Assembly: GCA_964016885.1 (NCBI GenBank)
Contig: OZ024745.1
Coordinates: 34,720,001-34,784,000, forward strand
Direction of reading: 5' to 3'
DNA length: 64,000 bases
Source of the DNA: Eledone cirrhosa
Lineage: Eukaryota
In this document: positions 1-64,000 of the stretch, piece after piece
Layout: each line of letters begins with the position of its first letter
Position numbering within the stretch: position 1 is the stretch's first letter
Made by a program: the position numbers and the translations under genes
Notes under the pieces: model-generated
Database searches by the model: none
What the model was told of the DNA's origin: nothing
The model's input: the letters and a program-made list of their open reading frames with translations, nothing else

Positions 1-26
1 TATGATTTTCCAAAATCATGGAACCT

Positions 27-462
27 ATAACTATGAAATATTTCAACCACCCTAATTTTCATAAGACAGTAAATCAAATAAAAATTAAAAGATTTAAACT
101 AAATTTTATGTAATTTTAATTAGAAAACATTGCTGTGAAAACACCTTCCACTATTTTTCACTAAACAGAAAATCCTGAGATTACTTTTATGCAATTTGGT
201 GATTATTGTCTCTACATTAAAAGATAACTACACCTATGTTTCTGTCATTATCTCATGAGGAGACAATAATCTCTGAAATATACAAAAGTCATCTCTTATG
301 TTTTTCTCTGTACTGAAATATAGTTGAAAGTGTTTATACAGCAAAAGTTTCTAATAAAGAAAATCACTGTAGATATATCTATGTTATATTTACCTTAAAT
401 CTTCTAATATACACTGTATATATAAATATCTATTATGAAACAGAAAACATATAAATAGTTAT
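27..462. mobile_element. Old, diverged fold-back element with a degenerate hammerhead motif (PLE-derived, inferred)
   Basis: Arms pair around ~238: ataactat(27-34)/atagttat(455-462), attaaaagatttaa/ttaaatcttctaat, gattattgtctc/gagacaataatc. The right arm reads CTCATGA-ggaga-caataa-tctct-GAAA. Confidence 0.6.
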
Positions 463-1176
463 TAAATTATATTAAAAGACAACTTACCTTGTGGAACACC
501 GGAAGGTTTTTTTTTCTTCAAAAACTTAAGAGCTCCTCCATTTTGGGAAACACGGAGCTAGAGCATCTTTCTATTACTTGGAGATATATATCTATATGTA
601 TTTATCTATGTTTGTTATTTATCTATGTTTGTTATAAGAGTTGTGTATGGAACATACCAATCAGTAAATGGTGGTGCAATTAGATTTCATTACTCAACGT
701 TATGTTACTTTTTACTATCCAATTCTATAATTTCAAAAATTGTTATTTAGTATCTTCTATTCTCAACTTATTAACCTATTCTATAGCATTGGCCGAAAAA
801 GCAACACCAACTAAATATAGCAGCTGTTTTAGACTCTACAGTCTTTTTTTTTATCACTTCTTACTATCCAATTTTATATTTCTATATATCTTTCTCTTAT
901 TTTTTTATTGTCTCCTAATCTCAATTGATTTACTTATTCTATAACGTCCCTCCTCTATTTTATCCAAAACCCTTTTTCGCCTTTTCATCTGGCCTATTTT
1001 CATACACAACCCTTAGAATTTGCTGTATAGATTCCACTTTCAATGCTTGACCGGCTCCACCCACTCCCTTATTGTTCTACAGGCAAGTTCAGCCTCCCCC
1101 ATGATAGACTTAACTGTGTTTTCAACAAATTTTGACCAATCCTTTTGACAACTACAATCTTCCCATATAAGGAAGT

Positions 1177-1272
1177 ACCCTTTGAAAAGTTTGGCTATTT
1201 ATTTACCAGGCTAAAAATTCTAATTTAGTCCAGAAATAGCCGTCGAAAAGGCTTGAGCCCTGCCTTCGGGGT
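1177..1272 (+). ncRNA. Type I hammerhead ribozyme, U3-A8 core variant
   Basis: Stem I accct(1177-81)/ggggt(1268-72); core TTGAAAA(1182-88); stem II G1189-C1244 plus ggctattt(1193-1200)/aaatagcc(1234-41); GAAA(1245-48); stem III aggc/gcct; UC cleavage site at 1266-67. Followed shortly by (TA)n. Confidence 0.7.
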
Positions 1273-1304
1273 CATATATTTTCCTATATATATATATATA
1301 TATA

Positions 1305-1691
1305 TGAAAAGTGTGATTTACTACACAAAACGAAGGTTATAGAGAAAATTGGGGTTGGTAATGGCACATGGAATATATAAGAGACAGAATACTTTTTTGT
1401 GAAAAAACATAATTTTATAAGGTAAGGAAATAATAAAGGGTATAAAAAATGACCGGTTTCGATGGGTCTGCAAAAGCCATCTTTTCAAATGTTGATTAAT
1501 ATTAAGAAAAATTAATAATAAGAAGAGTTAAAATTTGAGATTTGAAAATTCAAGTATAAAATTCATTGTGGGATTTCACAGTAGTTTTCATCTTGGTAGC
1601 AGCTCGTTGACTGCAACAATAATAATTAAGGCACCCAGCAGTCAACGAGCTGCTACCAAGATGAAACATTGTGCCATTACCAACCCCAATT

Positions 1692-1740
<49 letters not shown>
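1305..1740 (-). mobile_element. PLE-like 3' fragment between (TA)n tracts, with nested inverted repeats
   Basis: 1343-1368 is the exact reverse complement of 1670-1695; a perfect 29-bp hairpin lies at 1586-1614/1638-1666; the element carries an HHR on the minus strand (1446-1493). Confidence 0.65.
1446..1493 (-). ncRNA. Minimal type I hammerhead ribozyme, U3-A8 core variant
   Basis: Minus strand reads aacat-TTGAAAA-gatgg-cttttgcagac-ccatc-GAAA-ccgg-TC-atttt: 5-bp stem II with G10.1-C11.1, palindromic stem III ACCGGT, GUC triplet, weak stem I. Confidence 0.65.
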
Positions 1741-1742
<2 letters not shown>

Positions 1743-2283
1743 AAAATTGAATTAGAAGATGTTGCCATAATTCTGACTAAATAAAATAGTCTAATAATAA
1801 CAGAGCATATAAACCAACTGAATGGAAAAAGATGGGCATCAGCATAATTCAATTTTCAAATGCTGCTCAGTTTTCTAAACATACGATATATATATATATA
1901 AATCTTTTTCTATTTCTTACACTCAGTAAAATCCTGTTATTCACTGTAAAATTCTTTAGCTCTTCAGGAATTTTATAATGAAAGAGAAAACAACATTTCT
2001 TAATCGTGTTTAATGTGGCATAAATTAGAGGTAAGTTCTTTGACCATATGATATTTCGTCGCCTAATTTTGATTCCTGCAACAAATCATTTCCATTAGAA
2101 TGGTTTTGATAACATCCTTGGGAAAGAGCCAAAAATTATAATGTTCCAGTATCCATCTTCTAAAAGCATTTAAAGATCTTCCTCATGCCACTCAAAAATT
2201 ATCATTACTATCACCAGCACCATCATTATCATCAGCATAATTATTATTGTTGTTTTTGTTGTTGTTATTATTACTATTATTAA

Positions 2284-2387
2284 GGGCGGTGGATTGGCAG
2301 TATCGGTAGAGGGTCGGACGCCATGCTTTCCAGCATAGTTACGTCCCTTTACGATCTGAGTTCAAATCCCGCCGAGGTAGAAACAAT
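2284..2387 (+). mobile_element. tRNA-derived SINE family A, internally deleted
   Basis: Head ggcggtggattggcagtatcggtagag and B-box gagttcaaatcccgcc joined directly to the tail gtagaaacaattat. Confidence 0.8.
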
Positions 2388-2706
2388 TATTACTATTATT
2401 ATCATTATTGTTTCTTCCCTCAGCATCTAATGCTGGAGATGTATTACAGTGTTAGCTGTTCATTACCAGTGAACTGAGGTAACACCCCTTATTTTTCGAG
2501 TACCCTCTGGTGTAAAAGGGGACTGGGGTAATGTTCTTTAACTAGCCTCAGAAACTTGTCAAGATAGTACCTAGTGCTCCTATGATGATAGGCACAACCT
2601 TGAGAGTCTCAAATCCTTTTCAGTTCCCACTTTAGATCCTGGTACAGATTAATTTTCTCTTTATCCTTTTCTTGCTCTCGTTATTAATAATAGCAGGTGG
2701 ATTTAT

Positions 2707-3330
2707 GGCGGTGGATTGGCAGTATCGGTAGAGGGTCGGACACCATGCTTTGACGCACAGAGTTACGACACTTGCCATTCTGAGTTCAAATCCCGCCGAG
2801 GTTAACTTTGCCTTTCATCCTTACGGGGTCGATAAAATAAAGTACCAGTAATGCACTGGTTAATTGCTGGCCTTGTGCCAAAAGTAGAAACAATTATTAT
2901 TAATAGCACCGTGGTCAACTTTGCCTTTCATCCTTACAGGGTCAATAAAATAAAGCACCAGTAATGCACTGGGGTAATTGTTGACCATGTGCCAAAAGTA
3001 GAAACAATTATTATTATTATTATTATTATTATTGTTGTTATTATATGACAGATGTAAAATGATGATGATGATGATGATGATGATAATATTACTATTATTA
3101 TTATTGTTGTGGCTGTGGATTGGCAGTATTGGTAGGGCGTTGAACAATGGGGTTTGCCGCATAGAGTTTTGGCCCTTCACATTCTGCGTTCAAATCCTGC
3201 CAAGGTTAACTTTACCTTTTAGCCTTACAAGATCGATAAAATAAAATAAAGTACCAGTAATGCAGAGGGATCGATTTAATCGACTTTTCCTTCCATCAAA
3301 ATTGCTGGCCTTGTGCCAATAGTAAAAATC
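2707..3330 (+). mobile_element. Cluster of SINE family A copies (tRNA head plus Meta-like core)
   Basis: Full copy 2707-2895, partial copy 2911-3008, diverged copy 3110-3330. The core aactttgcctttcatccttacggggtcgataaaataaagtaccagt resembles the MetaSINE central domain. Confidence 0.85.
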
Positions 3331-5473
3331 ATTATTATTGATCCGGTTCTTTATTCACTGAGTTCATATCCTGCTGAAATCAACTTTGCCTGTTATCCTA
3401 CTGGGGCCAACAAAATAAACAATCAGTCAAGTACTGCGATCAATATAATCAACTTCTCCATCCCACTACAAAAATGTTTGTCCTTGTGTCTGAATTTGAA
3501 ACTGTTCTTATTTATATTTAAAATTAAGTTTAATCCGTTATATTATGATTTTAAATCCATCCCAAGTCCAACGTTTACTTTGCCTTTCTTTCCTCTTGGA
3601 TCAATAAAATAAATTCTAGTCCGATACTTGGAGTAAATTAACACTGAAATTACCCTGCCTCATTTAAAATACTTGGACTCTTCCAATGCAAGAAATCCTA
3701 ACTAAGCAATATATAACTGTATAAAATTATGATATTGAAACATCATTATGGTTATATTGTTATTGTTGTTTTACACTTTCTCATTAGATTCCAGTAGCTT
3801 TTCTCCAGGGAACGGGGAGGAGAGGAGATATAAGAGTATATATTTCTTGATATGTAATGAGTTTCTTAATTAGTTTATCAGTAGGTTTTGATACCAATCA
3901 GTAACAAATGACAATCTAGAAGAGAGGCATACTTTATGACTGTGTTCTTTCTGTCAGTTAGGAGTAATGATGCCCTTGAGACAAAACAAATTGTGTTGAT
4001 GTGTATAGCTACTAGAGACCTAACACAAGTGATGTTTATCTCTTCCTATCTCTCTTTCTTTCTAGCAATACTTTGCCTTTGATAAATAATATTAAATTAT
4101 GCTTTTGTTTAGCTGCAGATAAGCTCTGATCTAGCAGATTTATTATCAAATGTATTCCAGCAATGACCAACAACAACATAAGTGTTTTAAGGTCATATTT
4201 CTTGTTAAAGCAAGGGTTAGCCTTGTGGGATACTTGGCAGGCCACATAAACATCATGGCGTCATTTTTGAATCAATCTTTTATAGCCAGATACCCTTCCT
4301 AGTACCAACACATTTAGTTGCCTCTTATAACATAGGAATATGGTGTACCTATTCTAAACCAAATGACTATTCCATCTTATATATCTTAGACAACCCCATT
4401 ATATGTTACATCTTTTTCTTTTTCAAGATGGAGCATCAAGGATATAAGAAAATTTTGGTTTCTGTTTCTACTACTTTTGGCCAATACTGGAACATTTAAT
4501 GAGGCAAATTGGCAGACTTGTTAAAGCTTTGCGTAAAACACTTTGTAATATTTCCTTCAGCCCTCTGTATTCTGGGTTCAAATCTCGCTGATGTTAACTT
4601 TGCCTTGCATCCTTTTGGGGTTGCTAAAGTACTAGTTCAAGGTGGTGGTCTGGCAGAATTGTTAAAGTATCTGTTTTGTCTAAGTGCATTCTGAGTTCAA
4701 ACTGTGCCTACAGTTACAGAAAACAGTAAACCTGTCAGTAAAATACTCAAGACTCCTATGGGATGCAGACTTGTTGGAGAATAGCTAATACTCTAAATTT
4801 GTTGCTATAATGTGTGAACTATCATAGCAACAAATACTGGAAAGTTTTATAGCAATGAAACTTGCTTTTTCAGAATATTTTTTCAATAAAGTATGCTCAG
4901 TACTCCCTAAAGTGATTAAAGACTGAATAAAGACAATGTAGGGTAAAGAAAATGGTTTTTCTAGTGCTGGTACTATAATAAAAGACATCCAGTACACTCT
5001 GTAAAGTGGTTGTTGCTAGGAAGGGTATCCAATTGAATATATGAGTGTGGCATGGTCCTTTGAACTATCAAGGAAAGCAAGGCAATAACTGACTCAGATT
5101 ATAACAATTTATCCAACCTATGTCAGCATAAAGGATAATGATTATGTATAAGGACCAGAAAGGTCTTTGATAGCTTTGAAGAAATTTATGATGATAAACC
5201 TTTGAGCCAGGAAATGATTCTGTACTGCTGCTATGAGATTGTATTTCACCCTTAAAAAAACACAATATCCAAACCTACATGGTGAGTAGCCACCAAATCT
5301 TCCCCAAATAACACAATATTGTTATAAAAATAGGACACGTTAGATAATGTAATTCTGCATATACAAAACACAAGATGATCATGAATGAAGTACCATTGAT
5401 TATATACCTGTATTATCAGGTTTAAGCTGGTGTTAATAATACTTCCCATATGTGCAATTGATACATTTCTTTC

Positions 5474-5816
5474 AAAGTATAGAAATTATTGTAGCAAGAA
5501 GCCAACGGTACTCCATAATATATATATATATATATATTAATTCAAAATATTAACAAAAATAGACATTCGTGTGATCAAGATATTTTATTATACATATTTC
5601 AGAGGTACTGAGCTATCTTCAACAGTACGTCCTCATCAGATAAAATAAGTCATGACTGAATGACTGAATCTTAACCATCTACTTTGTCAGGGTATGTCAT
5701 GCACCATCTTATTTTATCTGATGAGGACGTACTGTTGAAGATAGCTCAGTACCTCTGAAATATGTATAATAAAATATCTTGATCACACGAATGTCTATTT
5801 TTGTTAATATTTTGAA

Positions 5817-5886
<70 letters not shown>

Positions 5887-5927
5887 GGAATACTGTTGGC
5901 TTCTTGCTACAATAATTTCTATACTTT
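5474..5927. mobile_element. Young fold-back element with an HHR on each arm
   Basis: 5474-5649 and 5708-5927 are near-perfect reverse complements apart from internal (TA)n length, with a 58-bp spacer; followed by (TA)n. Confidence 0.85.
5710..5776 (+). ncRNA. Minimal type I hammerhead ribozyme (mirror copy on minus strand at 5581-5647)
   Basis: Stem I tattttat/ataaaata; CTGATGA(5718-24); 10-position stem II ggacgtactg/cagtacctct with one mismatch; GAAA(5757-60); near-palindromic stem III tatgta; UA cleavage site at 5767-68. Confidence 0.8.
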
Positions 5928-5929
5928 TC

Positions 5930-5994
<65 letters not shown>

Positions 5995-6240
5995 GTATGG
6001 AGTGTCAGATATTACTGGGCTCCAAAAACCAAAGTACCAACTGAACTTCCCACTTATAGGCCTTGATGCTAGGCATTTCACACACACATAATACATAGAA
6101 TACTTTCAACAAAATCGAAAGCAAAACAAAACATTTTACATACCCAAGACACACAGAACCGAGCTCGGTTGAGCAGTAAAAGAATGTGAATGACAAGCAA
6201 AGCAAAATAAATTGCAGAGAAAATTTAAGAAATATTGTAA

Positions 6241-6500
6241 TCAATAGAGAATTTTTTTTAGGTGATAACTTGCCCACAGCTTTTTGTGATATGAATGATA
6301 CCTTAATTAGTGCAACTAAGAGTAAGAGATAGATGTGTAGTGGAAGACAGTAGGATGAAAAGCAATCATCTCCTATTTATGGATGACTTGAAGCTATTTG
6401 TAAAGAACAAAGGGTATATTGTTTCCTTAATGCAAACAATACATGGGTATAGTGATGACTTTAGATGGATGGAAATTTAGATTAAAATCTGTGAAGTATT
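6241..6500 (+). pseudogene. Decayed reverse-transcriptase fragment of an RLE-type (R4/NeSL-like) non-LTR retrotransposon
   Basis: Reads ...GDNL.. then NHLLFMDDLKLFVKNKGYIVSLMQTIHGYSDD..., matching the QGDSLSP / HLLYMDDLKLY motifs; contains frameshifts and stops. Confidence 0.7.
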
Positions 6501-7761
6501 GATAATAGAGAATATAGTGGAAAGTAATAGGATATAATTATCAGATCAGAAGATGATAGAAAGACAGACAGCCAGATAGATAGGTGGGTGAGTTGGGGTG
6601 GTTGAAAAGACAGACAAATAGTTAAGCAGGAGATCGGGTAGGTGGATGGATGTGTAGATGGAAGGAGAGACAGACAAACAGACAGATAGCTAGATAAATG
6701 GATAAAGGGGTATGTATATAGGTAGGTTGGTAGGTATGACCATAGGTAGGTAGTAGTTATATAAATAGAAGGGTGGAAAGGAGAGGAACATAAATTAAGC
6801 AAGATAGTCATGACTAAGATAAAAATAACATAGCATGAAGCAAGTAATTAAAAAAATATAATTCAAAGGGTTGAAATTCATCCTTAACACTAATATCATC
6901 ACAGGAAATACTAATCAGTAACCCTTCGCATTCTGTAATGATTTAGGAGAAAATATCTAAAAATAGCTTTTTTAATTCAAATGTTTATAGTTTCTTGATC
7001 CTAAATCCAGAGTCTTCTCACTCCTGTTAGAAAAACCCTTCCCTGGTTGGCTTCCACCGCTTCCTATCTCTGACCATATTGGGCTGAGGTATCAGGTCAG
7101 ATCATCGAGCCATCTGGCCTTTGGCTACTCTCTATTTCTGCTCCACTGCCTTCCTGTCCACTCTGTTACTCTAATAGTCCCATGGTCGCCTATCTATGTT
7201 TGCCCTTCTTGATAGTTTCAATTACCTAGGCATTAATTTATCAAAATTTAAATTTCCCAATTTGTATAGCTTGTTATATATCTGGTAATCTTAGTATATG
7301 TTGCATACCAATCTAGGACTACAAAGATTAAATACATTTAATGATATTGCCATTTATTATTGACAGCATTGATCCACTAGTATTGTATATTATGATATTT
7401 GCTTCACTTATAAGCACTACAATACTAAAGATTAATTGTGGTAAGAGAACAGAGACTGCACAGAGTGAAGAAGGCTCTTTTTCACTTGCAATACACTGAA
7501 CAACCTCTCTGGTGTTGGTGTCATGATAAAAGGCACTCACTATACTGTAAAATAGTAGCACTGGTTCTATGATAAAATGCACACAGTACATTCTATAAAG
7601 TGGTTGGCAATAGGAAGGGTACCTAACTGTAGAAACCATGACAAAATATGGAATGTATGAGCAAGACATATCTCTCTAATCCATCTAGTCTCAGAGCATG
7701 ACAACTTGTCCAACCATGCCAACACAGAAAACAAACATTAAATGATGATTATGATGATAAA

Positions 7762-8030
7762 ATAATTGTTTCTACTTTTGGCACAAGGCCAGCAATTATC
7801 TCAGTGCACTACTTGTGCTTTATTTTATCGACTCCGTAAGGATGAAAGGAAAAGCTAACCTCAGTGGGATTTTAACTCAGAACGTAAAGTGTCGTAACTC
7901 TATGCCACAAAGCATGATATATGACGTTCTACCGATACTGCCAATCCACTGCCCTTGGTGATAAAATAATTGTTTCTACTTTTGACACAAGGCCAGCAAT
8001 TATCCCAGTGCATACTTGGTGATAAAATAA
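7762..8030 (-). mobile_element. SINE family A plus a duplicated 3' tail
   Basis: Reverse-complement SINE at 7762-7955 followed by a partial tail at 7970-8012; tgataaaataat occurs three times (7755, 7959, 8020). Confidence 0.8.
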
Positions 8031-8367
8031 TGACATTATATAAGGTGTGTTGTCAATGTGCACCAGCTATGTTTTATCATTTAATAAGAAGTGATTTATT
8101 TGTTTAATTATTTTAGCTATTATTTATGGGATTTAAATAAAAGTAACATTTTCCTCTGTGACTTGTATTTTCTCTCAGTCAAAATAGTGAAACATTTCTG
8201 TGACTTTTTATTCTTTAAATTTATTTCTGTTTACCATTGATACAGGTTTTATATTATCATGGTACATGGAAATAATCTTAAAGGAAAATCAATTAGAAAA
8301 GAATAATTTAGATGGAAGGAAATTAAAACTGTATAGCTATAAATGCAGCATTTGTATTTGAAGATAT

Positions 8368-8597
8368 CTTAACACTTTTTTGTACCAACCCACCTAAAAT
8401 TGCCTCTGGTTCTACGAAACTAAAAACATATTTTAAAGGGTTCCTATTTAAATTAAAACCCTCAAACATAAATTATATGTGCTCTTTTTGTTATGTTACA
8501 ATTGAAATAATAAAGTTTAGTAAAAAAAAAATGCAAAAATGTCATTAATTAATTCAAATACAGTTTATTTCATTAGAAATATAGCAGAAGAGTAAAT
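8368..8597 (-). mobile_element. Diverged copy of the TTAA/CCCTTT MITE family (piggyBac-like)
   Basis: Reverse-complement similarity to 31148-31467 and 41752-41999 (cattagaaatat, tatttaaattaaaacc, ctctggttctacgaaac). Confidence 0.5.
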
Positions 8598-9539
8598 AGG
8601 ATTTATACAATTTCATGAAGAAGGGAAAGTATTCTTTTTTTACTGTTTAGTCAGTGTGGGAATGGCAGGAACCATGTCTCTTTTCAGAGTTTCTGAATTA
8701 GGTGGGAGGAAGAAAGGAAAGTATCCTCAAACCTAAGGCTTGGTGTGAATGCTTATAACAGATTGAGCTCCAATAAAAGCAGCCAAGGTTCAAGTGGTGA
8801 TGTTAAATTGGACAACAAATCAACTCTACCACCCAAGTAGGCCACAGGATAATTTGTGGGCCACAGAGTGCAAAGAGCTGAAACAAATACAAGGTACATC
8901 TATCTTCAACAGTTTGGAGATATGCAAGCCAACAAGCAAAGCCTTTTTAGGCTCACTATTCTGCTAAATATAGCAGTTATAATCCCCTTCCTATTGTTTA
9001 AAAAAAAAAGATAAATTAAACTGTAGATTCTGATATACAAAAATAAGGGATGTACAATTACTCATTTATCTATCATTAATACTAAATCTAGTGCATCCAT
9101 GCCATTAGTAATGGCAGCAATAATTAATTTTGGAAGGATAGGATTGGTATGCCATATACACACCATGATTAATGGATATGTAAACAATCATGCAAATTGA
9201 GAAATTTACATTTTGGTGTCTTAATGGTTTGCATAAAAGTAACCCTATTATTTCTGTTGATTATCAGCATGTAAAAATGATTAAAGATCAGTATGATATT
9301 TTGATAGTATATTTCTAGGAAATAATTACATAAATGTTCAGCAGATATTTACAATTAACATACAGGAGTTAATGTATGAGTAACTTTGGAGAAATAACTA
9401 TTTATAGGGACAAATGTAGGACTAGAATCCAAGACCTTGAGACTGGAAACTGAATTTATTATTGTAGCAACATGACTGAGACAGGACATACATTGTAAAT
9501 ATGTATGTTTGCATGTGTCTTTTTCTTTTTTACCTATTT

Positions 9540-10340
9540 ATTCCTGGGAGGGTCATGGGAGCTGAGTCCTCAAGCACACCTTCCATGTCAGAAGCAACCA
9601 TCTCCAATTGATCCAACTGGATCCCCAAGTGAGATCAGCCAAGTTTATGGACATTATCCAACCATCTTGCTCAGGGTCTACCCCTGGGTCTCCTGCCAAA
9701 AATTATTTCCTGAGATATTCTGACATTATATTTGTAGTATCAAAGCTGTGATCTCTCAATTTAGAGAAATAACGGCTCTATCTGGAGTGACTCCCTGATC
9801 TCCAAGCTATGCACTATCAAGTATCATTACTCTAAAGGCACCAGAGGGTGGTGGATTGGCAGTATCGGTAGAGGGTCGGACGCCATGCTTTCCAGCATAG
9901 TTACGTCCCTTTACGATCTGAGTTCAAATCCCGCCGAGGTTGACTTTGCCTTTCATCCTTACGGGGTCGATAAAATAAAGTACCAGTAATGCACTGGGTA
10001 ATTGCTGGCCTTGTGCCTAAAGTAGAAACAATTACTCTAAAGGCACCATTTCTCCATTGGATTCATGATAATCTACTTCCAGTCACTACTCAAGATTGAT
10101 GACCATAGATAAGTGTTGGCACAAATACCGAATTGAAAAGTGTGTGTTTATCTGCTTCCATGAATCTCCACTCACATGAAGAATGTGCAGGCTTCTTTGA
10201 AAGAATGAGTCTCAGTTTTCATAACACCGATTTACATTCCTGCTGTGCAGCACTCGGCAGCAAAGCTATCATGTGTATGTCAGTGATCACCTTCTGACAA
10301 CTTAAGTAATACCATGCCATCTGTAAATTCCAACCAACTG
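9540..10340 (-). mobile_element. RTE-clade LINE 3' ORF remnant interrupted by a SINE
   Basis: Minus strand reads VHSLEIRESLQIEPLFL*IERSQL...GRRPRGRP*ARWLDNV, typical of an RTE C-terminus. Confidence 0.65.
9845..10030 (+). mobile_element. Young SINE family A copy with an 18-bp target-site duplication
   Basis: attactctaaaggcacca at 9826-9843 and 10031-10048. Confidence 0.9.
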
Positions 10341-10431
10341 ACCCTACACATGTGAAGCAAGATATTTATAAATAAATGTACAAAGATACATGGTATATTA
10401 TTATTATGGTTGACTATGTAATAAAAGAAGA

Positions 10432-10768
10432 TCATCATCATCATTTTACGTCCGCTTTTACCTGTTTGCAAGGGTGAGACGGGAACTGATTCTGGCTTGA
10501 TTTTTACAGCTGGATGCCCTTCCTAACACCAACCTCATTTACAGTGAGTGCTGGGTGCTTTTTTGCCATGGCACCTCCACGACCACTTTGCAGTGGAATG
10601 ATATAGACCCCAGTCCCTATCATCTCATTTCTACAGCTGAGTAAACTAGAGCAATGTAAAATAAAGTGTCTTGCTCAAGGAAACAACACATCACCCAGTC
10701 TGCGAATTGAACTCACAACCTTTCAATTGCAAGGCCAATGCTCTAACCACTAAGCCATATGCCTCCAA
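10432..10768 (-). mobile_element. tRNA-derived SINE family B with an RTE-type 3' tail
   Basis: Minus strand: ggaggcatatggcttagtggttagagc...gagttcaattc head, ccttgagcaagacactttatt core, tail ggaagggcatccagctgta...ggacgtaaaatgatgatg. Nearly identical to 33088-33437. Confidence 0.85.
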
Positions 10769-11003
10769 GATAGTGGAATGGTAAAAATTAATAGAGCTGT
10801 GGAGAAAATATCTTCCAGTAATTAGTTATATCCTTTTATGTTCTGAGTTCAGATTCTTCTGAAGCTTACTTAGCTTTTCGCTCCTCGAGTTATAATTTAA
10901 TCCTGTCCCACCCACAGTCAGAGATGTATGTCGGAAATCATAACTTTAGAACTGAAAATCTTACAAATCACACACAGTACACACATACACAAACACATAT
11001 GTA

Positions 11004-11034
<31 letters not shown>

Positions 11035-11756
11035 GAGTATGTGTGTGTACATGTGTATGTATGTATATATATATGTGTTTGCGTATATATGTATGCATGT
11101 GTGTGTGTATTTTTGATTGATCAGTTCTGTTGTTGGCAATGTATTCTAAGGTCCACTGGCACTTTATCAAAGATGCTAAAATATCCCCGTCCTCCTCCTC
11201 CTTATCATCATCATCATTTTATATCCCTTTTCTATGCTGGCAAGGGTTTTAAAAATAGTATAAATATTCATGCATAAACATCCCTTTAGTTTTGTTATTT
11301 CATACAATTTTATGATAATATTATACATCTTGGCCAGTCATAGCAAGCATTCATGCAGGAAGTACACAAATTCAACCTTCAAACAATCTATCATATTATT
11401 ATAAACACGACTCTGTTTTGGAGTCCAAGTACAATGGAATAACAATCTTAATAATTCTTTTTTCTTTCAAATTGAATGTAGTAGTTGATATTCATTCTGT
11501 GAAATGTATTCTCTTTAAGGTCTATGTACCTTTTAGAGGTGGATTTTACAATAAGTAAACTGTTGATGATTGTGGTGTTAAGAATTCCTTTCACAACTAT
11601 GTTATTTTGGATATGATACCACTGTATATCACCTTAAGTAAGTGTTTCTACATCACTTCTTCCTTAAAATGATCATTGTCTTGTGAGTGAAATTTGATAG
11701 ATAGAAAATGTGCAGAAACCCATTCTGTGGGTGTATGTATGTATGTATGTATGACT

Positions 11757-12790
11757 GACAGGTTGTACTGGATTACATGTTATTGGCAACATGTAACCCA
11801 GTACAACTTGTCGCATGGTTGGGTCGTTGACGACTAAACCGGCAACCCCATCAAGTTTACTTGGTGAGGAGGGTGTCCTGCAGGACAAAAAACAAAACCT
11901 GACAAAGGGTGGAAGAACTCATAAGTGTCAACGGCCATCCAAAAATGTGTAAATATGTATGTACATGTGTATATATGAATGTATGTATATATGTATAAGT
12001 ATATGCGTGGGGACATAGAAATAATCAGGCTGGATACCCGATCGCGCGGTTAAACCACTCGGTGTGAAGGACTCCTAGTCTTCGTCAAAGCATTCTTCTA
12101 GGAGAAGGCAACTCAGAAAACTGGGATAACTCTGATATAAAACCTATGGCTCAGTAGTTACTGATGATGTTGATCTTTTCTTCTTTTCGGGTTATAGCTA
12201 CTGTCACTCAGAGAGTAGGATTGGCTCAGTGCAGTCTTTCCTCACTTTAAAAAAAATATTCTCGCACAGGCATTACACAATAGCATTAATTGATAATTAT
12301 TAATAATGTTATATCGTGCAATGGCCATACTCGATAACGAGGGGGCAACCATCATGTATGTATGTAAGTATGTATATATGCACAGAGACATGGAAATGCT
12401 TGGCTGGTGCCCAAGCACACATTTAACCCACCAGGAGTGTGAGACCCCAAGTTCTTGTTAAGACATTATTCTAGTAGAAGGAAAACTCTGCTGTAAAATC
12501 TACAACTCGATAGCAGCCAAAGATGTTAACTTGTTCTCATTTTTGTATACCTGCCACCTATGTTCAGAGAGTGGGAGTGGTCCAGTGCAAGGCGTTTCTT
12601 CATTTAAAAGCTACAAACACAGTCGTCACTTGTTCTAAACAATTTTCACATGTGTTGTGTGAACATGGCCATTTCTTATTTCTTTCACTGCAATATATGC
12701 AGAAAGGAATCTAAGTTCTTGGTAGGGCTAAAATATCATGTCTGTGCCACTTGTATATGAGAAAAAGTTTAAGGGATGCCAATTCTTGAA
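11757..12790 (+). mobile_element. Probable RTE 5'-UTR-related non-autonomous repeats (two or three segments)
   Basis: GC-richer segments sharing ttctag(g/t)agaagg(c/a)aactc...cagagagt(a/g)gga.tgg between 12010-12350 and 12390-12790; opens with a 25-bp hairpin at 11757-11812. Family assignment is from recall only. Confidence 0.4.
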
Positions 12791-12960
12791 ACTGAGATGC
12801 AGCCATTATGCATGTATGTATATCTGCTTGTCTCTATGTCTTCATGTTGACACCACTTAAACATCTAGTGCCATTCGTTTATGGCTGCATTAACATTGTC
12901 ATGCAGCTTAAGTTTGGTTAGTGGACCTCACTGGACTACTTATTTATAATATATATATAC

Positions 12961-15025
12961 ATCATCATCCTCATCATCATCGTTTAACATCCATCTTCCA
13001 CACAAGCATGGGTTTGGACGGGAATTGTCCCACTTGAGGCAAGATTGGTTGTCTTGCTCAGGACTGTCTGGCAGGTTTTCTACGGCTGGATGCCCTTCCT
13101 AACACCAACCACGTTTACAGTGTGGACTGGGAGGTTTTTACCGTGTTACCTACATGGCCACATTACAGCGTGGACTGTGTGTTTTTTTGTTGTGACACCT
13201 ACTCGACCTCATTTATTTCGGACTGGATGTTGTGGTACCAACATAACTTTACATTGAAAGGGGTGGTGTAGATGGCGGTGGGGGTAGGGTTAGTGGGACA
13301 GGGGTGTATTTTGGTTAAGAGGTGCCTACTGACTGTAGGTTTCGCTTTGTACTTAGGCAAGGCGAGTCTTCTGTATGACTGTGTAGCGCCAAAGATCTCG
13401 ACCCAGTGACATTGTCTTGGAGAGGTGTAAGTGTGTGAGGTCGGATTTTATCAAGTCGTCCCAGGTTTTTCTGGGTCTGCCTACTTCATAGCTACCATCT
13501 GTTTTGATCGCCCTGCACTTTTTTATACAGCTGTCATCTTTCATGCGCATCACGTGACCATACCAACGTAGTCTTCTCTCGAGTAAACAGCATCTAATCC
13601 CTCTTATTCCTAATTTCTCACTTAGTTCATTTATGTTTTGTCATTCGTGTATGTTACTATTACACATCCAACGGAGCATGCAAGCTTCGTTCCTCTCCAG
13701 TCTGCGTAGATCCTCTGCACACAAGTCCCATGTCTCACTGCCATGTAACATCGCTGTTCGTATGCAGGCATCATACAGCCTGCCTTTTATTTTTAGAGAG
13801 AAACCTTTAGCGGCCAATAGTGGTATAAGCTCTCTGAACTTTTTCCATCCCATTCAGACTCTAGCTACAGTACTTTCGGAGCACCCTCCACCACTGCTGA
13901 TTTTGTCACCCAGGTAACGGAAGGTGTCCACTATTTCTATAGAACCATCTGGGCAATGGATTGAGCTAGTATTCTGTGGGCATTTGCTGCTACTTATTGC
14001 ACCAGAGCACCGGCCACATATAAAATCTATATTCTTAGTTAGCTTACCTGTGATCCCACTACATCTTTTATGAACCCATACTTTGCATTTGGGACATAAA
14101 ATGGAGTTTCTGCCTACTTCTTTCCTACACACTGAGCATGGCCATTTCCCAGATGGGACCAGTGCCCTATCCTCCTTCCTACATATTAGGACTTTAGTCT
14201 TAGACAAGTTAACTTTAAGGCCTTTTGATTCTAGGCCATGCTTCCATGTTTGGAATTTCTTCTCTAGTTCAGCCATTGATTCGGCTATGAGCGTTAGATC
14301 ATCTACATATAGAAGTTCCCATGGGCAGCCGGTCTTGAACTCTCACAAGCCATTCATCTACACCTAGTTTTCTAAGAGCCTACCAGATAATGGAACGGGG
14401 GACTCTGTCGAAGGCTTTCTCCAAGTCGACAAAAGCTAAGTAGAGGGGTTTACTTTTAGCTAGGTACTTCTCCTGTAGTTGTCATACAATGAAAAGCGTC
14501 TGTGGTACTTTTACCTGACACAAACCCGAACTGCATTTCATCTAGATCAATTCGCTCTCTGATTAGTTGCGCTATTATTTTTTCTGTGACCTTAATGACC
14601 TGGTCAATTAATTTAATGCCTCTATAGTTTCCCCTATCTAGAGCATCTCCTTTACCCTTGTAGCAGTTAATGATGATGCTGCTACACCAGTCCTTTGGTA
14701 CGACCCCATTCTGTATAACTTGGTTTACTATCCAGGTGACCATAGTGTGTTCCACCGTTCCAGATGCTTTCAGCATTTCAGCAACTATTTCTGAAGGCCC
14801 AGCCGCCTTGCCCGTCTTCATATCTTTGATTGCCTTACTTATTATACTACCTTCAACTTGCACTGCTGGTCCCTCTATTGGATCGATGTGGGGGAGACTG
14901 TCTTTCTCCCATTTATTCTCCTCATTTAGTAGCCTTTCGTAGTGACACTTCCAAGCTACCTTCTTATCAGTGTCAGTGATGGCAAGTACACCATCATCAT
15001 TACGGAACACCATCATCATTACGGA
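12961..15025 (-). mobile_element. 5'-truncated RTE-clade LINE with RT, Cys-rich insert, C-terminal domain and (GAT)n tail
   Basis: ORF fragments 14456-15100 (MKTGKAAGPSEIVAEMLK..YKGKGDALDRGNYRGIKL..QFGF), AFVDLEKAFDRVPR, LLYVDDL, 13854-14276 (KVNLSKTKVL..FRYLG), 13641-13853 (MLHGSETW) and 13353-13553 (GRPRKTW); the 3' UTR ends in aaacgatgatgatg. Confidence 0.92.
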
Positions 15026-15048
15026 ATATATATATATATATATATATC

Positions 15049-15445
15049 CAGGGTGGGTAAAATTCCCGAGATCCATGGACGAGTTCTCTCCAGCAGTCAC
15101 TGTCCCTCATAATCGTTGCCATGTCCTGCATCTCCAATAGACTGGTTTCTCTCGTTAGGACATCAACGTATGTCAACCTTAGTCTCCCTCTTCTAGTGTG
15201 TCCGTGCAGGGGCTCCCACAGGAGAACTGAGTTCAGTGTCATCTCTGGATGCTGGTGAGCATGTCCAGCTAACCTGTCTCCTCTGTGCTACTTTTGAGGT
15301 GACGTTTGGGAGGCTTCAGTACAGCTCTGAGTTCTTCATCCTCAGTGTATACTGATTAATGTTCAGAGCCATCCTCAGAATTCTTCTATAGCATGCATCC
15401 ACCATCTGAGTGAGTTTTTTGGTCAGTGTCCAAATCTTAGACCCA
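15049..15445 (-). mobile_element. Second LINE 3' ORF remnant (RTE-like, different family)
   Basis: Minus strand reads YGSKIWTLTKKLTQMVDACYRRILRMALNI...LLWEPLHGHTRRGRLRLTYVDVL..WRELV; bounded by (TA)n. Confidence 0.75.
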
Positions 15446-16547
15446 TATATATATATAATGTATGTATATATATATATATATAATGTATGTATATATATAT
15501 ATATATAAATGAAAAGTATAGAAATTGTTGTAGCGAGAAGCTAACAGTATTCCATAACATATATATATATATAAGGATTGGCATCAAGAAGGGTATTTAA
15601 TTGAACGAATACTGCCTCGCAAAGTTTCATCCAATTCAACCAGGATAAAATGTCTCTAATACTGGTGCCAATATAAAATGAACCTATTATACTCTGTAAA
15701 GTAGTTGGTGTTAAAGGTATCCTGCAGTAAAAACGAAACCAAAATAAGGACATATAAGTGAGACATAGTCCTCCAAACCATCCAAATAAGAACTGAATCA
15801 AATCTGGGCCATATTAATCCATGACTGGGCCACAAGACTTTCAGATATTTCAGGCACCTTCTGGATCTTCAATCTTTTATCCCACCACAACAAGCAAAGC
15901 TTAACATACCTCTAGTCTCTTCAGGGCCCCTAGGCTTCAGCTAAGTCAGCCTTATGAATTGTACAGCTCCGGATCAGACTGTAATGGTCCATCCAGCACA
16001 TAAAAGTTTGTAAAATTGGTGTATAATTCTAATGATGACGATGATCATTATCATGATTAAGATGGTGATAGCAACGCTGATATTTTCATCTTGTTAATGT
16101 TCTCAAGGATATTTTTTATAAGTAAAGTTGAAGTAATGTAGCAATATTCATTCACTGATCATAACGGTCTGCTAACAGATTTTGTTTATGATCATTCAGA
16201 CATTTCATGCTCATAGCTGGATATCTGAATCATTGTCTATAATTTTGTTATTGATTTTCTTAGAATGAATAAAGTAAGATTTAGATATTAGATATATTAT
16301 TTGAATATCAACTTCTCATAGACAGCCAATCACTGTGGAAGTCTTGCTACACATATGTACAAGACTGCTGTTAGATTAGTAAACATGTAGAAAACAGAAG
16401 ACAATTATCACAAAAATTGAGTGAACATCATAACAAAAACAGAGATAAAATCTAAGATCCTGAGACCATCATCATCATTGAATGGAAAAATGAGGATAAT
16501 GATGTTTACACACCCACACTTGCATATATATATATATATATATATAT

Positions 16548-16657
16548 AGTTGTAATAAAATGAAAACGAAATTTCATTTCTCACTCTTAGTACGGCACTT
16601 ACTTAAATGTAAGTATGTATACGTACATACATATATGTATACAGACGTACAGTAGCA

Positions 16658-16697
<40 letters not shown>

Positions 16698-17127
16698 CAG
16701 GTACACATACATATATGTACGCATCAGTTTAGCGGACGCTTATTATAGCGCCCGCTTTGTTCGTTTGTAAACAAACTGAACAGCCTGAATTTATGCCGCA
16801 CGGTGTTAAGGCAACCACGTCACCTTTTTGTTCAACACTGACACAGGAACGATGTACTAGTTTCAAGCTTGTTAGCTATCATCAGCACCGTATACCCATC
16901 TGCCAGATAGTTGAACGTTCGAAAGTATATACTTTCCTTATGAAAATTAACGCCTGAGCAGCCTAATTTGCATATCGAGTGAGTTAAATCGGTCAGGCGC
17001 ACCGAAAACGATGAGTTGTAATAAAATGAAAACGAAATTTCATTTCTCACTCTTAGTACAGCACTTACTTAAATGTAAGTATGTATGTATACGTACATAC
17101 ATATATGTATACAGACGTACAGTAGCA

Positions 17128-17173
<46 letters not shown>

Positions 17174-17360
17174 CAGGTACACACACGTGCGGCATAAATT
17201 CAGGCTGTTCAGTTTGTTTACAAACGAACAAAGCGGGCGCTATAATAAGCGTCCGCTAAACTGATGCGTACATATATGTATGTCTACCTGTATGTATATG
17301 CATGCTACTGTACGTCTGTATACATATATGTATGTACGTATACATACATACTTACATTTA
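16548..17360 (-). mobile_element. Partial-tandem plus inverted element containing an HHR (PLE/retrozyme-like)
   Basis: 16548-~16705 is directly repeated at 17015-~17183; 17187-17360 is the reverse complement of ~16605-16802; (TA)n flanks both sides. Confidence 0.8.
16849..16891 (-). ncRNA. Minimal type I hammerhead ribozyme
   Basis: Minus strand reads acggtg-CTGATGA-t-agct-aaca-agct-t-GAAA-ctag-TA-catcgt: 6-bp stem I, palindromic stem III ACTAGT, GUA triplet. Confidence 0.8.
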
Positions 17361-17462
17361 TATATATATATATATACGTGTATATATATATATACATGTA
17401 TATAATAATAATAATATTATTTATACTTAATAATAATAATATTATTATTTATACTATATATA

Positions 17463-17651
17463 AGGGCGGTGAATTGGCAGTATCGGTAGAGGGTCGGACG
17501 CCATGCTTTGACGTATAGAGTTACGGCCCTTGCTATTCTGAGTTCAAATCCCGTTGAGGTTAACTTTGCCTTTCATCCTAACGGGGTCGATAAAATAAAG
17601 TACCAGTAATGCACTGGGATAATTGCTGGCCTTGTGCCTATTGTAGAAACA
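17463..17651 (+). mobile_element. SINE family A with target-site duplication
   Basis: attatttatactatatat at 17444-17461 and 17652-17669. Confidence 0.88.
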
Positions 17652-17807
17652 ATTATTTATACTATATATAATTATAAACAGGAACGGTCAGTAATTCCTT
17701 ATTACCTTATTAACAGTAAGAAAAATAGCTCAATGTAAATATATCAGATGTTTTACAGAGCAGGAATATAAATTACAGAATAATCAAAACTATGTTCAAA
17801 ACATTTT

Positions 17808-17856
17808 ATTTCTGACAATCGTTTCTTCCAAACTTTCGTTTGGATTCATCGGAGCA
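17808..17856 (-). ncRNA. Degenerate minimal hammerhead motif at the 3' end of a PLE-like remnant (~17670-18690)
   Basis: Minus strand reads tgct-CCGATGA-atccaaac-gaaa-gtttggaa-GAAA-cgattg-TC-agaa. Upstream on the same strand (18207-18260) is IETT(fs)LIHKHLCLLN, resembling the E..I......LN end of GIY-YIG domains. Confidence 0.55.
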
Positions 17857-18694
17857 CTAGCAAAGTTTAGACATATAATTAACTTCCTATTCCACAGAAC
17901 AATCATAAAGATACATAGATATTATTGTTGTCATCAACAGTGTCATATTTACAGAGTGGAGATGTTGAGGTCAGTATCAGTGGATGCGACAAAGATTACA
18001 AAAGAATAATATAACAATTATATAGGAATTAAGGCAGAAAGTTATTCGCAAAACGAGAACATTAGCAGCACATATGCAAGCGTATAGAGAGTGAAAATGT
18101 GTCAGGCATGTACAGAATAGCTAGGTAGGTAACAAGCAATAGTACTAGGCATATATATTACAGTATGGCAAAGTTATCATATAATACAATACAGGTTTAA
18201 AAGCATATTAAGCAGACAGAGATGTTTGTGTATTAAAAGTAGTTTCAATGAAGTTTATGGTGGATGTAGTGTAATAATTGTTCCTGTAATGTTCAAATGT
18301 GCATGTGTTGTGAGTGTGAATATTAAGGTTTTCTTTTCCATTACATTGGTTATATTTTAATGAACGTTTATAAGTAGTTACAACTATGGATTGTATATTG
18401 GTCCTATTACAATTTTATCCAGGGTTCGAGTTGTTCTAGAGTGATCTGTCTAACGGTTTAATTTCAGGAAGTGAATTAGAGATCTATATTAAGGGGAGCT
18501 AATGTGAAAGGGGGGGTAATTAGCAATTAATTTGTATATAATAGAAAAAATGTATAGTTGTTTACAGTTAAATTCATTGTGCTAATATACAATATATTAT
18601 GTTATAAGTGAATCCCTTATATATAATGCTATTTATTTATATATTTAATTTTAAATACAATCTATTTTCCTATAATACAATAAAGGTCTCATTA

Positions 18695-18875
18695 TGTGGA
18701 TTAGCAGTATCCGTAGAGGGTCGGACGCCATGCTTTGACACATAGAGTTACGGCCCTTGCCATTCTGAGTTCAAATCCCGCCCAGGTTAACTTTGTCTTT
18801 CATCCTTATGGGGTTGATAAAATAAAGTACCAGTAATACACTGGTTAATGACCTTGTGCCAAAAGTAAAAACAAT
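18695..18875 (+). mobile_element. SINE family A
   Basis: Matches the family head, core and tail. Confidence 0.85.
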
Positions 18876-19199
18876 TATATTACTCTCTACCCATTACTGA
18901 ATAAAATATAAGTAAGTTATAGTAGTTATATTAAATGGTGGTAACTTTGTTTATTATTAATAGTTATTGTAGAGTACAAGATTTGAGATAAATAGGAGGT
19001 AAGTAGAAGAACTGATAGATATATTTGTGCATGCACACACACATACACACAATCACACACAGGCAGAAACGCATTATGCATGTATAACAAATTATACATG
19101 CATATAAAGACAGAGATCTGAAAGTTGTAGAGAGAGAAATAGAATGAGACAGAGTAAGAGAAAATGAATTAAAACAATAGTCTTCTTTGCCCACTTATT

Positions 19200-20260
19200 C
19201 ATGATAGCATTTGTATAGAGACATCAGGGTAGCAAGAAGCTGACCATAGATCCTGCAGAACCTTCCACAGAAGGTCCCAAGGAATGTGGTATTATTCCTT
19301 TTCGAAGTCTACAAAACAAGAATATACCTCTTGGCAATACTCCCACAATTTCCCGAATACCTGCCACAGTGTTAATAGTTGGTCAGCTGTGCTGCATCCA
19401 GGGCAAAAACTACATTGTTCATCAGCTAGCTTGGACTTGACAGTCTCCCTGCATCTCTTTGCCAGACACTTAGCATAGACTTTAATGAGGTTGCTTAACA
19501 AAGAGATCCCTTTGTAATTGGAACAATCTCTCTTATTTTCCTTTTAGAAAATCGGGATTATCACTCCTGATTGCCATTGCTTAGGTGCCTTTCCAAAAAT
19601 ATTGGTCATCCGGCACACATGAGTCAGCCAGAGAATACCTTATCTATTTAAGGCTTTTAATATTGTGGGCTGTATTTCATCTTCCTCAGCAGCCGTGTCA
19701 CCTTTGAGCTCTTTATCTGCTCTTGTGATCTCAAACTCAGAGAGATTAGTCACTGCTCCCAGATGCATCTCATGTACATCAGAAGATGCTGTTGTGATCA
19801 GGTTTAGGAGATCAGCAAAAATATTCATTTCACCTCATGAGGATACAACTCTTTGAAGAGAGAAACCCAGACACGTTCTTGATAGCAGGTGTGGAGGAGG
19901 ACTTCTTATTTCAAAGTGAGCAGTCTGCCAGGATACTTTATTTGCTGATCTGATGTCGGATTCCAGCTGAATCCCAAAGTCCTCCTATGTCTTAACTTTG
20001 GACGTCTTTACTGTCTCTTCTGTGATTCTTCGTGCCTACGTGTACCATAAGTGCAAGAAGGAGGACAAAGCTTTGTAGGCCTCCTTCTTTGCTTGGATGG
20101 CATCTTTGACCTTTTGATTAAACCAAGGGGTCCTCCTGCCATCCGGTGTCATATCACTCCTCTTTTGCATTGTGCATCCATCCCAAGCCTCCCAGGACAG
20201 GTCACAGGCCCATAGCCAGTTTTTTCAGCATGAAATGGAGATAGCAATATATTTTTCAAA
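19200..20260 (-). mobile_element. Decayed RTE-clade LINE (RT N-terminal region)
   Basis: Fragments KGDTAAEEDEIQPTILKAL and EQCSFCPGCSTADQLLTLWQVFGKLWEYCQEVYSCFVDFEKE match RT domains 0-3. Confidence 0.8.
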
Positions 20261-21331
20261 GGGGCCCCTTTACCTGAATGTGTCCTTTGGTAACCTGCAT
20301 GAAGGACAATGCAGTATGGTTCATTTTCATTCCTCTTATCATATTGCACTTTTGGTGGTCTTATTCGTGCAAGTCACCAATCTGGTATTTTCTCAAACCC
20401 GTGAGGACTAGGCATTTTTAGAGGTGGCCTTTACCCACCTCATCCTAATTACATCACTGGGTTGTGAGAGTTTTCTTGGAAGTTAATGGTGTCACCCATT
20501 GCTTTATCTCTCCTAGTAGTTTACCTCTGTTGGTTCAGGGCTGCTTATTTGCCCAGCAGCTGCCTACTTATATTGCAAATAACCATCATGTCTGCTGGCC
20601 ATATCGTTATCTGCCACCTGCAACCCATTCAGAACAGCTCTGCTGAGAAAACAAGAGATAGTGAAAGATAAAATTCAAAAGGGAAATTGAGGGAAAATAA
20701 ATGCAGTGATTTTGAAATGTCCAAAGATGTCTTGTTAACTTTTCCTCAAATGTTTGGGTTTCTTCTCTCACTCACTTCTACTCAGTATTTTTATATCTCC
20801 TTTCAAATATTCCTCATATTTATCTCTGATGTGGTGGTTGAGAGTGGGAGATTTTTATTCACACATTATTCTGAAATACTTCTGTATAAAAATAATAGAG
20901 ATACATTGAGAAATGGCGACATTGTTTCTAGATAAAAAAAAGAGACACGTTTTTTACTTATTATATATATATATAGGACTAGAACTCTTTCATGATATGA
21001 AATCATCAATGTTTTCACTCTACTAATGTATTGAGTGCATTATACACTGTGGTTACCCTCGATTTCACTTGGGATCTACATATATATATATATATGTAGA
21101 TCCTTAAACACCGAATTCAGCAATGAATTATTTGTGCAAATGTTGTTGTATGTATGGAGTGCTATCATTAGATAAATAGAGGATTAATTTATTAACATAA
21201 AAGAGCTGTATAACCTATATGTTGAGTACAATGAATTATATACAAGTGGTATGTGAGTTATACATACATGTATAACTTGATAGATAGATTAATGACATTG
21301 TAAGTGAGAAATGCTTTTTTGGTCTACCCTA

Positions 21332-21637
21332 GGGATATTTAACTTTGCCATGCAATCAGCCATACGCTGACCCAGAGCTTACCAGGGGTTATATAGACGT
21401 GGTTCTAATAGGGCCCCTGACAGGTTCTGTGAGTAAACTACATTTACAAAGAACTTTGATATGTAGATCTGACTCTTCGTATGGAATATTCAGTTGTAGC
21501 ACTCTATGATAGGGAGTAATCATCCTAATATAGATACCTTTTAGTACTTCATGATAGAGTAGACTGTAATTAAAGATGGGATACTTAAATTTGGAAACTG
21601 TGTATAACCGTATATATAAGGGACTCAATTGAGACAC
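21332..21637 (+). pseudogene. Decayed GIY-YIG endonuclease remnant of a Penelope-like element
   Basis: With frameshifts reads GIFN(L)PCNQ...GYID...SNRAPDRFCE*...LNLETVYNRIYKGLN*D, preserving the order GIY / YIG / R..EH / E..I....LN. An HHR motif follows on the same strand. Confidence 0.5.
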
Positions 21638-22027
21638 CTTTTAATGTATGTTGGAATAATAAATTTAGTTATAGAAATCAGCTAGTTACCTCCCACTTAA
21701 AGTGCTTGTATTGCATATAACACCCTGCCGCACAATAATTATATATAGATAAGACACACGTGCATGCCCCACGTGTAACTAATGCATACAATAACTACTA
21801 CAACTGACTAACAAACTATCCTCTTACATTATCTACGTTAACTGCCGATGTTGTATTTTAATTTTGCTTTGATTCTGTTTTAATATGATTTTAATTTTTG
21901 AATTTAAAATTGCCATTCAGAAATAATATAATATATGTCACCCCACTGTGCATCAATATATACATATGTATCTGTATGTCTCTTGTGTTGGAAAGGAGGT
22001 CATGTATGTATACAAACATTGAAAAAT

Positions 22028-22072
22028 GCTCTAAAGACGCCAAGCCTCGGTTTGGATGAAACAATTGTAAGC
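22028..22072 (+). ncRNA. Degenerate minimal hammerhead motif
   Basis: gct-CTAAAGA(G5A)-cgccaagc-ctcg-gtttggat-GAAA-caattg-TA-agc, with palindromic stem III ACAATTGT. Confidence 0.55.
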
Positions 22073-22427
22073 TAATAAATGGTTTGAACATAACTTTGAT
22101 TCCTGTGAATTCTATATAACTGCCCTGTAAAACAACTGATGTTATTACATTGAGCCATTTATCTTACTGGTAATAAGATAGTAATAAATTACTGTCTTTC
22201 ACTGTTTAGGGTTTAAAATATATATAACTATAAAAAGTTTTAGTATATACATAACCATAAATAGTATCCTTAATACTATATATATATATATGACAAGTAA
22301 ATATGTATTGAAACAGTGAGCAGAAAATAGAATAGCTTTCACCGTATTTTTTGACTAAAGAAATTTTAGTCTGATAATGGGTTTAGAACCCTCAGATAAA
22401 TGGAAAAAGATGAGTATTGACGTACAT

Positions 22428-22478
<51 letters not shown>

Positions 22479-22899
22479 TTTTCCCGTGTCAGCGACTACC
22501 TGCGTATATAGACTTTTTTTAAATATAATTTGTTGCATGTATAAATAAAAATACTTGAATATATATAATTGGCTACATGTCAAGGAGAGAATATGCAAAG
22601 GTTATATATAGGTGTGTGTGTGCAATTATATATTTCTGTCATTTGTGTAATTAAGCTTTTCATAAATCCCTTATTATAAAGAATGGGAAAGAAACAAATA
22701 AACTTTTTAATAATTATTATTTAAATTTCTGTTTCTGTATTCTTCTCTATGATTAGAATTTACTTAATATCTGACAATTTCTCTTTGCTTAACTCATTGT
22801 TTCATTCTTTATTGTTTAGTTTTTCTTATGAACCCTCTATACATATATATGTGTATGAGTGGGTTTATATATGTATATACATGTGTGTGTGTGTGTGTA

Positions 22900-23200
22900 T
22901 TATCATCATCATCACGATTTAACGTCCTTTTTTTCACACTAGCATGGGTTAGATGCTAGCATACTCAAACAGAACTGCTTTGGGGTTGGTTTCTACAGCT
23001 CAATGCCCTTCCTAATGCCTACCACATTTACGGTGTGTGGTGGGTCTTTTTGTCATGACACCTACACAACTTCTTCACAGTTTTGTACTTATTATATATA
23101 TATAAAGCTGGGTGCTTTCTGTCGTGATGCCTACACAACCACTTTACAGTGTGGGCTGGGTCATTTTGGTCATATTGCCACCATGACCACTTAAGTGTAG
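22900..23200 (-). mobile_element. RTE-type 3' tail fragment
   Basis: catcatcatcacgatttaacgtcc...ttctacagctcaatgcccttcctaatgcc matches the tail of the 12961 LINE. Confidence 0.65.
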
Positions 23201-23612
23201 ACTGGGGACTGGGTGGGAGAGGTGTGTGGGGATTGGGGAGGTGGATATTTGGGCATGTTTGGTGCTTCAGCCTGTATTCATGGGAGGTGTATGGAAGGGG
23301 ATAGGGTAAATGTGGTGCATACTGTATGTGTGCTTCAGCCTGTGCTCATGAGGAGGCAGGTCTTCTGTATTACTGCATAATTGTTTGTACTTTAGGCGCA
23401 AGGCCAGCAATTATCCCAGTGCATTACTGGTACTTTATTTTATTGTGCATAATGCCAGAGATCGCGGTCTGTTTATCACCTCTAAGAGGTACAATTTTGC
23501 ATGTATTCACATGTTTTCACAAATGTACACGCACACACACACACATATAAACATATAAACATACATTTATATCAATATATATATCTCTTTTCTCTTTTCC
23601 CATCCATCCCTT

Positions 23613-23684
<72 letters not shown>

Positions 23685-24539
23685 TGAATGTACGTATTGT
23701 ATATTTAATAATATAATGTATGTTTATTTTAAAACATTTTGAAGGCCTTTTGCTATGAATTCACAGTAGTGGCTATAGTCATATACCTAGCTTCAGCAAA
23801 AATATTAATTAAAAATTGTCCTATTCAAAACTATTTATAGTTTTATCTAGTTCTGGCATTAACAACTTCTTTCTGTAATGACCTATCATTCATTTTTGTA
23901 GTTTTGATCATGGCCTATACATATATAACATACATTTAAAACTTTGAAATGATTGAGTATAATATATTTCATTAGAAATATGGCAAAGAAAGGGTTATTA
24001 GAATTAATGCAATTCTCATAAATGAGGAAGGGTATTTTCTTTTATTACTGGTTATTTAGAGAGTGAAAGGCAATGCTCATAACACTTTTCAGAGCCTCTA
24101 GATGGAGGGAAGATATCCTGGTAGAAAGAGGGAAAATATCCTTAACTTTTTTAGTGCCATAGACGAGATAACACATCCTAACATGTATGCATTTCCAGTG
24201 TCATGGACAAGATAACTTATCTTAACATGTTGGAACAGTTCTTAACCTCAAAGCTAGATGGGGCTACTAGTTTATTGATGTGGCGTTTGTCAATCTAAAT
24301 AGTCATTTTACTGAGAAAAAAACTGGCACAGCAACTGTAGCTGTGTAAAATATATGTAGCAGTCAGCGGGTTAAACTAGTGAAATAGGCATCCAAGTATT
24401 AAAGTGGGGTGTTAAACTGGGCAACAGATCATGTCTATTACCCAATGGCCTATTGCTCATCTACAGTTCAAATGTTGCTAACCCATGAGGAAGCGAAAAT
24501 AAAACAGAAAAAATGGGTCTAATACTCTGAAATTCTCTT

Positions 24540-24724
24540 ATGGATTGGCAGCATTGATAGAGGGTCGGACGCCATGCTTTGCAGAATAGAGTTATGGTCC
24601 TTTATGGTCTGCATTCAAATCCCGCCGAGGTTGACTTTGCCTTTCATCCTTATGGGGTTGATAAAATAAAGTACCAGTAATGCACTGGGATAATTTCTGG
24701 CCTTGTGCCAGAAGTAGAAACAAT
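24540..24724 (+). mobile_element. SINE family A (followed by a diverged relative to ~24900)
   Basis: Family head, core and tail present. Confidence 0.85.
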
Positions 24725-27700
24725 ATTATGATCTTATTTATAAAAGGAGGCAATGAATTGCAGACTCATTAGAATGTAAGATAGAATGCTTTACAGTATT
24801 CATTCTGGCTTTGTGCTCAGAGTTCAAATCTTATTGAGGCCAATTTTACCTTTCATCCTTTTGAGGTCAATAAAAGTACCAGTTCAGTACTGGGGTTAAT
24901 TATTCCTTTATCTCACTTTTTCACTTCCTTCTCTTCCAGTCCCCCACTCTCGCTCTCCTTCCCTGGAAGTATTCAGTTGTTTTCAGGCCAGGGAAGATGT
25001 TGACTTTAACGAGTTTATAATTCCCAAGACATGCAATATATCACTATGGTGCCACTATAACTCTCTCAGGAGACATGAGACCATACATACATTTATACAA
25101 AACCAACATTGAGCCTAAACTTCATACCACTCTATAATTATAATTTCATTATATATACACCCACTCTCCCACCAAAAAATTGATTCTCTTTTTTTTTATG
25201 TTTTAACTGTGGCCCACACATCTTACTTGTATAATATTTTAAAGGTCTGAGGCCCAAATGTTGCTGACCTATGACCTAACCAAAACAAAACATGGTCTGC
25301 AACCTAGTAGTGGCTAACTACTCATCAAAAGTGATGATATAAAATAAATGAGTTTAATACTCTAAAATCCTCTTATATTAGTCTTAATTAAGAAAACCCA
25401 GCATTGAATTTAAAATTCTAACCTGCCTATAATTTGTACTGTATTATATAGAAACACCAAAGTATATTACCAGTATGTTCTCAAAAGTATTTTTATCTAA
25501 ACCTACCATCATCATTCGTTGAATTATTGTAGTTTGTCCCATGGCCCATGCATAAATTTTATCATATATCAATTTGAAATGCCCAGAGATGCACAGAGAA
25601 CATATTAATGCCCCAATTGGTTTCACATTCAACATGTAACTGACTGATTCAAGCCAAACAATAGTTGGGCATAATACACTGAAATCTTCCTAATATTATT
25701 GATTATTGATCTGTGCATTAAACGCTATCATTGACTCTAAGATTCTATATATATATAACACTTAGCATTTCATCATATAGAACCGCCAAAATATATAATC
25801 ACTGGTATTTTCTCAAAACATAAGTGACAACTGATGAGTAAAGGCATTTACTATTAAACTCCTGGCTTATTTCCTTTTCTGTCATTTTTTTATAATTTTT
25901 ATATTTATAATTATTTTTCCTTTAAGTTTCCTATAATTCTACAAGTAATATTTACCACTTCTAAAAGCATTCAAATTCCAAAGGAATGCTAGGATGTGAA
26001 ATATTTTGAAACTCAGAGAATGGTCACCTTGCTTCTTCAATTTTTTTGCCTGACATTTTTTTTGTATCACAATTTCATTTGCGAGTACATACTGGATTTG
26101 GCAGTAAGTAAAGTTACTGAATTTCTTTGTTTTTGAACCTTTTTTTTGTTCTTGGAGAGTTCCAGGTTTGCGATTTGATTTGATTTTAAACTTTTAAATA
26201 CACACTTACATAAACACACAGACACAAGCATACATGCACATTATTCCTGTTACTATTAATCTACAAGACATATTTGTGCTTCTAGTTTTATTACAAAATC
26301 CATGTTACAACCCCTCACACATACTCACATAAGCATATATATAATTATGTATATATAAAGATAGATAAATAGTTGATAGAGTGAATAAGGTGCTACTCTA
26401 AGAAAGAGAGGAAACTCAGTAATTTTGTAGTCATCATCATCATCACTGAATGAAGATTTATTATGGAAGTTAAGATATTCAAGGATTCAATGACTAGTAT
26501 TTTCATCCTAGGCTGGGATGTTGACAAACAGGTGAATGAACACTCAGTACCAAAGAAAAATTAATTTTTTTTCCAGTCTTATGTTTATTCCCTTTTTGTC
26601 CCATATCTTAGAGAGTCAACAAATGGAGATTGATAGAATATATACTAGGCTGAAATAAGTACCAGGATAAATGTGTTCAACAAAATCATTAGAGATGGTA
26701 CTCAAACATGGCTACAGATATTCCTTCTTTCTCAAACTAAATACCATTTTATATTTCTCTTTGCTGCTATTTTGACTGTGTTATTATATCTAACATAGAA
26801 AGCCTCAGCAAGGTAGCAGTTGCAGGATATGCTATTCTGTTAATGTCTCCTGTCATGATTTAACTTTTATGAATTAACCCCTTTAGATATAAACAGATTA
26901 TAAAATAACTGGTTAGATTTTAGTAAAGGATGTAAAATTTTATAAGCAGCACATACATATCACCTGTCTCACATTAGTTCTACCATGCCTGATAGGGGTT
27001 TATATTAAACTACTAACTGTTAATTTATAAACCTAGTGAGCTTTATTAAATTAGCAATATTGTTGAGTTATTAGAGAAAGGTTAAGTAAGTTTAATGTTT
27101 AAATTCTGACTCTACATTCATTTTTTTTTTTTATTTTAAAACAATTGCTGTTTGTATGACTTAAACCAAAGTTGAGTCATAGCTCTGATTTGTATTAGAG
27201 GATTATTTGGTGTTTACACAGTCATAGAGAGAAGAAAATTACAAAGGTTGGAGCAACAGAATTTTAACTATTAGAAATAGTTGCAACTTACACTAACTGT
27301 CACAGATTTGAATACTTTGAGGGTGTTTCAATTTATTAAAAGTACATATTCTGATTCAGTTTGTAGTTTTGTGAAGAAAGAAAATGTATAGATTCACACC
27401 CACACACTCTAACACATACATACATACATACATACAAGCACACAAATAAATACATATATAAATTTATGTATACACAAAGAAATGAAGGCAGTATATATTG
27501 CATGGAACTCACTTTGGGAGTATTTCGCATATTTTTCACTTATTTGTGCATGATATAACTAGCACGCATGTTTGCATGACTACTTTATAAACCAACTTAA
27601 ATCAAAATTTCTTTCATGTGACTATATGCAGGTTACCAAAATTTCAGGTACCTCACTGCCGAAATAAGGTTACATCTTTTATTTATTGCTTTATTCATTT

Positions 27701-28471
27701 ATTTCATTTGCTTTTTATCTAGGGTCAAATGGCCTACATCGCACTGGATAATATATTTCTATCTCTATGTCTATTATGTCTATTTATATATCATGTATCT
27801 CTTTCCCCCTGTATCTCTTTTCCTTCTGTCATATGGGTTATATATACATGTGTCTATACTCATCACTATCATCATCATGTTTACATCCTTTTTTCCATGC
27901 TAGCATAGGTTGGACAGGACTTTTGGAGACTGTTTTATAGCCAGATGCTCTTCCTGAAACCAACATTTCATCAGCTCTTATAACATACAAGCTGTAATGA
28001 AGATAACTTGTCTAGGAAGACAGTAAAACATTACAGACTGTAGAAGGGACACTTAAATCCTGACTGGTATCTCTAGTGTTGGCAGCATGATAAAATGCAC
28101 CTAATTCATGCTATAAAGTGGTTGGAGGTAAAAATGGCATCCACCAAGTAAAACCATGCCAAAATATGAATAGTTCTCATATATATATATAGTTTTCACT
28201 GTTAGTAGATGTTTGTTCCACTGAGGAAACATTGAAAAATATAAGCTAGTTATATATTGAAACAATCACATGGTATGACACTAACTGAGTTCTGTTCCAA
28301 TAATGTTTCACTTGTTCTATTTATCATGCTCACCATTTTAAATATGTAAATAGAAAAAAAATAAACAAAGCCCATATTTTCCATTCTATAGCATTTTCAT
28401 TTCATTTCTGCATCAGTAGAAAAGTCCTAAAATAAAATAAAATAAATATTTCCATTTCTAAAAACTTATAT

Positions 28472-28766
28472 TTTCAAAATTTCCATCTTCAAAATTCCTA
28501 CTTTCAAAATTTCCATCTTCAAAATTCCTACTTTCAAAATTTTCATCTTCAAAATTCCTACTTTCAAAATTTCCATCTTCAAAATTCCTACTTTCAAAAT
28601 TTCCATCTCCAAAATTCCTACTTTCAAAATGTCCATCTTCAAAATTCCTACTTTCAAAATTTCCATCTCCAAAATTGCTACTTTCAAAATTTTCATCTCC
28701 AAAATTCCTACTTTCAAAATTTCCATCTTCAAAATTTCTACTTTCAAAATTTCCATCTTCAAAATT
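28472..28766. repeat. Minisatellite with a 30-bp unit made of two 15-bp subunits, about 10 copies, decaying to ~29100
   Basis: Unit ctttcaaaatttcca+tcttcaaaattccta; it generates the repetitive ORFs (GNFESRNFED / EILKVGILKM). Confidence 0.95.
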
Positions 28767-29374
28767 TCCTCTCCCAAACATTTTATTTCCAGTGTCTTTA
28801 ACTGTGCAAATTTCCACTGTTAAGAATTTTTTAATTTCCATTTCCAAAATTTTCAATCCCAAAATTCAAATTTTTCAATATTTCCACTTTCAAATCCCCA
28901 TTTTCAAAACTTCCACGTTTCAGAATTTCCCCTTCAAAAATTCCCATTTGCAAAATTACCACTTTTAAAATTACCACTTTTAAAATTTCCACTTTTGATA
29001 TTTTTGCCACTTTCAATATTTCCACACATTTCATCAATTTCACTTTAATATTTTTCCACTTGCCATAATATTTTTTTTCTTCATTATATTTCACTTTTTT
29101 CATATCAAAATTTTTTCTTCATTCAACACATTCACTTTGCACATTTTCCCCCTACTACTTCATTAATTACATTTTTATTCATGTTCATGTTCTTCTTGTT
29201 TATGTCATTGTAATATATTGCAGAAATGTAATTAATAGTAACTGAGAAACAAAGGGAAAAAAAAATAGAAAAAATTCAAATTTCTGGAGAATTTTTTTCT
29301 GACATCATATCATTATTTCTATTTAATGTTACAGTTTTCTTTCAGAATATAAAACACACACACAAAGAGAAATA

Positions 29375-30245
<871 letters not shown>

Positions 30246-31147
30246 ATATTGCCACTGCTGCAAATAGACTTAATCTGTTGCCTGGTTTAACACCACCACA
30301 TGGCACATGACTTTCTTTATCTGAGTCCACTCCGTTTAAAGCATTTGAACCACATCTCTACCTGGGTGATGCCTATTAGTCAACAATCTGAGTGGAAACA
30401 AATCTTTGGATTCGCTAGGAATAGCAGCAAAAGGTCCCTCAAATTACCCCCTACAATCCTTAAAATAGACTGAATAATCACAGCTGAAATACATTTAATC
30501 ATATGTCTACTTAGCTAGAACTGGCCTGGGACTAACCAACAACGAACAATAGTGAGGTTGTACACAACAATTCCTCTATCTAACATTTGAACTGTAGTTA
30601 TCTCAATGTGAATTATGATAACAATAGTTGATCCCTATGAATAATAGTTGAGGAAAGTAAATTGCCCCTGGATATAGACAGAGGCAACTCTCTGTCCATT
30701 TTTTTCCTTCCCTGAGGATACTTTGCCCAGTTTACTCAAATATTATTGACATTAACTATTATCACAGTCATTCGTATTGAGACAACTAAATTTCAGATTT
30801 CCCCAATGTTTCTTAAGTCAACTGGATGTTCACTCTTGTCTTTCACATTGAAATGGGAATTCTGATCATATTTTAAGAGGAAATCAGAGAATAGTCCATG
30901 ATATCATGGAAGAGTCATTTTAACTATTTAGAAAACACACAGGGAAATTATATCATGGACCACATTGAAAAGTATGTTACAAAGATTTGGACATCACAAA
31001 ATATATGAAAAGTGAATATAACAGTGGATGTCTGCATGTTTTTCTAATGACTAAAATGATTCTTGCACACTGTAATTGCTTCAGTTTTAACATTCAGTCA
31101 CAAATTAAGTCACTTGCCAAACAAGTACAACTATTTGAGACAATCAC

Positions 31148-31467
31148 TTAGCCCTTTCATTACAATATTTCTAATAAAAGACACTTTTTATGATTCTAAA
31201 TAATTTGGAGAATAATCAAAAGTTCAGAGTATATTCAAATTTATTAAGATGTTATTTGGAGCATAATGTAACATTGTTTTACTTAATAATAATGCAGAAA
31301 TTAGTTATACATCTAATTTTCTCATCATTAAGATGATGTTTAGAACATAACATTACAAAGATTTTTACATAAAATTATAATGGAAGGTTTTTAGATAAAT
31401 ATAAACACTTTGAAATAAACAGTTTTATATTGCATAACCAGGAGTGATTTTATGTCCAAAGGGTTAA
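31148..31467 (+). mobile_element. MITE, piggyBac-like (TTAA target, CCCTTT...AAAGGG termini)
   Basis: ttag-ccctttc ... caaaggg-ttaa; internal similarity to 41752-41999 and 55080-55315. Confidence 0.65.
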
Positions 31468-32584
31468 AGAGTTAGCTAAGGAATAATGTCAACAATGCTA
31501 GTTAGATTTTCAATTATATTTACAGGTTTTTTTTTAGACATTCCACACAAAATGAAACAACACAATGTATGAAAATGTAGTCATATTTCTGAGGAGAAAA
31601 ATAATAGAACACAGCAAATAAAAACAAAAATACAATAAAACATTTTGTCTTTTCATAATATATACAGACCTCAATTAATTCTTTTTTTTTTTTTTTCGTA
31701 TAACATATAGTGATTGGTTCAAATCAATATATTCCACGACTACATTTTCTACTCTCTTGTTGTCCACTAACTATTACGTCATAATGGTAGGTGGGGGTGG
31801 TGGAGGTGTTAAGAGGGTATGAGGAAGACGAAGTGGTTTATGCTTTTTTTTCTTTTTGGTGTTGTTGTTTACCATTGAGAAATTGTTTGGCCTGGAAATT
31901 TTTCATTGTTGCTGTTGTTGTTGATAATAATAACAATATTAATAATAATGATGATGATGATGACGATGATGGTGATGTTGAGAGTGGAAAAAAAGATGAT
32001 TGCTTTGTTTAGCTTTTTAATGTGACAATACGTATGGCAGTGTGTGTGTATTAGAATAATAAATAAAACAAAAAATGTTTAAATCGTGTGCAGTGAAAAT
32101 TAGAATAATGCAACAATAGATGTGCAGTGAATATTAAAATAACGCAACAATAGATGTGCAGTGAATATTAAAACAATGACGATACTTGCTTGTTTTATAT
32201 TTTATATCTTTTTCATTTTCTTTGTTTTGAGCTTTCATTTATTTACCAATATATCTACAGAACTATACGCACAGATGCACATGCACTAACACACAAATAC
32301 ACACACTAACACACAGAAATAAATGCACAGAAGCATACACACACAAAAAAACACACATATATAATGCAAAATAAAAGAAGCTATGAGAAAATAACTGAAA
32401 AGAGCCTATGACATGAATTTAGATATGAAATTCAAGGAGAGGTCTACTGGATGACATACATTATATATTATGTCTATTTTATTAAGCTTGTTGACTCAAC
32501 CATGAATTTATTCTTAGTTTTTTGAAATTGTCTCCCCTCCTCATTTAGAGTTTCTAATAATTACCACTATATACATACATGTAT

Positions 32585-32585
32585 G

Positions 32586-32642
<57 letters not shown>

Positions 32643-32717
32643 GTATATATATATGTATATATATATATGTATATATATATGTATATATATATGTATATAT
32701 ATATGTATATATATATG

Positions 32718-32752
<35 letters not shown>

Positions 32753-32772
32753 GTATATATATATATATATAT

Positions 32773-32824
<52 letters not shown>

Positions 32825-32844
32825 CATATATATGTATATATATG

Positions 32845-32936
<92 letters not shown>

Positions 32937-32986
32937 CATATATATGTATATATATGTATATATATATATATATATATGTATATGTA

Positions 32987-33025
<39 letters not shown>

Positions 33026-33048
33026 ATATATGTATATATATATATATA

Positions 33049-33085
<37 letters not shown>
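32585..33085. repeat. Long (TA)n/(TATG)n microsatellite
   Basis: Directly visible; source of the YIYI ORFs. Confidence 0.97.
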
Positions 33086-33087
<2 letters not shown>

Positions 33088-33089
<2 letters not shown>

Positions 33090-33437
33090 CATCATCATCA
33101 TCATCATTTCATTTTACGTCCGCTTTTTCCCTGCTTGCAAGGGTGGGACGGGAACTGATGCTGGCTTGATTTCTACAGCTGGATGCCCTTCCTAACACCA
33201 ACCTCATTTACAGCGAGTGCTGGGTGCTTTTTTTCCGTGGCACCTCCACGACCACTTTGCAGTGGAATGATAGGGACCCCAGTCCCTATCATCTCATTTC
33301 TACAGCTGAGTAAACTGGAGCAATGTGAAATAAAGTGTCTTGCTCAAGGAAACAACACATCACCCGGTCTGAGAATTGAACTCACAACCTTTCGATTGCA
33401 AGGCCAATGCTCTAACCACTAAGCTATGTGCCTCCAT
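33088..33437 (-). mobile_element. SINE family B with an RTE-type tail
   Basis: Near-identical to 10432-10768; inserted between (TA)n tracts. Confidence 0.88.
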
Positions 33438-33439
33438 TA

Positions 33440-33498
<59 letters not shown>

Positions 33499-33555
33499 AT
33501 ATATATATATGTATATATGTATATATATATGTATATATATATATAAATATATATA

Positions 33556-33721
33556 GTAATAATAATAAAAATTTGAAGACTAAAATTCAAAGAGGGCTCG
33601 ATAAGGATAAATATATATCAAATATATAAGAACTGTAGAGCAAATATTTATTAAAATAACAGATCTTCAGAAGATCCCGTTAAGGGTGAAAGCAGCAATT
33701 CTTTGCTTAAACTTTAATCTG

Positions 33722-33728
<7 letters not shown>
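33556..33728 (+). mobile_element. Short (TA)n-embedded repeat with a partial HHR-like motif
   Basis: Pieces recur at 37996-38048 (reverse), 39081-39112 (reverse) and 45261-45333 (internally deleted); contains CAGAAGA-tcccgttaagggt-GAAA (33668-33691). Confidence 0.6.
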
Positions 33729-33784
<56 letters not shown>

Positions 33785-35162
33785 GTTTAATATAGAAATG
33801 GCTTCTACAAAACTGTTTCATTCAAATATACATACATACACACATACATGATGATGATGGCTGCAACTCGATTTTGAGTAATGCCATCAATTGATACTTA
33901 AACATAAGCATCACGGGCGTGGGTTTGTAATCCTGCTAGAGACTTGCCAAAGACCAGCCATGCCATATCAAGCAGTACTTGGGCTTGAACCTTTTTCTCA
34001 TACATACATACATTACAGACATACATATCAGTAATTCTTAGCAAAAAAAGGTGATATGTGTATGTATGTATATATATATATATATATATTTATACACATA
34101 TAGAATGCATAAGTATGTGTACACATTGTGACCAGCAGGCATAGATAAAAATGTGTATTTCTATATCTTCTTTTTCACAAAGATTGCAATAATCTCTTGA
34201 GACTTAGTGTATTGAAGACTACAAATATTTTGAATTATTAACATCTTAACAAGTTGTTTTCAGTTTGTTGCTGTAAAATATATTTAAAAATAAAGAATTA
34301 TATAGAACAGTATATATAACTTTTCACAAAAAATATATAGAGAAAAAAGAATAATTTCATTTCTAATTTGAGATTTATTAAACAGAATATTTTTCACAAC
34401 CATTTATAGTCTTCGAATTTTATCATCGTTATTCATGTCTGAATGTGTGAGCATAGAAACATGCAATAAAATATTGCTATTATCATCATTATTAGTGTCT
34501 TTATTATTAATTTTTGTCGTAATTTGCTTATGTCCATTTGTGATCTAAGTTCAAATCATACCAATGTTGCTCCTTCTGGAGTTGATTAAATAAAATACCA
34601 ATTAAATACTTGGGGTTAATTTAATAACTGCTGTTATTAAATCAGAGTCTATGTGTCAATGAATTCCATTTTTAGTGTGGTTTCTGGATGCTCTTCCTAA
34701 AATGCAGAAATGGACACCTACACCCACATACACACACACACATATGTACACAAATTGCCTACCTGCCACTGTGGCTACCACTAGAAACTACACAGAAGTG
34801 AATTGAATAGTACAATGGTACAACATATCCTGACTGCAACATAGAACTAACCATTACATGAGTGTGCAGTGTAATTATCAGCCAGGTGAAAGCACAGTGT
34901 ATCTGGGCGGAGGGATCTACTAACATAGGTCTGCTTTAAGAGTGCTGGCCAGGGGCTACATGTTTCCCCTCTTCTAAATAATTGAAGGATATCAAATGGC
35001 TAAAAACAAAATACTTCAATAATATAAACTACAACTTTGCAACAATTATAATAAATATAAAAACAAATACATAACCAAAACTATAAGACTTTAAAATATC
35101 CACGGCTGTGCTCAGTGAAAGCATACAATATAAACAAGACTACTGGACCATAATATAAATAA

Positions 35163-35430
35163 TAATTGTTTCTACTTTAGGCACAAGGCCAGTAATTACC
35201 CAGTGCATTGCTGGTACTTTATTTTATCAACCCCGTAAGGATGAAAGGCAAAGTTAACCTCGGCGGGATTTGAACTCAGATCATAATAATGGTTTCTAAT
35301 TTAGGCCTAATGCAGCAATTTGGAGGGAGGGGAAAGTTATTATATCAACCCCTGTACTCAACAGCTACTATATTTCATTAACTCTGGAAGGTTAAAAGGT
35401 AAAGTTGATCATGGCAGGATTTGAACCCAG
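35163..35430 (-). mobile_element. Two partial SINE family A-related copies
   Basis: Reverse-complement tail and core (aaggatgaaaggcaaagttaacctcggcgggatttgaactc). Confidence 0.75.
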
Positions 35431-36008
35431 GATTTGACCTTCATCATCATCACCACCATCATCCTCATCATTACTTTTATTTATTCATTTTATCATCATT
35501 ATTAAAATCATCATTTACCATTTCTCCATAGTAGCTATTTCTCATATTTGAATGATTTGAAGTTAACATAATCTATAGACATTCGGTTGTTAGTTAAATA
35601 TTGACATCTAATTTTAACTTGCATTCGGAAAAATCTGTCAGAAAAGTGTGGATAGGAACACGTTTAGATATAAAAGAATTTAACATTTTGGAATCTGACA
35701 AGTCATATTTTGATCAGCTAAACAGACATGACGTTAGATAAAATGGTAGCACACAGACAATACAGCATAGACTATCTTCATTTAGGTTTTCGAGGCCAAG
35801 AAAATAGTGAAAAGAAGTCTTCCAGCTATATTTTGTATGGAACCCCCACTATTCTAACAGAAATATGTGTTGCTAAAACTATCCAAGGTTATAAATAATG
35901 TGTAGTTGTAAACATTGCTACTCTGCTAGATTTATACATTAGAAAGAAATTTCTGTTCAGTACAGGGTTCTTTCATACTAGTCACAAATATTTCACTGTC
36001 ATTTCTGA

Positions 36009-36009
<1 letters not shown>

Positions 36010-36047
<38 letters not shown>

Positions 36048-36215
36048 CATTATTATTATTATTATCATTATTATTATTAATATTGTTGTTGTTATTATTA
36101 TTTTCTTATTCTGGTTTCTGCTGTTGCTGCTAGTATTCTTGTCTCTGATGTAGCTGTGAACCAGCAACATTATTATTATTAATTATTATTATTATTACTA
36201 TTTTTATCATCATCA

Positions 36216-36282
<67 letters not shown>

Positions 36283-36312
36283 TAGTAGTAGTAGTAGTTG
36301 TAGTAGTAGTAA
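36010..36312. repeat. (ATT)n/(AGT)n microsatellites
   Basis: Directly visible. Confidence 0.95.
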
Positions 36313-36888
36313 TGACTATTTGTTAGAACTTCAATATCAATATGGAGAGAAAAACTTAGTTTTTTTTTTCTATGATTTTTATCTCTTTGGTCCTGCCTGT
36401 CAGTTTTTCTATTTATGCATTGGCTTTAGAAAATCATTTTAGATCGGAATGAACAGATGATGTTAATAACAAAAACAACCAGCCAAACAAACAAACAAAG
36501 CCACTACCACCACCAACATCCAAATAAAATGAAATAAATATTTGGTTGAAGCAAATATCCTATTGATTCAGTGTTTTCCCATCATCGAGATATTCCATTT
36601 TAGTGGCTACACACTGGAAGGAAGTGAACCATTGGCTTTTTTCAGAAAATCTATTAATGATTCATTATTTTCTATAGACACACCGATCAATGGTGAGATC
36701 CATGCCAGTAGTTGGACAGGGATTATTACAATAGTTCCAAGCCCTCTGGGGTCAATATGGTATTATTTTTAGTTTTAGCTGCAGCACAGAACTAACTACA
36801 CAAATTGATGAATAAACACCATTCAGTTTTAATTTTAGTGGAAACTCACGGACTTTCATTGATATATCCATTTTATAATTATATATAC

Positions 36889-37845
<957 letters not shown>

Positions 37846-37852
37846 CACACAT

Positions 37853-37901
<49 letters not shown>

Positions 37902-38045
37902 TATATATACATATATATATATATACATATGTATATATATATATATATATACATATATATATACATATATATATGTATATATGTATATATATATAAGCCC
38001 TCTTTGGATTTTAGTCTTCAAATTTATTATTATAACTATTATTAT

Positions 38046-38122
<77 letters not shown>

Positions 38123-38123
<1 letters not shown>

Positions 38124-38237
38124 GAGGTTGGTGTTAGGAAGGGCATCCAGCTGTAGAAATCAAGCCAGAATCAGTTGCCGTCCCACCCTTGCAAGCAGGG
38201 AAAAGTGGACGTAAAATGATGATGATGATGATGATGA
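38123..38237 (+). mobile_element. 5'-truncated SINE family B tail
   Basis: ggtgttaggaagggcatccagctgtagaaatcaagcc...ggacgtaaaatgatgatg. Confidence 0.8.
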
Positions 38238-38241
38238 TATA

Positions 38242-38272
<31 letters not shown>

Positions 38273-38396
38273 GTACATATATATATATGTACATATATAT
38301 ATATATATATGTACATATATATATATGTACATATATATATATGTACATCATTATCATCACCGTTTTACGTCCATTCTTCCACGCTAGCATGGGTTA

Positions 38397-38899
<503 letters not shown>

Positions 38900-38921
38900 C
38901 ATACATATATATATATACATT

Positions 38922-38977
<56 letters not shown>

Positions 38978-38987
38978 CATACATATG

Positions 38988-39085
<98 letters not shown>

Positions 39086-39236
39086 TAACAGATTAAAGTT
39101 TAAAGTTTAAGCATATATATACATAAGCATGCTTAAAGAACGAAAAAAACCGAAGATAATACGTCATTATTTGGAGCAGTGAAAACAATTACACGCAAAG
39201 ACAAACCACAAGAATCCATCCTCTATAATTTTCAGC

Positions 39237-39285
39237 AGAGGCTCTGAGGATCACCAACAGTGTGAAACAGAATCTGTCAGCTTCT
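39237..39285 (+). ncRNA. Compact, apparently intact type I hammerhead ribozyme
   Basis: 7-bp stem I agaggct/agcttct; CTGAGGA(39244-50); stem II t-cac-caaca-gtg-t; GAAA(39264-67); stem III cag-aat-ctg; GUC triplet ending at 39278. Confidence 0.8.
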
Positions 39286-39449
39286 CTCCCTTCCTTTGCT
39301 GAAAAAAGAAGTAAGTGACAAAGTCACTACTTTAAAATGATAGCGCAAAGTCTTCAAAATGTTTTTAATTAAACATACGGTATATTGCCAAATATACTAT
39401 ACATACATTCATGTATACATCGCTCTTTCAGAGCATCGATCCTAATTTT

Positions 39450-39533
<84 letters not shown>

Positions 39534-40388
39534 CATCATTGTTTTAATGTCTGCTTTCCCTGCTAGCAAGGATTGCTATATATGTATGTATGTGTGTATG
39601 AATACACACATATATATGTATACATATGTGTAGCTACATAAGCATGGAAAGATAGATGTGAAACAATGATGATGATATGTATGTATAAGTGTGTATTCAT
39701 ACATTCATATACATTTGCATACATAAATGTATGTATTTAAGAAAAGCATAGTAGATCCTTGTCAAATTTGTTTCCAGAAAATCAGGTTTCCATTATATTG
39801 ACTGTAACAAAACTAATATAAAGCTAAATATAATCAGCAACTAGGTGGAGCAAGAGTTCTACAAATATTCCTGACATTAGCCAAATTAAAAAATGGAGGA
39901 AATGCATTTATTGAAGCAACAATCTGCTGCTTCATGTAATGAATTGATCCCTTTGATAACCATCCACCGGAAACCACCTTAGTTTTATTATACAAAACTG
40001 TCCATTTTAAATTGATTTTATTAATTATATAAAAACCTTCCTTCAAATTTTTATTTAAACATTTTGTTACCAACTCTTTTAAACTGCCCCTGGTTTTATG
40101 ATACAAAACTGCTCATTTCAAAATGTCCATGCTTATATTTAAACCTTCTATCAACATTTTATTTAACCCTTTAAATTATGACAGTTTAATGTAATAATCA
40201 AGTTTATAAAACACAAATGTGTATCTATTGTAATGTAAAAGATTTAACCCTTTTATGACCGTATTTTGAATGAACCACTTATACTAAAGGGCTGTAGGAC
40301 ATGTTTATGGAGAGGAAAGTCATCTGTCATTAGTGGCTTTCTAAAGGGTATCAATGTGGTGATTACAGCAACTGGCATACATACACAT

Positions 40389-40458
<70 letters not shown>

Positions 40459-41484
40459 CATCTTCATTAATATATTAGTTTGTTTGCATAATATTTTGTT
40501 TTTGTTTCTCCTTACATAAGAAGTTGTATTTTTGCTTTCAAAATTTATAGTTGAAATTTTTAAGATAAATGATATCTTATTTGATTCACTGACTTGGAAA
40601 CTTTTAAAATAATCAATGGCAATCTAAGTAAAAATTGTTATAATAATTACTCTCTCTCTGCTAGTTATTAGATCTGGTCAACTAATACTTATTTTTCACA
40701 TTGTGTCATGACCACTAATCATTTAATATGTATTTCTCATAAAATAATTGGAACACTTGACATCACATAATTCTTTTTCACATAGGCTGAACATCATTAG
40801 TCATATAATATCTATTTCTAAAAGAGACTCAGGATCTCTGACTATCTAATATTTATTTCTCACATAGATTCAGTGCCATGAAAAATGCTCCCAGTATACC
40901 CTGTAAGGTAATTGGTGAAAAGAAAAGCATTCAGCCAAAGAAACCATGCCAAAATAAGAATTGGGAGGACTCTCCAGTTGTGTGAAGGGTACAATGTCCT
41001 TTGTACAGTTGGTGATTCTGTAATAAACACACCCAGTACAATCTGTAAAGTGGTCCGGGGTAGAAAACTTGCCAAACAAAGTGTCTGGAGGACTCTTCAG
41101 TTGTCTCAAAGAAATGAAAAACTCTCTAGTGCTGGTGCTATAATAAAATACACCTTGTGCATACTGTAGAATGTGAGTACATGTGTTATATGTGGGTTTC
41201 CAGCCCATCTTAAAGGAATGTAGCATTGATTAAGTACAGCAAAGAAAAATCAATCGTATATGATAATGAGGATTAACAATCACTGATCAGACTAAACCAC
41301 GAGTCAACTAACATTTATTTCTTATGTTGGCTCAATACCACTGGTCATCTGGTATTTATTTCCCATATAGGTAGAAGACCACTACCCCCCCCCCCCCCAC
41401 AAAAAAAATAATATTACATTTCATTACCTTTCACTATTCCAAGTACAGATCATTCAATTTGATCAAAATACATCTTATATCGTT

Positions 41485-41710
41485 AAGGCACATTGTCTAA
41501 TAGTTAGTGTTGGGCTCACAATTGTAAGGTCATGGGTTTGATTACTACATCATGTGGTATTTTGTATACTTGAGTAGGGCACTTTGTTTCATGTCATTCC
41601 TGATCACTCAGCTGTAAAACATGAGTAACAGTAGCAGCTGAGGGTTCACCTTGTGAAGAACTGGCTTCACAAAACTGGGTTAAGCTCCAGTCCAAAAATC
41701 TTCTAGGCTC
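41485..41710 (+). mobile_element. Diverged tRNA-derived SINE (family B-like head and core)
   Basis: ggcacattgtctaatagttagtgttgggctcacaattgtaaggtcatgggtttgatt...cttgagtagggcactttg...cactcagctgtaaa. Related copies at 42090-42345 (-) and 50612-50875 (+). Confidence 0.6.
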
Positions 41711-41751
41711 ATCCCCTATTTAATATCTCTACATAACTTCTATTATCTCCT

Positions 41752-41999
41752 TTAACCCTTTCATTATCACATTTCTAATGACACTTTTAATTTTCAAACA
41801 AATTTGGAAATAAAAAATTTGAAAAGATCTTTAGTGGCCAAAAATGAAATGATTATTAAGCTAGAGTTTGGAACATAACTTAACAATTCTTCTTATATGA
41901 AATTACAATGAATGGCTCTTAGATAAATATAAACATTTTAATGTAAACAGTTTTGTATTGGAGAACTAGAAGTATTTGGGGTCAGTTTTGGTAGCAAAA
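41752..41999 (+). mobile_element. MITE of the TTAA/CCCTTT family
   Basis: Starts ttaa-ccctttcatt; similar to 31148-31467. Confidence 0.6.
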
Positions 42000-43597
42000 T
42001 GCTTCATCTAGTAATGCTAAGATTTATAGTTAGGATAATGATGGGCCATAGATGACCTTTAGAAGTAATGTATCATAGGTTAAAAAATGGTTAGTCTGCC
42101 CCAAGCCCAAAGGCTTATCAGGCTGGTGCTTATGCCAGTTTAATTTGTTTTAAACACCTGAGGCTACAACACTCTCTGGAAAGAATACCAGCTTATCCTA
42201 GAGTTAACTCCCAGCTAAGGCTGATACTAATTTTCAACTGTGTTCAACGGGGCAATAGGAAAATGAAGCATTTTGATTAGGAAGTCCAGAAATGAAACTC
42301 ATGACTTCATGATTGTAAGCCCAACACAAACTACAAGGCTCCACCTTTATGAAAATTACTTATAGAGAACTGAAGATTTAATGAGGTCCAAGCAAACTGA
42401 CATTTTGAGAACAGGATATAAGACACAATACTAAAAGAAATTAGGAAACCTTTGGGATTATTAGTATTCATTATTGATCTCTTTTCAACTAAAATAATAA
42501 GCATTTCAGAAAATTTATTATGAAATTAAGACTGAAGGCAGTTAATGAAAGGCCAATGAAACTGAAAGACAATGAGATCTGCAATGTTAGATAAAAGTAA
42601 ATGTTAGGAAGATAAAAGAGACATTTATGATATAAATCAAAACGACATAAAACTTTGGTGCTATTGCTACATTATACTAAATAGTCTCTCTTTGAAGAAT
42701 TTCAACCATGAGACTTGATGAACTTATTGACCTGATGAAAGAGGGGCTTTATAAGATATCACCACAACTCAGGTGAACATCATTAAGAGATAATGGTAAT
42801 TATTCTGTATCTATTGTTCTAAATAAATTGGTTAAATTGAAATCGTGGAAGAATTCTTTTGATTTACTTAGAAGTTTATTATAAAATTATAAAATGAATC
42901 CTCCATCAGTTCTAACGATGAGCATTCAGTTGTTTGATGAAATAAATGTCCAGCTCATGAATTAATAATAAGCTGTTGTGTATTCCACAGACACATGTAC
43001 TTTTTATGTAATTCTCAAACTGAATCAGCATGACACAATATGTCAAGGCTGGACCTTTGAATTACAAGTACAATCTGTACACCTGTCTTACATGCAGTTT
43101 TCATCACCTTATTTCATTCACAGGGCTTGGGTAACCCCACGGTATGGTAAAAACACTTTCCCAAGATGTTACACAGTAACTCATTATTGTGATGCAAATT
43201 TCTTAACCACTCAGCCATTCTTACATTGTTAAAATATTGACACATTAGAGTAACAAGAATGGTGAAGATTATTATTGTAATGTAAAGACAATATTTGCTG
43301 AAATTGTTTGATATAAATGAAGACTGAGAAGTTTCTAATCCTAAAACAACAAAACAAGTGAGGACACCATGTATGATAAATATAATTAATCATTTCTTGA
43401 CTATGCTTTTCATGAAAGACACTGCTTATGATTTCCAAATCATTTTGAAAATAAGTATTTGGAAGTTCAGTTATATTACTAAACCTTACGAATTCTTAAT
43501 AATTTTCCAAAGTAATTGAAATTCCCCAGCTGTATCCTTGATAAAATCTATAGTGACAAAAAAAGATTAAGACTACCACCTAACCTTTGGGTATACT

Positions 43598-43643
43598 ATT
43601 CTGTTCAAAGAAGTTGACGCAGGTCAAATTCTTTGAACAGAAT
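43598..43643. other. Isolated 21-bp hairpin
   Basis: attctgttcaaagaagttgac-gcag-gtcaaattctttgaacagaat, one mismatch. Confidence 0.8.
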
Positions 43644-44133
43644 GAACATAACATATACTCATCCCTCCAACAAGCTATGAGCTTCTGAAAAGTGTCAGTT
43701 GTTGTTCTTCATATATCTAAACCATTAACTATCTTCACCAACATAGCTACCTGAAAAAAAAAACAAGCCAAATCTAATGCAATAATGGTAGAAGAAATAA
43801 AAATGATGACAATCCTGGATTATAAATATTTTCATCAGATGTCCTTCCTCCTAAATAGGTCACAAGTCAAATACATTACTATGTATTCTTTTAACATGAA
43901 AAAAATTCAGGTTTTATGAGACCTTATTTCCATAGATAGATAGATGCATTAGAAAACAGTATTGAGTCAAAGCTACATAATACTTGAGTAATTTCTGATT
44001 CTGAAGAGAAAGCTAAATATATTCCACACCCACACATACGCACGCACACACACACACAGCACACACACACAGCACACACACACACATACACACACGCATA
44101 AGTTAGCTGGAAATATTAGTTAAGATATTCTGA

Positions 44134-44188
<55 letters not shown>

Positions 44189-44516
44189 ATAGATGTTGAG
44201 TTATTAGATTTATTGTTACTGATCTGCATGAATATCAGGAAACAAACCATTTCTTTTATTAATATTTAATCCCCAAGAACTGTTTCAGGATATATTGTAT
44301 TTCTATAATGTTTTTTTTTGCACATGAATCCTGTTATGTTATATATTTTGCATAAAAATTCTTTTGTGGACTGTTCCAGCATTTAGAATTTTATTTTAAA
44401 TTCTTTTAGAAAATACTTATGTATGTAAGTAAGTGTGTATGTATGTGTGTATATATGTATGTATGTTTGATTGTGTATGTATGTACATAATCTATGTATG
44501 TGATTATGTGCATACA

Positions 44517-44552
<36 letters not shown>

Positions 44553-45116
44553 TTATGCATGTATGCAATATATGTATTTATGTTTATTATATACTTATGT
44601 TATAGATGTATTTATGTATGTTTGTATGCATATATTTATGACTGTGCATACCTCTACTATTTTGTATTGTGTGTCTCTGGTTTGTAAGTCACATGCATGT
44701 GAGACTCCATGCAACTTCCCTTTAATGCAAACCACATTCAATAATTTATATTATTTAGATGAGCAGATCTAAACATTCCCAAGAAAATAAATAGCCTAGA
44801 ATTTATATTTATTTGTTTTGTGAAATACAAATATGATTGAGAGAAACAGAAACAAAACAATTATGGGAAGGTTTGTAGGAAGATGCACAACTGTACTTGT
44901 AAATATATATACACAATTCAATACATATGTACACTGATATATATACATGCAAATTCCTTTACACAAATGTATACATACACATAAGTTCACACACACATGG
45001 CCGTGTGCTTACACACAGACACATGTGGTCAATTATATATGCACTTGTGGTCACATGCATACATATATGATCAAACATATACATGCTATCACACACAGAG
45101 TATATATTAAATATGA

Positions 45117-45164
<48 letters not shown>

Positions 45165-45331
45165 ATATATAAATATAAATGTACAGCTACATTATATATA
45201 TATATATATATATGTGTGTGTACAACTACATTATATATATATAATATATATATATATATAGTAATAATAATAAAATTGAAGTTAAGGGTGAAAGCAGCGC
45301 TTCTTTGCTTAAACTTTAATCTGTTATTTTA

Positions 45332-45398
<67 letters not shown>

Positions 45399-45753
45399 AT
45401 ATATATATATATAATACATTGTTTACTCCCTGGTGAATATAACAGAATTTCTTTGCAAAAATACAACATACGCCTACATGCTTGCTTAGAAACAAACATT
45501 GAAATCTCTGCCAAAATGAATAATGAAATATTAACAATAATACTAATAATAATCATTGATTGATTAATACAACTAATGTTTCATTTTTCAGAACTAATAT
45601 ATAATATTCTCTTGAGAAACATTTTTCCGGCATTTACATTGAGCTTTAGTCTATCTGATGTTCAGCCTTAATGGAAACAGTGTAAAAGTCAGACTCAAAC
45701 ATTATGTCTGTTTCACAATATTTATCATAAGTGTATGCTTTTTCTTTCTTCAG

Positions 45754-45851
45754 GCAGAGCATTACGCATGTTGAGACTAGCCAAGTTGCTAAGCCTTCTC
45801 AGGTTGCTACGGCTTTCCCGATTGGTCAGATATGTACAGCAATGGGAAGAG
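45754..45851 (+). CDS. HCN: Internal exon of a hyperpolarization-activated cyclic-nucleotide-gated (HCN/Ih) channel: S4 voltage sensor and S4-S5 linker
   Basis: Translates (G)[32 protein letters not shown], the HCN S4 signature ([18 protein letters not shown]). Polypyrimidine tract plus CAG acceptor (tttttctttcttcag, AG at 45752-45753; phase 1) and donor GAG|GTTTGT at 45852. An intron after QWEE is also known in vertebrate HCN genes. No other HCN exons were recognised in the window. Confidence 0.93.
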
Positions 45852-45887
45852 GTTTGTGTTAGCTTTTTCATTCAACTCTCAAACACA

Positions 45888-47265
<1,378 letters not shown>

Positions 47266-47802
47266 TAAATCATAATTGCCTTCTGTATCATGTATTTGCT
47301 TGTTTCCAATTATTCCCAGCCAGTCATTATTATGATGATACTGTCCTTCCCCTCCATTACTAAATGGCACACACCTTCTCTTCATCAGATAATTTTTGTT
47401 CATTAAACTTGAATTTGAATTCAATTTTATTCTATTGCATCATAATCATAATGCAATGTTATTACATCTGTATCTATTGTCTTATATTTCCTTTGAATAG
47501 CGTCATGAAAAGAACAGACTGCTCTTAGAAAACATTTATGTAGATTTCATTTATTTCAAAATGTTGTTCAGTTCTCATTAAGCCTAGGTGGTGATCTTTT
47601 ACAATTTCCACTAAGAACATATGTATACAGCTTGCCCTGAAAGACACTCCTTTCATCAGCTGTTTACCGGAGATCTAAATGTTTTCAACACCACCTGGAA
47701 ATATCCTCTTCCAGTAATACCAAATAATATTGATGCTACCAGAGAATGTATGGGTTAGTTTGTCCCACACTATACCATATATATTTTCCTGTAAAAAGAA
47801 AA

Positions 47803-47875
<73 letters not shown>

Positions 47876-47958
47876 GGAGGTGAGTTTTATTGTAGTACAA
47901 TAAAGCAATGCAGATATTGGATAAGAAGCATTCTACAGTTTGTAGGACTGGAGTATAC

Positions 47959-48786
47959 ATAATATAAGATCAAAAAATGGTTAAAGGAGTTCCATGTATT
48001 TTATTATGCGCATTTCAAAAACAAACATCATCATGCAATAATATTTGTGTTTTCATCAGATAAAACAGGAGAACATGATATGAAGGCTAAAAAACACTTG
48101 TGGATAGTGCAGTTTTAAATCAACATATGAAAAGTGGTTTTAGATTGATGTGTGATATTGGGAAAAATATTTTATTTAGAGAGGGGGGGGATGAAAAAGG
48201 GGAGGAGATGAGAGGGAGAGATGGGTGATAGAGAGAAAGAGATAGTTTTTATAACTGAGAGAAGATATATTGTTTTACATAGAGAGGTTGAAAACCGTTG
48301 GAAGATAATGTATAAATTAAAAGAATTTGAAAATTAACGAAGGGAAAGATATGTACGAGGAAAAAATATTTTTTCCTCGTACATATCTTTCCCTTCGTTA
48401 ATTTTCAAATTCTTTTAATTTATACATTATCTTCCAACGGTTTTCAACCTCTCTATGTAAAACAATATATCTTCTCTCAGTTATAAAAACTATCTCTTTC
48501 TCTCTATCACCCATCTCTCCCTCTCATCTCCTCCCCTTTTTCATCCTTTCCACCACCCCCCGTCTCTAAATAAAATATTTTTCCCAATATCACACATCAA
48601 TCTAAAACCACTTTTCATATGTTGATTTAAAACTGCACTATCCACAAGTGTTTTTTAGCCTTCATATCATGTTCTCCTGTTTTATCTGATGAAAACACAA
48701 ATATTATTGCATGATGATGTTTGTTTTTGAAATGCGCATAATAAAATACATGGAACACCTTTAACCATCTTTTGATCTTATATTAT
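47959..48786. mobile_element. Near-perfect spacer-less palindrome (~410-bp arms) with an HHR on each arm
   Basis: Centre aaaaaat|atttttt at 48367/48368; arms match except for a few substitutions and one short indel near the G/C run; ends in (TA)n. Confidence 0.9.
48679..48747 (+). ncRNA. Minimal type I hammerhead ribozyme (mirror copy on minus strand at 47998-48066)
   Basis: Stem I ttttat/ataaaa; CTGATGA(48686-92); 16-position stem II aaacacaaatattatt-gcat-gatgatgtttgttttt; GAAA(48729-32); perfect palindromic stem III ATGCGCAT; UA site at 48739-40. Confidence 0.8.
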
Positions 48787-48911
48787 ATATATATATATAT
48801 ATATATGAGCAGCAGGGTTTCTATGTATACAACCTTCAATCTATTGCTCTAATTACTTTATATAACAAACTTTTTATGAATCTTTCCCTTTCACTATCTT
48901 GCTTCCTTGCT

Positions 48912-48914
<3 letters not shown>

Positions 48915-48990
<76 letters not shown>

Positions 48991-49042
48991 CTCTGTATGT
49001 GTGTGTGTGTGTGTGTGTGTTTGGGTGTTATATATATATATA
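48915..49042. repeat. (CT)n, (GT)n and (TA)n microsatellites
   Basis: Directly visible. Confidence 0.95.
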
Positions 49043-49159
49043 TAGGAAAATGTAAGACCCCGACGGCAGAGCTCAAGCCGTTTCGACGGCTATTTCTGGA
49101 CTAAGAAATAGCCGTCGAAACGGCTTGAGCTCTGCCGTCGGGGTCTTACTTTTTCCTAT
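49042..49159. mobile_element. Short fold-back made of the 3' half of the HHR family seen at 1177-1272
   Basis: 56-bp arms 49042-49097/49104-49159 with loop ggacta; GAAA-cggc-ttgagctct-gccg-TC-gggg present, CUGA half missing. Confidence 0.85.
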
Positions 49160-49268
49160 TTCCCACTCTACTACCCTAAGTATTGAATATTCTGGTGCGT
49201 TATGGTCCATCTGGTTCCTTACCACAATTCCTTTGTTATATATATATAAAACCAAAGAAAAATATAAG

Positions 49269-49843
49269 ATTCTTACAATTGTTTCCACAATTGCTCCCAA
49301 TCAGTTGACAGTTAGTCAAAAGGATGTAATAAAATTGTGTAGGATATGTGTAAAGAAAACTTGGCAAAACCTCATCAGAAGAAAAGAAGCAGAAAAATAA
49401 AACGAAATATTTTGAAGGTTAACCCTATAGGGCAATATGCAGGACATTGGAGATTACATTTCAATATGAAGCACTCCTAGTGCTTTTAAATAGATACCCT
49501 AATCCCTGTCAACGATCAATTATCTGCCTTTACCTGTCAAATTAATTAAAATAAAATTTTATTTTTAATTGATCCAATAGCATCCATATGGCATAATATA
49601 ATGGTTGCTTGTTTTTTTCAAAGTAATTAATATGAATTTCAGTGCATCATATTAAAATGTAATCTTCACTGTTCTGCATCTTGCCCTATAGGGTTAACCT
49701 TCAGAATATTATGTTCTATTTTTCTGCTTTTATGGCTTCTGATGAGGTTTTGCCAAATTTACACATGTTATACACAATTTTAATATCCCCTTTTGATTAA
49801 CTATGAAATGATTAGTAGCAACACCGAAACAATTGTAAGGAAT
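49269..49843. mobile_element. Diverged fold-back element with an HHR bearing an extended stem II loop
   Basis: Arms 49269-49475 and 49641-49843, with an A/T palindrome at the centre (~49556). The right arm reads CTGATGA(49739-45)-ggttttgc...gcaacacc-GAAA(49826-29)-caattg-TA. Confidence 0.75.
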
Positions 49844-50188
49844 TAAATGAGTTAAGATAATTATTCTATCTTTATCTTTGGCTAAATATGCTCTGTATTT
49901 ACGTCTTTCTTTCTGTATTGTTGTCCATAAAATTATCTCTCATATCTTCCAACCATAACTACATAAACGTATTGAACTTTGTACAAAACTATTTGGCAAT
50001 CATATAGGTCCTCACATACAAATAGAGTTATATTTTTACCCTTGCTATATACATATTTATGATATGTACAAATTGATAATAATTCAATGCATTCTGTAAA
50101 TATTTTATTTATAATTAAGCATTTATTCAAAATGTCACACACACAACATATCAAATGGAGATATAACCATGGTATAGCTAATTGGCCA

Positions 50189-50372
50189 TTGGATTGGCAG
50201 TATCGGTAGAGGGTCGGACGCCATGCTTTGCAGCATAGTTACTTCCCTTTACAGACTGAGTTTAAATCCAGCCGAGGTTAACTTTGCCTTTCATCCTTAC
50301 GGGGTCGATAAAATAAAGTACCAGTAATGCACTGGGTAATTGCTGGCCTTGTGCCTAAAGAAGAAACAATTA
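50189..50372 (+). mobile_element. SINE family A
   Basis: Family head, core and tail present. Confidence 0.88.
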
Positions 50373-53272
50373 TGGTAATTTCTTATTGTTCAAGGTTATT
50401 TCACCTGGTTGGAAATACAACAGTACCCGTGCCCTGACCACTGAATCTTATGGGAGACTGCCTAGCCAAAATACTAATCCATCAACATGAGAATCTACAC
50501 TGAGTGCCTGATAAATAAGAATTTCTTATATTTTTGTGGTTTCAATTGAGAGGTACAGGGAAAACTCCTCTTCCTTGTTCCAATTTATCTGGAAGCTAAG
50601 AAACATAGGGTGGTGGCATGTGACCTAGTGGTAAAGTTGTTGGACTTATGATCATAATGTTGTGCAATTGATTTCTTGACTGAGTTGTGTATTATGTTCT
50701 TGAGCAAAACACTTTAATTCATGTTGCTCCAGTATATTCAACTGGAAATGAGTACCAGCAATAGCTAGGGGATTAGCCCTGCTATGGACTGGTGTCCGAT
50801 CCAGGGGAGAGTTATGTACTCTCAGCTGCTTCATACCACAGAAACTGGGATATGCACTGGCCTGATGAGCCTGTGGGACAAATACAGACTTTAGACTAAG
50901 AAACAAAGAACTCATCTTTCTACAGTTACTTTGTATTTCAATGGATGTTGTATCTATATACTTTGCCAGTCTGATAATTTAGGGATAATGAAACATCCTC
51001 TGATGATATTCCTCAAGGAGGAATCCCACATGTTATCTAACTCTCATCACAAGTGGACATTCCTTCTGGAGAATTTTCATTCCTTTTATATTAAGCCTAG
51101 TAATACAAATTCTAGAAATTACAGACTACAAGATTCATGAAGGATTAATGAGTAGCCTAGTTGATTTGATCAATGGAACAGCCAGCTCATAGAATTAATG
51201 TGCAAATGGCTATGCATTCCAGAGACAAGTGTACCTTTAATGTAGTTTCTTAGGGAGATGCAAAGTGTGACCATGCTAATCCTTTGAATTAAAGGTACAA
51301 CTTATTTTTTTTCCGGCTGTGGATTCGAACATGAAATGTTGTTTTAAAGGAAAACAATATTCACAATAGAGTGAAAATATATATTCTTTTTTAACCTCCA
51401 ACACAAAGATGTCATCCACATGCAACATAAACACTTCACACCAGACTTACATAGTTTCTATGGAGAACGACTTTCAACAAATCTTTCAGTGAGACTCGGC
51501 AGCTTAGTCTCATTCAACAGAAACAAAACAAAGCCATTAACACACTAAGTAAACCATATCCACCCTGTCTACATATGATCAACATATATTTAAAACCCTT
51601 AATAGCACTACAAAATGTTATACCTCACAACCTCTGATGATGGCAGCAATACATATATAATATTGCTAATACTACATCTCTAAAGGTAGGCTTTCTCTTC
51701 AGAACCAGAAAATATTTCAGCCTTGATCAGTTGCTGGCCTTTTATAAGATCCACACTGAGTCAATATAGAGTAGAGAGGACTTTCCTGTCTTGCTGAACA
51801 CAACAACCTCTCTAGTGTTGGGGCCACTATAAAATGCATTCTGTAAAGTTATTAAAGTTGTTGGCTTTAAGAAGAGCATTCAGCTATAGAAACCATGTCA
51901 AAATATTGAACCAATGAGCAGGATGTGGTTATTTAACAATGTCTTGTCTCAGACTGTGATTACCTGTCCAACCCATGTCAGAATGGAAAGCAAATGCAAA
52001 ATGATGATGATGACTTAATGAGTGTTGCAGCTGTTCCAAACACATCCAAAAATATCTGGTTATTTGGAAAATGATCCCTTCCTTACAGATGTACTGTATG
52101 TTCTTTCAGTCCCTTGTGCTACTACTATAAGAGCTTCTGTATCTCTGAACTAGCTAGCCATACAATATCCAATATATCCACCACTTCTTATTATTGTGAT
52201 TTACCTCTCAAACACACACTAAACATTCCTCCAAATCTTTCTTCCACAGGACTGCATGGGAACTCCCTAACTAATATTAACATCATTAGTCTGAAGGTTC
52301 TGTAACAAATTAATAAAATATGCTCCTTTTGTAACATTAATCATTATATTTATTATATTTAAACTACTCTAAATGACTGGAATTTAGATTAACACTCATA
52401 TATCTAATGCAATGATAATATATGTTTAAGTCAGCTCCCAGATTTTTTTCTTCTAATGTTGTATGTATCTAAAATAATTGGAATATGAATAATTGTAAGA
52501 CACATGTGTAGTAGACCCAACACATAACTTAGTTTACCCTTGGCTACCCTTAGCAGAATCTACCCTGTTGCAAATATCTGGGCCAGGTTTTCAATTAGAG
52601 GTTACATTTATCCTTCATGTTCCTGCCAGTCTCAAAGGTTATGAAAAGAGTCATGGCCACTACCCTTCACTCCCTAACTAGACATTTTAAGCAAATTCAT
52701 TTTATGTTAGCTCTCAGCCATGAATAAAAGTTAGACAATTCAAAATTATGAGGTCACTGACCTATAGAAACTTTGAAGAAATAATTCTTTATCGATTCCA
52801 AAGTAAGCTGGTTTATTTAATAATTAGCTGAATAGTGATTTCTTGCATTAATCTAAAGCCACAAATTTATGTACTAGATTTATAAACTACCAATAGTGTT
52901 ATTATTTATTTTGGTGATATTGTACAGTGATAGTACTGATGCCACAACAAAATGCACCCTGTGTATGCAGTATTGGCTGGCATTAGGAAGGGCATCCAGC
53001 TGTAGAAAACTTGCCAAAATTGGAAACTATGAGAAAGATATGGTTTCCTGGCATGTCTAGTAACAGATTGTGAAAACCCATCTAACCCTTACCAGTATGG
53101 AAAGCAGATATGAAATGCTGATGGAGAAATGAAAGTCAAGATTTGAACACAGAATGAAAAGGGATATAACTCAATATCATAAGGCAATTAGTCTAACTAA
53201 AGTTCAACAAATTCTTCCACTAAATGAAATAAATAAATAATAATTCTACAAGGAAACATCAGTAGACTAATG

Positions 53273-53540
53273 TAATAATTGTTTCTACTTTTGGCACAAG
53301 GCCAGCAATTACCCAGTGCATTACTGGTACTTTATTTTATCGACCCCGTAAGGATGAAAGGCAAAGTTAACCTCGGCGGGATTTGAACTCAGAATGGCAA
53401 GGGCCGTAACTCTATGCATCAAAGCATGGCATCCGACCATCTACCGATACTGCCAATCCACCGCCTATAGTAGACTAATGTAATAATTGTTTCTACGTTT
53501 AGCACAAGGCCAGCAATTACCCAGTGCATTACTGGTACTT
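53273..53540 (-). mobile_element. SINE family A plus a duplicated tail
   Basis: Full copy at 53273-53466; agtagactaatg at 53261 and 53469, followed by a second partial tail. Confidence 0.85.
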
Positions 53541-55450
53541 GAAAGATAAATAAAGTATCTTAGATTTTGTAGCATCCATGTATTTTAAGGCCTTGTTTAA
53601 ACTGATAATTTGGGTTGGCAGTAAGAATAGAATATAGTTCTCACTATAGTACCTTTTCAGTCTGAATGACAAATCTCTGATTATCTTCTTGCAAGAATAA
53701 AGGATTTAATTTCTGCATCAGAATATAGTCTTGAAGGTCTTTCTTGTCTTAATCCAATTTGTGTAACAATTTATTATTTTGGAAAATTGAATTTCTTTAC
53801 CAAAACAGATTACCATAGAATTTCTATATAGGTCAGTGAAACCTTTGAAGAATATTACAGATTTTTTCCCTTTGAGAATGGCAGAGTTATAGTTTAATAT
53901 TTATTATATATTGTTGATCAATTTTTTGTATGTAGTCCCAATGTATTTTGTTGTCAGTGTATCTGAAAAAGTAATTTTCAATTGTTTCTCTCAAAAAAGT
54001 TACTATTCTTGATGTTTATTATTAATTTTTCCAGATTTCCTTATTTGTTTTTATTTATTTTCTGTTTTCTTCATTTCGTATCATTTGTTTGTTTTTATAA
54101 CATATACTTTTAGATTCTGTTACCATTTTATGTTGTTTTTTTCTTCTTAATTTACCTATATTTTTGTCAAAACTGTATCAATGTTCTAAGAAAAAACAAA
54201 ACAACCCAATTACATTTCAAGTCAAACCTCCCTCTTTCATTTCAATTCTTTTATCTTTGTTTATCTCTTAAATTACTTTTAGATATTACCCTTTATCTAA
54301 CTATATCTTTCCACATATATACTTCCACTCTTGTTATAGGATTAGCTGTGGACCATGTAATTAAATTAACTGGTTAGATATACATACATATTGTGTATAT
54401 CGAGAGAAAAGTGATAGACATTTTGTAAACTATATAGACAGAGAGACGGCTGTTTGGTTAAGGAATTTGCTTTGCAAACACATTGCTTTGGGTTCAGTCC
54501 TAATTTGTGTCACCTTGGGCTAGTGCCACCTTGGGTTGACCAATTCTTTGTGAGTGAAATTTTGTACAATATTTAGTTCATTCCCTCCCCAGTCATATTC
54601 CACAATAAATCCAGTGCAATAGTGAATGGAATCTTTTAGAACAGTCATAGTTTTTCTTCTTTGTATCTTTGTATATTGGTCAGTTTAATACAATGTTAGT
54701 ATAACAGTTTCTTCATCTCAAAGACATTGTTTACATCTATGCAAAGCGTTTCTTAGAGTCCTCTTAGGTCTACAAATTGGAGTTAATTTAGATGTAAAAA
54801 CTGGAGTTACTCTAGGGCTTAAAATTTGAGCCACCTAAGGTGTAAGCATATGAAGCACTTTTGGTCTAAGCATGCAGGTAAATAAGTTAAAGAATATAGT
54901 TCATGTATTCTTTGTTACTTTTGTCTACAGAACAAAATATGGGGGAATTATACTAAGCAGTGTGTAGCTACAATAATCAGCATAACAAAACTCGACAATC
55001 TGTATCTTTGCTGTTTATATCTTTTTATAAGCATCTCTTGAAAGGAGTACACTCCATACAATATGAGCCTGACTAAATATGATGCCATATTTCTAATAAA
55101 AGACACTACCTATGATTTTCAAATAATTTTGAAAAATAATGAATTTGGAGGGGTTTAGTAATATAACAAAATTTTGCATTATCAAACTGATCCTTGGAAC
55201 CTAACTTAACAATTAAGATAGAAGGTTTTTAGATAAATATAAACACTTTAAAACAAACAGATTTGTATCATAGAACTAAGAGCAGTTTCAAATAGACTGG
55301 TATCAAAAGGATTAAACCTCACTAAAACAATGGTAAAAAGATTGGCTAATAAATAGTGAAGTAGGTCCTAACACACTGTGCTAACACTTAATTAGTTTTT
55401 GTTAATGAAGACCATGCTTATATTGAGAAGAAGGAATAGTTTAACAATGC

Positions 55451-55659
55451 TCAACCCTTTAGCATTTACATTACTCTATATATACTATTGTATATTACTT
55501 AATTATCTCACATAATATCGAATCTATAAGATTTTGATGTTATTTATTTTGAGAACAATGCATTAACATAAGTATAAACGGCCAGTTACAGCCGGTTTGA
55601 ACAGAAAGAGGTGAAAGAATTCTGGCCAGATATGGCCGGTTTGAATACTAAAGGGTTAA
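55451..55659. mobile_element. MITE, piggyBac-like, second family
   Basis: tcaa-ccctttagcattta ... tgaatactaaaggg-ttaa terminal inverted repeats; subterminal ggccggtttgaa repeats. Confidence 0.7.
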
Positions 55660-56437
55660 ATCAACCAAACAAAAGCAAAATCAACAACTAAAAGTGTATA
55701 TTTTCTTAACTGGATTGTTTTACTGAAGTTCTCAAGTCATGTTTGTCACATGGTTGACACAATTTCAGAGCAGATAATTTTTTATATGCCAGTAGCATTA
55801 CATTGATTCTCCTCATTTTTGCCATCAGGAATATGTGTCAAAAACTGTGAACGAAGTGGATATTGATATAGAAAAACTGGGACAAACCCTCACATGGAGA
55901 TATGTTTTAATCTGATATTATGATTGCTGCAATCAATTATGAAAATGACAATAATGTCACACATATGAGTAGAAAGAGACAGACTGTCTCCTAAATCATC
56001 TACTTAATTCTTCTGCCAAAAATTCCTTAGATTCTGCCAATCAAGTATTGATCTGTCATGTCAACAAATAGCAAGCAAGTCATAGCATATAGGTTTTTTG
56101 TTTTTTTTCACATTACATTTATATAACATATTTTCTCCCTTTCTATTGTTTGTAGCCTAACAACAACATAAGAGGATGAAGAGGAAATTACATTTATATT
56201 TTTTAAAATATTATTTGCTTCTGTATTATACTAATTTATTTATTTTCTCCTTGTTTCTCTGGAATTTATGGATAACTTTCATATACCTGTTTCTGAAACT
56301 AATGTCTCTTAAAACATATCAAAACTTAAATGACCTCTCCAGTACTGGTAACAAAATACACCTAGTACCCTCTGTAAGTAGTATGTTTGCTGCCAGATTA
56401 AAATCACCCAATTTACTCAGTAAGTGGTAATGATACT

Positions 56438-56760
56438 GCTATAATAAAATGCACACAGAGCACTCTATAAATGGTAGTGTTGGTGTCACAATAAAATCCA
56501 CCCAGTGCTCTCTGCATGTGGTAGTGCTACTGCTACAATAAAATGCACTCATTATACTCTGTAGGGTGGTTGTGCTGGTGCCATGAGAAAACAGACCCAG
56601 TGCACTCTGTAAAGTGGTTGTCTTTGAGAAAGACTTCCAGTTGTAGAAACTATAAGTATGAGTTAGACGTGATTTCCCAATCCATCTAGTCTTGGAATGT
56701 GACAACCCATACAACCATTGCCAGTGAGGGAAATGGACATAATTTGATGATAATGATGGC
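56438..56760 (+). mobile_element. RTE-tail element with a tandemly expanded ~40-bp unit
   Basis: ataaaatgcacccagt.c.ctctgtaaagtggt repeated about 4 times before the ...ccagttgtagaaac tail. Similar at 40870-41170 and 63400-63655. Confidence 0.6.
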
Positions 56761-59499
56761 ATAAAATAAGTTTTCAATACTTACAGTGTGTACTGGGTGT
56801 ATTTTGTCACCAACACTGGAGAGGTATCCAAATCATACTTTGATATGAGAAGAATCCAGTTTCTCTTGAAGGTTTTTTAAATACTTAATTACTTTATATT
56901 TTAATTTGTTGGTTGTTTTCAAAATATATAATTAAACTATGAAAGAATTATAAGATAGTATACACTTATAAGGCTCTATCTATCCATCCATAGGCTCTTA
57001 ACTCTTGATGGAGCCATCATGAGCATTTTAAACCTGTTGGAGCTCATCCATTTCCTGTTCTAAACTTAATTGAGTTCTTCAAGAGTGAGAGAAAGAAAAT
57101 GAGAAAGAGAGATATAGGAAGAATTAAATCCAGTATTAAGTTAATACTTTATTTAGTGCCCATGAAGGGTGAGAAAAAAATTCACTTTGACAGGATTTGA
57201 TCTCTGGATGCTGATAGTTAGGACGTGTACTATAAATTATTCTATTTGATTCTGGTAATTTGCTGTCTTACTTATAACTTGATAGAAGATTCACACAGTA
57301 TAAAGGCTGTAATATTTATTTATGTTTAATAGTTAGTGTTTTCTGATAGTTATATACTTAAGTATTAGCCAGGGAACAAGGATTTGGTTCCTATCTTTTA
57401 CTTGTTATTATATTTCTTCATTTTTTTTTCCTGTTTGTTTACATGTTCTCATTTAACATAAACTAACATATTTGGAGAATCCTTGCTCAATGATAAATTA
57501 CTTGTTTCATATGTGTATCATAAACTATAAAACTGAATTTATATCAAAGAAAATGGGTAAATGGTGTATATCATAAGGTTACATAGTTAACATGAGAGGG
57601 AGTAAATCTAGAAATAGATGTTGATGCTGAATATATAATTGATGTGGACCAGAAAAATTGCATGCAATATTCTTGGACATTAATAGAAAAAATTGTAGCT
57701 TTGATATTTTATATCTAACACATATATTATGTGATATATGCAAATATATTCTTTTGAAAACCTTAACTCAATTACCAATGAGATATTTTATTACCTTCTT
57801 TTCTAAATCTAAATTATGTATTCTTTAAATTAGACATTTGATCATACAAAATATTCAATGATTTTCATAATTTGATTCATATATATGCATTTCTATTTAA
57901 ATAGTCCTGTTTTTACCCAATTCTCAAGATTATTATTGAAGAAATAGTTATGGCTGTGTGGTTGCTGAAATATTGACATCATGATCTCTGGATTTTAAGT
58001 TGATATTATTTCAATAGCATTTTTACTATACAGTTGTATAAATCTACATGGGAATTTAGTCTGCCTAACAAGATACTAATTACCAAGCCATGATGAATTT
58101 AAACTGTTTTTATCAAGTTGGCATTATGGAAGTCATAGATAAACTTATGAATATAATGAATCAGCTGAGCTCATTAGCAGTTTGATTTGCTATGTATTTT
58201 CTAGCATCCATAAATTTAGGTACAAATCATAAAACTCCACTTGAAATTCAAAATATTTTGATTTAATCCATATAATGAAAAAACAATTTTGAGTAGAATA
58301 AAAAAAGTAATATTATAACTAAACATCAGAACCATAAATCATTGGAATGATTCTATCAACCTTTCCCATTTTAAAAAATCTAAAGAAATCTTTTTTGTTT
58401 TTACCTAAATTTTTACCTAAAATATTAGATTAGTAAATTTTTTATATTTATGTATAATATTTTGTAGGATTAAAATTTGTTAATAAAATAAATTCTTAAA
58501 TTTTTTTTGTAATTAAATATACTTCTAGTGGATCAAATGCTTTGTCCAAAAAATAGAAGCTATTTTGGTGTAATATTATGAGTTAAAATTTAACAACTCT
58601 TTTTGAAGTAAGTTTTCGTTTTTGTATGGAAAAGAAGATATCTTCAAATGATATATTAAAAATTGAAGCAAACACACTGTTCCAATAGCAGTGAGTAGGG
58701 ATGAGGTCTGGGATCCAATAATGCCAGAAGCTTCTACTGCTACAGGCTCTACCACAAACCTATCAGAGAGTAGCTTATACTTGGACAGTTTGCCCTCTTC
58801 AACCTAGCAGGCAGCAGAGCCTGAGCTGGTAGCCAAACACAACAGGTTACCACTAGATAAGGTGTCACCACAACTCCTTTTGAAGTGTGATTGGGCATTT
58901 GTAAGGAAAACAGAGAAAGTAAGGAATATCTTAAAATAAATTTTAAAAATTGAAGATACACAAGAAGATTTTTTAATCAATTTTTCCATTACAAATTGCT
59001 TAACATGAAATTGGTAGTAGAAAATTATGTCCAGTAAATGATTAATTCACAATCAAAAGTAAAGCTAAAATAATGAAAATGTGCCTTCATAGAAGGTTCT
59101 GTAATGTGGAATAATCACTACATCATTGAAGATGACATTGTTCACTTACTGTAAATAAGAACTAATTTCCAATATTGTCAGAACATCAAGGAATATGTTA
59201 TATATGGTATAAAATATTAAGCACTAACCCCTACGGTCAATAATAAACATAAAAAACATCCACATCAATAGAAATATATGTGAAAGCTATATAGGTTTTC
59301 TTTTTGTTAAAATCAATTTATATATACTGGTGGGAATATATAATGTATGAGTGTATAAAGCATTTGAACATTGACTGGTATTAGCCAACACCTCGAAGCC
59401 ACTATCAACTTTTTCTACTGAAACAATATATATATATATATATACACACCTAATTAATGTACACTACTATATATATATACATACATAAGTAATGTTCAC

Positions 59500-59544
<45 letters not shown>

Positions 59545-59550
59545 CATACA

Positions 59551-60780
59551 TAATTAATGTACACTACAAAGAATTCAAATAACTCATAATTAATAGGATG
59601 TGTATTTCAATTACTAGATCTAGTCATCTCATTGGCTTTCAATTTTGAAGAACATGGCTGCTTCTGGTTGAGAACAAAATACTTCTGATTAGTAAGGGGG
59701 AGAAAGATTTAGAGATTGGTGGAATATTTAATTATGTAAGAGCAGTAAGTTAATATTAAGGAGGGGATGTAGCTTAATAAAAGTATAGTTAAGGAGGGGA
59801 AGTAACTTAATAATGTAATTAAGAATTAAAATTCAAAAATTGTTGCAAGACTTATAAAAGGATTATTTTTGTGGTGGTTAATGGTTAACTAAAACGAGGA
59901 GGTAGGTTAATATATTTAAGAAAGCGAGATAACTTAATGTTAACATAATTAAAAGTTAGTAGCAGTTTTAAAGAAAGAGGAGATATAAAAACTTAATGTC
60001 AAATTATCGTTTTTTCCGGTAACCAATTGGTAGTTTCAATCTGGTCTAGATCAGTTTTTTACAATTAATTTAGATTCATGTGGACAGTGAATGAAGAATT
60101 TGTGTATTTAGGCGTTTCTTATTAGAAGCTAGTCTTTAAAATATTCCATATGTCATTTGTGCTGATGTAATATCAGCATGACCTGTTTATGTGAGGTCTT
60201 CATTTATTTAGGATTTTCATTGAGACTCTATTAAGAAATGCCTAAATAACCACCTTGAATTCTCATTCACTGTCCACCTGATTCTAAATTCATTCTAAAA
60301 ATCTGGTTTAGACCAGTTTGAAACTATCTATTGATTAAAACAAAGCACTCAATTAATATTAAGTTTTTAAATTTCCTCTTCATTTAAAACTTCTACTAAC
60401 TTTTAATTATATTAACATTAAATTACCTCCCTTTATTAATTATATTCATATACTACGTTACCACCCTTTATTCTTGCTACTATTTAAAAAAATGTATTTC
60501 TATTACAATATTATTATTAAGTTACCTCCCCTCCTTAATTATAATCTTATTAAGTTACCCGCTCCCTTTTAATATTATCTTACTACCCTTACATAATTAA
60601 CTTTACCTCCTATCTCTAAATTTCTCATCCCCTTACTAGGACTATTTTGTTCTCAATCTGAAGCAGCTATGTTCTTCATAATGAAAAGCAGATGAGCTGG
60701 CTAAATCTAGTCATTGAAACATGCGTCCTATTAATTATAAGTTCTTTGTATTCTTTGTAGTGTAAATTGATTATATATAT
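59551..60780. mobile_element. 1.2-kb diverged palindrome with degenerate HHRs near both outer ends (PLE-derived, inferred)
   Basis: Centre tgctgatgtaatatcagca at ~60160-60178; arms align throughout (e.g. gtggacagtgaatga/tcattcactgtccac). Right end reads CAGATGA(60689-95)-gctggctaaatctagtcatt-GAAA-catgcg-TC. (TA)n lies on both sides. Confidence 0.8.
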
Positions 60781-60837
60781 TATAATTCATCTACAGACTT
60801 GAGCTGCTCTAAAATTTTGGATATTTCCACCAACTAC

Positions 60838-61960
<1,123 letters not shown>

Positions 61961-64000
61961 CATAAAAGGCAACTAAAATTATTGGTGCCAAGAAAGGCAA
62001 CCTCTGGTAAAACCCTGACAAAAACCTCACTCCATAAGGCCTACAAGGCAAGCCTATGCTTTAACGGGAAATGACCTTAAAATGTTTGTTGTATAGTATC
62101 AGTTCAGATCTGGTCTGATGTGGCACATGGTGTTTCAGGCAATTCTGTTTTAGAACATTTACATATTGTTACTTGCACAATGTTCACACTTTGAGTAATA
62201 AAATTACAATCATCAACATTTTTGCATTCAACAAATGTTGCTGGTAGACTTAATTAAACCATTACTTACTTGAATACCACCACCTGGCCGATGGGTGCCT
62301 TTAGCATCATTCACTCTTTTGCAAACAGGCAAACCAGGTCTTTAATTTGCAGATACCTTCTTCCTTCTATCTTTGCAGTCTCAGACTCCCTGAAAAATGT
62401 TATGAGAACTGCCCTTCCCTATTGACTAGACAATAGAATAAATGAAAAATAATAATTTTGTTGTGAAATAATTTAGCTGTGGGTAAGGTTTACTTAGTAT
62501 AGTTTCATTCTATTAATATAGCCAACAATTATTTTATAGTAATTAAATAAGTCATTATTGATTTCACATCGCCAAGAAGAATATGCTCTATAGTTTCAGT
62601 TTCTTCTATAGCTACAACTAAAAAGATTCTGTTTACCTATCTCGATGTTGTTTTGCTTCAGTTCTTCACTAGTGTTGTTGATGTTACCTTGTCCAGCATT
62701 GCCTGTTGTTTGTAACAAGTCATTGCAAAGTGAATTTAAGTTGGAGACAAATATTACTTCGACCTTGAATAAAAAGTTTCTTCGATGATTGTGATCAGAA
62801 CAATAAACAGTTATTTAACACAGCTGATATTTGTGGTATTAATGTTAGAGATAGTATTCATCACAAATTCAATGATTTTCTCATACACAAAGTCTGTAAC
62901 TGCTCACACTGAATGTATATGTATGTATGTATGATTCAGTAATGAAATACAGGAATGAAACACATTATGTATGTATCTGTATGTGCATGCATTTTCATAC
63001 ACAATTGTAAATTTTTCATACACAAGTGTAAATTTTATTACATGAAAATGTGGGTGAATGAAAACCACTTTTCTACAGTCTTTTTTGTGGACACCATGCT
63101 GGTCACCACTTCATTGTTTATATTTACAAATACTGACTGCCACTGTTCAATGTCATTAAGTGTGAGGTGATACTTTAACTCAGATTTCAGTTATTAAAAT
63201 AGTCATTGGTATTCAGCAGTGTATCTTAGTGGATATCAGTAAAAAATATATCAAATAATGAAAGGCTCTAATTTTCAATAAAATTAATGCAGTTTTTCTT
63301 TTTGTATGTTATTAAAACATAAGGCTATTTTAAGTATAGAATCATAATCCAATGTACTTAATATTGACCTAAGAATATTTAATATTAACTTTAGAATCTG
63401 TAAAATTGTAGTGTAGATGCCTTGATAACATTCACCAGTCCACTCTGTAAGGTTATAGTCCTGGTATAATGATGAAATAACCCAATACACCCTGTAAAGT
63501 GGTTGGAATTATGAAGGGCATCCAGCCATAGAAACCATGCTAATATGAAACATATGAGCAAGATGTGGGGATCGGTTCTTTCTAGTCTCAAACCTAATAA
63601 ACCTACCATTTACACATGTGGATAATGGACATAAAATGATAATGATGATGATGGCATATAAATAATTCTGTGGTTGGTCAAATTTAAACATTTCCTCAGG
63701 AGTTTTCAGCAGCCTGAACCTCCAGCTGTAGTAACTTGTTATACTTGCCAGAATCTATTTATAACCTATATTAATGGGCTGAATGTTTAAGCTTGAGGGC
63801 CATAAAATGTATGTCCACTGCTGCACCACTGCTCAAAGCTGATTTTTATTGAGAACAAAAACTGTAATATCAAATAAGATTGAATCAATTTTGTATCCAA
63901 ATTAAATGCATGTATTATTAATGTTTTGTGACCATAATGTTCTACATGGAAGATTGACTTGCGAAAAATTGCAACCAAATCTCCCTCAAAATTATACCTT

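What the first reader, a model, noticed from the sequence alone, without database searches (positions are those of the whole stretch)
1177..1493. Two unrelated, adjacent hammerheads with the compensatory U3-A8 core (UUGAAAA)
Seen: 1177-1272 (+) and 1446-1493 (-) both have TTGAAAA exactly where CUGANGA belongs, followed by a G10.1-C11.1 stem II, GAAA, stem III and a UC site, yet their stems share no sequence. Known: C3-G8 is a tertiary Watson-Crick pair, and U3-A8 is a permitted, uncommon natural covariant. Inference: the double change in two families suggests selection for activity rather than decay. Standard CUGANGA searches would miss these ribozymes.
Basis: partly seen in the sequence, partly recalled or inferred. 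Interest (0 to 1): 0.75.

Follow-up and report, generated by a model that had tools for sequence, protein, structure and literature searches.

The report
Variant hammerheads of two Penelope retrotransposons
Two unrelated Penelope-type jumping genes sit end to end, each carrying a hammerhead RNA motif, predicted to cut itself, with an already published U-A core pair; one lineage also multiplied for a long stretch of its history with that pair mismatched and then restored it, so the pair likely helps but is not required for these elements to spread.

Summary
Both motifs are real type I hammerheads (core-pair-free descriptor: 2 hits in the window, 0.01 per shuffled window). They are the end repeats (pLTRs) of two unrelated Penelope-like retrotransposons: an older Hydra-clade copy (705-1287, +) and a young Neptune/Nematis-type copy (1305-1614, -), which likely landed in the first copy's (TA)n run. 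U3-A8 is the family state in both, not decay, and it is published for Penelope-like elements (Cervera and De la Pena 2014). In the Hydra family exact counts are U3-A8 1084, C3-A8 mismatch 475, C3-G8 6, U3-G8 2. An ORF tree places the mismatch subfamilies between older and younger U3-A8 subfamilies (AU p=2e-6), while 0 of 13 other core positions changed. The motif is under selection, but a Watson-Crick 3-8 pair was dispensable for spreading. Cleavage is not shown: no RNA data, no cut-site scars in 27 copies, and both window copies are predicted to misfold alone.

The parts
705..1287 (+). 5'-truncated 3' end (3' UTR and pLTR) of a Hydra-clade Penelope-like element (family 1, old UUGAAAA subfamily)
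   Evidence: 84-90% identity over the whole stretch to 9 longer copies; in several of these (e.g. L074, L075, L080, L081) it follows the RT-GIY-YIG ORF; repeat coverage starts at about 700
1177..1272 (+). HH1: type I hammerhead, U3-A8 core 1182-1188, long stem II, 5-bp stem III (with A15.1-U16.1), predicted cut between 1267 and 1268
   Evidence: family alignment
1170..1285 (+). Distal extension of stem I (AGGAA 1170-1174 with UUCCU 1281-1285)
   Evidence: 4 of 5 pairs invariant in the 7 of 8 representative copies that cover it; pair probabilities 0.5-0.8
1286..1304 (.). (TA)n run at the end of the family-1 copy; likely insertion target of the family-2 copy
   Evidence: sequence; both families end in (TA)n in most aligned copies lacking or carrying the tail
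1305..1614 (-). 5'-truncated pLTR of a young Neptune/Nematis-type Penelope-like element (family 2), with the optional 36-nt tail at 1305-1340
   Evidence: 98% identical to the pLTRs of the pLTR-ORF-pLTR copy L073; 40 of 40 scored genomic matches 99-100% identical
1446..1493 (-). HH2: minimal type I hammerhead, U3-A8 core 1488-1482, palindromic ACCGGU stem III (dimer type), predicted cut between 1451 and 1450
   Evidence: 2079 exact-flank copies, first 100 listed all UUGAAAA
1637..1700 (+). Inverted, internally deleted 5' partner of the family-2 copy (1637-1666 joined to 1670-1700, the tail-less end), followed by (TA)n; it lacks the hammerhead
   Evidence: inverted repeats I3 and I4; blast to L073

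Best explanation
The two motifs are U3-A8 type I hammerheads in the end repeats of two unrelated Penelope-like retrotransposons that lie tail to tail, likely because the younger one inserted into the (TA)n run of the older one. In full-length elements the motif sits in both pLTRs (shown); in family 2 the predicted cut lies 176 nt before the ORF's first in-frame ATG (shown in L073). It likely trims tandem or read-through transcripts slowly, as a dimer and with help from the element's own protein (inferred from PMC4209133 and PMC11167929). Cutting is likely helpful but not required for copying: family 1 kept spreading through at least two subfamilies with a C3-A8 mismatch and then returned to U3-A8 (shown by counts and tree; root inferred from copy ages). 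The window copies themselves are truncated remnants.
For: Family 1 ORFs carry Hydra-clade motifs and family 2 ORFs carry DKG, CX4CxxC and CCHH (definitions); the two proteins share only 25% identity over 75 aa. Tandem and inverted pLTRs, a 36-nt tail and (TA)n targets are present. Ages differ: the best family-2 copies are 99-100% identical to the window copy, family-1 copies 86-92%. Family-1 exact counts: U3-A8 1084, C3-R8 481 of which C3-G8 6, U3-G8 2; reversed-pattern controls 0. Across 7 subfamily majorities 0 of 13 core positions other than 3 and 7 vary, 1 of 30 proximal stem positions, 13 of 33 loop II and 16 of 40 flank positions. ORF tree of 48 copies: old U3, C3 and young U3 in a ladder; one U3 clade rejected, p-AU 1.9e-6; terminal branch length falls along the ladder (Spearman -0.74; means 0.048, 0.034, 0.016). 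An older sister of family 2 (831 copies) keeps the core with U7 instead of A7 and A17 instead of C17: 82 of the first 100 are U3-A8, 0 are C3-G8. Published: HHR mutants do not affect insertion in vitro and cleavage needs the PLE protein (PMC11167929, passages).
Against: No cleavage data. Copies starting at the predicted cut: 0 of 27 unselected family-1-like pieces (one at +2) and 0 of 2 family-2-like pieces. Both window motifs are predicted to prefer other folds: HH1 stems I and III pair with probability about 0.17; HH2 hammerhead fold +7.2 vs -9.0 kcal/mol as monomer and -5.9 vs -24.1 as dimer. Stem covariation in 8 representatives does not beat shuffles (1 two-sided change, 107 of 500 shuffles as high). 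The tree groups were named after a first tree and the root is inferred, not outgroup-based.
Confidence: 0.8

Rival explanations
1. The hammerhead-shaped RNA is kept as a binding or positioning element for the element's RT-endonuclease (or as a promoter/UTR signal) and no longer needs to cut.
For: 475 C3-A8 copies in expanding subfamilies; a natural CUGANAA candidate was judged inactive in a co-transcriptional assay (PMC8490949, passage); unprocessed RNA is the dominant insertion substrate in vitro (PMC11167929); no scars in 27 pieces.
Against: The catalytic positions G5, A6, A9, G12, A13, A14 and H17 are exactly those conserved while N7 took all four bases; the youngest subfamilies restored the Watson-Crick pair.
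Confidence: 0.12
2. The C3-A8 subfamilies were passive: mobilised in trans or processed by U3-A8 partners in mixed dimers, so the mismatch says nothing about tolerance.
For: L114 carries a U3 5' pLTR and C3 3' pLTRs in one locus; loop III contains a palindrome that would allow mixed dimers.
Against: C3-A8 copies carry long ORFs of their own (L115, L116) and form the backbone from which the youngest U3 subfamilies descend (100/100 support). L114's U3 may be a private C>T change.
Confidence: 0.05
3. The two adjacent ribozymes form one functional unit (for example cutting convergent transcripts).
For: They lie 174 nt apart and share the rare core.
Against: Different clades and ages; opposite strands; unrelated stem III palindromes; among the other 29 family-2 loci only 2 hold a family-1 piece within 1.5 kb, at varying distance and orientation; U3-A8 is common in this genome (four families seen), so sharing it is expected.
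Confidence: 0.02
4. Decayed C3-G8 hammerheads with chance double mutation in these copies.
For: The window HH1 copy has private changes (1181, 1192, 1259).
Against: C3-G8 is 6 of 1567 counted family-1 copies and 0 of the first 100 family-2 copies.
Confidence: 0.01

Closest known systems
U3-A8 minimal hammerheads of Schistosoma mansoni Cercyon PLEs (Cervera and De la Pena 2014, PMC4209133; parts 1-2 of 4 of the text read)
   Same: Type I hammerhead in pLTRs, U3-A8 core, G10.1-C11.1, palindromic stem III, mostly solo truncated copies, close pairs on opposite strands 100-700 bp apart
   Different: HH1 has a 5-bp stem III and a long stem II with a 33-nt loop; neither motif has the extra base between A9 and G10.1; a C3-A8 subfamily is not described in the parts read
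Hydra-clade PLEs and their hammerheads, incl. Hydra-1_Obim (Craig et al. 2021, PMC8557442; section 11, passages, supplement part 2 and passages read)
   Same: RWK-like, DKT, CxCX5C, no CCHH, CxxC/CxH, (TA)n targeting, 3' hammerhead
   Different: All 26 Hydra rows of File S2 have CUGANGA (found with a canonical descriptor); family 1 has A8 throughout, a far longer stem II and a length of about 3.5 kb; its hammerhead does not match Hydra-1_Obim's
PAc (Poseidon of Anolis) hammerhead (Frangieh et al. 2024, PMC11167929; passages read)
   Same: pLTR hammerhead, optional 30-40-nt tail
   Different: PAc has C3-G8 and its ORF starts in stem II; family 2's ORF starts 176 nt after the cut; activity was measured for PAc, not here
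Natural U3-A8 hammerheads of Perreault et al. 2011 (PMC3088659; passages read)
   Same: Same covariant, stated there to be active in vitro
   Different: Not presented there as PLE pLTRs in the passages read

Membership tests
Type I hammerhead ribozyme | Three-helix junction with YUGANRA, GAAA and UH in type I order | tested here: met
   (HH2 stem III only as a palindrome; stem I weak)
Type I hammerhead ribozyme | Watson-Crick pair between positions 3 and 8 | tested here: met
   U3-A8 in both window copies; not met in 475 family-1 copies with C3-A8
Type I hammerhead ribozyme | Rfam hammerhead model match | tested here: not met
   none among 11 matches at E<=10 in 1100-1600
Type I hammerhead ribozyme | Stem covariation | tested here: inconclusive
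   stems nearly invariant; one two-sided change (15.2-16.2 C-G to A-U) in 8 rows, not above shuffles; 5 genomic copies carry it
Type I hammerhead ribozyme | Self-cleavage 3' of H17 | not testable with these tools
   no assay; no cut-site scars in 27+2 pieces
Penelope-like element (EN+) | Single ORF with RT and C-terminal GIY-YIG in longer copies | tested here: met
   Pfam RVT_1 E=1e-5 (below gathering) for family 2, no Pfam hit for the two family-1 RT-EN proteins; the endonuclease was read from motifs
Penelope-like element (EN+) | Tandem/inverted pLTRs and optional 30-40-nt tail | tested here: met
   family-2 tail 36 nt
Hydra clade (family 1) | RWK motif and DKG modified to DKT | tested here: met
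   RWR and SDKT in L115
Hydra clade (family 1) | CxCX5C linker, no CCHH, CxxC and CxH around E and N | tested here: met
   L109, L110, L116 proteins
Hydra clade (family 1) | Placement in the Hydra clade of an RT tree | not tested
   reference proteins were seen only as supplement text and were not aligned
Neptune/Nematis (family 2) | DKG, GxKF, CX2-5CxxC linker and CCHH | tested here: met
   L069, L073 proteins
Neptune/Nematis (family 2) | Neptune rather than Nematis by phylogeny | not tested
   no reference tree built
Non-LTR retrozyme | Non-coding tandem repeats of a few hundred bases, one hammerhead per unit | tested here: not met
   both motifs belong to ORF-bearing elements and are not in tandem arrays here; such arrays exist elsewhere in the genome

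The most novel reading that the evidence does not exclude
A Hydra-clade retrotransposon lineage records a hammerhead core crossing a mismatch and coming back (U3-A8 to C3-A8 to U3-A8) while every other core base stayed fixed, because a C.A wobble supports protein-assisted cleavage in vivo: a natural working hammerhead without the 3-8 Watson-Crick pair, with dated subfamilies as ready-made test variants.
Probability: 0.3. Interest if true: 0.62.

Novelty: new member of a known kind. Interest (0 to 1): 0.35.

Why it matters
The U3-A8 hammerheads themselves add two families to a published class. The by-product is more useful: whether PLE hammerheads are needed for transposition is open (PMC8557442, PMC11167929), and family 1 supplies an ordered natural series (UUGAAAA, UUGACAA, UUGAUAA, CUGAGAA, UUGAGAA, UUGAUAA) in a nearly constant scaffold. 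Assaying it would show either that a C3-A8 core can cut with protein help, or that these elements spread without cutting while still conserving the catalytic bases.

Tried and rejected
Rfam on the whole window and on 1100-1600: no hammerhead among the listed matches, only low-complexity hits (129 lower-scoring rows not shown). Public runs: no RNA holder listed, which is no evidence on expression; contigs of unrecorded kind laid on both families show no pile-up at the cut among the best-supported loose ends (12 and 623 rows not shown), and 1 of 8 opposite-strand joints starts at the first base after the family-1 cut, too little to count. Cut-site scars, a lead from earlier notes: 0 of 27. PDB sequence search: nothing significant for either protein. 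First shuffle control could shorten sequences and was replaced. The hammerhead-fold energy for HH2 was invalid (2-nt loop) and was redone. Outgroup rooting was dropped: the other Hydra-like ORFs in hand were only about 33-52% identical and fragmentary. A generic search for C3-A8 minimal hammerheads gave 160 hits (control 27); the 30 loci inspected were scattered variants of U3-A8 or C3-G8 families, segmental duplicates or chance. The competing hairpin over GAAA in family 1 (mean pair probability 0.15-0.48 by subfamily) is noted, not shown to be a switch. Not held, so not read: Przybilski and Hammann 2007, Lunse et al. 2017, Martick and Scott 2006; they may bear on C3-A8 activity and on PLE variants. 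No description of an expanded C3-A8 PLE subfamily or of a return to U3 was found in searches (listings only, apart from the papers named); supplements of PMC4209133 were not opened and may list such variants.

Full report
Observation. Both motifs are in the sequence as described. HH1 (+, 1177-1272) has a 5-bp stem I with a distal extension, the core UUGAAAA at 1182-1188, G10.1-C11.1 followed by a 9-bp stem II with a 33-nt loop, GAAA, a 5-bp stem III and UC at 1266-1267. HH2 (-, 1493-1446) has a weak stem I, the same core at 1488-1482, a 5-bp stem II and the palindrome ACCGGU in place of stem III. A descriptor that leaves positions 3, 7 and 8 free finds exactly these 2 sites in 64 kb, against 2 hits in 200 dinucleotide shuffles, neither U3-A8. 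Rfam misses both. Folding energy alone is not unusual.

What they belong to. Each motif is part of a dispersed repeat in the 3.0-Gb genome G000. HH2's family is young: 40 of 40 scored matches (824 candidates) are 99-100% identical. HH1's family is older: the 39 other full-length scored matches (4006 candidates) are 86-92% identical. [quoted passage not shown] Family 1 has RWR, DKT, a CxCX5C linker, no CCHH, and CxxC/CxH motifs, the features given for the Hydra clade (PMC8557442 section 11). Family 2 has GxKF, DKG, a CX4CxxC linker and CCHH, as in Neptune/Nematis. The two proteins align only over 75 aa at 25%. In the window, family 1 spans 705-1287 and family 2 spans 1305-1614 on the other strand, with its 36-nt tail and a short inverted partner at 1637-1700. 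They meet tail to tail in a (TA)n run. Both families end in (TA)n elsewhere, so the simplest reading is that the young copy inserted into the microsatellite of the old one (inference). The host looks like a cephalopod from a SINE that I recall; this was not tested.

Positions 3 and 8. Family 2: 2079 exact-flank copies, the first 100 listed all UUGAAAA. An older relative (831 copies; ORF pieces 57-68% identical to family 2 in 3 loci) has, among the first 100, 82 U3-A8, 11 U3-G8, 4 C3-A8, 3 others and 0 C3-G8. Family 1, with one fixed flank pattern: U3-A8 1084, U3-G8 2, C3-R8 481 of which C3-G8 6, hence C3-A8 475; 92 of the first 100 C3 copies read CUGAGAA. These are lower bounds, since subfamilies with another base after G10.1 escape the pattern. 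So U3-A8 is inherited, not decay, but no C3-G8 subfamily exists in either family, and a mismatch subfamily is large.

History of family 1. I grouped 150 of 156 collected copies into 7 subfamilies by diagnostic sites (the old group split by base 7; 6 copies left out). Among their majorities 0 of 13 core positions other than 3 and 7 vary, 1 of 30 proximal stem positions, 13 of 33 in loop II and 16 of 40 in the flanks; base 7 takes A, C, U and G. Copies were collected partly by core patterns, so they are not a random sample. A tree of 48 ORF fragments, independent of the hammerhead, is a ladder: old U3 subfamilies, then C3 subfamilies, then young U3 subfamilies nested inside the later C3 group (100/100). 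One clade of all U3 rows is rejected (p-AU 1.9e-6), and terminal branches shorten along the ladder (Spearman -0.74; means 0.048, 0.034, 0.016). Caveats: groups were named after a first tree; 13 labels were set by hand; two UUGAGAA copies that fall among C3 rows were grouped with them, and one CUGAAAA and one UUGAGAA copy with the old group. The step from C3-A8 to U3-A8 in the youngest lineage is well supported. The earlier step from U3 to C3 rests on rooting by age; divergence in the hammerhead region alone does not separate the old U3 and early C3 groups (medians 0.042-0.046 and 0.046). All 26 published Hydra hammerhead rows have C3-G8, so A8 is probably derived.

Mechanism. Shown: motif, position in pLTRs, family states, conservation pattern; in L073 the predicted cut is 176 nt before the first in-frame ATG. 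Inferred: slow, dimer-type and protein-assisted trimming of tandem or read-through RNA, from PMC4209133 (monomer inactive, dimers weakly active) and PMC11167929 (cleavage only with protein; hammerhead mutants do not affect insertion in vitro). ACCGGU in HH2 and GAGCUC in the family-1 loop III are palindromes that fit dimer formation; the window copy has lost the latter. Against easy activity: both window motifs are predicted to prefer other folds, and none of 27 unselected family-1-like pieces starts at the cut; 17 start 27-44 nt before it. A natural CUGANAA motif was judged inactive (PMC8490949, passage). I therefore read cleavage as useful but not essential: strong enough to keep the catalytic bases and perhaps to favour the return to U3, weak enough to let C3-A8 subfamilies spread.

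Comparison with what is known. U3-A8 was reported as a natural covariant in 2011 (PMC3088659) and in PLE pLTRs in 2014, with about 1,300 hits in Schistosoma and close opposite-strand pairs (PMC4209133). The finding as written is therefore a new member of a known kind. I found no printed account of an expanded C3-A8 subfamily or of a return to U3, but three relevant papers were not held and one supplement was not opened. Earlier notes of this scan on other pieces of the same genome report the variant and the mismatch subfamily; I had the counts and the first tree before reading them. Their claim of cut-site scars was not seen in my small sample.

Verdict. Observation confirmed; interpretation partly supported; interest 0.35. 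The most novel reading left open, a working hammerhead without the 3-8 Watson-Crick pair, has probability about 0.3.

Noticed in passing
window 1249 and 1265: The HH1 copy has A15.2-U16.2 instead of the family's C-G. Five genomic copies carry this double change, apparently in different subfamilies, and two of them sit next to an inverted partner with C-G; hairpin-templated correction or template switching is a possible cause.
   Followed up: partly
window 49042-49242: A second family-1 fragment: head-to-head pair that begins in the 3' arm of stem II and so lacks the core; one arm has the long tail.
   Followed up: partly
family-1 loci: 17 of 27 short pieces start 27-44 nt before the cut, at the 3' arm of stem II, often at inversion junctions; this may mark an RT stall or a transcript start.
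   Followed up: no
G000, e.g. C1:5738327-5752443; L187, L209-L221: About 9,700 canonical C3-G8 minimal hammerheads (control 158), the first 100 listed mostly in 466-470-bp tandem arrays of retrozyme type.
   Followed up: no
L055, L111, L134, L184, L218: A third U3-A8 family with a 4-bp stem II, ACCGGU palindrome and UA cleavage site.
   Followed up: no
L222-L251: The older sister of family 2 has 11 U3-G8 copies among the first 100, more than other single changes; subfamily or hotspot not resolved.
   Followed up: no
L061, L069, L111, L166, L194: An abundant relative of family 1 shares stem III, stem I and the tail but differs upstream; its core was not seen in the loci held.
   Followed up: partly
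window 490-570 (-): A stretch with splice-acceptor-like and GTAAG donor-like ends in unique sequence, but with stops in all three frames; possibly a non-coding exon (read).
   Followed up: no
window 2280-3400: Several decayed copies of a tRNA-type SINE-like repeat (read; family name recalled, not tested).
   Followed up: no
window 13857-15106 (-): Fragments of a LINE-type reverse transcriptase ORF.
   Followed up: no
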